The notes under the pieces: model-generated
Database searches by the model: none
What the model saw: the letters and a program-made list of their open reading frames with translations, nothing else
Told to the model about the DNA's origin: nothing
DNA from: Octopus sinensis
Taxonomy: Eukaryota
Assembly (NCBI RefSeq): GCF_006345805.1
Contig: NC_043008.1
Location: 74,214,001-74,278,000, forward strand
Length of the DNA: 64,000 bases
Reading direction: 5' to 3'
Program-made: the position numbers and the translations under genes
In this document: piece by piece, positions 1 to 64,000 of the stretch
How the letters are laid out: each line of letters starts with the position of its first letter
Position numbering within the stretch: the first letter of the stretch is position 1

Positions 1-43
1 TATATTATTAACATATATATAAAAATAGAGTGTGTGTAAATAA

Positions 44-47
<4 letters not shown>

Positions 48-93
<46 letters not shown>

Positions 94-155
94 CTACATA
101 ATTGAATATATATATGTATGCATATATATATATGATTATATAAACGTATGTTTGC

Positions 156-222
<67 letters not shown>

Positions 223-225
223 TAT
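48..225. repeat. (TA)n microsatellite; representative of dozens of (TA)n, (CA)n, (TACA)n, (ATT)n, (GAA)n and (GAT)n tracts in the window
   Basis: Direct reading. These tracts generate most of the [12 protein letters not shown] ORFs in the ORF track. Confidence 0.97.
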
Positions 226-898
226 GCATGTGTTTATATAAATGCTTATATGTGTGTGTGTGACTGTGTGTATAAGATCATTTCTGTACCTGTGCACGTG
301 TTTGGGGGGCATGATGGTAATTTCGGATTAAATCTAAAAATCCTGAGCCGTAAATGGATAATATAAACTCTGTGCATTGACCTTCATAGTGCTTCTTTGT
401 TATGGTCAACAAAAAACATAACGAAAATGATACACCTACTATGCAAATGTATTCCTACTTAAAGACACGAACACCCACAGAAGCACACACATACACACCC
501 ACACTTCTCGCAGAGCCACAGCCACACAAACACACACACACACATACACACACATGCATTATACTCATCATTAATGGTTATTTTATACATATCTATTTGA
601 ATTTCACTTTCAAGTCAACAAAAACGTTGATTGTTATTGTTCTCATCAATGTAGTAGAGAGAGCAGAGACAATCACTATATTGTCATTGTATGGCGTTGA
701 TAAGTTTACAACATTTAGTTGTTGCTTTTTTATATTGTTGTTACTTCTTTTCTTCTATAGAATTATGGTTATTAATTCCCTTTGGAAGTGTTGACTGAGC
801 AGTTTAATGGCCAACTGTATATTTAATGACATTGCCTCTAAAACAGTAACGATAGGCCACTTACGAAAGATAGACAATATGGGTGTGTTTGTGTGTGT

Positions 899-937
<39 letters not shown>

Positions 938-1650
938 AGAGAGAAAGAGAGTGATTGCAAGAATATGCATATATTTACATATGTGTGTATGTATATATGC
1001 ATGCATTTATGTATGTGTGTATGCATATATGTATGCATATGATATAATATTAACTGGCTGACAAAGTATGTCGTGAGATCGGTTACAGAAGCAGAACCCA
1101 TCCAAGAGCTAGATAGATACTTCCATATGTTTTGATGAAATACTTCTTATTTATATTACTCTGTTCCCTTAATTAGGGTGTCACATTTCTAAGTGGGATA
1201 TCTATATAAACAATCATTGACTTAAATAATCATCAAGCATTTTCGTGTATTTCACTTCTGACTTAATCATTCCTATGTTATGTTAAAATGATATTTCGTC
1301 TGCAGCTCATCTATCAGTTTATTTTTGCTACATATTTCTCCCGATATCCATCTCTGTTTGTTGGGCATGTCAGTCAGGTTAAAACCAGCATTGTATTTAC
1401 GCGGTAATACCGTCTAATTTCGACTGCGTTTTTTTTTTTCGTCTTTGATGAAGCTGGTTAACGAAACATGCAGTGATTCCCGTATACAGAAACAGAACTT
1501 GCATCTACTAAATATGGAGTATTTTTTGATGTGTCAGTTTGATGTAATTTTTCTGTGTTGTTTAATTCTGTTCCATATTTATTATAGAAACAAATTCTAA
1601 ATCTTTTAACATTTAGTACACTACATTTTCTCTAGAATTGTTTCCCCTGC

Positions 1651-1930
1651 CATCTCCCTGTCATTATAAGGGATAAAACTCATATGGAGACATGATGCAC
1701 CAATGGTGTGCTATATGTTGAATCATTGGGAAATGTATTTAACGCGATGGTACGGTACAAGTCTAATGTGAGCCTTAATCGAATAGACATCATCTCCCTG
1801 TCATTATAGGGGATAAAACTCATATGGAGACATGATGCACCAACGGTGTGCTATAGGTTGAATCATTGGGAAATGTATTTAACGCGATGGTACGGTACAA
1901 GTCTAATGTGAGCCTTAATCGAATAGACAT
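1651..1930. repeat. Tandem duplication, 2 x 140 bp
   Basis: catctccctgtcattata...gaatagacat at 1651-1790 and 1791-1930; 3 substitutions between copies. Confidence 0.92.
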
Positions 1931-3604
1931 ATAATCAAATGTCTTCTTGCCACGATCCAATTGTCTTTCTCTTTACCCAAGCTCATAATTTTAAAGATAG
2001 TATTAAGTGTTTCGAGGGAGTTTTGCTTGCCAATTCTAGCATGTTTGGGGATCACATGAAAGTTCAATCCTCTGGTAGATTTAATCCCAGCTAAATTGGT
2101 TTTTTTTTTTACTTCTGCTGAAATTCACTTTCAATCATGGATAATTAAAAAAGCTTTCATGATTAAGCCCAAAGTGTTGCCTGCACTGTAGTATCCTATT
2201 GAACAGGGTTAAGATATGTGTCAGCAACATAATGCCTCTCAAATAGCTGAAGGTAATGCTGAAAAAATGATTAACTCATATATTTCTTCTACTCCGGGAG
2301 ATTAATTTAGAATATGTCTGGCTCTTATTAGAACTCATCAATGGAAGGAGGGACACATTGTATCTTACAAAAGGAATTCGAGTAAATAGCAGAGTATTAT
2401 CTATGGGTATAGAGTAAAAATCTTACGGAATCACTGGACAGTTAAAATGAACATTGATAATCAAAAAGTCAACACATTGTTCTCAGATCGACAAGTCGCT
2501 TCAAGACTTGTTTTTCAGTGTTGTGTCTTAGTTTGATAGTAATAATAAATCTAAATAACTGAACTCTGTAGTAAGTAGGTACCACAGACTGAAATATTTT
2601 GCAGGTGGAAGCAGTGAAGGAAATTACTCATAGTTTTCGTAGTTTGCCACTTTCTTCTGGTGGGTACAGACCATGATATAAATGTTCCTTTTCACGATCA
2701 CATTCAACATGCCACAGCAACTGCGCAATGAACTATTGTGTAGAACAGCAAACACTATCACAATGACAGCTACTAATACTACGATTATCATAGGCACCAC
2801 CACAGTAGCTACATAACAAATCCGAGTATCACTATTGTTAGGATAACCATTGCAATTATAACTCCGAGTAACGTTATTTTCGCAACCACTACAAGTATCA
2901 GTAAGACACACCACACACCCATCAACAACATTAAGCATCACGACATCTCTAGCTACATGCATCACTAAAATGGGTATCGGAATCAGCAGCTCCACCAATA
3001 CCACTATAACTAATAACGACAACGACAACCCAAGAAGTAACGCAACAAAACAATAAACTATAATAATCAAAATATGTGTCGAAGGCTGTTAGACTCCGAC
3101 ATTTAGTCAAATTAGTCAATGGAAATTAGTATCCACAATTACATAAACATGTATCATATACTGTACTTGGCGAACGTGGAGTATGTTGTTAGGAACTTAG
3201 CCTGCCATAGACTGGTTCGCATTTTTTCGGATAAACTGAAACTATGTAACGTTCAGTATTCAAGCGGTTCTGCATTTCCTTCATTTTGCCTTCTCGAAAT
3301 ATTGTTTCTCTTTTTGTTTTTTTTTAATTTTTTTCTTGCTTTGTTACTTTTGTTATCATCTTCAAAAGTATTACATATTAAAAGAAAATGCTAAGCGCAA
3401 AATTAAGATATTTACATCTGTGAATTACCTCAAACCTGAGATTGAAACAACCTCGAAATCATTTCTTGATGCAAGCTTACCCATTGATCTACAGTCTACA
3501 TCGCTATTAGCAACAATAACTATTTAAAAAATAATTAAAATATTGTTTATGAGAATGAAAACATTTTATCGAAGCAATAATAATAATAATATTTATTATT
3601 ATTA

Positions 3605-3648
<44 letters not shown>

Positions 3649-3675
3649 TTATTATTATTATTATTATTATTATTG

Positions 3676-4211
3676 AGTGAGAGAGCAGTTCATGCCATCA
3701 AAGTGTCACTGGGGTAAAATATACGAAGCCCAATATACCCATCATGACTACCCGTCTGATAAGGGTATACCAGGCACATGCATCACAACCATATGTGCGC
3801 GAGATGGTGATCTCATATCAAGATAAACAGCACATGACCTTGCAGGTGGGGCCCAGTTAGAATTTTCTTCAGGTTGAGTAGCCCATCCCGCTCAAAAGGT
3901 TCCTGAATAAGGGTTGTTTAAGGATGTTGAAAGAACCACTCATGTTTCCAGAGGTGAATTATTCAAACCCCAAAGAATCCCTCTCAACACATGGCTATGA
4001 TGCTCCCCCACTACTTCTGCTCGTGATCAGAGATGCACATATCGTCAGCCACTAAGGGACATGCTCAACTGGTTAAGGTCAAACAACTGACAAGCAAATC
4101 TGTGGTATTGAGCAGAATATTTGCTGTAGCCCATCTTTTATACCAAGACAAAACAATGTACATGATAACACTTCCAATTAGTTAAGATCAGAAGCCATGA
4201 GAGCCACTGCC

Positions 4212-4212
<1 letters not shown>
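3676..4212. mobile_element. Interspersed repeat embedded between (ATT)n tracts, family unassigned
   Basis: Complex ~540-bp sequence with sharp (ATT)n borders on both sides. Resembles an abundant octopus repeat from memory and adjoins an R4/Dong-like remnant. Confidence 0.4.
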
Positions 4213-4249
<37 letters not shown>

Positions 4250-4345
4250 GTTGTTGTTGTTGTTGTTGTTGTGTTGTTGTTGTTGTTGTTGTTGTTGTTA
4301 TTATTATTATTAATGTTATTGTTATTGTTGTTGTTGTTATTATTA

Positions 4346-4387
<42 letters not shown>

Positions 4388-4418
4388 CATCCTTATTATT
4401 ATTATTGTTGTTGTTGTT

Positions 4419-5350
4419 ATATGAAAAGAGGGAAGAAAGTAACCTGCAGAGGATTGCGGTTACCCTCAGGAGAGACCATGGGTGAACCTGACGATAGTGG
4501 GTATAGATATTAAGGGGTTTTGGAGCTGGATGACGTTCAATCTTGCACAAACAGAACCATCTTCTATTGTTTCCGTGAATGTTTTAATGACGAGCCAAAA
4601 CTCATGCCAGATCGGTTATCGCCCGGAATAAGGACCGCGTTACACAGTGGGGAACCAGACTGGGATCGAAAAGTCTGCTGCTGGAACAAATTCTCGAACT
4701 ACCAGGTAACCAGAACCAAGACCCTAAACCTAGACCTGTAGTGACACCACCTAAAGAAAAGAATAGTGGACTAGTGAGGATTACAGAGAAAAGAATAGTG
4801 AAGAACAGATATGTGAAGAAAGAGAATAGATATGATACAGAATTTGAGATGAATAGTAAAGAGATCATCCTGAACCAGTCGTTGAAAGTAGAAAGTCACT
4901 CCCCTCTAGGATTTTCTAGTCAATAGTGACAGAACAATCCAGGCTAATCCCACTGATAAAAATATATGTTAAGGAATTAACAAATTAAGTAAATATAAGG
5001 ACCTGGAAATTGAAATACAAAAGATGTGGAATCTTAAAGAGAGAACTGTTCCTGTTATTATGGGTGTCCTTGGTATGATAAGAAGGGATGCCAGAAACAT
5101 CTAGATAATATCCCAGGAGAGCTGTGTCTCAGAGAAATTCAAAAGATTGTGCTGACAAGTATTGCCCACATGCCTAGTAAAACCTTTACAGTTTAAATGT
5201 CTGTGTTGTACTACACGAAGATATTTCGCTACTGCACCTGCCACTCCCCCTCCCAAAGCTTTCAGTCATACTGTAATATCTCTTATACTTCACTCTCCTT
5301 AAGACGTTGGGTGTGTCTCGGCAAGTGACTGTAACAAACATGCAGATTAA
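4419..5350 (+). mobile_element. Decayed, internally deleted R4/Dong-like (RLE-type) non-LTR retrotransposon fragment
   Basis: 4420-4545 reads MKRGKKVTCRGLRLPSGETMGEPDDSGYRY*GVLELDD (RT end, YKYLGILE-like). About 4910-5195 reads DFLVNSDRTIQAN..NKLSKYKDLEIEIQKMWNLKERTVPVIMGVLG..REIQKIVL (restriction-like endonuclease C-terminus). Ends at (GAA)n. Confidence 0.75.
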
Positions 5351-5395
5351 ATTAAAGAAGAAGAAGAAGAAGAAGAAGAAGAAGAAGAAGAAGAA

Positions 5396-5427
<32 letters not shown>

Positions 5428-6409
5428 AGAGGGGGAGAAGGTGAAATCAGTAAACAAAAATTATTATAATATGGATTTACAATGGCTACATTTTACCTAA
5501 AGCGGATTAAAGAAAATAGCAAAATAGACAGAAAAAGATATTGATAAACGAAGACCAAATGTCTAGTAGAATTTAGTTTTATATATCAATTTTCGAGAAG
5601 AATAAAATTTAAATTTTTTTTTCATGTAATAAAAGTAAACAAAAGAATAGTTAGTATTGTTTTGTGGTTAAAAGATATCCTGTTTGGATATACTCATAAA
5701 CTATCTTGACAGATAAACGAGTCGTAGTTTACTTTTGCCATATATTTTAGTCTTCCGAAGAAGTAGACGTAATCAAAATATTGTATGAATATTTCATTAT
5801 ATTAAAACATTTTTTCCTCATTATTCTTTTCTTGAGATCAATTTCTAGCTTCACTTTCCTCTTCATTCTATAAAATAGTCGTGCAACATTTTAAGATGAT
5901 TTCTCCGTCGCTAGCACTGAGAGAGAAGCGAAATGTTTTATACAGTTTATAATCATTCTAAAACTCTCAGATACTAAAATAAAACTGAATTTAAACGACA
6001 CATTATACGAAAGTAGCCACAGCAAAGATTCGTTTTTAATTAAAGCTGTCAAATTATTGAATTTTTATAATAAAGATATGAATTGAAAGAATGTTTTCTT
6101 TCAAATTTTACAATGGCTTCTCTTTCTTTATGCAAGGCTGTTCTCAAATATTGTGATTATCAGGTAATCAGAGATCAAACCACCAGGAAATTTCGCTTTA
6201 TATCGCATTGATTTGTTGAAGCAGAACTGAAGATTGATTTCATATCGGGATCAAGTGAATACAATTTTGTTTTTCAAGGTGCACTATCTGCAAGATTCGT
6301 TAACAGCAAAACAGGAACACTATCAGTACTTCAAAGAAGTTAAAAATTCTCAAGTGTACAGTATTGCTTCATATTAGTGAATCGGCGAAATGCGATGTCC
6401 TAACTTAGA

Positions 6410-6850
6410 CGACGAGCTGGCAGAATCGTTTGCGACATTTCTTCCGGGTTTACCATCTGCCGAATTTTACTTTGCATTTCATCATTTCGGTATCAATAAA
6501 AGAAGTTGCAGTTAAGCACTGGGGTCGATTTAATCGATTCATCGTCCCCAAATTTCAAATCTTGTGCCTATAGAGAAAAAATATTAAAGATAACAAGTTG
6601 ACATAATCGTAAACAGCGCGGAAAGATGCTTAGCGGCATTTCTTCTGGCCTTATGTTCTGAGTTCAGATGTCACTGAGGTCAATTTTGGTTTATGTTCTT
6701 TCGGGATCGATAAAATAAACATTGATCACTGAAGTCGATGTAATAGACTAGCAACTCCTCTCAAAATGTCTAGCTCTCTGCCTAAAGTAGAAAATATTAT
6801 AAAACGGGCCACAGATTGGCAGAATTATTAGAGTCGGGCAAAGTGCCTTG
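6410..6850 (+). mobile_element. Cluster of decayed tRNA-derived SINE family B copies
   Basis: gagctggcagaatcgtt..., ctgagttcag...ctttcgggatcgataaaataa; homologous to 33541-33955. Confidence 0.6.
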
Positions 6851-6866
6851 TGATATTTGTTTCACT

Positions 6867-7278
6867 TACTCTCTTACTCTTTTACTTGTTTCAGTCATTT
6901 GACTGCGACCATGCTGCAGCACCGCCTTTTGTCGAGCAAATCGACCCCAAGACTTACTCTTTGTAAGCCTAGTACTTATTCTATCGGTCACTTTTGCCGA
7001 ACCACTAAATTACGGGGACGTAAACACACCAACATCGGTTGTCAAGTGATGTTGGGGGGACAAACAGAAACACATAAACATATACACACACATACACATA
7101 TATATATATATATATATACGACGAGCTTCTTTCAGTTTCCGTCTACCAAATCCACTCACAAGGCTTTAGTCGGCCCGAGGCTATAGTAGAAGACACTTGC
7201 CGACGTTGCCACGCAGTGAGAACGAACCCGGAACCATGTGGTTGGTAAGCAAGCTACTTACCACACATCCACTCCTGC
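6867..7278 (-). mobile_element. tRNA-derived SINE family A, full length
   Basis: Reverse complement of 45772-46179: A/B-box head, internal (TA/TG) tract, LINE-like tail ending gactgaaacaagtaaaagag. Confidence 0.85.
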
Positions 7279-8003
7279 GTCGTTTATATTCTGAGTTCAA
7301 ATCCCACCGTTATTAACGTTGTCTTTCATCCTTTCGGGATCGTTAAAATGAAATGCTAATCAGATTATGGAGTCGATATAGTCGACTAGACTTCTTCCTC
7401 TAAATTTCTGATTTTGTACCTCAATAATAAAAGGCAAATATCAAGTCAATCGATAGGCATATATAGTTATACATGAGTATGGCAGTTCGTTGGACAATAA
7501 TTATTTGTATAGTAGCTGTGGTCTCTTGAAGCTCGACTGTTCTCGCACATTGCACTCTTTCCAGAAGGAATGAATTGATTTGGGGAGAAAACGTGGAAAC
7601 CCATCGTATTCGAAGATGTGTATAATCTCCGATTTAGCACCTACCCCTCTCGTACATTCCTGGTATGGATGACTGCTTATTGTTTCCTTCTTCGTTGAAC
7701 TTGTCGCTTCAGATGAACCACTCCAACTAAACAGTGTCAACAAATTCAAATTAATTAATTAATTTTACCCTCAATTGTTGATATTATAATTCATTTCTCT
7801 CGGTCATACTGCCTCGGTTCTCGCGGTTAAAATATAATGTTTGCTAGATAGACCACGTGGGTGGAATGGGGAGTGCAGAATTTTACGCCTGCGCATTTTG
7901 AATTTGTTGACACTGTTTAGTTTGAGTGGTTCATCTGAAGCGACAAGTTCGCTGATAGGTAAAGTTCCTTCTTTTTAGTGTTTCCAAATCCAAATTAAGA
8001 AAT

Positions 8004-8066
8004 TTTGAGCTGACGAAAGAAATGCTGATTTTATTTGGCTAATCTTGAAACGTTGACGTACTCAAA
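8004..8066 (+). ncRNA. Type I hammerhead ribozyme
   Basis: UUUGAG-CUGACGA-AAGA[22 nt]UCUU-GAAA-C-GUUGAC-GUA^CUCAAA: 6-bp stem I, 4-bp stem II, intact core. Confidence 0.88.
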
Positions 8067-8566
8067 CGATCTATGTACTTGTGATATTTTTCTGTATTTA
8101 CCCCCAAACCTTCGTGAGCTGTCTAGAGTAAACATTATCTGAGAGAAATTTTCTTTAAGTAGTAGAAATGCTAAGAAAACTTTTTTTGGCTGCTATTTCT
8201 ACTAAGTTCAGTATGTGGCAAAGTAATTTATTTTATTAAGCCCTAATTATATAATGTAATATTTTGAATTCGCCTTAAATGGTCCTTTTACATACTGAGC
8301 ACTTGGTGAAATTGATTAATTAATTATTTTACCCTCAATTGTTGATATATAATTCATTTCTCTCGGTCATACTGCCTCGGTTCTCGCGGTTAAAATATAA
8401 TGTTTGCTAGATAGACCACGTGGGTGGAATGGGGAGTGCAGAATTTTACGCCTGCGCATTTTGAATTTGTTGACACTATTTAGTTTGAGTGGTTCATCTG
8501 AAGCGACAAGTTCGCTGATAGGTAAAGTTCCTTCTTTTTAGTGTTTCCAAATCCAAATTAAGAAAT

Positions 8567-8629
8567 TTTGAGCTGACGAAAGAAATGCTGATTTTATTTG
8601 GCTAATCTTGAAACGTTGACGTACTCAAA
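8567..8629 (+). ncRNA. Type I hammerhead ribozyme (second unit)
   Basis: Identical to 8004-8066. Confidence 0.88.
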
Positions 8630-8996
8630 CGATCTATGTACTTGTGATATTTTTCTGTATTTACCCCCAAACCTTCGTGAGCTGTCTAGAGTAAACATTA
8701 TCTGAGAGAAATTTTCTTTAAGTAGTAGAAATGCTAAGAAAATTTTTTTGGCTGCTATTTCTACTAAGTTCAGTATGTGGCAAAGTAATTTATTTTACTA
8801 AGCCCTAATTATATAATGTAATATTTTGAATTCGCCTTAAATGGTCCTTTTACATACTGAACACTTGGTGAAATTGATTAATTAATTAATTTTACCCTCA
8901 ATTGTTGATATATATATATATATATATAAATAGAAGGAAAAGAAAATTAAGATTGGGAAGTTAATCATTGTTTATTATTAACAGCATATTAATCAT

Positions 8997-9075
8997 CTTC
9001 ACTTACAGCTGTTTCAATTAATATTAAGTGAATATTAAATTTATTTGACCGGAGCATAATATCTTCAGAGGGAAA
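8997..9075 (-). ncRNA. Type I hammerhead ribozyme with U-U at first stem II position, in a separate pLTR-like repeat (~8930-9320)
   Basis: UUUCCCU-CUGAAGA-U-AUUA[..]UAAU-U-GAAA-C-AGCU-GUA^AGUGAAG; stem I 6/7 pairs; palindromic loop III AGCU. Confidence 0.7.
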
Positions 9076-9721
9076 AAAATATACCCTTGGATGATTTATA
9101 TGTGTTTATGGATTCATTATAGCAGACTGTTGATGATTTGAATTGTTATAAGTTCGGGCGAGGGGGCTTGCAGGTGTATTGGAGATAAGACAGAGTAGGT
9201 AAATAGAATTAAAACAATAAATGACTAAATTAAATAAAGATGATAGAGGAAATATAAATATAAATCAGGTAAGATTATAGTTAATAAAGAATGAAATACT
9301 CGTTTATAAGGTATAAATAATGTTAAGAAAATTTGGATGTATGCAAGCACTCACAAGTACATATACACAGAGATACGCCTATATACTCACACATATACAT
9401 ATATCCACACATATAAACATATCCTTGCATATACGTATATAGGCATATACATGTACATATACATATACACATACATGTACATTCCCGAACACATTGATAG
9501 GTATCATACATGTATGTATATATATGCGTTGATAATTTTTACCCATCACCATTAAGATGAAGTTAATATAAATCTATGTTAGTCAATTAATTTCGATAGA
9601 TTAATGAAATTCTGTTTTTTTTTTTTTCGGCACTATAGAGTTTCAAGGGAACATTTGGTGTCTGAATGTGTGCATGAAAATAACATTTGCTTACGCATAT
9701 GTACAAGCGTACGTAAATTTA

Positions 9722-9760
<39 letters not shown>

Positions 9761-9775
9761 GTGTGTGTAACATAA

Positions 9776-9806
<31 letters not shown>

Positions 9807-9985
9807 TAGATATATATATATATAGATATACATATATTTATACGAACACACACGCCTACACACGCACAAGTACACATATACTGATTCTTTATTCACAAGT
9901 ACACATATACAGACGCATACCTACCCCTGCACAGACACAAATATATGTATATTTATATGTGTGTGTGTATAAATATACATTTATA

Positions 9986-10027
<42 letters not shown>

Positions 10028-10243
10028 ATATATTTGTATGTATATATATACATACATATAAGTATGTAGGAATATACATACATTATTTATATATATACAG
10101 ATAGATAGATAACAGATAGACAGATAGGCAGGCAGACACATACATACACACATACATACATACATACATACACACATACATACACACATACATACATACA
10201 TACATACATATACACATACATACATACATACATACATACATAC

Positions 10244-10274
<31 letters not shown>

Positions 10275-10321
10275 CACATACATACATACATACATACATA
10301 CATACATACATACATACATAC

Positions 10322-11030
10322 AACTGTTTGCAATCCAGGAACAGGCAATATCAAACAAGCACCTGATACACAAAAGGGATACAGATGCAGGAAAAGCAGT
10401 AATATGTGACAATCGATGCAGACTTTGTGGAATTAACACCGAAGATATCACCCACATCATAAGCAGATGTCCAAAAATGTCATCATGGTATTATGTACCG
10501 ATGAGATATGATGTTGTAGCTAGGACACTCTATAATGAAATCCGTCGGGAGAATAGCCCCGAGGAAAAAGAAATAAGAACCCATAGTAGAAGCCATAGCC
10601 ACTCATAATAAGAGCGAGTACTGGTGGAATGATTTAGTGAATACCTCAATAAAATTTAAGTGCAGCAAATTTTATATAAGGATTGAGAATAGAAACTCTG
10701 CACAGATGTTGAAATTAGCTGCCCAGGGGATGTTAACATAAATCTTAAAATCAGTTAAAAAAGATCACCTATACTGAACTATTGAGAAATCTGCAGTTAC
10801 TCTATCAAGTTTACAAGTTCAGATTATATCTGTGATTATTGGAGCCCTGGGATATGTAACACACTGCCTAAATACCAATCATGAGAATTTAGGCTTCTCA
10901 AAACCAGAAGAGAGCAAGCTAATTCGAAGACTACAGATCCAATCCATCACTGGAACAGTAAAAAAATGTAAAACTTGCCAGAAGTTTCAATATATATTTA
11001 AATATATATTTGCATGTCTAGATATTTAAC
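10322..11030 (+). mobile_element. R4/Dong- or NeSL-like LINE 3' fragment (CCHC knuckle + RLE remnant)
   Basis: QLFAIQEQAI..CRLCGINTEDITHIISRC (C-x2-C-x7-H-x4-C); later SVIIGALGYV..LQIQSITGTVKKCKT; stops present; starts right after (TACA)n. Confidence 0.75.
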
Positions 11031-11837
11031 TATATGCATGACAATACATACATAAAACAAACCACACAAATCTGCACATTTAGATACATACTTACATACA
11101 AACAAACAAAAGTACCCTGCGGTTGATGTTGAAATTCCAATGAAGGAGCCTTGAAATTAGGTTAGAAACCGGCTCTTTCTCTATTGGCAAGAAATTTTGA
11201 ATGAAAACTGAACAATGGCACACATACATACATACGTACATACATACATAAATACATACATGCATACATACATACATACATACATACATACATACATACA
11301 TACATACATACATACGTACATATATACATACATACTTGCGTAATAGAGATGCAGTTCATGGTAAGTCCATACTTCGGCTAGGGCAAAGATTTTACGGAGA
11401 AAACGTGACCATATTGAAATAACTTCATAGATTTAATTACAAATGATTGTGATTCTTCTATTGGGTTCTTTCTCTATAATGGACAATTTACTTAATCAGC
11501 TCGGAAAAGAGCCTTTCTCTTTCTGCATATATATATATATGGGTGTGTGCGTGTGTTGTGTGTATGTGTGTGTGCGCGCATAAGCACGTGTGTGTGTGTG
11601 CGTGCACGTGTGTGTGTGTCTTTGTCCTACACCGCTTGGCAACTGAATTTGGTATGTTTATGTTCCTGTAACTGAGTGATTCGAGAAATAGAACGGAAAG
11701 ATTAGGTTATAACGTTAAAATAAGTACGAGGATCGACTTGGTTGGCTAAACACTTCAAAGCGGTACCGCGAAACTTGACAATTGAAACAGATAAAAGCAT
11801 TGATATATATATATACTCTTTTTCTCTTTTTTTTTTT

Positions 11838-12238
11838 TACTCTTTTTACTTGTTTCAGTCATTTGACTGCGGCCATGCTGGAGCACCGCCTTTAGTCGAG
11901 CAAATCGACCCCGGGACTTATTCTTTGTAAGCCCAGTACTTATTCTATCGGTCTCTTTTGCCGAACCGCTAAGTGACGGGGACGTAAACACACCAGCATC
12001 AGTTGTCAAGCAATGCTAGGGGAACAAACACAGACACACAAACATATTCACACACACTTATATATATATATACATATATACGACAGGCTTCTTTCAGTTT
12101 CCGTCTACCAAATCCACTCACAAGGCATTGGTCGGCCCGGGGCTATAGCAGAAGACACTTGCACAAAATGCCACGCAGTGGGACTGAACCCGGAACCATG
12201 TGGTTGGTTAGCAAGCTACTTACCAAACAGCCACTCCT
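11838..12238 (-). mobile_element. tRNA-derived SINE family A, full length
   Basis: High identity to the reverse complement of 45772-46179. Confidence 0.9.
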
Positions 12239-12242
12239 TTCG

Positions 12243-12321
<79 letters not shown>

Positions 12322-12326
12322 CATAC

Positions 12327-12376
<50 letters not shown>

Positions 12377-12377
<1 letters not shown>

Positions 12378-14232
12378 AGATAGGCCCCCCTCCTCCAAAA
12401 AGATGGCTCCCTCACAGACAGTCCAACTATGATCAGTGAGATGCTGAATGACCAGTTCAAAAGTGTCTTTACCACCCCGTTGGAACACAGACAAGTGAAC
12501 GAACCAGTGGACTTCTTTGACGCCTCACCTATAACCAGCGAGGCGGTTACAATAGAATGTATCGACATTAGCGAAAAAGATATCCTACAAGCCATAAATG
12601 AAGTGGACACAAACTCAGCTGCTGGTCCAGACGGTTTCCCAGCCATCCTCCTCAAAGCATGTAAGCATGCCCTGGCAAAACCCCTCAAGATTCTCTTCCA
12701 GAGCTTTCTTGCGAATGGCAAACTGCCAAGCAAGCTGAAGGGGGGAATAATATGCCCAATACATAAAGGGGGAAGTAGAGCAGATGCCAAAAACAATAGG
12801 CCTATCTCTCTGACTTCACACATCAGCAAAGTCATGGAAAGGATAGTGAGAAAGAAACTAATCGCATTCCTTGAGGAAAATAACTTGCTGAGTAATACCC
12901 AGCATGGTTTTCGACCAGGTAGGAGCTGCCTGACCCAGCTCTTACAGCATTATGACTGGGTGTTGAGGCAGTTACTCAACAAATCAAATGTGGACGTAAT
13001 CTACTTTGATTTTGCAAAGGCTTTTGACAAGGTGGATCATGGTATGATATGCCACAAACTACGTGACCTCGGCATAGCTGGATACTTGGAGTGTGGTTGC
13101 ATGACTTCCTGAAAGATAGGAGTCAGGCAGTAGTGGTTAATGGAGCCACCTCTATGAACACACAAATAGTGAGCAGTGTTACACAGGGCACTGTCTTGGG
13201 ACCACTGCTTTTTATAGTGGCCCTCTCAGATATGCCCTCAAATGCCCGGATAGCCACTCTGGCCAGCTATGCAGACGATACGAAAGTCTCGCAGAAAATA
13301 CAAAACCCCAGCGATGTTGCACACCTGCAGCAGGAGTTGGACTCCATCTACAGATGGGCTGAGGATAATAATATGCAGTTTAATGCTGAAAAATTCCAGG
13401 CCCTGCGCTACCAGCATCCAAAACTGAATATTAAACTTACAGGATACACCGGTCTACAGGGAATTTCAATCCCAGAGCCTAAGTCTGTGAGGGACCTGGG
13501 TATCGACATGAGTGATGATACCTCTTTCCAAGTGCACATTACCAGGATGGCGACAAAGTGCAGACGACTGGCTGGGTGGATCCTAAGAACATTCAGAACC
13601 AGAGATAAGGAAACCATGATGGTCCTCTGGCGGACATTCGTCCTCAGTCGCCTGGATTACTGCTCACAGCTATGGTCACCCACCAGTGTAAAATTAACAG
13701 CGGACCTTGAAGCAATCCAGAGAAGATTCACAAAGAAGATCGTCTCTTTGCAACAGCTCAGCTACTGGGAAAGGTTGAAACAGCTAAGACTCTACTCCCT
13801 GGAGAGAAGACGGGAGAGGTATGCAGTAATATATGTCTGGAAGATCCTGGAAGGAATTGTGCCAAATTTTGGCAGTGTAAGCTACACCAATGCTAGAACG
13901 GGACGACACTGCATAGTGCCAAAGATCCCAGCAATGCCATCACGCTTCAGGACCAGCTTCTGCAACAGCCTGGGTTTCAAGGGCCCACAGCTTTTTAATA
14001 TTCTCCCAAAGAGTCTGAGGAACTTGCACAAAGTAGATGTAGCGGTTTTTCCTGTCAAGAGTCCCAGATGAACCTACCTCACGGCAAGAGGTGCAAATGA
14101 GAGTAGCTGTATCAAACTCCATTCTTCACCAAGTGCCACATATTAGACGAGGTTCGTCGTAATAACAGTGTAGTACAAAACGGCGGTGCATCAGCATGGC
14201 CGCAGCTCTGAGCTGAAACTAGAAAAAAAAAA
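12377..14232 (+). mobile_element. 5'-truncated CR1/L2-group LINE with reverse transcriptase, frameshifted near 13090
   Basis: ORFs 12429-13112 and 13091-14071: [64 protein letters not shown]. 3' stem-loop tail plus A-run; flanked by TA repeats. Confidence 0.93.
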
Positions 14233-16660
14233 TATATATATATATATGTTGACATATATGTATGCAAGTTAGTTTGTTTCGTACTGTAATATAGAGCTTT
14301 GAGAATTATTCCAAACGTATTAATATTTTAGTTGAAATGAAATAACTGAAATCTTATGCAATCAGATCCCAGTAGATCTAACGACTTGTTATAGAACTCT
14401 ATTGGCCATATCTTTCGTATTAAAATGTTAAACTGCTTTATATTACTCATACATGCAAAGTGTGTAATTTAATGGTCTTTATCGAATATTTATATAATAA
14501 TAGGAAGAAAACAAAGAGAAAAGTGAGAAATAAGATAAAGGGAGAAAAGAAAATTAAGTATAAGAAAAGGAAAGTTATTGGTAGACTGGAGTCAATATTC
14601 TCTTTATGTCTATCTAGTAATATATTTAAAGTAATATATAATGAACCAATAATAGCCGCATATTTATTTCAAATAAAGATAGTATGAATATCTATGGCGT
14701 AAAATATATGCTAAGGATGGTCAAATACATTTTCCACTAAGTATTACGCATATGAATAAAAAATACTGTGTCTGCAGATAGTAATTAAATAATTACTATG
14801 ATGTGAAAATATTATATAACTAAAAGTTGATATGGTTAATTGCAGCAAGAATTATTGCTCACATATTTTTAGTAAACTGACTGTGAGTGACAGAGAAGTT
14901 AGATTAGTTGGCAGAAATGGGGAATACAAAGAGGATTAATAAGAGGCATAGAGCACAGAAAGCATTTGTTACAGAGTACAGTTTCTCGGTTAAGACTGTG
15001 ATTTAGTAAAAAGCATGAGAATAAACATTTATGTTCTAACACAACGAGAGAAACTTTTGGTGGCTGTTGTTCTGCTAGAAAAAAAACAATAAATTAACCT
15101 CATGTTGCAGATTTCTATCCGAAATAGAGGCAGGTATATTAGGCAGTCGCTGCTATAATTGACTGAATCCTTTTTTCCTTGTGCCCACCTAAGAAATATT
15201 CACTACTATTGGTAACCATGGCATTTGCCTCGGAGAAATACCAATGATCTAATTATTTTCACACAATAGTACAGTTTTGCGTTGCTTTCTCCAGTGTATT
15301 GTATACCATTAACTTTATGGATTTATCCTCCTTTTTAGCGGTCCTCTGTTATATATCAAGATCAATACTTTCTCTCGATCCCAAACGTATACAGCTTTAG
15401 AAACTTAGACTCTTGTTGTAGCAGACAAAAAAAACATAATTATATTTGCTTTTTTGAAGATTAGAACACTACTCTCCCACGGCTAATTTTAGCCCCAAAA
15501 GGCGGAGAGGACAACTCTAAAATCTGGAATGTAACGGAGAAAGAATCTTTACTTCAGCAGTTGGTGTACAAGATTTTCGGTATTATTTCAACTAATCAGT
15601 GAAGCATTGTCTAATCGTGATTGTTAAGTTTCAGAACAATTTGAGATATATCGGTTTCTTGAGAATGAACACCGACTGACGTGACAAATTAAAATAAGGA
15701 GTGGCAAAATGACCCAGCTGCGCCTGCTGTATGAACACGTAACAGTAAAATAGGTGTTGATTTACTTTTGTGGTGAGCTAAGAAAATTAATTAACTGAAA
15801 TTAGTTACACGTTTCCGTCTTATCATCATTCTTAATTTATTGTGAATAGTGTGAGCTTATAATTGTATAATAACCCTTCTAACAGTTATATATTGTAAAA
15901 TATATGAAACTTGCATAGCATAGTAAGTGTCGTAAGGTGCGGATAGTAATCCTTCTACAAAAGTAAATGCATATTCAACAGATTTTGTGTATAATCAGAA
16001 CTGATTCCATAAGCTATAGATATAGCAGATCTAATTAACCTAGTTGACATATTGCAGTGTCTATGACTTTTAACTTATATTCCCATATATAGATTAAAGT
16101 TCTTGTATATAGAGCATCTAAGAAATACTGAGATAATCCTACCTCCCATTGTTAGAATATAGATTAATTACACCTCTAATCGTACTCAAAGTATCCCACT
16201 TCAATTTAGTATTATAGCCAGCTATCAGCCTACACACAGCATTAATGGATACTTAGATTCATTCCTTCAGATTCTACTCAGAACATTAAGACGCCATAAT
16301 CCACATTTGATAACACTTGGCGGTAAAATTGCAATTATTGATTTATGCCACCAGATAGAGCAAATTACAGAAGTATATGAGAACAGGAAGATACTGTCAA
16401 ATATCGAAGATTTCTTCAAGTAAAAGAAGGATCTTATAATAACAATTCTTTTAGAGAAATCCAGTGGCTCACTTCTTTACTTAAAATAAACCTAGAAGTG
16501 AAACATAATGTAAAGATTACCTGTAGAAGTCCATTCCGAAATCTTCCACCAGTCACCTTGTGGCTGTCTCAAACATTCTACAGCATTCTTCAGCATTTTA
16601 CTCACTCACACATTCGCACACACATACGCACACACGCTCGCACGAATGCGCGCACGCACG

Positions 16661-16700
<40 letters not shown>

Positions 16701-17712
16701 ACACACACACACACACACAGATTGGAGAAACATCAGCAAACACTTAAGAATACAACGTGTCGTACATGCCATGTTAATGCTTTACATTTACAAATTCCAT
16801 ATTATTCTATTTCCTAAATTCTGAAATTCGTCATTTCTTTAATTCTTTCTCTCCACACTTCTTTCATTAAGAAAGGATTGTTATCAATTGAAAATTCCAC
16901 TTATCGATTTATAAAAATTCAGTGCTAACATTAACCCTGCTAGTTCAATACAACATTACCACCTACAATGTTAATGGCTGATCTGTTTCATTTTATGTTT
17001 TCTTCGGACAAATCAAAAATTCCCTTTAATTTATTATTGTTTATTACTAAACTTATCTCTATTCATGTAAGTTATAATAATAAAAGATACAACTCTACTC
17101 AAGAAAACATAATTTAAATAATTGAAATATTTAAAGACATTTACAGTTACTTATTATCTAATAATCAGATCCATTAATCAATTCAATACCAGATTTAAAA
17201 CAAAATGTTAAGCATTAAACTTCAACGAGTTGCAGAACACATTTTCCAAAGAACATAAATCGCCTGGCAATTTGCAATGTAAATTCTATAAATACAATGA
17301 TGTGTATTCTGACGAATTATCATTTTGAAAATTGTATTTTATTTTAGTTCATTCTTCCGAAAATATCCGGTTACATAGACTGATTAATATTGTTGTTTCG
17401 TCTCCTTAGGATGTAATAAACTTTCTTTTAATGGTTGTCATTTCTATATGAGAAATTACGACTAATTAACAATGTGCCCGGCTGATATTAACTCCTTACA
17501 ATATTACACCCAGGAGTTGGTTGTTTAATTAATTTCACTTTATTAGCTATAATATTTTACTCTCTGCTGGCATTCATTTTAATTTCCGGAACTACCAAAC
17601 AGGGTTGTTCAGTTATACAGGAAACGACCAGTTACACGTGAACAGTTAACTTGCTCAAATCATTAGATTTGAATTGAAAGATATATATCTGTGTGTGCGC
17701 GTGTGTGTGTGA

Positions 17713-17755
<43 letters not shown>

Positions 17756-20700
17756 CATATATGTTTATGTGTTTATGTGCGTGTGCGCTTCTGCTCAAAA
17801 TGCAATTCTTTCTTCACTTTCTTCAAGCACTCAAATTAAACTCGCGGCGATATCAATGCATTAGCTTCGCCTCGTTTAACAGAAAACGAACATAAAGAAC
17901 GTGTATGATTCCTTGTAAGTAAGTTGGAAATGGCCTTGAACTCTACAAGAATTTTCAGTCAGATGAATGGAGACGAGGAATTATTTATAAAAAGTTTGAA
18001 CAGTTTCATATGAATTTCGCTCACTCCCTTTGTCTGAAGTATTTTATCTGATTCTGCGTGCTTGACTTGTTCCATTTCCTTTTTAAATAAGTTTCAATTT
18101 TGCAATGTCTGTGTTAGTGCTGTGGTTAATATACGTATAAAGAACTAAAGAACATATTAGAGAGCAGCTGCTCTGTTTGATCATTATACTGAGCTTTCAT
18201 ACTGTGCGCACCTATTTTCTGATTTTTTTATTGTGTAAACCAGGTAACGGTTGGTTGTATCGCTATTCCACCACATATGCCTGTGACGCCTTAGACAAAT
18301 TTCTTTTAAGCAGAGAAGAAAACAATAAAATCATGATAAAAGTTCATTCACAAGAAAGAAATTAGATTACTTTTTTAATTTAGTTCATCATAAAAACGTC
18401 TTCCAGTTAGAGATGAATTTGCAATCTCTTAAATCTTGGAACAACAAATAGGATATTTATTTAAAGAAAATTCTATAGAAATATCATATTTTGATAAAGC
18501 AAGCAATCCTTTCCATGAACAATATATCTGTAATATATGAAATCCAGATATTTACCAAGGCAGGTGATTATTTTCATAAACGACAATCATCTTCTACAAA
18601 CCTTACACATGAACAGCTTTCTTATCATATTGACTCATTAAATATTTTTCACAATATTTGGGTGCTAAGGAAATCCTTACAGCTCTATTATATATATGAA
18701 CATTAAGGTCAGTAATATTACATTTACATATTGTTCTAAGTGACTGCTTACACATATCAGTGCGGACATATACAAATGACATATTCCTCAACTTCCAATT
18801 TCTATACGACCTTGCTATATCAAACAGTCTCTATAGGTAGACGTTGATCGCTATTTACTATTGTTAACAACAAATCCACAAGTAAAACAAAAGATTTTGT
18901 CCCCGTGAGCAAATAAGATCTTTAGACATTATTTTCATCAAAGATTTTTACTCGATTAATTTGTTTCATTTATATTTTTCATTGTCATATTTCTATTCAA
19001 TGAAATCATGTTTCGCTTCTAGAAGACGTAATAGTTCTAACTTTTCCCTAACATAAACCAATGCTGCCCTTGTTATATGTAATAAAGGAATTATATTACT
19101 ATTATCATTATTATTATTATTGTTATTGTCATCATGATCATCATCATCACCATCATTTGTTTTTGTTATTGTTGTTGTTGTTACTGTTGCTGCTGTTCAT
19201 TGCTGACATGTTTAGAAGTGTTCACATCGATTTGAAAGACGGTTAATTTTGTCACGCGAAATATTTCAAATTTACTTTAATACCAGAAAGCCATTCGGCA
19301 ATTTAGGAGTCTGTCCATACAGGAATATTTTGATATATCTTGAAAACGAGAAATAAGGTCCGTTTGAAGGAGGTTATATATTTTCCCCCATTTGTCTGGA
19401 TACATGTACAAAATAGTTAAAAATGCCTCGATAAAGAAATGAATGACAATCTAAAAAGAAGAACATTTACAAGATATGCAAGGAGATATTTACTTTTCCA
19501 TCGAGAGTGTCGCTAGTATCAATAATTCTTTTGATATTGGTGCAGTAGCAACAGAAACAGCACTCTCAAGTAAATACATGGTTTCGTAAATTAAAATATT
19601 TGCAGAAATTTTAGACAACTCACTTTGTTTTTGAACTCATGATTTGGCAAAAAAGAAAACTACTGATACAAAATTTAGATCTAAATAATTGAATCGTAGC
19701 ATTGTGAAACAAAAACAGATGCTTTTCTCCTCAAAGGCGTCACACATATGCACGACAGAAATAAATAGCACAAAGACCATCTTTATGTCAACCAAACAAC
19801 ATGTGGTAGGTGGCCTTTATTTAAACGTGCAGTAATCTATCCTACTGATGTCGCGAGAGAAGAATGTTACTCATGCTTTGGTCTTGGTGGAAGAGGCGAT
19901 ATCTGCTATTACCTCGTACATCTGACCATAATGTAAATTATGGTCATTAAATTACTTGAGTAGGAAATATATGGGACATACTATAAGAAATCAGTAACCA
20001 CGGCGATGCCTTCCTGGTACATAATCATCTTTGTAGCACAGTGCAAGAAAATTTCCTGTGGGTGTATAAGGCCCGGAGTTAGAGCTCTGTGTATATACAT
20101 GTCCTCATAACTACATAACACAAAATTATCCAGGAACTATCTCTTGAGGCGGGTGCTCAAAGAAAAGTATTACAACTAGTTTCAGGTTTGATGACTATGG
20201 GTGGTAGTAATGGTCAGTAGAATAGAAAAAGTTTAAAATAAAAATCCGCGACAAATTTTATTGGGTTGCCTATTTCGCAGGCATAACTGAGTGTAGCTCG
20301 GAAAGTGCTGAAAGCTATCGTCTCGTCCTTATTTCATAACTTTTCACCCATATTTCATAATTTTAAACTAACAAAGAATTAGAAACCAAACTAAAGGATG
20401 ACAAAGTGAGTAACATAGTTTTGAATGAGAAGCAGATAGGTTCAGATTTTATGAACCACCTTAGTCAAAGATTTCTTTTAAAATTCCACCGACTAGTATA
20501 TGAATGAGTATTGTACCATTTTACCCAGTCAAAGAACGGAAGATTCGCATGGTGCACATAGATACGCTAATTCCAATAAGAGGAATCGAAGAAATGTTGT
20601 GGATGCTCTGATCCAGCCTATTTCGTTGGCTAGACAAGCAGATAGTTATTAGAAACTGAAAAAGTACAAGCTGTTGCATAGTATTCTTGTTCTTGAACTT

Positions 20701-20802
20701 GGGACGTTACAGCTTTCAATAAAATAAGATCAATAATTATTTTTTCAGTAATATTTTTAGTAATCGCGTTCTTGCTTTCTTGTTGACAATTATATACATT
20801 AT

Positions 20803-20841
<39 letters not shown>

Positions 20842-21302
20842 GCCTGATTGGTCTGATTTACTTTTGTCGTTGCAGCTACGCGTTTATTACTTTCCACGCT
20901 ACGTATACATCGCTATAGGACTTTATACTGCAGGAAACCGAGGAAGACATGAATTGATAGTGAGACATCTATACGTCACTGGATTGAAATTACAAGATAT
21001 TGTGCAACTCAGTCGTCATAGTAGCTTCCTATGACAAACATTGCAAGATGACTGCTACCACTTTGACTGCAAGTTTTATCTCAGAGCATCTTTCCCTAGA
21101 AGAGCTACTTTACCCGTCACTTAAAAAAAAATAAAGGGAGTTCCCTACACTTGGAAAACATATTTACCCCATGGAGAGAACCCTGACAGGTACTACTGGG
21201 TAATAGTAATTAAGGAATGATTTGAAGTTTACAAATACTCCGGAACCCCTGAACTGAAGCCTCACCGACAGATGCAGTTAAATATCATACTCAAGGTGTT
21301 TA

Positions 21303-21817
21303 TGAGGGTAAGTGAAAAAGTAATGCCATTTTGTTTAGGACAGGTATAATTACCAACACAGGAATATGTATCATACGTCAAAATGAAGCTGGTGCTCTGT
21401 GGATCACATTGCTACTTCTCAACATATTCACCGTTTCTCTCAATAGCAATGTTCCATCTTAGAATGAGAGCATGTATCCATACCCTGTAAAATTCTGTTG
21501 ACTGTTCTTTGAGTCACTTCTTCACTACAGTTTTCACTTCCTTGTCACTGGAATAATGTTTGCCTCTCAAACCCTCTTTCCTGATAGTCCAGTGATGAGG
21601 AAATGAAAACTGTAGTGAAGTGTGGCTCCAAGAACAGTAAACAGAATTTTACGGGGCAGGGATACATGCTCTCATTGCTACTGAGAGAAACGGTGACTAT
21701 GTTGAGAAGTAGGGATGTGATCCACAGAGGACCAGCTTCATTTTGATGTATCATATATGTTCTTGTGTTAGTAATTATACCTGTCCTAAACAAAATGGCA
21801 TTACTGACTCACCCTCG
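21303..21817. mobile_element. Mariner-derived fold-back element built from two transposase 3' ends, TA flanks
   Basis: TA-tgaggg...ccctcg-TA ends; ~250-bp diverged inverted arms. Minus arm reads GLRGKHYSSDKEVKTVVKK*LKEQSTEFY..IHALILRWNIAIERNGEYVEK* (mariner C-terminus). Confidence 0.82.
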
Positions 21818-21854
21818 TATATATATATGTGTGTATTTATACTTACATATATGT

Positions 21855-21914
<60 letters not shown>

Positions 21915-21984
21915 TTATATATACATATCTTCATTTATAAAATCCCATCGTATTTTAAGATAGGTAAGAAACATGCTACGTCGG

Positions 21985-22800
21985 TCTTACTTGATACATT
22001 TACCCAAGACAGTATTTTTGCTTATCAGTAATAGCATAATTTCTCCTGTTCGTTATATTGTAAATCCCTTAAACGTAAAACTCTACAGCTTTGCATAGAA
22101 ACACCTTTTACTATTTTTAGCCACTTAATAATTAATAATTTTTTTCCCGTAAAATAATGTTGCAACGAAATGGAAAGTTGATAGTCATATGAAGCGAGGT
22201 CAAGAGTGTAAAAAGGATACGACAAAATTTGAATACATAATCATTTCCTGATTGATTAAGGTAATATATGATCTTGCTTTACCGTTTAAATGCAACATCT
22301 CTTAATGTTGACCAATATCGGGCTTGTTTTATCCAAATGTTTGTGAAATGCTTCCACTTGGTGATAAAATTTCTCAGTATTAAATGTTTTGTATTGGTTT
22401 AACACGTCATGATAAACAACACCCTTCATATCCAACCAGTCACAGAATATTACATTTTTCTTGTATTTTCCATGCATGAGGAGGGATTCTTTTCTTTTTA
22501 TTGGATACTAACCACTGTCGTTTTTGTTGAATAGGATTATTGAGATGTCCTTTATCGTCACTTATGGGGATTCTGCCCAGGAAAGCTTCTGCAGCAAATC
22601 AATGATGAGGAGAGGGCAGCTCTTTGATTAAGGTGAGAGGCAGACAAATGATGATGGGACACTGGCAAATTTAAATACTTGTCCTAATCCATGAAGTTAT
22701 TTTATGATCAAAGTGTTACTTGAATTGAACTGTTTCGCTACTTTTCAATTTGCTTTGGATTTTCCTCAAATGCAGATTTTTCACTAGCTCAATATTGACA
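21985..22800 (-). pseudogene. Decayed mariner transposase
   Basis: KKNVIFCDWLDMKGVVYHDVLNQYKTFNTEKFYHQV..KTSPILVNIKR matches the mariner KKVMLCVWWD.KGV motif; upstream RIPISDDK..NNPIQQKRQWL resembles TGDEKW..NN..KRQW. Confidence 0.72.
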
Positions 22801-23990
22801 GAATTTAGTCATGCAGATCTAGTAGAATCTGCGAGAGAAATATTTACCGAGCGAAAGTGACCGAAGCATCGATGGCATGTTCAGACACTTAGAGTTTCAT
22901 TTTCATAAACTGAATGAATATTTCATGCTAATTACATAGCTAAAGAGCCACTTTTCAATTCATAGAGTATGGAAAGTCTGATACCAGCCAAGTGTAAACT
23001 CATTGAAACGATATAAAATCTATATGAATTTAACCACTACGAAATACAATAATCTGCAAAGTAAGTAAAAGACATCAGAATGTAAATTTATATTTATTTT
23101 ATTTACGTTTTGAAAAAGCACTCACAAAGTGATCATATCAAAAATTCAGCTAGACTTTTCACCATAGAATTTTACATGTATATATTTGTATATATTTGTA
23201 GTCCAGTTTATACAATAGATATGAAACCGTCTGCCGTAGGTGAGTCTGGAACCTCTGAACTGTGTATAAATATAACTCTATCGAAGCATTTCCTTTGTTT
23301 TTGTCTGTATTATCAACTGTTGAAAACACACCCATATGTGTGTGCGCCGAGTGTGTGTTTGTGTTTCCGATGTGTGTGCACGTATGTCTATGCATGCGTG
23401 TGTATGTGTTACAGAGTGTAATTTTATTATTTCTTCTCAGTGAACCAAAAGCATCTGTAAGCTGATGTATGTTTATTTTCGTTTAACTATTTTCGATATT
23501 ATTCGTGTAACATACGATAACTTAACACTAATACTTCTATATTTAATAATCGCGAAGATGTGACTAATCGGAATTAATAACTTTTTAACTACACTTGAGA
23601 ATAACTCGTCACATCATGGGTGTATACACCATTCCTAATATATAAGTTTTATCATTTCTTTGTCAATTTATAAGTTAGCAGGCGACGTTTGTTCTACTAT
23701 ATTTGACTTTAAATAAGATACCGACAAGAAAATACCAATTTCTGCGAGAGAATGGAGAAGACAAAAGGAATTTTGGGAAAAAATAGAAATTATTCATGAA
23801 ATATTTTGTTATCTGGGGGAGAAATTTCATTATGAATATTAATCTGAAGACAGATTTATATTTGTACTGACATATATGTATATACATATATACAGAGGCA
23901 AACACACATACACGCATGTATCTATGTATAAATATATCATATAGGTATGTGTGTATATGGACGTATATATTTATCAATACATATCCTGAG

Positions 23991-24032
<42 letters not shown>

Positions 24033-24040
24033 TATATATA

Positions 24041-24084
<44 letters not shown>

Positions 24085-25276
24085 GCATATTGTCATGTGT
24101 TTTATACGCAAATATGTAGGCATTCACACACAGTCATTTATATACTAATGCATATAGAACACACACACACACACACACACACCACACACACACACTCACA
24201 TGCCTATATTTAGACACGAGCGTGCACACACATATTCTGTTAGGATATTTAAATATATTTTTTAATAGATATGGAAAAAAAAGTTAAGTGTCTTTTTTCT
24301 TCTTGTATGAGTTAGGATTTGAAAATCGTTGGATGTATGTTGAGAAGAAAATATAATTACAAGAAAGAATTAGAAGGAAGAAGAATTGGCTGCTGCCAGT
24401 CAGATTATATTGCTAAAACAGTCTCTTCCAATGCTAGGAATATTAGATTCCTTTTAGAAATAGGATTTCTCTTTTGTCTGATAATCTTATTGGTTCTTTG
24501 GATTACTTTTATCTCTCTGTTTTTTTTTTAATCATGCAGATATATGTACCCTAATATAAATTTGATTTTTTATCAGCATCACTCACACGCACTCACAAAA
24601 ACACACGCACACATACATTGATACATATATACATTATGCTTACGTCCTTACATGCACGCGTACATAAATATATGAACATATGCATATGTGTGTTTATAGT
24701 TATATACACACACAAATACAAACATGCATATACATCTAGCCGTGGCTATGCGGGTCAAAAATGTTCTTTGATATCAGGTATGTCCCCATTCCAATCCACG
24801 ATTTGGGGCCTGAAAAAGTGTCTTCAAGAATTAAGTCATGTCTCTTTTCTTCCTTATTTCATATAGTTCCATATTTTAGAGCTGATGAAGTACTATGAAG
24901 TAAAAGTCATTTGTTTATATTTTAAGTTGCACTAAATTTCAACACCAGAAAAATATCTTTTCGCAAAAGTTTTGTCACTAGAACTTCAGATCGTAGATAA
25001 CAGGTTGAGTCTCACATATAAATTCTTATTTGATATCAGTCGCTTGTAATACGTGCTAAATGAAATGGTAATGCATAACCAACAGATGTCGCGCTGAAGG
25101 AATTCGAGGTACGGTTTTGTTTATTATCGTCACTCCATCTACTTACAAAAGTAAAATAAACCATTCAGATTTAGCCAGTGGAGGCTCTCTATTACGCACA
25201 TTACTTCAATGCTTCAACGCCACAAGCTAAATTTTCTTAGCTATTTATAAATACCGTGGAATGCGGAGCATTTGGT

Positions 25277-25324
<48 letters not shown>

Positions 25325-25831
25325 TATGTGAAATAGAAAGATGAATAATCTTGTAGTAGATTAATCAAAAGTTTAACCGATACCTTAGTAGCAAAAATCA
25401 CAGCAGTAAACAGCACGGTTGGAGGTACAACCATCTGGCGTTGCAACCGTGCGTTGGTGCGGATAATTGAAATTAAAACATTATTGGTGAATTGAAGAAA
25501 TGGAGCTGAACGCAGATTGAACAGAAATCGTTTTATTTCATTCTACACGTGTTTCGAAAGGCACAAATTACCAAAATCCGATTGAATAATGGGACCATAT
25601 TGTGTCTTTCTCTTCAGGAAGAAAAAAGGAAATCCGTTGGAAAAACGGATTTTGTTTTTGTTTTTGTTTTTGTTTTTCCAACGGATTTCCTTTTTTCTTC
25701 CTGAAGAGAAAGACACAATATGGTCCCATTATTCAATCGGATTTTGGTAATTTGTGCCTTTCGAAACACGTGTAGAATGAAATAAAACGATTTCTGTTCA
25801 ATCTGCGTTCAGCTCCATTTCTTCAATTCAC
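25325..25831. mobile_element. HHR-bearing pLTR-like insertion with a perfect 160-bp inverted repeat, between (TA)n tracts
   Basis: Arms 25487-25646 and 25672-25831; 25-nt (ttttg)n spacer. Confidence 0.85.
25693..25782 (+). ncRNA. Type I hammerhead ribozyme (mirror copy on minus strand at 25536-25625)
   Basis: UUUUCUUC-CUGAAGA-GAAAG-A-CACAA[..]UUGUG-C-CUUUC-GAAA-C-ACGU-GUA^GAAUGAAA; extended stem II; palindromic loop III; stem I 7/8 pairs. Confidence 0.82.
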
Positions 25832-25851
25832 GTATATATATATATATATAT

Positions 25852-25885
<34 letters not shown>

Positions 25886-25948
25886 ATATATGTGTGTGTG
25901 TGTTGTGTGTGTGTGTGTGTGTTGTGTGTGTGTGTGTGTGTGTGTATT

Positions 25949-26081
25949 AGAAGAAATGAGGTACTCAGAAATTCAGCGCTAATACATGATCTAAGTTATA
26001 TGATGTATAAAAACATGAAATATACAAATAAATATCTGTAAATATAAAACCATCCGAATTTTTGAGTACCTCATTTCTTCT
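25949..26081. repeat. Small inverted-repeat element, 26-bp arms
   Basis: agaagaaatgaggtactcagaaattc versus gaatttttgagtacctcatttcttct (1 mismatch). Confidence 0.7.
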
Positions 26082-26128
26082 GATATAAAATACCTGTACA
26101 TTATCTCCAAACCTTCTAATATATATAT

Positions 26129-26165
<37 letters not shown>

Positions 26166-26171
<6 letters not shown>

Positions 26172-26645
26172 TGGGAATGTGTGTCTCTCTGTCTGTATGT
26201 ATTTGTGCATCACTAAAACGCAAGTACTACACAACCGATTTCATTCACATTTTACACATGCACTGTCATAGGCCAAAAAATACTTTCAACTTCTTGCCTA
26301 ATGTGACCCGGGATCAATCTCTTATCTCTTACGCTGTTTCAGTATTACGGGTCAAAAGTGAAACAATAACATCGCTATCGAATGTGCGATACTTTCTGTT
26401 CAATGCTTACACTATTATCTCACATATATACATGCACACACGCACACACATATATATATATTATGGCCCAAAAACCTTTCAAATTCTTGCCTAATGTAAA
26501 CCAGGAGCAATCTCTGACTCTTACGCTATTTCAGTATTATGTGACAGAAATGAAACAATAACATCTCTATTGTAACGTGAGATACTTTCAGTTTAAGGCT
26601 TCCACTATTATCTTATATATATATATACATGTATGCGCACGCACG

Positions 26646-26650
<5 letters not shown>
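26166..26650 (+). mobile_element. Probable 5' fragment of a non-autonomous Helitron with two diverged ~195-bp internal repeats
   Basis: Starts tataaaact..gtctgt..caaccgattt like 44405. Internal repeat ttcttgcctaatgt..ctcttacgct.tttcagtatta..gaaacaataacatc occurs twice. Confidence 0.45.
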
Positions 26651-26709
<59 letters not shown>

Positions 26710-26719
26710 ATATATATAC

Positions 26720-26776
<57 letters not shown>

Positions 26777-29458
26777 AAAGGTTAGTAGAGATGGCGGGTG
26801 GAATAACCGTCTGAGGGATAAGAATATCCGTTTTTACTACCGGTATAAAATACCTATGTTAACCTTGGTATACATATGCAAGCATATTATGGTCTTAGGA
26901 TACAGGCAATAACAAAATAAACAAGAGTTTATCAGGAATCAAATTTAAATTAAGTAGAAATAGGAGAAAATTCTTGCTCAACAAAGAAATTGACCACCAG
27001 CGATATTACTTTTTAATACAAAACGTCATTTCTAACATCCGTTTCTGCTTCCAATGTACGTCAACGCTGCCAAAGGAAATTCTGAGAATAATATTCGTCA
27101 TGTTATATAGCACTTCTCATCTGGTACATGAAGCTTCATCAGAGTGAAAAAATACATAAAGAAAAGAAGAGAAAAGAAAAGGGCCTCGAGATGAAGAAAG
27201 AAGGTTTAATATATTTCAATCATACCATTTTGCAGTGTAGCGCTTCAAGTCGTTGAGCAAATAACTAAGCTAGAAAATTGATTGGCGACTTAATCTTTCT
27301 TTAAGAGTGACAGGGTGTATAAATAATAAAAAATATAAAATAAGTACTTTAGTATATTGGGTTTCGACAACAGATCTAGAAAAAGAATAGTACTTAAGAT
27401 TTCGTAAATAGTACTAATTAATATTTATCCAAATAACATGCGTATAAAATAATTACAATGATATACTTATTAATATATTACAAAGACCTACCCCCTGTTG
27501 TCCGTTTGATCAAAGTCCAGCCATCAATATAATTTGTCAGTTAAATTTAAAATCCGAAGGGCAGGCTATTAAGCCCGTTATAGGGGTAAATGTAAATAAA
27601 GAAATAGATGAAAATAAAAAGTACAAGTATGGAGAAGTAGCATATGTTATAAGTGGCCCACGGCCGCTTACGACGTTATAAATAAACCAACCAAAATGTG
27701 AACAAGTATCGTGCGATAGAAAGTACTACAGTTAAGGGGAGATAACGTTACGGGAAGATAATGGCAAGGGCAATTAATGTCTCGTTTTTTCGCTTATCTT
27801 GCCGAACGACAAATATTTATTGCTGTTAGAGTGAAGCAGTATAAAACTCGTCCACCTTCAGAATTACCCAGTACTATTGGAAGTATTATTATATATTTCC
27901 GAGTTTAAGTTTGGTCATTCTTTGTGTGTGAATGTAAAATTGAAGAGAATGAAGTCAAGAAAAAGGAGTACGGTTGAACATTTATTTATTTTTTGCTACA
28001 ATTGTTTCGACGCAATGTAGTTCTCCAAGGATACAGACACTTGATTATGCAACTGTTTGTTTGCCTAATGAGATCTAGTTGTGTTTCCTAAGGCGATATA
28101 CGAATGTTGTCTGCGTTAGTTTAAAAGGATCTAGTGAAGTTGATTCACAAAATCAGTCTCTTTTAAGTTTGCTGAGATTGTTTTCAAATGCAGTTCTGAA
28201 TTTTGATTTCGTTCAACTAATTACTTTATCTCGTAAATTAAAGAATCTGATGTTATTTAAAATCAAAGTTGGACAATTTGGGTAATTTTAACCAATCAAC
28301 AGACAGCGAGGCATTAACAGCTTGTTACCATGACAACTGCACGTTGTGTTATGATTCACTTCATCCGCACGTTGTGTTATGTTGATTCTTCACACTACGA
28401 GATTCCCTTCACCTGCATATTTTGGTTTAATAAAAATTTATATTTATCAATTAGAATTTTATTGTAGATATTGTTCGTCAGTTGTTTTAAAATTTTACAT
28501 ATTTTTCATATATATTTTACATATATTTCGTGAAGCTTTTCTGTGTTTACTTTTTCTGTTTTTATCCACATTGAAGCCATTTAATTGTATCACTCTGAAG
28601 GAGATTTTGAAAACATAGTTGGATGCAGTAAATTATTTGCAAAGAAAGTGTGTTATCCCTCTAAAAAAGGAGGTGCAGTAAATCTAGGCACAACATGAGT
28701 AAGAAAGTGGTTCGTGGGAATCTGTACAGGCGGTACACTCGCAATGGTTTCGACGAATGCTTGTCACTTTAAACCTAGATCAGGCCAGAATGAGCCATTC
28801 TGTATCATATAACTGGCTAAGTATATCATAGCACATATGTACCCACAATATAATCCATAAGTAGAATCAGTACAACCCAGTGTGACTTTGGAATTTAGGA
28901 GACAGACACACTCTTTTCACACACACACATGAATGCATAAATGTACATATAAACTTATATATAAATACATACGTCCACATGCACTTATATATTAATGATG
29001 TACGCAAATATATGACAGGTATACATAATACTGAAATACGCATAAAGTAAACACATGCGGACAAATATATAAATATAACAAATTTTTTTTAATAACGTAC
29101 AAAACACTATAGAAATCAATGAAGAGACGAAAGAAACAGTAAGATGATACATGTTGATTTTATTAGGTAACAGGTCATTTCACAGACGCTAAACTATAGC
29201 TTTTCATAAGGTACAACATTAAAGTTGACGCTGCTAAGTTGACACCGCTACAACGCAGAACATTCCTATCTCACTATTGACTAATAGTACACAGTTGTTT
29301 CGATTTTTAAACATCTGTAACTTTTCCCTCAAATTTTTATCCGCAACATCATGGCTTCATAGCAATAAGAGTGGAAAACTACATCAATATAATGGATTTT
29401 CAAAGTTTTTACTTCCTTTTAAAAAATGCAGATTCTGTGAATCAATTTAACTAGATCC

Positions 29459-29766
29459 GTTTAAAATCGTCGACTTAAAAGCCATCTTCTTTGTTCGTCG
29501 TGATTTGAATTTAGTAGCGGCTGATAGACCCATGGTGTTTGCCGCAATAGTGCGTTTGTCGGACTGCTATGAATGGTAGTATATGGTACTGGCTGGTATT
29601 TAAATGGTTGAAGAACAAATCAGAGATACGACCAGGACCATCTACAACCATTTATAGCAGTCTGAAATAACGCGCTCTCGCGGCAAACACCATGGATCTA
29701 TCAACCGCTACTAAATTCAAACAACAACGAACAGAGAGGATGGCCTTGAAGTCATCGATTGTAAAC
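29459..29766. mobile_element. MITE-like fold-back element with ~135-bp imperfect arms
   Basis: 29459-29592 is the diverged reverse complement of 29632-29766 (e.g. tttgaatttagtagcggctgatagacccatggtgtttgccgc vs gcggcaaacaccatggatctatcaaccgctactaaattcaaa). Confidence 0.75.
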
Positions 29767-29912
29767 TAACGTAAACAACACTTGAATATCAACTGACGGA
29801 ACACAACTAGATCTCATGCAAACAAACAGTTGTATAATCAAATACCTGTCTTGGAGAACACGAATAATAAATAAATGCACAACCGTACTCCTTCTTGAGT
29901 CCTATCTCTTCA

Positions 29913-29961
<49 letters not shown>

Positions 29962-29974
29962 TTTGTTTGTTTGT

Positions 29975-30366
29975 TTTTCCTGTTGCTTGTTTCTGTCATA
30001 TTGACTGCAGCCATGCAGTCTTGAAGGTTTGTTTAGTTGAACAAATAGACTACAGGACTTATTCTTTAAGCCTAGTACTTATTCTATTCGTCTTTGGCCG
30101 AACCGCTAAGTCACAGAGACGTAAACACACCAACACTCGTTGTCTAGCAGTGGTGGGTTACAAACACAGACACAAAGACACACACACACATAACACATTC
30201 GCTCGCGCGTACACACACATATACGACAGGCTTCTTTCAGTTTCCATCTACCACATCCACTCACAAGGTTTAATAGAAGACAGTTGCTCAAGGTTCCATG
30301 TGCAGTGGGGCTGAACCCAGATCTATGTGATAAGGAAGCAAGTGTCTTACGATACAGCCACGCCTA
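29975..30366 (-). mobile_element. Diverged SINE family A copy
   Basis: Homologous to 11838-12238. Confidence 0.75.
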
Positions 30367-31811
30367 TAAACTAATATCACAACTCTCCTGATAAATCTGT
30401 ATACTGCATTTCGATTGCTATCAACGTAAGATACAACCTAGAGTTTTGTAACAAGCACAAAACAATAAACGATGGTATAATCTTTTCTTATTTCATAACT
30501 TCAAAATCTCCAAAGGATTCATGGAATTGTCTCGTCAATTATAGTAGAATTTCCCACAAAATATATAGAAACTATAGAGAAAACCAACAGATAATGTAGT
30601 CCACTATTGTTTAAGAAATGATTACATAGTCTTTGCTGAAATAGCGTTGATCATAAATCTACTCAATCTTGATTGACGTATGGTAAAAGACAACAACAAC
30701 AAAAAGCTGAGTGATGAAAATAACATTCAAAATGAAATTTTAAAAAACGCTTAAAGTAATAAACACGTTGTGTTTCATGAAATGTCTTTGGTAATAAATT
30801 ATATTTTCATATGAAATATGACTTCACATGAGACTTCGATATTAGTTCTGTAGTTTACAACAAAAACGGTAAAAACCATTTTGTTTTCAATAAGTCTCAC
30901 TAGAAGAACTGCTTTTTTTTCTTTCAATTGTCTGACATTAAATATACATTTAGACATATCACATGTAATGTGGTTTTCTTCAGTTTCGCTTCCACTCTCT
31001 AATGTGTTTAGCCAAGATTTTGGCTTCATTTCGATTCTTCTTTGAAGCAATGTACTTTCTTTACACTACTCATAAAGACACTTTTGTCATGTAAATTCCA
31101 CTTTTTTCGATCTCCAAGCTCTAAAATACAAATGATCTGCGAATATTTTATGCAATCAACCAGTATTTCATAGTAGCTATGTGGGAAGCTTTTGGGAAAA
31201 GATATGCATTAAACTATCTATGTTTTTTATTGGCCAGATATATATATATATTTGTCGAATCGCCGTCCCATTTTAGAGTTTTTATTTCCTGTATCTGTTT
31301 CAAATATCATTTCAAGATAATTCTGTTCACTGACTTCACTGTTTTCCCTAGAAATATGCATGTAATCTCAACATTCTATTTTCATTCCATTAAAATATAT
31401 GATACTTCCTCCACAGGATAGAAACACAATATTTGTTTTTGATTCCTCTCAAGTAATTTTGAATAGATTCTCTCGTATAAAATCCCTTCTTTTATATATA
31501 TTCAGCAAGAGTGTATCCTTACGACAAAGCGTTACAATAATGAGTTACCTTTGTGTGTTTTATATATTTCATCGTTGTAAACGCTAAGTTGAACGGTTTT
31601 GACGAGTGATGAATGAAACTGCAATGTGGAATTTGACTTCTTTGAAAGAAAAGTATGATAAGAAGCCTGCTTCCCAACCAGATGCTTCCGAGTTCAGTCC
31701 CACTGCGTGGCAACTTTGTCAAGCGTCTTCTACAATAGCTTCAGACATTGTGAGTGGATTTGGTAGACGGAAACTGAAAGAAGCCTGACGTATATATATA
31801 TATATATATAT

Positions 31812-32829
31812 AATTAAATAAGGGTAGAAATTGATATTAATCAATTAAAACCAGTGGCCTAGCATATCTTTTAAAACATCCGAAGATTAAAAATTTTATA
31901 CATACAAAATTTAGAGGAATGACCACTAATAGTGGACATCCTGTATGCTAGATATAGGCGTCAAACTCGCCCTTTACCACGAAGAATGTGTTCTCAAAAA
32001 GAAATTCAGCAAAAACCAAAGTTTAAAAATAAGACAAATGAAAATATACGAAAATAAAAAAAAAACATTACCTACGTACTAATTAGTTTCACTTGTTAAT
32101 ATTTACGTATATGGATACGTAAACATCTGCAAGATCGTCAGCATAGTCTGTCGTTTACGAAATACAATTTCTAGAATTAGATACAGGGCGCTCGACCGAA
32201 ATCCAGCATGTATAAAGCTCCACAAATTATATTTATGTGTATCTTTCAAATGCCTTCACTTTGGCGCGCTGAGATCGGAAATTACTCTGCAGTTAATAAA
32301 CTACAGCAGTTAATTTACCGGCTAGAGAAATTTTTTTTATTTAAAATTAATTAAGGGTAGAAATTGATATTAATCAATTAAAACCAGTGGCCTAGCATAT
32401 GTTTTAAAACATCCGAAGATTAAACATTTTATACATTCAAAATTTAGAGGAATGACCACTAAGCATGCCAAAGTGAAGGCATTTGAAAGATACACATAAA
32501 TATAATTTGTGGAGCTTTATACATGCTGGATTTCGGTCGAGCGCCCTGTATCTAATTCTAGAAATTGTATTTCGTAAACGACAGACAACGCTGACAATAT
32601 TGCAGATGTTTACGTACCCATATACGTAAATATTAACTAGTGAAACTAATTAGTACGTAGGTAATCGTTTTTTTATTTTCGTATATTTTCATTTGTCTTA
32701 TTTTTAAACTTTGGTTTATGCTGAATTTTTTTTTTTTTTTGAGAACACATGCTTCGTGGTAAATGGCGAGTTTGACGTCTATATCTAGCATACAGGATGT
32801 CCACTATTAGTGGTCCTTCCTCTAAATTT
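31812..32829. mobile_element. HHR-bearing ~530-bp repeat with partial direct and inverted duplicates
   Basis: B 31812-32340; partial direct copy 32346-32462; inverted copy 32463-32829. Confidence 0.82.
32072..32146 (-). ncRNA. Type I hammerhead ribozyme, U-U variant (plus-strand copy at 32586-32660 has CUGACAA)
   Basis: CUAUG-CUGACGA-U-CUUG[..]CAAG-U-GAAA-C-UAAUUA-GUA^CGUAG; ACUAAUUAGU is a perfect palindrome; 5-bp stem I. Confidence 0.75.
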
Positions 32830-33083
32830 CATCGTTGTAAACGCTAAGTTGAATGGTTTTGACGAGTGATGAATGAAACTGCAATGTGGAATTTGACTTT
32901 TTTGAAAGTATGATAAGAAGCCTGCTTCCCAACCAGATGCTTCCGAGTTCAGTCCCATTGCGTGGCAACTTTGTCAAGCGTCTTCTACAATAGCTTCAGA
33001 CATTGTGAGTGGATTTGGTAGACGGAAACTAATATATATATGCACACACAAACACAAACACGCAGGCACACACACACACTAAC

Positions 33084-33132
<49 letters not shown>

Positions 33133-33149
33133 TGTATGCGTCTTTTTGT

Positions 33150-33345
33150 TTATGTTTTCCTCCCTGTTGTTTTATAGCGTGGGTGTACTTACTTCACCGT
33201 AACTAAGCGGTTCGGCCTAAGAGAACGACAGAATAAGTACTAGGCTTTAAAAAAGTTTTGGGGCCGATTTATTCGACTAAAACTCTTCATGGCGGTGCCT
33301 CACCATGACCGCAGTCAAATGACTGTAATAAGTAAAAGATAAAAC
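33150..33345 (+). mobile_element. SINE family A 3' half (similar halves at 31655-31790, 32915-33030, 53015-53180, 61715-61870)
   Basis: gcggttcggc..gatagaataagtactaggctt..ggcggtgc..catg..cgcagtcaaatgactg. Confidence 0.72.
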
Positions 33346-33540
33346 TTATACGAATTAGGGAGCAATGTTCTATCGAAGTGAAGAGAGAGTCATCATCCAT
33401 TCAACGCAATGGAAATGAAGATATGCATTGCACTTAGAGACCTGTGTAGTTTAGAAAATAATTCACTACATCACACATATGCAAAGAAATACCACAAAAG
33501 ATTTATATAGCATGCAAATAAAGCAATATTTTGAAGTTCT

Positions 33541-33955
33541 AAGGCGGCGAGCCGGGAGAATCGTTAGCACGCCGCGCGATATGCTTAGCGTTATTTCGTC
33601 TGCCGCTACGTTCTGAGTTCAAATTCCGCCGAGGTCGACTTTGCTTTTCATCCTTTCGGGGTCTATAAATTAAGGACCAGTTACGCTCTGGGGTCTATAT
33701 AACCGATTTAATCCCTTTGTCTGTCCTTGTTTGTCCCCTCTGTTTGTAGCCCCTTGTGGGCAGTATGAAATGGATATTTTGTCTGTCGCTCTGAGTTCAA
33801 ATTCCGCCGAGGTCGACTTTTCCTTTCATTCTTTCGGAGTCGATTAAATAAGTACCACTTACGCACTGGGATCGGTGTAATCGACTTAATCCCTTTGTCT
33901 ATTGTTGTTTGTCCCCCTCTATGTTTAGCTCCCTTCTGAGTAATAAAGAAATATT
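33541..33955 (+). mobile_element. tRNA-derived SINE family B, one full copy plus tandem 3' partial
   Basis: aaggcggcgagc..agaatcgttagc (A-box-like), ctgagttcaaattcc (B-box) twice at ~33613 and ~33791. Confidence 0.8.
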
Positions 33956-34987
33956 TTGAAGTTGTAGTTTTATGTGCTTTTTCTTTCTTTTACCACTCAA
34001 ATATTTTTTAATTATATAACGTTAATGCTATTCGTTTTAATGTGTGTGTGTTTGTGTGTGCGTGCGTGTGCATGTATGCGTGCGTGTGCGTCTGCGTGTA
34101 TTGCATTTGTGTGTGTCCTGCGTGTTGTATGTGTATGCGTGTATGTGTGTGTGTATGTATGTGTATATGTGTGTGTGTGTGTGTGCATGTATTGACAAAG
34201 TTACATTCATTAACATTTTGTGGGTCATTTGCATTATATGAGAAAATGAAATGAATTATTTTGTCTCTCCTCAATCCTCAGATCTCTGCGATGACATTCG
34301 TGGTTTATGTTTCTCGTTTTACCAGAACACTGTATCCGAAAGCAAACCCATTCAGCCTTTGAACAATTATTTTCCATTCAGTCTGCCAGACAACATGTAT
34401 TTCAGTGTTATTTCAATCAGTTTTAGGTAGGATAAAGAATAACTATTAGAGTTGTATTTTACTGATAATTCGTGCTCGATATGGCAGAAATTCCTCTAAG
34501 AGAATTTGTTCCAAATTGCCAATAGTAATACCACCCCACCCCCACTTCATTGAATTAGACTTAATACAGCACTTAACCAGTCAGTAGGCAAACAACAGAT
34601 TGACGCTTGTAGTAGAATTTTTATTGTCAGGATTCTCTGTAAGGCTTCACGCATGACTAACGAAAGTCAGTAGAGAGAAATTAACCAATGACCCGCAATT
34701 TGTCAGTTATTTCTGATTGGTTGAGTTCCTCGCATGTTAAGTCCAACTGTTCCTCATATGTTGTTTGATTTTCGAAGCGGCGGCATTCAATTGACTTTTA
34801 TTTTCTGTCATATTTGACTCGACACAGATCCGTAGTAGAAATATTACAACCTTCGTAGCTCCAACATAATATATATGCATGTATGATCAGCTGTCTGTCA
34901 ATATGAATGTATGTGCACAGAACACACATACAAAAGCACACACACACACATGCCTACATATATCTAATAATGCAGATGTAGGTATGA

Positions 34988-35078
<91 letters not shown>

Positions 35079-35964
35079 TGAAGAGGTGTTAAGAATCCAT
35101 AAAAATCAAAGGTTATAGTTAAAAGTAAAAGTGGAAGCAATAGAGAAGCATGTTTAAAGATTCAGTTTCCTTTATTTTTTTTCTTTAATCGGAGAGGATG
35201 AGTACTTTTATGTTTGTTATAGTAAGTATTTTTTATAAAATATTGCCGGTTTCGATGTATATGTCTATCTTATCAAGTACTAAAGATTCGCAGACAAGAA
35301 TTAGGAAATAAGTATTAAAGATTAAAACACTTTGTTCTCATATACAGTGTTTCATATTTTCTCTTAAAGTCTCCTCTTATATATGTATATTGTTTAGTGA
35401 GAAGTGTGGAATGGGGTTCAAGAGGTCAAGTGGCATAACTTCTATTGAAATGAAAGACAGACATCTTTTCTGTTCAAAATATGGTCACCTCTATGTGTTT
35501 GTGTATGTGTATGACTCTGTGTGTGTGTGTGTGTGAGACTATGTGTGACTGTGTGTATGACTGTGTGTGTGTGTGTGTGTTCGTATATATTGTGTTAAAT
35601 GCTCCAATATTCTATAATTTTTAACAAGCTCAATGGGAAATCGCGATTCTAGCCCCTGGTCTGGCACTGTTACTTCATATATTGTTAGTGAGGAGATGAA
35701 TCTCTGCTATTTCTAGCCTCGGGCAACCATCAGTGACAAGTCAATGGAAGGTCGAAATCACGTCATCTGGTGGTCTTGGTGCCGAATGTGGAAGGGAGTT
35801 ATCTCCCCACTAGTGATATAAACAAATGTACATTTTGCATCAAAAGTCAATATAAGATTTTCTGGAATGGTAATTTCGTAGTATAGGTTGTTGGAACAGA
35901 ACATCCACGTTTAAGTGGGATAGATATATGTGTGCGTGTGTGTGTGTGTGTGTGCGTATGTCTG

Positions 35965-36042
<78 letters not shown>

Positions 36043-36227
36043 CTGCTCGAAATGAGGAGTAGTTAGAGAGCCGACAACTGATGAAGCCTCATTTCTCTGT
36101 TTACTTGTCTTGTTTTCCATGTTTTTTCTCGTTGTTTACGTATTTAAGTCTCTGTCTACATATTTCATGTTTACACAGTTGGTGACGTATTGTACCTTAC
36201 ATACATACAAATATACACATATATATA

Positions 36228-36258
<31 letters not shown>

Positions 36259-36309
36259 ATAAATAATATATAAATATATGCATATATGCATATATCTATG
36301 CATATACCT

Positions 36310-36325
<16 letters not shown>

Positions 36326-36341
<16 letters not shown>

Positions 36342-36511
36342 GCATACATGGGTACAGGACATAAAAAAAAGTTGAATAGAATGCGAAACGAAAACAAAAA
36401 CAAAAAAATAGAAACGAACTTTTCGAACAACGAAAAAACAGAGAAATGAGACATATAACATAAAGAATATACCCCTTCTTCAGTTGTCCCTGTTTCATCT
36501 TACTCCACGTT

Positions 36512-36556
<45 letters not shown>

Positions 36557-36755
36557 GCATACATGGGTACAGGACATAAAAAAAAGTTGAATAGAATGCG
36601 AAACGAAAACAAAAACAAAAAAATAGAAACGAACTTTTCGAACAACGAAAAAACAGAGAAATGAGACATATAACATAAAGAATATACCCCTTCTTCAGTT
36701 GTCCCTGTTTCATCTTACTCCACGTTTCGATATATATATATATATATATATATAT
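36326..36755. repeat. Tandem duplication, 2 x ~215 bp including (TA)n
   Basis: ggtacaggac at 36351 and 36566; copies read as identical. Confidence 0.88.
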
Positions 36756-36875
36756 AGAAAATAGTAAAAAGTGAAAAAACTACAGAAGGCTTGTTTTAAA
36801 AGGTTAAAAAATATATTTGAGTCATTATGTCAGAAGAATGTTATAAAATTTTTTCATACGGTGACATAGTTTTTG

Positions 36876-36914
36876 AAGAAATTACCGGTTTCGTGTTAAC
36901 TTTTCAAATTTCTC
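36876..36914 (-). ncRNA. Decayed minimal hammerhead in the Penelope 3' pLTR
   Basis: GAGAAAU-UUGAAAA-GU-UAAC-AC-GAAA-C-CG-GUA^AUUUCUU; 7-bp stem I and ACCGGU palindrome retained; core has C3U and G8A. Confidence 0.6.
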
Positions 36915-37034
36915 AAAACATCGTGTTATGTCTTCGTTATGAAGTGTAAAAAAGAGTTCCAGGTAAGAGGAGGTAATAAGTGATTTCTTTCGGTATAAGG
37001 GAGATAATCGCTTTATATTTCTTGTCCCTTTTAT

Positions 37035-37616
37035 TTAATGGGGTGAGTTTCTCTGTATAAGAATGTTAGAGTGGTTAAGTTTGTGCTTATATTTTTCAAT
37101 GAAGAATGTTTCCTTGTTTAGTCTAATTTGTGTTGGTGTTCCAATAGCACATTGATAAAATGGAAAGATTAAAAATTGTGGTAGTAGTTGCATTGCGCAT
37201 TTCTCAATGTGCTCACTAAAGGGTATCATTCTGTATTCTGGGAATGCAATATGTTGTCGATGCAGTGTGCATCTACGTCTGAGTGATAGTCCCGTGGACC
37301 CCACGTAGTTTTGGTGGCAGCCCGAGCATCTTATGACATAAATTATGTTTTCAGAAGCGCAAGTAAAATTAGATTTGATCTTGAATTTTTGTCCCTCTTT
37401 GAAGAGGAATTCTGATCCTTCTAGAAGGTTTGGGCATGTTGTGCAGTTTGGTCTACCACATTTTTTTACTTTTGCATCCGTTATTTCAGAAAACAATTTT
37501 GCCTTTGTGAGAATATTTTTAAGTGATTTAGGTTGTTTGTAGCTTTTAATGATTTTATGTATGTTTAGAATTTCCTTTAATTTGGGGTCCTTATGAAGCA
37601 TTGGTAAATTACACAT
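37035..37616 (-). CDS. Penelope-like (Neptune-type) element C-terminus: Cys linker + GIY-YIG endonuclease, 5'-truncated; element spans ~36760-37620
   Basis: KCGRPNCTTC linker; NIIYVIRCSGCHQNYVGSTG..RRR..H; RLNKETFFIEKY..LN. Confidence 0.88.
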   Translation of the reverse strand: MCNLPMLHKDPKLKEILNIHKIIKSYKQPKSLKNILTKAKLFSEITDAKVKKCGRPNCTTCPNLLEGSEFLFKEGQKFKIKSNFTCASENIIYVIRCSGCHQNYVGSTGLSLRRRCTLHRQHIAFPEYRMIPFSEHIEKCAMQLLPQFLIFPFYQCAIGTPTQIRLNKETFFIEKYKHKLNHSNILIQRNSPH

Positions 37617-37659
37617 ACAACCCCAGAAACAAATGAGCCTTCTCCATCATCACCCAGAA

Positions 37660-38860
37660 TTTATATGTATCGTGTGTGTGTTTTGTTTGTAGTATGTGTG
37701 TGTGTATGTGTGTGTTTTTGTGTGTATGCGTGGAGTTTGGGTGTGTGGCGAGTAACTGTGCTTAACTTAGTGTATGTGTGCGTGTGTGCTTGTACGTGCG
37801 TGTGTGTGTATATATATGTATGTATAATTGTGTGCGTGTATGTATGTGTGTGCGTGTATGTATGGTTGTGTGCCGTGTGTATGGGATGTATGTGTGGGTT
37901 CATTTGTGTGTGTGTGTATGTATGTGCGTGTAGTTGTGTGTGCGTGTATGTGTACGTTTGTATGTGTGTGTAAGCGTATATGAATGTATATGCGTGTATC
38001 CGTGGGGTTGTGAGTGCTTTTTTCGCGCGTGTGCGTGCGTATGTGTGCGCATGTTTAGGTGTGCGTATGTATGTGTGTGTCTGTGATTATATGTGTGTAC
38101 GTATGTGTATGTGTGCGTGCGCGTGTAGGTATATATTGTGTGTATGTATATGTGTCGGTGTGTATGTGAATCCACAGGCACACATACACACGCACTGATG
38201 CACGCCTGCAATACAGCCAACATATGCATGTATGTATGTATGTAGGTATGTATGTATGTATGTGTATGTGTGTGTGTATGTATGTGTATGTGTGTGTGTA
38301 TGTATGTGTGTGTATGTATGTATGTGTGAGTGTGTATGTCTTTATGTATGTATGTATGTATGTATGTATGTATGTCTGTATGTATATATGTATGTATGTG
38401 TGGGTGTATGTGTGTGTATGTGTGTATGTATGTATGTGTGTGTATGTGTATGTTTGTGTGTGTGTATGTATGTATGCATGTATGTATGAATGAATGTTTG
38501 TATGTATGTATGTATGTATGTGTGTGTACCTATGTATGTGTGTGTGTGTAAATGTATGCGTGTGTGCGTGGGGTTTCCTCTGGAGTTGTGTGGGCGTAAT
38601 GTACATGCGCGTGACGTGCGTGTATGTGTGTGTGTGTCTCTGCTAGGCGTTTATAAATGTGTGCGTATCTGTATTATTGTTTGTTGGTGTGTGTGCACGG
38701 GCATGTGTGTGTGCGCGTGGGTGTGTGTGGGTGTGTGTATAGGTGTGGAAGTATGTGTGCGTACATATGCGTGTAGGTTGTATGTGTGTGGTGTGTTGGA
38801 AGTAGGTGTGTTGGAGGGTGTGTTCGTGGATACGTGAGTATGTATGTGCGTGTTTCTGTA
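37660..38860. repeat. 1.2-kb compound TG/TGTA-rich low-complexity tract between two Penelope fragments
   Basis: Direct reading. Confidence 0.9.
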
Positions 38861-39922
38861 TGAGGATGAATAAAGGGGGGAGGGAGAGAGAGAGGTGGAG
38901 CGCAGTCACTAAGAGGAGGGGGCTGTGTTGAGTCCGTGTGGGGTATTGGTTTGTAGAGTGAAGATAAAACGTTGCTCCAAGTGGAGCCTGGATTGTGGAG
39001 GACCGTTGTGTGGGGCGAGACCAAACACAGAGATGTCATCGGGGATGTGGCTGGCCGAGTGGAAGTGACGTGCGACGGGAGAAAAGGACCGTAGACGATC
39101 ATCCCTTAGATGTTTGGCGAATCGGTCTGACAACCGGCGTCCCGTCTGTCCTATATACAGCATTCCGCAGAGGTTGCATTTAATGCAGTATATGAGGCCA
39201 GACGAAGTGCGCGTAAAAGAATGTCTGATACTTACAGTTCGCTGGTTGGAACCGGTGACAGCAGTGGTGTTGGTGATGAAGGGGCAGGTGTTGCAGCGGG
39301 ATCTAGAGCACGGGAATGATCCGTGTGGGGCTGAGGGGGAAGAAGAGAGGGTACTATGGACCAGGAGGTCGCGTAGATTCCGGGCTCGTTTGAATGAGGA
39401 CAGGGGTGGTTTGGGGAAAATGGGGCGGGTATTGGGATCGAGCTGGAGGCGACGGAAGGCACGTAGTATCTTCCGACGAAGGAGTAGAGTAGAGGGGTGG
39501 AAAAGGAGGGGAAAGGGGGTGCGGTTTGGGTTGGGTGGGATTTAGGAGAAAGGGCGGTGGTGCGGTCGATGCGACGAGCGCGGGCGAGGGCATTCAAGAT
39601 CAGTGTAGGTGGGTATCCTCGATGCCTGAACAGGCGGGCCAGGTATTGAGATTGGGTCTCGAAATCCTGGTCGCGGCTGAACAAGCGTCGAAGGCGGAGG
39701 AACTGGGAGTAGGGGATGGCCCGTTTGGTGTGGAAGGGGTGGGAGGAGGAGAAGTTGAGATAGAAGTGGGAATCCGTGGGTTTGAAGAAGGCGGAGGTGG
39801 TGAGAGAGTGAGAGGGGTGATCGATGCTGAGAGAGATATCAAGGAAGTTGACAGAGGTATTGGAGATGGTGGAAGTGAATTGTAGAGAGGGGTGGAAGTT
39901 GGAGAGGAAAGAGATGAAATGG

Positions 39923-39925
<3 letters not shown>
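38860..39925 (-). mobile_element. Penelope-like (Neptune-type) fragment: RT thumb + Cys linker + GIY-YIG, frameshifted
   Basis: FHPSLQFT..VNFLD..FKPTDSHFYLNFSSSHPFHTKRAIPYSQFLRLRR; then PCSRSRCNTCPF..LIYCIKCNLCGMLYIGQTGRRLSDRFAKH..EQRFIFTLQTNTPHGLN. Confidence 0.92.
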
Positions 39926-39965
<40 letters not shown>

Positions 39966-40814
39966 ATATATATATATATAGCTACACATGCACACACATA
40001 CATACATATAAAAATTATCGCAAACATCTTAACCAACCTAAATTTCGTTTATCGTTAATCACTGCTTGGCGCTGATGCTGCTGCTTTTATTCTGACCAGA
40101 TAGTCCACTAGCGCAAGTCAGTCACTGATGTTTACTGATTTTGAGTTAAATCTAAATCATTGAATTTGCCCAAAGCCATCTCTCATCCATTTTTCCCATT
40201 GAGTAACGCTAAATATCCAGAAACACTCTTCTAAGAATTCGCTTGGGAGGCATAAAAACATATTTCTCCACGGTAACTACATTGAAGTCGACTCTAGGAG
40301 TTGAATTGTTACCAACATAATTTGATCAATATAAAGTTTATATTTGTGTGTATTTTTATATGTATATATATTTGTATGTACATATATGAATGTGTGCGTA
40401 TATATATATATAAGAATGACAAATACTATGAACTTCATTAGCTTACAGTTGTTTCTGCTATAAGATGCGATGCACTCAACTACGAATGCACCAAGCTGTA
40501 AGCTAATGAAGTTAATAACTTATTGTTTATACTGTTGTCATGCCGATTTCTTATTACCGCTCTGTACTCATCTGATCCTTCGACCTGAAGCATATGTATA
40601 TTTAAGTTTAAAACTAGCTTATTAGTATCACAATGTCTAAGCGAAATATGTATGTGTGCGAGTGCGCGTGCGTTTCTATGTATGTAATGTAATGTAGCAG
40701 TCAGTTCACCCTAACTAGTTGGTAAATTCTGGAAGTATTCGTTAGTCAAGTTAACCAATGCAACAGTGAATATATTCTGTTTGAGAAGAATTGTGCAGAA
40801 ATCAGTTATATATA

Positions 40815-41335
40815 ATCCTGAGCCACTACACAAAGAAGATTGGGTCAGCGCTGCAGATGTTGTGAGAGATTAATGGAACTGAAGCTCTTCTCCCTAGAGA
40901 GAAGAGCAAAATATATTCCGTGGTATACATACGTAAGTTTTCTTGAAGGTCTAGTTCTCAAATTAGGAATTAAAATCTATACCAACTACCGAACTGGGCA
41001 ACGTTGCGCAGTACCGAAGTTCTTATCCCCTCCTTCTACAATAAGGATCCACTACTGTAAGAGCTTGGGTTTCAATCGTCCACAACAATTTAACATACTG
41101 TCAGAGAGCCTCGGAGATTTGTGAAATGTAAATGTCGGGTCTTCAAAGAACGTCTGGACAAATTTTTAATTGAGATCCTATATGGAGCCACTTCGCGGTA
41201 GGAAACATGAAGAAGAGCAGATCCGTCCAATTCACCAATTCACCAAAACGTACACAGAAAATAGACCCAATCGAACTGAAAGGCGGTTCCCTAGAATGGC
41301 TGCATCCTATCGCTAAAACCAGTAAAAGATTAAGA
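40815..41335 (+). mobile_element. Decayed 3' fragment of the CR1/L2-group LINE
   Basis: CERLMELKLFSLERR..GIKIYTNYRTGQRCAVPK..YCKSLGFNRPQQFNILSESL parallels the 13091-14071 C-terminus; degenerate tail at ~41281-41325. Confidence 0.78.
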
Positions 41336-41489
41336 AATATGTAAACTGGTTTTATTAACTGAATTACCTTAATGATGGGACGATTTGTGTGCTTGTACTG
41401 CGGATATCCGCTCGTACTTCAAAACGAAAATTCAAGTCTCGGCTCGTACAGCAAATTACTCGTATACTGGTCTACTGCGAAGTTTTACT

Positions 41490-41570
<81 letters not shown>

Positions 41571-42149
41571 CATATGTATGTATGCATATAGAGTGAGAGA
41601 GAGAGAGAGAGAGAGACTGAACGGATGAGATCGAAAGATACCCAATGTAGACATTCAAAGTCTTCGGGGTAAAGAGTAACTATAAGAGGAATCCAGGTGA
41701 GCAGATATAGAGATAACGATACAAATAATTTGCTAGACATGCAAAATATACACGCATATATACATATAAATAGAGAGACCCAAAGACCTAAGATATTCAG
41801 GGGATGAACATTTGTGTTTAATATATAGATATTTATATATTAAGAGAGCAGACGTACACAGTAAAAAGGCACAGAAAAATAAAGGGGAGACAGTATGGTA
41901 TTTCAAGTCCAACAAGCGTTTTGGGGGCCTTGGACTCACGTAATAATACTAGCAGATACAGTTCGCAAAAATTTGAGCGTAGGCAACCAATGGTGGATGC
42001 GACTAAGCATTAGGTAAATCCAGCCTCCATCTTCAGGATGTAGAGATTGATATGTATATTTTAAATATCTAGCCTGAGCAGTTTTATTCGTATATTTGTA
42101 TGATTAGCTCTCTCTCTCTCTTTTCTCTCTCTCTTTATATATGTATATA

Positions 42150-42845
42150 TATATAATTTCAACAATTGAGGGTAAAATTAATTAATTAATTAATCAATTT
42201 CACCAAGTATTCAGTATGCAAAGGGACCATTTAAGGCGAATTCAAATTATTACATTATATAAAAGGGCTTAGTAAAATAAATTACTTTGCCGCATACTGA
42301 ACTCGTTAGAAATAGCAGCTAAAAAAACTTTTTATAAAACTATTTCTAACACTTAAAGAAAACCTCTCTCATATAGTGTTTGCTCAATTCAACTCAAGGA
42401 AGTATGGGGGTAGAGACATTAAAAAATCAAATGCAAAGGTTATTTGAGTACGTACGTTTCAAGATTAGTCAAAATCGACCCTTCTCTCATCAGCTCAGAA
42501 TGCCCTTGTTTGAATCTGAAAACACTGAAAATGGGAGCATACAAGCCGAAAGGGTATGCTCCCATTTTCAGTGTTTTCAGATTCAAACAAGGGCATTCTG
42601 AGCTGATGAGAGAAGGGTCGATTTTGACTAATCTTGAAACGTACGTACTCAAATAACCTTTGCATTTGATTTTTTAATGTCTCTACCCCCATACTTCCTT
42701 GAGTTGAATTGAGCAAACACTATATGAGAGAGGTTTTCTTTAAGTGTTAGAAATAGTTTTATAAAAAGTTTTTTTAGCTGCTATTTCTAACGAGTTCAGT
42801 ATGCGGCAAAGTAATTTATTTTACTAAGCCCTTTTATATAATGTA
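42150..42845. mobile_element. HHR-bearing repeat related to the 563-bp family, with a perfect 292-bp palindrome, between (TA)n tracts
   Basis: Arms 42251-42542 and 42554-42845, 11-nt spacer; homologous to the reverse complement of ~7980-8340. Confidence 0.88.
42596..42653 (+). ncRNA. Type I hammerhead ribozyme (mirror copy on minus strand at 42443-42500)
   Basis: UUCUGAG-CUGAUGA-GAGA[18 nt]UCUU-GAAA-C-GUAC-GUA^CUCAAA; palindrome ACGUACGU. Confidence 0.86.
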
Positions 42846-42897
42846 TATATATATATATACATATATATACAAGCATACATACATACATATATATATA

Positions 42898-42973
<76 letters not shown>

Positions 42974-42993
42974 CATATATTTATATAATATAT

Positions 42994-43050
42994 GGCGGTG
43001 CCTCAGCAGGGCCACAGCTTGTGAGCTGAAACTAAATAAAATTAAAAAAA
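42994..43050 (+). mobile_element. Isolated LINE 3' tail (extreme 5' truncation) in a TA tract
   Basis: ggcggtgcctcagcagggccacagcttgtgagctgaaactaaataaa matches the LINE tail at 14182-14232. Confidence 0.72.
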
Positions 43051-43799
43051 CAAATATATATATACATATATACACGCATACATACATGCATATATATGTG
43101 TGTGTGTGTGTTTGTGTATATAGCAAATAATATAATATAATATATAGTACAGGAAGTCACCAACAGTGCAAGTAAGATGAAATATGAAAACAACGAAAGA
43201 TTTTTGAAAATGGAAAACACAGAGAGAGGACCCTTCCTCAGTTGTCGGCTGTCTATCTGCTCATCATTTCGAGCATTCAATGACAATATGAGTCATCAAA
43301 GACTATTGCTCCAATAAATTCTAAAATAAAATTTAGGATTTATGGAGGGTCAAATTTGGGAACAAAAGAATGGCAGTGGAAACATACAAGGAAACCGAAC
43401 AAAAACAAACATGGACGTATGTTATACAAGAGTGATAAGGGAATAGTGAAGGTTAAGTGAAACATTTTTATGAAAAGAGAAATGAGAGAAGAGAGAGAAA
43501 CACGTCCGCTCATTTAAACGTCCGTGCAGGAAGAGAAAGTTGGTCACGTCAGGAAAGGAATGATGGAAGATGGTCACGTGTGAACAAAGAGAGGGTGAGA
43601 GAGAAAAAGAGAAAGTAGGGGTGAGAGACACAGACAGAGGAAGGTGAAGGAAGAAGGGAGAGAAAAAGGGAATTAGAGAAGGATGGAGGAAGAAAACAGT
43701 AAAGAGTAGAGAGTGGCATCAAAAGTGAAGATAAGCTTAATTGGAAATGGATGCCTCACGTTTAATTGAAAAATAAATAAGAAATAATATATATATAAT

Positions 43800-44015
43800 A
43801 AAAAATGAATGTGCCCTTTTCCGGTTTCCCGATTTCTATGGCGTATGTGTTCCCCAGCTGGACGGAACGCCAGTCCATCGCAGCGTTACTCAATTTTGCC
43901 ATCAACGTAAAATGTAGTGTTTTGTTTAAGAACACAACACGTCACCCGGTCCAGGAATCGAAACTACAATCTTACGATCATGATACTGACACCCTAACCA
44001 CTAAGCCACGCACTA
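43800..44015 (-). mobile_element. tRNA-derived SINE family C with Meta-like and V-like central motifs
   Basis: Minus strand: gcgtggcttagtggttagg (A box), gtttcgattcc (B box), gtgttgtgttcttaaacaaaacact, gcgatggactggcgttccgtccag. Domain names are from memory. Confidence 0.65.
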
Positions 44016-44057
44016 AGCTACACACACCACACACACATATATATATATATTATATAT

Positions 44058-44091
<34 letters not shown>

Positions 44092-44340
44092 GCATATATT
44101 GGTATAGAACACTCTCTCTCTCTCTCCTTCCAGCAAAATATTTCTCCCAGCGTTCACTATTTTCCTCTCACTCTGGTCTAACAACTGATGAAGGGTCCTT
44201 TCAATGTGTTACCTTGTCCTGTTTTGCAATTTTTTTGTTTGTTTACGTTTTACGTATTTCATGTTATTTGCACCGTTGGTGACGTACTGTACCCATATAT
44301 GCATGTATATATATATATATATATGTTTATAAATATACAT

Positions 44341-44404
<64 letters not shown>

Positions 44405-44410
<6 letters not shown>

Positions 44411-44777
44411 GGCAGTTTGTCTGTGCGTGTTTCTGTGTGTCTGTTTGCTTGTACCCTCACCCTGACCACGGCTTTCAACCGATTCTGATGAAACTTGACA
44501 CACACATAGCCCAATGTCATAATTCAAAACTAACGCAGCAAAAATTTTGAAATGTTCCCCCAGTTCTGAAAAAAATCGATAAATTCGACACGGGGTCGAG
44601 AATCAGAAACACGAACCACAAACTGTCTAGGGAACGCAACTCAACCTTTTTTAAATCTCCCCCAAAAAAATACCATCATTTTCTTCCATTTTTTTGCTAT
44701 TTTTTGGCTATAACTCTCTACAAATGCTTTATAGTTATTTCCCTTACAAACCTGAGCAACGCCGGGCGATACTGCTA

Positions 44778-44778
<1 letters not shown>
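44405..44778 (+). mobile_element. Non-autonomous Helitron-like element
   Basis: 5' gtttgtctgt/gtctgtttg core and caaccgattctgatgaaacttg; 3' gagcaacgccgggcgatactgCTAG followed by T; inserted in (TA)n. Confidence 0.7.
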
Positions 44779-44817
<39 letters not shown>

Positions 44818-44890
44818 GTATGTATGTATGTATATGTATGTATGTATATATATATATATGTACATGTATATATACATATATATATATATA

Positions 44891-45211
44891 CAACTTTAAA
44901 ATAGGATAAAATCTTTATAAGAAATTATGAAGTAGTTAGCATGAAAAACCTCATAAAGGAAAAGGTTTATTAATTATTCCTTTCCAATATATATATTTAT
45001 ATTAAGGGCATTACTAAGCATAATCGCCTTACGCTAGAAGGGACTCTTAAAGTCAAAACTACCATAATAAATACATTGTACCGAACGCGAGGGAATGCAT
45101 TTAAAGGGAACATACTTTAAGGGAATAATTAATAATTATTTTCCCTTATGAGGCTTTTCACGCTAACTACTTGATAATTTCTTATAAAGATCTTATTCTA
45201 TTTTTAAATTG
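44891..45211. mobile_element. MITE with ~70-90 bp TIRs and TA flanks (Tc1/mariner-type)
   Basis: Terminal 71 nt match in inverted orientation with 8 mismatches (caactttaaaatagg.. vs ..ctatttttaaattg); TA on both sides. Confidence 0.78.
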
Positions 45212-45390
45212 TAAATTTAACCGGAATATAATCAGTGCTCAATTTTATTCTGAATAAACACGTGTACAGAGATGCAATTCGAAAGGCCCGCCTTTTACGT
45301 CGATATATATGTATGAATAATTCTATGTACTATGCTGGATATATTTGGTGTTCGTCTGGTATGTTGATTTTTATGTTTCTTGATTATGCG

Positions 45391-45448
45391 TGCACTGACG
45401 ATTAAAAAGTGCATTTTGTGCGTTAATTATGAAATCATATGATCTGCA
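45391..45448 (+). ncRNA. Type I hammerhead-like motif, U-U variant, in repeat ~45215-45590 that ends at (TA)n
   Basis: UGCA-CUGACGA-U-UAA[..]UUA-U-GAAA-U-CAUAUG-AUC^UGCA; palindrome AUCAUAUGAU; stems are short. Confidence 0.62.
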
Positions 45449-45600
45449 GCTGAATCTGCTTTTTAAAGGACTCGTTTCGAGAGTTGCAATCCCTCGCGTT
45501 CAGTACAATGTGTTTATTATGGTAGTATTGACTTCAAGAGTCCCTTCTCGTGTGAGGCATTTATGTATAGTAATGCCGTTAATATATATAATATATATAT

Positions 45601-45639
<39 letters not shown>

Positions 45640-45666
45640 ATGTGTATCGGTGTCTGTGTATGTATG

Positions 45667-45708
<42 letters not shown>

Positions 45709-45771
45709 GTATATTTTATACCTGTATTACTTTGTAATTGTATATAGTATTATATAATTTACAACATATCC

Positions 45772-46179
45772 AGGAGTGGCTGTGTGGTAAGTGACTTGCT
45801 TACCAACCACATGGTTCCGTGTTCAGTCCCACTGCGTGACATCTTGGGCAAGTGTCTTCTGCTATAGCCCCGGGCTGACCAATGCCTTGTGAGTGGATTT
45901 GGTAGACGGAAACTGAAAGAAGCCTGTCGTATATATGTATATATATATATAAGTGTGTGTGTATGTGTTTGTGTGTCTGTGTTTGTCCTCCTAGCATTGC
46001 TTGACAACCGATGCTGGTGTGTTTACGTCCCCGTCACTTTGTGGTTCGGCAAAAGAGACCGATAGAATAAGTACTGGGCTTACAAAGAATAAGTCCCGGG
46101 GTCGATTTTCTCGACTGAAGGCGGTGCTCCAGCATGGCCGCAGTCAAATGACTGAAACAAGTAAAAGAGTAAAAGAGTA
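45772..46179 (+). mobile_element. tRNA-derived SINE family A, full length
   Basis: aggagtggctgtgtggtaag (A box), ggttccgtgttcagtccc (B box), CAGTC-AAAT-GACTG tail hairpin, (gtaaaaga) repeat tail. Confidence 0.9.
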
Positions 46180-46330
46180 TATCCACTAACACAAATATGT
46201 AAAATAACTTACACATTAAAATAAATTATTTTTCAACGATTTGGGCACAAAACGATAGTAATATCATGCATGTGAAATAAATATATTTATCTCATACATC
46301 CTGATTTTTTATTATAGTGTATATATACAT

Positions 46331-46396
<66 letters not shown>

Positions 46397-46538
46397 AATT
46401 TATAAGCGAGGGTAAAAGAAAAAAAATTCTAATGCCAAAATATGCCGAAAATAGACACAACGTCAATAACCATGTAATTTATCACTACAAGCACGTGATT
46501 CGAAGAAAGCCGACAGAAATTTCTAAAAAAACCCGATA

Positions 46539-46599
46539 TTACCATATCGGACCCGATTTCCGAGTTAGTTCATAAGAACCTTCCCTTCATCAGTGGAAA
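46539..46599 (-). ncRNA. Type I hammerhead-like motif in TA-flanked repeat ~46392-46790
   Basis: UUUCCA-CUGAUGA-AGGG[GGUUC-UUAU-GAACU]CUCG-GAAA-UCGG-GU-CCGAUA^UGGUAA; core intact; A.G mismatch at first stem II position. Confidence 0.6.
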
Positions 46600-46797
46600 A
46601 TGCGGCATAGAAATAAGTGAAATAATTACTTATACCCACGGAAGAAGCGAACACTAAGTCATGAGCACAATTAAGTACCCCAAATATAACCAAAATAAAA
46701 ACTCTCGAGTACACCTCGAGACACGTGCGATTCGAACCGAAAAACTCTCGTTAAGTGAGGTAGTCCAGAAGTGAACACTATTAATATATATATATAT

Positions 46798-47152
46798 AGG
46801 CGCAGGCATGGCTGTATGGTAAGAAGCTTGCTTCCGAACCACATGATTGTGGGTTCAGTTCCCACGACTAAATACTTGTGAGTAGATTTGGTAGAAGGAA
46901 ACGGAAAGAAGCCAGTCGTATATATGTATATATATTGATGTGTGTGTGTGTCGTTCTGCCTGTGTTTGTCTACCCAGCATCGCTTGGCAACCGATATTGC
47001 TGTGTTTACTTAGCTGTTTGGCAAAAAAAATCCCCGATAGAATAAGAACTGAGCTTACAAAGAATAAGTCCATGGGTCGATTTCTTCGCCTAAATCCCTT
47101 TAAAGCGGTTGTCAAGCATGGCCACAGTCAAATGAGTGAAACGTGTAAAAGA
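46798..47152 (+). mobile_element. Diverged, internally deleted SINE family A copy
   Basis: Homologous to 45772-46179. Confidence 0.75.
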
Positions 47153-48146
47153 ATGCACACACACACAAATATATTTCCAGCCAGATATCAACTCCGGGCA
47201 ATATTTCTGGGAGTCCTCAGGTACCTCCTCCAGAGAGTCCTACGAGAAGGAACAGATATAAGATTTTCCGGCTGTATTCTCAAGCACGGTCAACTATATT
47301 GTCCAACCATTTCGTTCTTCGTCTCGACAAGCAACTCCCCTCATTATTGTATTGGTTAACTTGAAGAAAGGCACTACTAGAATATACTAAGCAGCGTGTT
47401 CGATACCAAAACCACATCATATTTGTGACTAGTACAATTAATGACAACATAAGAATCAAATAGTCTATAGAAACCTCTACTAGTACTAAGAAAAGTATTT
47501 ACCACATCGAGAACAAAACAAGTTATAGAAATTCGAAACCTTGGAACGACTTTATAAAATGTAGGAGAAACACCTTTCCACAATTCCAAAGCGCCAATAT
47601 TTCACAACTGCTTATATTGTTAGAAAGCAGAGGGGCACATGGGTGGAGCTGTAGTAACGGTGGCTTGAAACTACTTAAAACGAAATAATAACAACAACAA
47701 CAACAACAACAATAATAATAATAATAATAATAATGATAATAATAATAATAACAATAATAATAATAATAATAATAACTAAAACAACAACAATAATCAGAAA
47801 TTCGTTGCATGGCCTGCATAGATCGAATAGCTTCAAGTAGAGTGCTATCTAGAATGAAATATAAGAAAAAAAGAGAAAAAGCTAGATGAGAATGGAGACG
47901 GAGATAAAAGATTGTCGAGAAGGAGGTGGTGTAAGAAGGAAGTCGGTGTTCATCAAAGTAAAGTTGGGTTGAGATAAGAGAAGAAAGGAATAAGAAATGG
48001 TCGTTAGGAGAAAGAGAAGATATAAGGGAGAGAGAGAAGAAAAGGAGAGGGAGGGGGATAGAAAAGGCGGGGAATGGGAAGAGATGAGAAAATGTGAGGT
48101 AAGAGATATAAAAATTGAAAACAGAAAAAATAAGGTAGGTAAAGCA

Positions 48147-48201
<55 letters not shown>

Positions 48202-48415
48202 ATGTATATGTATATATGTATGTACATATACGTACGTGTGTGCGTGTGTGTGCATGGGTGTGTGCATATGTGTGTGTGTATTTCTGTGTCTATATGTATA
48301 CATATATATATATACATATACATACACATATACACACTTACAAGTATTTGTGTGCGCGTGTGTGCGTCTGTGTGTGTGTATGTCTCTGCGTCTGTTTGTG
48401 TGTATGTATGTGTGC

Positions 48416-48456
<41 letters not shown>

Positions 48457-49017
48457 GCTCACCCAGATTTCAGAGATTTGGTCAGATGGCGGAACGATCG
48501 AAAATATGACAGAATACGGATAACCAATAAATCGATCAAAGCATCGATATTCACCCACACACATAAACACACACCCGCTGCGGGATGCACACACACACAC
48601 CCGCTGCGGGATGCACACACACACACCACACACACACACACACACATACACTCACCCACACAAACACACGACCGCGCGCGCAAACAAACTTGTATTGTCT
48701 AATACAATCACGCACTCAACAATTTTTCCCTCCTCCGTTTATATCTACATTGGTAGACACTAAAGAACACATGCGCATATGGAAACACGTATACAGACAG
48801 ATAAAAAGACAGACAGACACACATACACACATATACACACACATCTGTGTGTGTATGTGTGTGTGTATATGTATGTGTGTATAAGCATATACACACACAC
48901 ACGCACACGTTAGAATGGTATGAAATGTTTATCTCTGTAAATATATAGCATGTTTCCCTCGTTGTGGTATTTTTCCTGCATTGTTTTGAGCATATATCAT
49001 CATCATCATCATCATCC

Positions 49018-49054
<37 letters not shown>

Positions 49055-49069
49055 TATTATTATTATTAT

Positions 49070-49135
<66 letters not shown>

Positions 49136-51071
49136 CTTTATTACTTTTTTGTTAAATATACGATCAAGTCTATCTGAATATCTTCTCGTGTTATGCTCAC
49201 GCACAAACGCATACATACGTACACCCAACACAGTTATGTACACATACACACTTATAGACACACATACACGCAAACATATGAACACACATGCACACATCAA
49301 AGACTGAACGCTCCAGCAGTCTTTTTAATCTTACATAGACATTTTACTATTATCAGAGATTGTATTTCTCATATTTCAATAACTTTTACTAAATTATGCA
49401 AATTCTGATAAAGGATTCCAAAGGGAAACAGAGAGAGACTGGAAGAGAAGAGGAGAGATGGCGAGAGAATCGTAAAGTAAAAACGAGAGAAATATAGTGA
49501 AAGAATAAGGGAGTGAGGTAGGAGGTAAAAGTGGTGGTAGAGGAGGTGAGCAAAAAATAAAAGAAGTTCCTTAGAAAAATAAACGAGTTTTGACGTCAAC
49601 GAAGAGAAGAAAAGAGGCATTAAAACATGGAAAGTTTTGTTCGTTGCTTATTGTTTTGCACAATTTCTCTATGAGAATTTGCTGATGTCTCCAAGATCAA
49701 CAGATATTTGAAACCAATGGTTCACGGATATTATTGATTAAATACTCTATTTTCCTAGAACATTCTTTGAGGAAAAGCAAGAGGGGAATAAAGGAAAACG
49801 AAGATACAAAAAATCAAAAAAAGATGAAAATATAAGCAAAAAACAAATACAGATGAGACACTGAACGACAATTTCAATTCTGAAATATGTAGAATATAGA
49901 ATATATATTCTTGGTAACAGATATGCATAAATGTGTGTGTGTGTATTAGTGTGAACACGCAATCTTAAAGACATCAGTTTGCCAGGGGCATGATCATGAG
50001 TGTAGAAAATAGTGAGCCAAATAAAGAGTTTTATATATATATATAAGGTTTTAGGCATAGATGATTACCAGATTCGCCAGAAATAACAGCGAAATTTTGC
50101 GCAGGTACATCATACTTCTTTCAATAAGTAAGAGCCCACAATACCATACAGCTTTACATATAACTAAAACAGGCAGGGAATTCACAATAAAAATCCCCAC
50201 CTCTTAAGCTTTTTGAATTGTGAATATTTTCAGGAATTTCTAGAGTTTATTATTTTTTTTTTTTCGAAACTGCTTTCGGATTTATAACTTTTTAGGCATG
50301 GGTGATTAAAATAAGAGGCGTATTACCAACATAATAGAGATTTATAATCTACATTTACAGTCTACAGGCATCGATTAATAATAAACACATACATAGATAC
50401 ATACATACAAAGGAGAATCTGGATAAACTTGGGTTTTCAGAAAGATAAATCGACCGGCTAATTCGTACATTACAAGTGCAATCTGTGAATGGAATTGTAA
50501 AAATATGCAAGAATTTTCTCAAGTTCCAAGTGTGAATTTGTCTGTGTTAACTACATCTCAAAGATGGAGCCTTGTATCTTTTTTGGAAACCGGCTCCTTC
50601 TTCTGTGGAAGATTTGCAATAATTAAAAGGTAGAAGAGACATTCATATATGCATAAATACATACAGACAGACAGACAGATGGATAGATAGACAGATAGAT
50701 TGATAGATAGAGATATAGATGTATATAAACACGGATGCGTCCAGTCATAGGCACATTTATAAGCAAGGTCATAGGCAAGTGTGTACATAAATACATGAAT
50801 TGCTTAATACATATTTTTTTTTGGAAATGTGTGTCGAATACAGTGTGTACGCTTGAAGCAATCATTATTGAATAGAACTATGAATCAGAGAGGTAATTTT
50901 ATTTATCGGACATATCGCCATATTGTAAATAACCTCTCATATACCTGTATCTATCTTTATAATCACACACACACAACACGCACGCACACACACACACACA
51001 CACATACACACACATAAACACGTAACATGTATGCATACATACATACATATGCATTATTACATTTATATAGA

Positions 51072-51930
51072 CTAGCAGAAAGACCACCCTCCGGGCGGTT
51101 TTCTGGTAGCCCCTTGATAATAATTTTACGTTTGATTCCCAATTCAAATAATTTTTATGATATTTTGCGTCTAATTATTTTGTTTCTATAATAGTGCTCA
51201 CTTGCTTAATAAATATTGCTTTCATTATTTTATTACAGCTATAATTTCTCTTTTATTAAACAAAAATAAAGGTAGTCCAACTACGGAGGGGCACAGTTTG
51301 TCAAGTTTTTAGCTTCCCCTACAAGCAACACCTTCGAAATGGTGGTGGGGGGACATCTTTGTATGAAAAAGTTTTGAATTTTTTTACAACCGCTCTCCCT
51401 CATCATCCCACTCCAGAACTATTTTACCCATTTTTTTTGCTCTTCATAAAATGAGAGGAGCTTTTTCGGTTAAACAGTAATAAAAGCTATTAAAATTTTC
51501 AGAGGGAAAGTGAGTGATTTAAGATTTGGTTGTTGTTTCTTACACAGCCCACTACAACCCTCCTCGTTTTTTATCACTCTCGCATGCATTGATGGTTGTC
51601 AATATCTTTCTCCCCGTAAATATATGTATATCCTTTAAAAAATAAAATGTTTTTTTTTTTGCAACTCACTCCCTGCCTCCGATTGTTTCTGTTTATAATT
51701 TGAAATATTGGAGAGCTTTAGCGGGTCATTGCTGGCACTTATCCACAACCATTAAAAGAAAAAAAAAGAGAGCTATATAAACAATAATTCATTTTAATAG
51801 CATACTTTTCTTTTCTTTTCTTTTACTTACACACTTACATGACTTCGCTTGAGTGAGGTGGGGGTAAAAATTTAGATTACAATTTTTTTTCTTGCTGCTT
51901 ATACTCCAGAAATGGACCACGCGTGTGTCT
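51072..51930 (-). mobile_element. Probable non-autonomous Helitron (3' end at 51072; 5' boundary uncertain)
   Basis: Minus strand ends ACCGCCC-GGA-GGGTGGT hairpin, then ctttctgCTAG-t. Confidence 0.5.
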
Positions 51931-51964
51931 GTGTGTCTGTGTGTGCGTGTGTGTAGTTATGTAT

Positions 51965-52152
51965 GTTTGCAGTCTTCTCATGCCGAATGCATCGATTCTC
52001 GCCCAATCACCGAAGTTAAGCATTGTCGAGCCTAATTAGTGCTTAGATGGTGGCTGTTTGGGAAAGCTAGGTGCTGCTAGCATCTCAACTTTTCTGGCAG
52101 CACCCCCAGCATGGCTACAACCTTTGGGCTGAAGCGCATAAAAGAATAAAAC
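51965..52152 (+). mobile_element. Decayed 5S rRNA-derived sequence (119 nt) fused to a LINE-type 3' tail; SINE3-like
   Basis: attctcgcccaatcaccgaagttaagc and ttagtgcttagatggtggctgtttgggaa..ggtgctg match 5S box A/IE/box C regions. 52096-52152 resembles the LINE tail. Confidence 0.75.
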
Positions 52153-52514
52153 AATGTCTGAAATGTCTTAATGTGTTCTAGGGCTAGGTTGGTCAAAAAG
52201 TGTTCACATCGCTTTTATTCTTTACAGAGCCCGTTTGCAATAAATCAACGCCTTCGCCATTTTATTGCAGATATACGTAATGTTAGGTCTCAGTAATGGT
52301 GTTCTGGTTATTAGTATGACGCAGGTAACTGCTCAGCACAATACTTCCAAACTATAAAGGACTATTTGATGCTCCACATTAGATCTTCACCTAACTCGTA
52401 ATACATGGTCTTGCCCAGACACTGCTAGGTATTCATTGTGCTTCCTATTTATTTCCATAGCTGCTCTTCAAATTTATCTTTGCATTCCGGTGTATAGGTG
52501 TGTTTTCTATATAT

Positions 52515-52848
52515 TTCCATATGCTTTGGCACTCCGTCGGTTACGACGACGTGTGTTCCAGTCGACCCGATGAACGGAAAAACGTGCTCATGAAATGAAC
52601 GTGCAAGTCGTTGAGCACACCACAGACACGTATACCCTTAATGTAGTTCTCAAAGACATTCAGTATGACACAGAATGTGACAAAGCCGGTACTTTGCATT
52701 ACAGATAGAACTCATCTTTACCAGTTGAGAGGACTAAAGCAATGTGAAATATAGTGTTTTACTCAAGGACACAACGCACGATAGGAATCGAACACACAAC
52801 GTCACGATCGTTAACCGAATACACTAACCACTAAACCACACGCATTCA
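52515..52848 (-). mobile_element. tRNA-derived SINE family C-like copy, decayed
   Basis: Minus strand: gcgtgtggtttagtggttagtg, gttcgattcc, gtgtccttgagtaaaacact. Confidence 0.7.
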
Positions 52849-53215
52849 TATACTTTTCTACCCAGATGTGAGTTTACGTACTTGTTTATATTTAAGCGTA
52901 TGTTATGAGATTATCACCTAGTAGATAGAATTATTAATTTCTAGTGTGTGAATATACACATGCACACATACACATGCACACACACATATTATAAATATAT
53001 GAATATACCGATATTGGTATGTTTACGACCCCGTAATTTAGCAGTTCTGCAATAGAGAACGATAGAACAACTACTAGGCTTACAAAGAATAAGTCTTGGG
53101 GTCAATTTGTTCGACTAAAGGTGGTGCTCTAGTATGGCTGCAGCCAATTGACTAAAACAAGTAAAAGAATAAAAGAATATAAATATATATATGTGTGTGT
53201 ACATACATACATACA

Positions 53216-53290
<75 letters not shown>

Positions 53291-53306
53291 CATAAATAAA
53301 TATATA

Positions 53307-53346
<40 letters not shown>

Positions 53347-53351
<5 letters not shown>

Positions 53352-56300
53352 CAATTAAGGAACGGCCATAATAGGCCATTCACCCACTAGAAATAACAGC
53401 CAAAGCTTCTACCGCAAATAAGATTAATTCCGTAAACAGGAGAAAATTAAAAAAACATTTTCCCTGTAATTTCTTGTACGGTATACCGTTTCATCCGCTG
53501 TTTAATGGTAAACTAACCTGATTAAATTAAATCAAGCCAATCTTCCATAAGCCCTCGATTCTTCAGCAAGAAATAGCTCAAGTCGGGACAGATATTACAA
53601 CGAGGCATACCCAATCTTGCCAAGGCAATATCTGACCTAAAATTTTCAAATCGTCGCACTCGCGCCAAATTTATCGGCAGCAAATAAATATCAGCCGTCG
53701 ATTCCATTACGGAATTAACCAAAAAATTCATAATTAATCAATATAGGGTGGCAAGGAAAATTTTGTAGAATTTTATTGCCACCAGCGGCCCAGTAGGAAA
53801 AAATTAAATAGTCATAGACCATTTTTAAGTTCAACATTAACAATTAAGGAACGGCCATAATAGGCCATTCACCCACTAGAAATAACAGCCAAAGCTTCTA
53901 CCGCAATAAAGATTAATTCCGTAAACAGGAGAAAATTAAAAAAACATTTACCCTGTAATTTCTTGTACGGTATACCGTTTCATCCGCTGTTTAATGGTAA
54001 ACTAACCTGATTAAATTAAATCAAGCCAATCTTCCATAAGCCCTCGGATTCTTCAGCAAGAAATAGCTCAAGTCGGGACAGATATTTACAACGAGGCATA
54101 CCCAATCTTGCCAAGGCAATATCTGACCTAAAATTTTCAAATCGTCGCACTCGCGCCAAATTTATCGGCAGCAAATAAATATCAGCCGTCGATTCCATTA
54201 CGGAATTAACCAAAAAATTCATAATTAATCAATATAGGGTGGCAAGGAAAATTTTGTAGAATTTTATTGCCACCAGCGGCCCAGTAGGAAAAAATTAAAT
54301 AGTCATAGACCATTTTTAAGTTCAACATTAACAATTAAGGAACGGCCATAATAGGCCATTCACCCACTAGAAATAACAGCCAAAGCTTCTACCGCAAATA
54401 AAGATTAATTCCGTAAACAGGAGAAAATTAAAAAAACATTTACCCTGTAATTTCTTGTACGGTATACCGTTTCATCCGCTGTTTAATGGTAAACTAACCT
54501 GATTAAATTAAATCAAGCCAATCTTCCATAAGCCCTCGGATTCTTCAGCAAGAAATAGCTCAAGTCGGGACAGATATTTACAACGAGGCATACCCAATCT
54601 TGCCAAGGCAATATCTGACCTAAAATTTTCAAATCGTCGCACTCGCGCCAAATTTATCGGCAGCAAATAAATATCAGCCGTCGATTCCATTACGGAATTA
54701 ACCAAAAAATTCATAATTAATCAATATAGGGTGGCAAGGAAAATTTTGTAGAATTTTATTGCCACCAGCGGCCCAGTAGGAAAAAATTAAATAGTCATAG
54801 ACCATTTTTAAGTTCAACATTAACAATTAAGGAACGGCCATAATAGGCCATTCACCACTAGAAATAACAGCCAAAGCTTCTACCGCAAATAAAGATTAAT
54901 TCCGTAAACAGGAGAAAATTAAAAAAACATTTTCCCTGTAATTTCTTGTACGGTATACCGTTTCATCCGCTGTTTAATGGTAAACTAACCTGATTAAATT
55001 AAATCAAGCCAATCTTCCATAAGCCCTCGGATTCTTCAGCAAGAAATAGCTCAAGTCGGGACAGATATTTACAACGAGGCATACCCAATCTTGCCAAGGC
55101 AATATCTGACCTAAAATTTTCAAATCGTCGCACTCGCGCCAAATTTATCGGCAGCAAATAAATATCAGCCGTCGATTCCATTACGGAATTAACCAAAAAA
55201 TTCATAATTAATCAATATAGGGTGGCAAGGAAAATTTTGTAGAATTTTATTGCCACCAGCGGCCCAGTAGGAAAAAATTAAATAGTCATAGACCATTTTT
55301 AAGTTCAACATTAACAATTAAGGAACGGCCATAATAGGCCATTCACCCACTAGAAATAACAGCCAAAGCTTCTACCGCAAATAAAGATTAATTCCGTAAA
55401 CAGGAGAAAATAAAAAAACATTTACCCTGTAATTTCTTGTACGGTATACCGTTTCATCCGCTGTTTAATGGTAAACTAACCTGATTAAATTAAATCAAGC
55501 CAATCTTCCATAAGCCCTCGGATTCTTCAGCAAGAAATAGCTCAAGTCGGGACAGATATTTACAACGAGGCATACCCAATCTTGCCAAGGCAATATCTGA
55601 CCTAAAATTTTCAAATCGTCGCACTCGCGCCAAATTTATCGGCAGCAATAAATATCAGCCGTCGATTCCATTACGGAATTAACCAAAAAATTCATAATTA
55701 ATCAATATAGGGTGGCAAGGAAAATTTTGTAGAATTTTATTGCCACCAGCGGCCCAGTAGGAAAAAATTAAATAGTCATAGACCATTTTTAAGTTCAACA
55801 TTAACAATTAAGGAACGGCCATAATAGGCCATTCACCCACTAGAAATAACAGCCAAAGCTTCTACCGCAAATAAAGATTAATTCCGTAAACAGGAGAAAA
55901 TTAAAAAAACATTTACCCTGTAATTTCTTGTACGGTATACCGTTTCATCCGCTGTTTAATGGTAAACTAACCTGATTAAATTAAATCAAGCCAATCTTCC
56001 ATAAGCCCTCGGATTCTTCAGCAAGAAATAGCTCAAGTCGGGACAGATATTTACAACGAGGCATACCCAATCTTGCCAAGGCAATATCTGACCTAAAATT
56101 TTCAAATCGTCGCACTCGCGCCAAATTATCGGCAGCAAATAAATATCAGCCGTCGATTCCATTACGGAATTAACCAAAAAATTCATAATTAATCAATATA
56201 GGGTGGCAAGGAAAATTTTGTAGAATTTTATTGCCACCAGCGGCCCAGTAGGAAAAAATTAAATAGTCATAGACCATTTTTAAGTTCAACATTAACAATT

Positions 56301-59300
56301 AAGGAACGGCCATAATAGGCCATTCACCCACTAGAAATAACAGCCAAAGCTTCTACCGCAAATAAAGATTAATTCCGTAAACAGGAGAAAATTAAAAAAA
56401 CATTTACCCTGTAATTTCTTGTACGGTATACCGTTTCATCCGCTGTTTAATGGTAAACTAACCTGATTAAATTAAATCAAGCCAATCTTCCATAAGCCCT
56501 CGGATTCTTCAGCAAGAAATAGCTCAAGTCGGGACAGATATTTACAACGAGGCATACCCAATCTTGCCAAGGCAATATCTGACCTAAAATTTTCAAATCG
56601 TCGCACTCGCGCCAAATTTATCGGCAGCAAATAAATATCAGCCGTCGATTCCATTACGGAATTAACCAAAAAATTCATAATTAATCAATATAGGGTGGCA
56701 AGGAAAATTTTGTAGAATTTTATTGCCACCAGCGGCCCAGTAGGAAAAAATTAAATAGTCATAGACCATTTTTAAGTTCAACATTAACAATTAAGGAACG
56801 GCCATAATAGGCCATTCACCCACTAGAAATAACAGCCAAGCTTCTACCGCAAATAAGATTAATTCCGTAAACAGGAGAAAATTAAAAAAACAGGAGAAAA
56901 TTAAAAAATGTTTTTTTAATTTTCTCCTGTTTACGGAATTAATCTTTATTTGCGGTAGAAGCTTTGGCTGTTATTTCTAGTGGGTGAATGGCCTATTATG
57001 GCCGTTCCTTAATTGTTAATGTTGAACTTAAAAATGGTCTATGACTATTTAATTTTTTCCTACTGGGCCGCTGGTGGCAATAAAATTCTACAAAATTTTC
57101 CTTGCCACCCTATATTGATTAATTATGAATTTTTTGGTTAATTCCGTAATGGAATCGACGGCTGATATTTATTTGCTGCCGATAAATTTGGCGCGAGTGC
57201 GACGATTTGAAAATTTTAGGTCAGATATTGCCTTGGCAAGATTGGGTATGCCTCGTTGTAAATATCTGTCCCGACTTGAGCTATTTCTTGCTGAAGAATC
57301 CGAGGGCTTATGGAAGATTGGCTTGATTTAATTTAATCAGGTTAGTTTACCATTAAACAGCGGATGAAACGGTATACCGTACAAGAAATTACAGGGTAAA
57401 TGTTTTTTTAATTTTCTCCTGTTTACGGAATTAATCTTTATTTGCGGTAGAAGCTTTGGCTGTTATTTCTAGTGGGTGAATGGCCTATTATGGCCGTTCC
57501 TTAATTGTTAATGTTGAACTTAAAAATGGTCTATGACTATTTAATTTTTTCCTACTGGGCCGCTGGTGCAATAAAATTCTACAAAATTTTCCTTGCCACC
57601 CTATATTGATTAATTATGAATTTTTTGGTTAATTCCGTAATGGAATCGACGGCTGATATTTATTTGCTGCCGATAAATTTGGCGCGAGTGCGACGATTTG
57701 AAAATTTTAGGTCAGATATTGCCTTGGCAAGATTGGGTATGCCTCGTTGTAAATATCTGTCCCGACTTGAGCTATTTCTTGCTGAAGAATCCGAGGGCTT
57801 ATGGAAGATTGGCTTGATTTAATTTAATCAGGTTAGTTTACCATTAAACAGCGGATGAAACGGTATACCGTACAAGAAATTACAGGGTAAATGTTTTTTT
57901 TAATTTTCTCCTGTTTACGGAATTAATCTTATTTGCGGTAGAAGCTTTGGCTGTTATTTCTAGTGGGTGAATGGCCTATTATGGCCGTTCCTTAATTGTT
58001 AATGTTGAACTTAAAAATGGTCTATGACTATTTATTTTTTCCTACTGGGCCGCTGGTGGCAATAAAATTCTACAAAATTTTCCTTGCCACCCTATATTGA
58101 TTAATTATGAATTTTTTGGTTAATTCCGTAATGGAATCGACGGCTGATATTTATTTGCTGCCGATAAATTTGGCGCGAGTGCGACGATTTGAAAATTTTA
58201 GGTCAGATATTGCCTTGGCAAGATTGGGTATGCCTCGTTGTAAATATCTGTCCCGACTTGAGCTATTTCTTGCTGAAGAATCCGAGGGCTTATGGAAGAT
58301 TGGCTTGATTTAATTTAATCAGGTTAGTTTACCATTAAACAGCGGATGAAACGGTATACCGTACAAGAAATTACAGGGTAAATGTTTTTTTAATTTTCTC
58401 CTGTTTACGGAATTAATCTTTATTTGCGGTAGAAGCTTTGGCTGTTATTTCTAGTGGGTGAATGGCCTATTATGGCCGTTCCTTAATTGTTAATGTTGAA
58501 CTTAAAAATGGTCTATGACTATTTAATTTTTTCCTACTGGGCCGCTGGTGGCAATAAAATTCTACAAAATTTTCCTTGCCACCCTATATTGATTAATTAT
58601 GAATTTTTTGGTTAATTCCGTAATGGAATCGACGGCTGATATTTATTTGCTGCCGATAAATTTGGCGCGAGTGCGACGATTTGAAAATTTTAGGTCAGAT
58701 ATTGCCTTGGCAAGATTGGGTATGCCTCGTTGTAAATATCTGTCCCGACTTGAGCTATTTCTTGCTGAAGAATCCGAGGGCTTATGGAAGATTGGCTTGA
58801 TTTAATTTAATCAGGTTAGTTTACCATTAAACAGCGGATGATGAAACGGTATACCGTACAAGAAATTACAGGGTAAATGTTTTTTTAATTTTCTCCTGTT
58901 TACGGAATTAATCTTTATTTGCGGTAGAAGCTTTGGCTGTTATTTCTAGTGGGTGAATGGCCTATTATGGCCGTTCCTTAATTGTTAATGTTGAACTTAA
59001 AAATGGTCTATGACTATTTAATTTTTTCCTACTGGGCCGCTGGTGGCAATAAAATTCTACAAAATTTTCCTTGCCACCCTATATTGATTAATTATGAATT
59101 TTTTGGTTAATTCCGTAATGGAATCGACGGCTGATATTTATTTGCTGCCGATAAATTTGGCGCGAGTGCGACGATTTGAAAATTTTAGGTCAGATATTGC
59201 CTTGGCAAGATTGGGTATGCCTCGTTGTAAATATCTGTCCGACTTGAGCTATTTCTTGCTGAAGAATCCGAGGGCTTATGGAAGATTGGCTTGATTTAAT

Positions 59301-59586
59301 TTAATCAGGTTAGTTTACCATTAAACAGCGGATGAAACGGTATACCGTACAAGAAATTACAGGGTAAATGTTTTTTTAATTTTCTCCTGTTTACGGAATT
59401 AATCTTTATTTGCGGTAGAAGCTTTGGCTGTTATTTCTAGTGGGTGAATGGCCTATTATGGCCGTTCCTTAATTGTTAATGTTGAACTTAAAAATGGTCT
59501 ATGACTATTTAATTTTTTCCTACTGGGCCGCTGGTGGCAATAAAATTCTACAAAATTTTCCTTGCCACCCTATATTGATTAATTAT
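53347..59586. mobile_element. Retrozyme-like tandem array: ~12.6 copies of a 491-492 bp HHR unit in two divergent arms
   Basis: Left arm 53347-56892 (HHR sense on minus, 7 HHRs); right arm 56909-59586 (sense on plus, 5 HHRs); (TA)n at both outer ends; copies differ almost only by short indels. Confidence 0.92.
57283..57389 (+). ncRNA. Type I hammerhead ribozyme, representative of the 12 in the array; predicted cleavage after 57381
   Basis: AUUUCUUG-CUGAAGA-AUCCG[58 nt]CGGAU-GAAA-C-GGUAUACC-GUA^CAAGAAAU: perfect 8-bp stem I, 5-bp stem II, palindromic ACGGUAUACCGU stem III. Confidence 0.94.
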
Positions 59587-59597
59587 ATATATATATA

Positions 59598-59757
59598 TGT
59601 ATTATTTTCTCTGTTTATTTCTCTGTTCCTTTCTGTCGAAGAAGAGCGTAGACTCGAAACGTAAAAGACTTTCTCACTTCCCGAGTGTTAAACTAATACA
59701 TATTTTTATTGTTTACACAACCGTCTTCGTCCATTTTTTTTTGTAAATACTCACTAT
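59598..59757 (+). mobile_element. Short pLTR-like repeat with a non-canonical minimal hammerhead-like motif
   Basis: CUUU-CUGUCGA-AGAAGAGC-GUA-GACUC-GAAAC-GUA^AAAG at ~59630-59668; core differs at A6 and stem III is only the ACGU palindrome. Confidence 0.4.
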
Positions 59758-59999
59758 ATACCTGTGTGTGTGTGTGTATGCTTACATACGCATACACACC
59801 TATATAAGTAATATGAGAGGTTTAGTTCACTGATGATCTGAACCAATAGGTATGTTGCGTCGGTCTCTTTCACTAAGTTAGGCGAGGTAAACAAACCGAC
59901 ACCTGTTGTCAAGCTATGGCAGGAAACAAACAAACACACATACAAACACACACACGCACACACACATACGCACACTCACACACACACATATATATGTGT

Positions 60000-60757
60000 G
60001 TATATACGCTAATGTTTCTCTTTATATTCAGTTATAGTAAAAACAATTTTATATTCATTTGATGGGTTGCTCTATACATTTATAGAGTATAAATTCATCC
60101 TTCTTAAACAAGCATATTATTGGTACTGGCTTCGAAGTTTCAGCCGCAAAAGCCATCGTCGGACTTCGGTGCATTGAAGTTAATATTGACTCTAAATAGT
60201 TTTTACCGAGTTAAAATCTTCCTTCAGTGTGTGGGTTTGAATGTTGTTGTAATTAAATCTTAGGACTGGAGTTCATGGAAAGGTATTTTGGAAGCGTGTA
60301 GAACTTTGTACGCAGGAGCAAATATTTGGTTGTATCCCTTTCTTGGTATGTAGGTAGGCAGGCAGGTAGGTAGGTAGGTATAGGATGTGTCAATAGTTTT
60401 CCTGTATTTAGCTTTATTGGATTTAATCCTTTGCTATGGGAATGTAAAATTCAATGGTTCAAATTTAGTCCAGTATTTAAAGAAAACTAATAATTGAGTA
60501 TTACTATATGGGTAACATAATCAAACTTTTTAGAGGTTCGTAAAAGAATATACGTTGGTGGTATGATTTAGTTGGTCTGTTTCTTTACTTTTCTTTGTTA
60601 TTTAGAGTATTTCTTATTTGCAAGGTGTGGGTTATTATTCCGACATGTCACTATGTTAATAGCATAGAAATGAGTTTATCCTGTACTTTGATGTTCACAA
60701 TTGGGAAAATGTAAAAGTGGTGGGTCTTCATGTTTCTCTCATACAGACTAACAACCA
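60000..60757 (-). mobile_element. Heavily decayed Penelope-like 3' end (GIY-YIG second half + pLTR with decayed HHR at ~60121-60170)
   Basis: CMRET*RP..FSQL (YIGET.RP-like), KYWT..HSKGLN; CCGACGA-UGGC..GGCU-GAAAC-UUCGAA-GCC with palindromic loop. Confidence 0.5.
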
Positions 60758-60764
60758 GTGTATG

Positions 60765-60816
<52 letters not shown>

Positions 60817-60819
<3 letters not shown>

Positions 60820-61380
60820 TTACTGTTAACAAAAGTTGGGATGCGAGGCGTTCAGTTGCTCAATAAATGAGAAATGCATTAAATGCTAAAAATCGTATAC
60901 GTGGGACAGACACAGAAAGGACCTAATTTTTCTTCAGTTATTAACCGAAATATTAATAAGCATTTAATGATAAGACTGAGAACCCCGCATACCTGCGACA
61001 CCCGTAAAATTTGTGGAGAATTAGAGCATGAACAATTCCATGTCTCTGCCTTTCAGCACCGGACGCTTAGCTTGCCGGTCAATATCTATCTCCTCTCTTG
61101 CTATTTCTCTTTCTGTATCCATTCAGGATTTCTTTCAGGCGTTACCCATCATTCTCGTGTTGGGCCGAAAGGCCGTATTTATTCCGTCTTCGTAAATCGT
61201 TTCAAATTACATTTGTTTACTTTCGTCCACCCACTAGTGTTTTGCTTGCTCGAGTCCTAACTCTCTGAAAATTTGGCGGGTGCTGCCGATATGCGAAGTT
61301 CTCTGTCTTATCATAAAAGCATGAAACTGAGTATTAACATTTCGGTTGATAAATTATGTGCCTGTCTTACGTGTACGCTT
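60817..61380 (+). mobile_element. Decayed Penelope-like GIY-YIG fragment
   Basis: KCIKC*K then, across a frameshift, IVYVGQT; GGCC-GAAA-GGCC hairpin remnant at ~61163-61174. Confidence 0.5.
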
Positions 61381-61406
61381 ATTAGTATTTAATGCATTTT
61401 TCCTTC

Positions 61407-61457
<51 letters not shown>

Positions 61458-61480
61458 CATGTATGTATGTATGTATAAAT

Positions 61481-61526
<46 letters not shown>

Positions 61527-61587
61527 CGTATATATATATACATATACATATACATATACATAATATATCTATACGTATATATGCATA

Positions 61588-61712
<125 letters not shown>

Positions 61713-62424
61713 TATGTTGAGCTTCTTTTTCAATTTCCGTTTACCATAGTCACCCATATTGCTTACGTTGGCCCATTACTATAGTAAAAGACGCTTGCCC
61801 AAGGTGCCACGCAGTGGTACTGAACCCGGAAGCATATGGTTGGGAATCAATCTTCTTACTACAGAGTGAAGCCTACAACTTTGGTCATTTTTGTTAATTC
61901 ACTTATTTAAATTTTAAAGTCTCTTCTGATTGTTGGTATCATTGTCCTGTTACTGTCATTGCTTTTGCAATTGTGGCTCACAACACGTGTATACTAATGT
62001 TACTTTACATGTTTTTTGCTTAAGGTAGTATTTAAAGGAGTCAAAGACAGAAAGAGCATGTACAAATGCAGCTATAGCCTACCTACTGCCATCATTGCTC
62101 CCAAAACTTACATATAATTCTTCACCGGCTCTCATTTGGCAGACCCACAACAGCATTTATAATCTTCAGAATACACAAGTTTGCAGCAGCTGTTCCGGAT
62201 TCATGGTGCTATTAGCACCAGTCAATTAAATCATACAAGTAATTGCGTATTTATTATTGTTCTTATTATCCGGCATAATTACTTCTAGTATTGTGGATTG
62301 GCTTATGCAGTTGAACGCCGGTCATACACGACTGGATGTCATGTATCCTCGTGACTCCCCTCCTCCTTTACCGTCTCAACCTCCTCTCCTCCTTCTCATA
62401 CCCATCACCATCATCGAGCCCACA

Positions 62425-62625
62425 AGCTTGTTGGTAGATCGGGCCAAAATTCTTTGCAGTATTTTCTTCCGAGTTTTTACAGTCTAAGCTCAAATACTAC
62501 GTGGTTGACTTTGCCTTTCATCCTTTCGGAGTCGATAACATAAATTCCAGTCGAGAAATTTGGTCGGTCTAATCGACTATCTGCACATAAACCCCAAATT
62601 TCAAGCTTGTGCCTATAGGAGAAAG
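62425..62625 (+). mobile_element. Decayed SINE family B copy
   Basis: gactttgcctttcatcctttcggagtcgataa shared with 33541-33955. Confidence 0.65.
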
Positions 62626-62697
62626 GTTTATTATTATTACTCTTATGATTATTATTGTTGTTGTTGTCGTCGTCGTCATCATCAGCATCATCATCAC

Positions 62698-62763
<66 letters not shown>

Positions 62764-64000
62764 AATTGTTGTTATTATTACAACGGTTGAAGACCAAAAG
62801 TAAAGCAAGTTTGAAATAACAATATAATATTATTGACCATAATTACAAACCGCAATATAATATTATTACAGATGAAAGACAGCTAATAAAAGCAATGATA
62901 GAAGTAAAATTATTTCAGATTATATTTCCTACTTTATTACTCCAGTTTTCATATTCTTCACTATTCATACCCTTGTAGAATAGTGTTACAATTAATCAGA
63001 TTATTGGTGGTGACAAATAATATTACGCACATATATATAAGTTGATTGTGCTTTTGTTTCATCAAAATGTTCATCAACTTGCCAAAGAACTTGCAAATAT
63101 TTGGATAAACTTACGTTAGAAATAAAGAATAAGTTAATGTGTTACGTCTTATAGAAAATGAAAATGGTATCAAAGTTTAAAGCATTCGTTCAAGAAAGAG
63201 CAAAGAGAGTTTTAAAAAGATTTTTAAAAAGAAAGAAATATTTGTGTGAGTTCTTTCAAAATGCTAGAGTAACAGTGTTATTCTTTCAAAGTTTATCATA
63301 GTTTATACTAAGTTATACATGCTGACGCCCACATCGTTACTTTCACTAAAAACGTCATTTTCTACATCAATGTGCCATTTTACAACATCAATCGGTCTTC
63401 AGATATTAAATAAGTTTTGGAAACAAATATATTTGTTATGGCTCAGTTTACAACATATGTCGAAATATTTAGTTAAATAAGGAGCAATGGGGATAGATTT
63501 ACGTGAAATTCGTAATTTTTCATTGAATGTAAATATGCAATCTTGATTTCTAATATCCTAAACATATTACTATGTAGTCCTGCCTGTGGTGAGCGAAGAA
63601 TGGCTGCTAAGGACTAAAATACAATGTTAATATTCCACTATTAACTGAAACTGAAATACTGTGTTAAAGTCATTGTTTCTAAGACTAAGATGTGTGAACC
63701 CAAGCACTTATCGTACATGCATGCACACATACATATCTACATACATGTATACATACATACATAAATACATACACAGATACATAAAGAGAAAGATATATAA
63801 GAATAAATATATAGACACACAGATAGATAAATAGACAAATAGATCGATTGATAGATTGATACACAAACAAATAGATAGACACGGATATAAATATATCAGA
63901 AAACTGGAAACGGGAACTCCGGAGTAAAGGTTTGGGAAATTTTCCACTTTAGTACACATTAGGACGTTGATAATAATGGTTAATGATAATAAGCAGGTTA

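What the first reader, a model, noticed from the sequence alone, without database searches (positions are those of the whole stretch)
53347..59586. 6.2-kb array of a 492-bp unit, each encoding a hammerhead ribozyme: candidate cephalopod retrozyme/circRNA system
Seen: a 491-492 bp unit, no TE ORF, (TA)n at both ends. Each unit has a type I HHR with intact CUGAAGA/GAAA core, 8/8-bp stem I (AUUUCUUG/CAAGAAAU), 5/5-bp stem II around a 58-nt insert, a 12-nt palindromic stem III and a GUA site; 10 of 12 copies are perfect. Copies differ almost only by 1-nt homopolymer indels, one 3-nt insertion and one A/T variant, so the array is very young or collapsed. Established: non-LTR retrozymes in other metazoans are non-coding tandem repeats with one type I HHR per unit; their transcripts self-cleave into monomers that circularise, and Penelope-like RTs are the proposed mobilisers. 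Inference: read-through transcription should release ~492-nt monomers that can be ligated into circles. I do not know of this family being described, but cannot verify that.
Basis: partly seen in the sequence, partly recalled or inferred. Interest (0 to 1): 0.95.

Follow-up and report, generated by a model that had tools for sequence, protein, structure and literature searches.

The report
Hammerhead-ribozyme tandem repeat, inverted twin array
A non-coding 492-bp repeat that carries one complete self-cleaving hammerhead ribozyme motif per unit sits in a (TA)n microsatellite as two head-to-head arrays; it looks like a new member of the known animal "retrozyme" class, not a new kind of element.

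Summary
The repeat and the ribozyme motif are real, but this is not one 6.2-kb array. It is two arrays in opposite orientation: 53347-56892 (7.2 units, motif on the minus strand) and 56906-59586 (5.4 units, motif on the plus strand). Their 5' ends meet at a near-palindromic junction at about 56.9 kb, and their 3' ends abut (TA)n.

All 12 units carry a type I hammerhead: 8-bp helix I, CUGAAGA, 5-bp helix II with a 58-nt rod extension, GAAA, a 4-bp palindromic helix III and a GUA site. Ten copies are identical.

- The minimum-energy fold of the 107-nt motif is exactly the hammerhead junction (z -5.2).
- Rfam Hammerhead_1 aligns over its full length but scores only 21.4 bits (gathering score 34).
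- No shuffle of the window (0 of 3000) gave a motif this good.

Unit length, 36% GC, lack of an ORF and Penelope-like element (PLE) remnants in the same window all fit metazoan non-LTR retrozymes, already known in mussels, corals and amphibians. The inverted/tandem layout in (TA)n matches published PLE insertion hallmarks.

Cleavage, transcription and circles are untested, and I found no homologues of the unit. A cephalopod (octopod) origin is only weakly supported. Verdict: new member of a known kind, moderate interest.

The parts
53177..53348 (.). Left flank: 172-bp (TA)n/(TG)n microsatellite that abuts the 3' end of the left arm
   Evidence: TRF, period 2, 87 copies; sequence
53347..56892 (-). 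Left arm: 7.2 units of the 492-bp repeat, with the ribozyme (sense) strand on the minus strand. The 3' end of the arm is at unit position 130 (..TTGTTAAT|ATAT..)
   Evidence: TRF; unit splitting and alignment
53469..53574 (-). Hammerhead copy with a 1-nt deletion in helix II (AUCGA instead of AUCCG)
53958..54064 (-). Hammerhead copy, identical 107-mer
54450..54556 (-). Hammerhead copy, identical 107-mer
54941..55047 (-). Hammerhead copy, identical 107-mer
55432..55538 (-). Hammerhead copy, identical 107-mer
55923..56029 (-). Hammerhead copy, identical 107-mer
56414..56520 (-). Hammerhead copy, identical 107-mer
56869..56908 (.). Head-to-head junction. Both arms break at unit position about 20, in the A7/T7 tract 16-22 nt 3' of the predicted cleavage site. 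There is a 19-nt slippage duplication (AAACAGGAGAAAATTAAAA x2.1) and a near-spacerless palindrome centre
   Evidence: TRF; sequence; inverted repeat with 100% complementary arms 56403-56839 / 56964-57400
56906..59586 (+). Right arm: 5.4 units, with the ribozyme strand on the plus strand. The 3' end of the arm is at unit position 237 (..GATTAATTAT|ATAT..)
   Evidence: TRF
57283..57389 (+). Hammerhead copy, identical 107-mer. Predicted cleavage between 57381 and 57382. Rfam Hammerhead_1 scores 21.4 bits at 57285-57387
57774..57880 (+). Hammerhead copy, identical 107-mer. Predicted cleavage 57872|57873. Rfam Hammerhead_1 scores 21.4 bits
58265..58371 (+). Hammerhead copy, identical 107-mer. Predicted cleavage 58363|58364
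58757..58866 (+). Hammerhead copy with a 3-nt GAT insertion just 5' of GAAA; only 3 bp of helix II remain adjacent to the core
59251..59357 (+). Hammerhead copy, identical 107-mer. Predicted cleavage 59349|59350
59585..59598 (.). Right flank: short (TA)7 run that abuts the 3' end of the right arm
   Evidence: sequence

Best explanation
The locus is one insertion, inside a (TA)n microsatellite, of a non-autonomous and non-coding retroelement of the metazoan non-LTR retrozyme class. The genome is probably that of an octopod cephalopod. The unit is 492 bp with 36% GC, and it carries one complete type I hammerhead ribozyme.

Shown here: the anatomy, the motif, its fold, its improbability by chance, and the PLE-style layout of the insertion.

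Inferred, in order:
1. Sense transcripts covering more than one unit fold the hammerhead as they are made. This can happen as a monomer, since helix III is a stable 4-bp stem with a tetraloop. It can also happen as a double hammerhead through the self-complementary 12-nt helix III.
2. They cut after GUA every 492 nt.
3. [quoted passage not shown] In these circles helix I is no longer formed.
4. A Penelope-like element (PLE) reverse transcriptase/GIY-YIG endonuclease nicks (TA)n and copies the circular or multimeric RNA by target-primed, rolling-circle reverse transcription. That gives several near-identical units in a single event.
5. The head-to-head second arm arises the same way as the inverted 5'-truncated copies that typify PLE insertions.

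Because of the inversion, only transcripts running outward from the junction give ribozyme-bearing RNA. Transcripts that cross the junction would instead form a long hairpin.
For: Motif and fold:
- All 12 copies have the C3-A9, G12-A14, A15.1-U16.1 and H17 positions in place, with helices of 8, 5 and 4 bp.
- The minimum-energy fold of 57283-57389 is exactly the three-way junction, -35.3 kcal/mol, z -5.2.
- The opposite strand folds to only -22.6 kcal/mol. Five of the 14 pairs in the helix II extension are G-U, so that helix exists only in the ribozyme-bearing strand.
- Rfam Hammerhead_1 aligns to all 45 model positions with the same architecture. It is the only ribozyme family matched on either strand of a whole unit.

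Chance:
- 0 of 3000 shuffles reach helices of 8/5/4 bp, and 0.002 per window reach 17 stem pairs in total.

Dimer:
- Cofolding two copies gives -83.6 against 2 x -35.3 kcal/mol, through a 12-bp intermolecular helix III.

Circle:
- The sense circular fold is -142.4 kcal/mol (z -5.4), against -98.9 (z -3.5) for the antisense.

Class features:
- Tandem non-coding unit, 36% GC, no ORF, matching PMC7229834 and the 51-972 bp range in bioRxiv 10.64898/2026.07.22.740005.

Mobiliser context:
- Two PLE C-terminal remnants with GIY-YIG domains lie at about 38990-39750(-) and 37035-37616(-).
- A second hammerhead-bearing repeat family lies at 7750-8914 and 42251-42845.

Insertion footprint:
- The 3' ends of both arms abut (TA)n with 3-4 nt of A/T microhomology, and the 5' ends meet head to head.
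- PMC8557442 describes partial tandems, an adjacent inverted 5'-truncated copy and a microsatellite/(TA)n target bias as PLE hallmarks.
- The other two hammerhead loci in the window also carry an inverted segment at their 5' side, and the one at 42 kb is flanked by TA-rich repeats.

Age:
- The copies have no shared variants. The pattern is star-like, as expected from one recent event.
Against: - Below Rfam's gathering score (21.4 against 34 bits), and invisible in whole-window and 7-kb searches.
- The 10.1-11.1 pair is A-U, whereas G-C is described as highly conserved in canonical hammerheads (PMC4209133). This may lower activity.
- Helix I (8 bp) and helix II (5 bp plus a rod) differ from the canonical 6/4-bp metazoan design, and I could not identify any loop-loop contact.
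- In contexts of 270-980 nt the minimum-energy fold does not keep helix I. Enforcing the ribozyme costs 3.7-7.7 kcal/mol.
- There is no independent evidence of selection. All copies are near-identical, so no covariation can be seen, and no homologue of the unit was found.
- There are no expression data.
- The sense strand has one T7 and two T6 runs per unit (consensus). These would stop RNA polymerase III, so multimeric transcripts would need another polymerase.
- The unit shows no detectable similarity to the only pLTR-like family available for comparison (local score 29, shuffle maximum 32).
- The variation profile (private homopolymer deletions) looks like long-read consensus error. Copy number and the inversion itself could therefore be affected by assembly.
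Confidence: 0.7

Rival explanations
1. These are tandem solo pseudo-LTRs of an autonomous Penelope-like element (PLE), not a separate non-autonomous family. On this reading the 492-bp unit is the terminal repeat of a PLE whose ORF lies elsewhere in the genome, amplified here as partial tandems.
For: PLE insertions form partial tandems and inverted 5'-truncated copies, and they favour microsatellites (PMC8557442). Vertebrate retrozymes group with PLE pLTRs (bioRxiv 10.64898/2026.07.22.740005). PLE remnants are present in the window.
Against: There is no RT/EN ORF within or next to the array, and the nearest PLE remnant is 14 kb away. Twelve units without any ORF is retrozyme-like. The hammerhead has a stable 4-bp helix III, unlike the minimal PLE-type motifs (PMC4209133). 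There is no similarity to the pLTR-like family in the window. The distinction is partly semantic if retrozymes derive from pLTRs.
Confidence: 0.15
2. This is an inert satellite or a dead relic. The hammerhead sequence is intact only because the array is very young or collapsed, and the locus is not transcribed and yields no monomer or circular RNA.
For: There is no expression evidence. Identical copies give no sign of purifying selection. The 10.1-11.1 pair is non-canonical and the Rfam score is sub-threshold. The longer-context minimum-energy fold lacks helix I.
Against: The G-U-rich helix II exists only on the ribozyme strand, and the sense RNA is strongly structured. Both point to constraint at the RNA level. 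Retrozyme repeats tested in a coral, a mussel and the axolotl were all expressed as linear and circular RNA (PMC7229834).
Confidence: 0.15
3. The inversion, the copy number, or both are assembly artefacts. A fold-back chimeric long read or a mis-join in a collapsed satellite could have created the palindromic junction, and the true locus is a single-orientation array.
For: The copies differ almost only by private 1-nt homopolymer deletions, which is typical of noisy long-read consensus. The junction is a near-perfect palindrome with both arms breaking at the same unit position.
Against: The arms have different lengths (7.2 against 5.4 units), end at different unit positions (130 and 237), and run into different, non-mirrored flanks. 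The window has no gap (no N). The two other hammerhead loci in the window show the same kind of inverted segment, and such structures are a documented PLE feature (PMC8557442).
Confidence: 0.2
4. The locus works mainly as a source of hairpin RNA. Transcription across the junction gives a near-perfect double-stranded RNA of about 2.7 kb that feeds siRNA or piRNA pathways against the repeat family, and the ribozyme is incidental.
For: The head-to-head arms are about 99% complementary over more than 2.6 kb. Any transcript entering from either flank must cross the junction.
Against: This is pure inference, with no small-RNA data. The structure is equally explained as a by-product of integration.
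Confidence: 0.1
5. The hammerhead-like motif occurs by chance in an ordinary AT-rich satellite.
For: The Rfam score is below threshold, and its E-value scaled to the whole window would be about 1.6.
Against: 0 of 3000 shuffled windows give helices of 8/5/4 bp. The minimum-energy fold equals the ribozyme fold. The window holds two further independent hammerhead loci, against 0.1 expected. The context (tandem repeat, PLE-rich region) is the known one.
Confidence: 0.01

Closest known systems
Metazoan non-LTR retrozymes (Cervera & de la Pena 2020, PMC7229834), in particular the Mytilus galloprovincialis retrozyme of about 350-390 bp
   Same: Non-coding tandem repeat with low GC. One type I hammerhead per unit. 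No LTR, PBS, PPT or ORF. It co-occurs with PLEs. Helix III is stable, as in the invertebrate retrozymes that cleave as monomers (PMC7761336). The sense RNA is predicted to be highly self-paired.
   Different: The unit (492 bp) is above the 150-450 bp range first reported, although within the 51-972 bp range of the 2026 preprint. Helix II carries a 58-nt rod-like extension. Helix I is 8 bp. The 10.1-11.1 pair is A-U. The locus is a head-to-head pair of arrays. Expression and circles have not been shown.
[quoted passage not shown]
   Same: Type I topology and a palindromic helix III that allows a dimeric ribozyme. Association with complex tandem/inverted insertions and with microsatellite targets (PMC8557442).
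   Different: PLE motifs lack helix III or have only 1-2 bp, and they flank an RT-EN ORF. Here helix III is 4 bp plus a tetraloop, and no ORF is attached. The window's other family (8004, 8567, 42445, 42599) is the one that looks like this class.
Newt satellite 2 and axolotl retrozymes
   Same: Tandem satellite-like repeats with a type I hammerhead, and a possible double-hammerhead mode through a self-complementary helix III.
   Different: The amphibian motifs have a weak helix III and need the dimer (PMC7229834). Here the monomer fold is already stable.
Plant LTR retrozymes (PMC4918200)
   Same: Non-autonomous retroelements whose transcripts are cut by hammerheads and circularised.
   Different: The plant elements have type III hammerheads, LTRs, a PBS and PPT, GC above 55% and Gypsy-type mobilisers. 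None of these is present here.

Membership tests
Hammerhead ribozyme, type I | Catalytic core C3 U4 G5 A6 N7 G8 A9 / G12 A13 A14 / A15.1-U16.1 / H17 | tested here: met
   CUGAAGA ... GAA-A...U-A is present in all 12 copies. Every core column of RF00163 is matched.
Hammerhead ribozyme, type I | Three helices around the core, with helix I open and helices II and III closed | tested here: met
   Helices of 8, 5 and 4 bp. The minimum-energy fold equals this junction, z -5.2.
Hammerhead ribozyme, type I | Score at or above the Rfam RF00163 gathering threshold (34 bits) | tested here: not met
   21.4 bits, and only in short-stretch searches. Absent. The alignment places the 58-nt helix II extension as an insertion.
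Hammerhead ribozyme, type I | G10.1-C11.1 pair typical of canonical motifs | tested here: not met
   A10.1-U11.1 in every copy. The pair is described as highly conserved in PMC4209133.
Hammerhead ribozyme, type I | Tertiary contact between loop 1 and loop 2 | tested here: inconclusive
   Helix II has an AG/AG internal loop 5 bp from the core. Helix I is followed by unpaired flanks. No recognisable conserved contact nucleotides, and no 3D test.
Hammerhead ribozyme, type I | Helices supported by covariation among homologues | not testable with these tools
   The copies are near-identical. No homologue was found through the ORF, the protein search or DNA patterns. No eukaryotic genome collection is available.
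Hammerhead ribozyme, type I | Site-specific self-cleavage | not testable with these tools
   Needs in vitro transcription.
Metazoan non-LTR retrozyme | Short non-coding tandem repeat, from dimers to multimers | tested here: met
   7.2 + 5.4 units of 492 bp. No ORF above 68 aa, and none with homologues.
Metazoan non-LTR retrozyme | One type I hammerhead per unit, in the same orientation along the array | tested here: met
   Met within each arm. The two arms are in opposite orientation.
Metazoan non-LTR retrozyme | Low GC (below 45-50%) | tested here: met
   0.35-0.37 across the array.
Metazoan non-LTR retrozyme | Co-occurrence with PLEs in the same genome | tested here: met
   GIY-YIG/PLE C-terminal remnants at about 38990-39750(-) and 37035-37616(-).
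Metazoan non-LTR retrozyme | Sequence relatedness to a PLE pseudo-LTR | tested here: inconclusive
   No significant similarity to the only pLTR-like family in the window. Other PLE families of the genome could not be searched.
Metazoan non-LTR retrozyme | Expressed as linear and circular monomer RNA | not testable with these tools
   No transcriptome access.
PLE pseudo-LTR minimal hammerhead | Helix III absent or 1-2 bp, and the motif located in repeats flanking an RT-EN ORF | tested here: not met
   Helix III is 4 bp plus a UAUA loop. No ORF is adjacent.
Plant LTR retrozyme | Type III hammerheads within LTRs, with PBS and PPT | tested here: not met
   Type I topology, and no LTR structure.

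The most novel reading that the evidence does not exclude
The twin head-to-head array inside a (TA)n tract is the scar of a single integration event. In that event a Penelope-like reverse transcriptase/GIY-YIG endonuclease copied a circular retrozyme RNA by rolling-circle, target-primed reverse transcription from the nicked microsatellite. If so, the locus would be a direct structural footprint tying the mobilisation of non-LTR retrozymes to PLE machinery. The reviews say the repeats themselves carry no motif that reveals the mobiliser (PMC7761336).
Probability: 0.35. Interest if true: 0.6.

Novelty: new member of a known kind. Interest (0 to 1): 0.4.

Why it matters
If it is active, this would extend ribozyme-made circular RNAs (retrozymes) to cephalopods. 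I found no paper in the held library that reports retrozymes or hammerhead repeats in that group.

It would also add a hammerhead variant with an unusually long helix II and an A-U pair at 10.1-11.1.

The more useful point is anatomical. Near-identical units, a (TA)n target and a head-to-head inverted arm are exactly the published hallmarks of PLE insertions. Loci like this could therefore be used genome-wide to test whether PLEs are the mobilisers of animal retrozymes. That question has so far been argued only from co-occurrence and from pLTR similarity in vertebrates.

It does not open a new category.

Tried and rejected
- Rfam at the gathering score on the whole window found only a 5S-like hit. 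Rfam at E<=10 on 53000-60000 found only microsatellite and hairpin 'miRNA' noise. The hammerhead surfaced only in 151-nt and 541-nt searches.
- I looked for homologues of the unit through its 68-aa spurious ORF. The exact look-up and the homology search both found nothing.
- DNA pattern scans of metagenome and viral contigs, with the 3' half of the ribozyme and with a gapped core pattern, gave 0 hits. No eukaryotic genome collection is available, so family distribution and covariation could not be tested.
- Organism identification by exact ORF look-ups found nothing. The PLE endonuclease query gave only unnamed hits of 49% identity or less. The LINE reverse transcriptase gave one named hit, Argonauta hians at 60%. 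That is only a hint.
- Homology between the 492-bp unit and the second hammerhead family was rejected. The local score is 29, against a shuffle mean of 22 and a maximum of 32; the only shared stretch is 17 nt.
- I checked for a second ribozyme on the antisense strand, as in a viroid-like two-polarity design. Neither my descriptor nor Rfam found one on a full unit.
- I checked for mirrored variants between the arms, which would show a DNA-level fold-back duplication of an older array. There are none, and all variants are private.
- Literature searches for cephalopod, octopus or squid hammerhead or retrozyme reports found none. Cephalopods are mentioned only for Naiad PLEs.

Full report
**Observation**

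Tandem Repeats Finder reports two arrays between 53347 and 59586, not one. The first is 53347-56892 (period 491, 7.2 copies, 99% matches). The second is 56906-59586 (period 491, 5.4 copies, 99% matches). Their consensus units are reverse complements of each other.

Five are on the plus strand (57283-59357) and seven on the minus strand (53469-56520). Ten are the same 107-mer. The copy at 53469-53574(-) lacks one C of helix II, and the copy at 58757-58866(+) has a GAT insertion just before GAAA.

The arms are 100% complementary over 437 nt on each side of the junction, and GC skew changes sign there. The description as "a 6.2-kb array" misses a head-to-head inversion at about 56.9 kb.

**Is the hammerhead real?**

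Read on the sense strand, the motif is AUUUCUUG / CUGAAGA / AUCCG-[58 nt]-CGGAU / GAA / ACGG-UAUA-CCGU / A / CAAGAAAU. Every invariant core position is present, and the topology is type I.

- RNAfold gives exactly this three-way junction as the minimum-energy and centroid structure: -35.3 kcal/mol, z -5.2, no shuffle as good.
- The 58-nt insert folds into an irregular rod that extends helix II.
- Five of the 14 pairs of the rod's terminal stem are G-U. The complementary strand therefore cannot form it and folds to only -22.6 kcal/mol. This argues that the ribozyme-bearing RNA strand is the constrained one.
- Rfam is less clear. There is nothing at the gathering score on the whole window and nothing at E<=10 on 7 kb.
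- When a short stretch is searched, Hammerhead_1 (RF00163) aligns over all 45 model positions with the same architecture. It scores 21.4 bits against a gathering score of 34, with E = 0.0038 on 151 nt and 0.014 on 541 nt. In that alignment the 58-nt helix II extension sits as an insertion, which I take to be the main reason for the low score.
- It is the only ribozyme family matched on either strand of a full unit.
- My own descriptor scan gives 0.10 loose hits per shuffled window and 0.0023 with helices of at least 6/4/3 bp. None of 3000 shuffles reached 8/5/4 bp.

Chance is therefore not a serious explanation.

There are real departures from the canonical metazoan design, which has a 6-bp helix I, a 4-bp helix II, a 1-2-bp helix III and a G10.1-C11.1 pair (PMC4209133). 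Here helix I is 8 bp, helix II is very long, helix III is a stable 4-bp stem with a tetraloop, and the 10.1-11.1 pair is A-U. In contexts of 270-980 nt the global minimum-energy fold does not keep helix I, but enforcing the ribozyme costs only 3.7-7.7 kcal/mol. That is compatible with folding during transcription. Two copies cofold into a double hammerhead through a 12-bp helix III: -83.6 kcal/mol against 2 x -35.3.

**The unit and its copies**

Cutting at the predicted sites gives a 492-nt consensus monomer.

- The differences among copies are 14 private 1-nt deletions in short homopolymer runs, one T insertion, the GAT insertion and one substitution.
- No variant is shared in a way that would define subgroups, and none is mirrored between the arms.
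- This is what one very recent amplification event would give. It is also what residual long-read consensus error on identical copies would give.
- GC content is 0.36.
- No ORF of 90 aa or more overlaps the array. The longest ORF per unit is 68 aa and has no homologue.
- As a circle, the sense RNA folds to -142.4 kcal/mol (z -5.4, 59% paired). Helices II and III are kept and helix I is lost. The antisense circle folds to -98.9 kcal/mol (z -3.5).
- The sense strand carries one T7 and two T6 runs per unit (consensus). RNA polymerase III would therefore not make multimers.

**Anatomy of the insertion**

In sense orientation, both arms have their 5' ends at the junction and their 3' ends at the outside.

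- The left arm ends at unit position 130 (..TTGTTAAT|ATATAT..). The right arm ends at position 237 (..GATTAATTAT|ATATAT..). Each runs into (TA)n with 3-4 nt of A/T microhomology.
- The 172-bp (TA)n/(TG)n tract on the left and the (TA)7 on the right read as one microsatellite split by the insertion.
- At the junction both arms break at unit position about 20, in the A7/T7 tract 16-22 nt downstream of the cleavage site. There is a 19-nt slippage duplication there.
- Craig et al. (PMC8557442) describe PLE insertions as highly 5'-truncated and organised in partial tandems. [quoted passage not shown] They also name microsatellite bias, with (TA)n for Naiads, and tandem/inverted structures as PLE-specific features of target-primed reverse transcription.

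The locus fits that description point by point. I infer that it was made by PLE machinery acting in trans on a multimeric or circular RNA template, which is the model proposed for retrozymes (PMC7229834, PMC7761336). I could not resolve whether the second arm came from priming on both sides of the break or from a template switch onto the nascent strand. The symmetric break point favours a fold-back type of switch.

**Context in the window**

The descriptor scan also finds a second, unrelated hammerhead family.

- One locus is a 563-bp repeat present as 2.07 tandem units at 7750-8914, with an inverted 54-nt piece at 7697-7750.
- The other is a perfect palindrome, with arms 42251-42542 and 42554-42845 and an 11-nt spacer, next to TA-rich repeats.
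- The two loci are 77-80% identical.
- Their hammerheads keep the whole core. They differ at N7, at 10.1 (A-U against G-U) and in the loops. That pattern suggests constraint.
- They have the short palindromic helix III of PLE-type motifs, and Rfam does not detect them at all.
- The 492-bp unit has no significant similarity to this family.
- Two PLE C-terminal remnants (RT end, linker and GIY-YIG) lie at about 38990-39750(-) and 37035-37616(-). Their homologues carry PF26215 (HTH_animal) and GIY-YIG.
- All three hammerhead loci in the window thus show an inverted segment at their 5' side. This argues that the inversion in the big array is biological and not an assembly error, although only raw reads can settle that.

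**Organism**

Exact look-ups of window ORFs found nothing. The frameshifted LINE reverse transcriptase at 12429-14071 has as its best named relative a protein of the octopod Argonauta hians, at 60% identity. The remaining hits with comparable coverage fall below 50%. This supports a cephalopod, probably octopod-related, source, but weakly.

**Comparison with what is known**

The locus meets the sequence-level definition of a metazoan non-LTR retrozyme. It is a non-coding tandem repeat with one type I hammerhead per unit and low GC. It has no LTR, PBS or PPT, and it co-occurs with PLEs (PMC7229834, PMC7761336). Consensus lengths of 51-972 bp are reported in bioRxiv 10.64898/2026.07.22.740005.

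The class has been shown experimentally in a coral, a mussel and the axolotl. A mollusc retrozyme is therefore not new in kind. I found no paper in the held library that reports retrozymes or hammerhead repeats in cephalopods. Repbase and Dfam could not be consulted.

The locus is not a PLE minimal hammerhead, because helix III is stable and no ORF is attached. It is not a plant LTR retrozyme either.

**Verdict**

This is a real, well-formed hammerhead repeat and a new member of a known kind. Its activity is untested. Only outward transcription from the junction region yields ribozyme RNA, and transcription across the junction would yield a hairpin of about 2.7 kb.

The most interesting aspect is the PLE-like integration footprint, which could be tested genome-wide. 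Interest is moderate (0.4). My confidence that this is a retrozyme-class element is about 0.7. My confidence that it currently produces circles is nearer 0.5.

Noticed in passing
window 7697-8914 (hammerhead-like motifs at 8004-8066 and 8567-8629, plus strand): A second, unrelated hammerhead-bearing repeat. A 563-bp unit is present as 2.07 tandem copies (98.8% identical), with an inverted 54-nt piece of the same unit abutting its 5' end. The motif is UUUGAG/CUGACGA/AAGA..UCUU/GAAA/ACGUUGACGU/A/CUCAAA. Rfam does not detect it.
   Followed up: partly
window 42119-42850 (arms 42251-42542 / 42554-42845; motifs at 42445-42497(-) and 42599-42651(+)): A perfect 292-nt inverted repeat with an 11-nt spacer, 77-80% identical to the 563-bp family. 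It carries two hammerhead-like motifs on opposite strands about 100 nt apart and is flanked by TA-rich microsatellites. The core is conserved against the 8-kb copies, with changes only at N7, at 10.1 and in the loops.
   Followed up: partly
window about 38990-39750(-) and 37035-37616(-): Two 5'-truncated remnants of Penelope-like elements, each with the end of the reverse transcriptase, a linker with a Cys motif, and a GIY-YIG endonuclease. They are embedded in (TATG)n/(TG)n microsatellites. The closest database proteins are 49% identical or less and carry PF26215 and PF01541.
   Followed up: partly
window 12429-14071(+): A frameshifted LINE-type reverse transcriptase (RVT_1 split over two ORFs). 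The best named relative is a hypothetical protein of the octopod Argonauta hians at 60% identity. This is the only clue to the source organism.
   Followed up: partly
window 51965-52082(+): A 5S rRNA-like sequence (52.9 bits, gathering score 38, full-length model) followed by a short T run, 1.3 kb upstream of the array. It is single-copy in the window. The score is not far above the gathering score, so this may be a pseudogene or a 5S-derived SINE head and not a working gene.
   Followed up: no
window 57403-57409, 57546-57551 and 57624-57629 (and the same positions in every unit): The ribozyme-bearing strand has one T7 and two T6 runs per unit. These would act as RNA polymerase III terminators and argue against Pol III making multimeric precursors.
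   Followed up: no
window 1651-1930, 26271-26623, 36302-36756: Other short tandem duplications: 140 bp x2, 193 bp x1.8 and 215 bp x2.1. None has a hammerhead-like motif in my scan. I did not examine them further.
   Followed up: no
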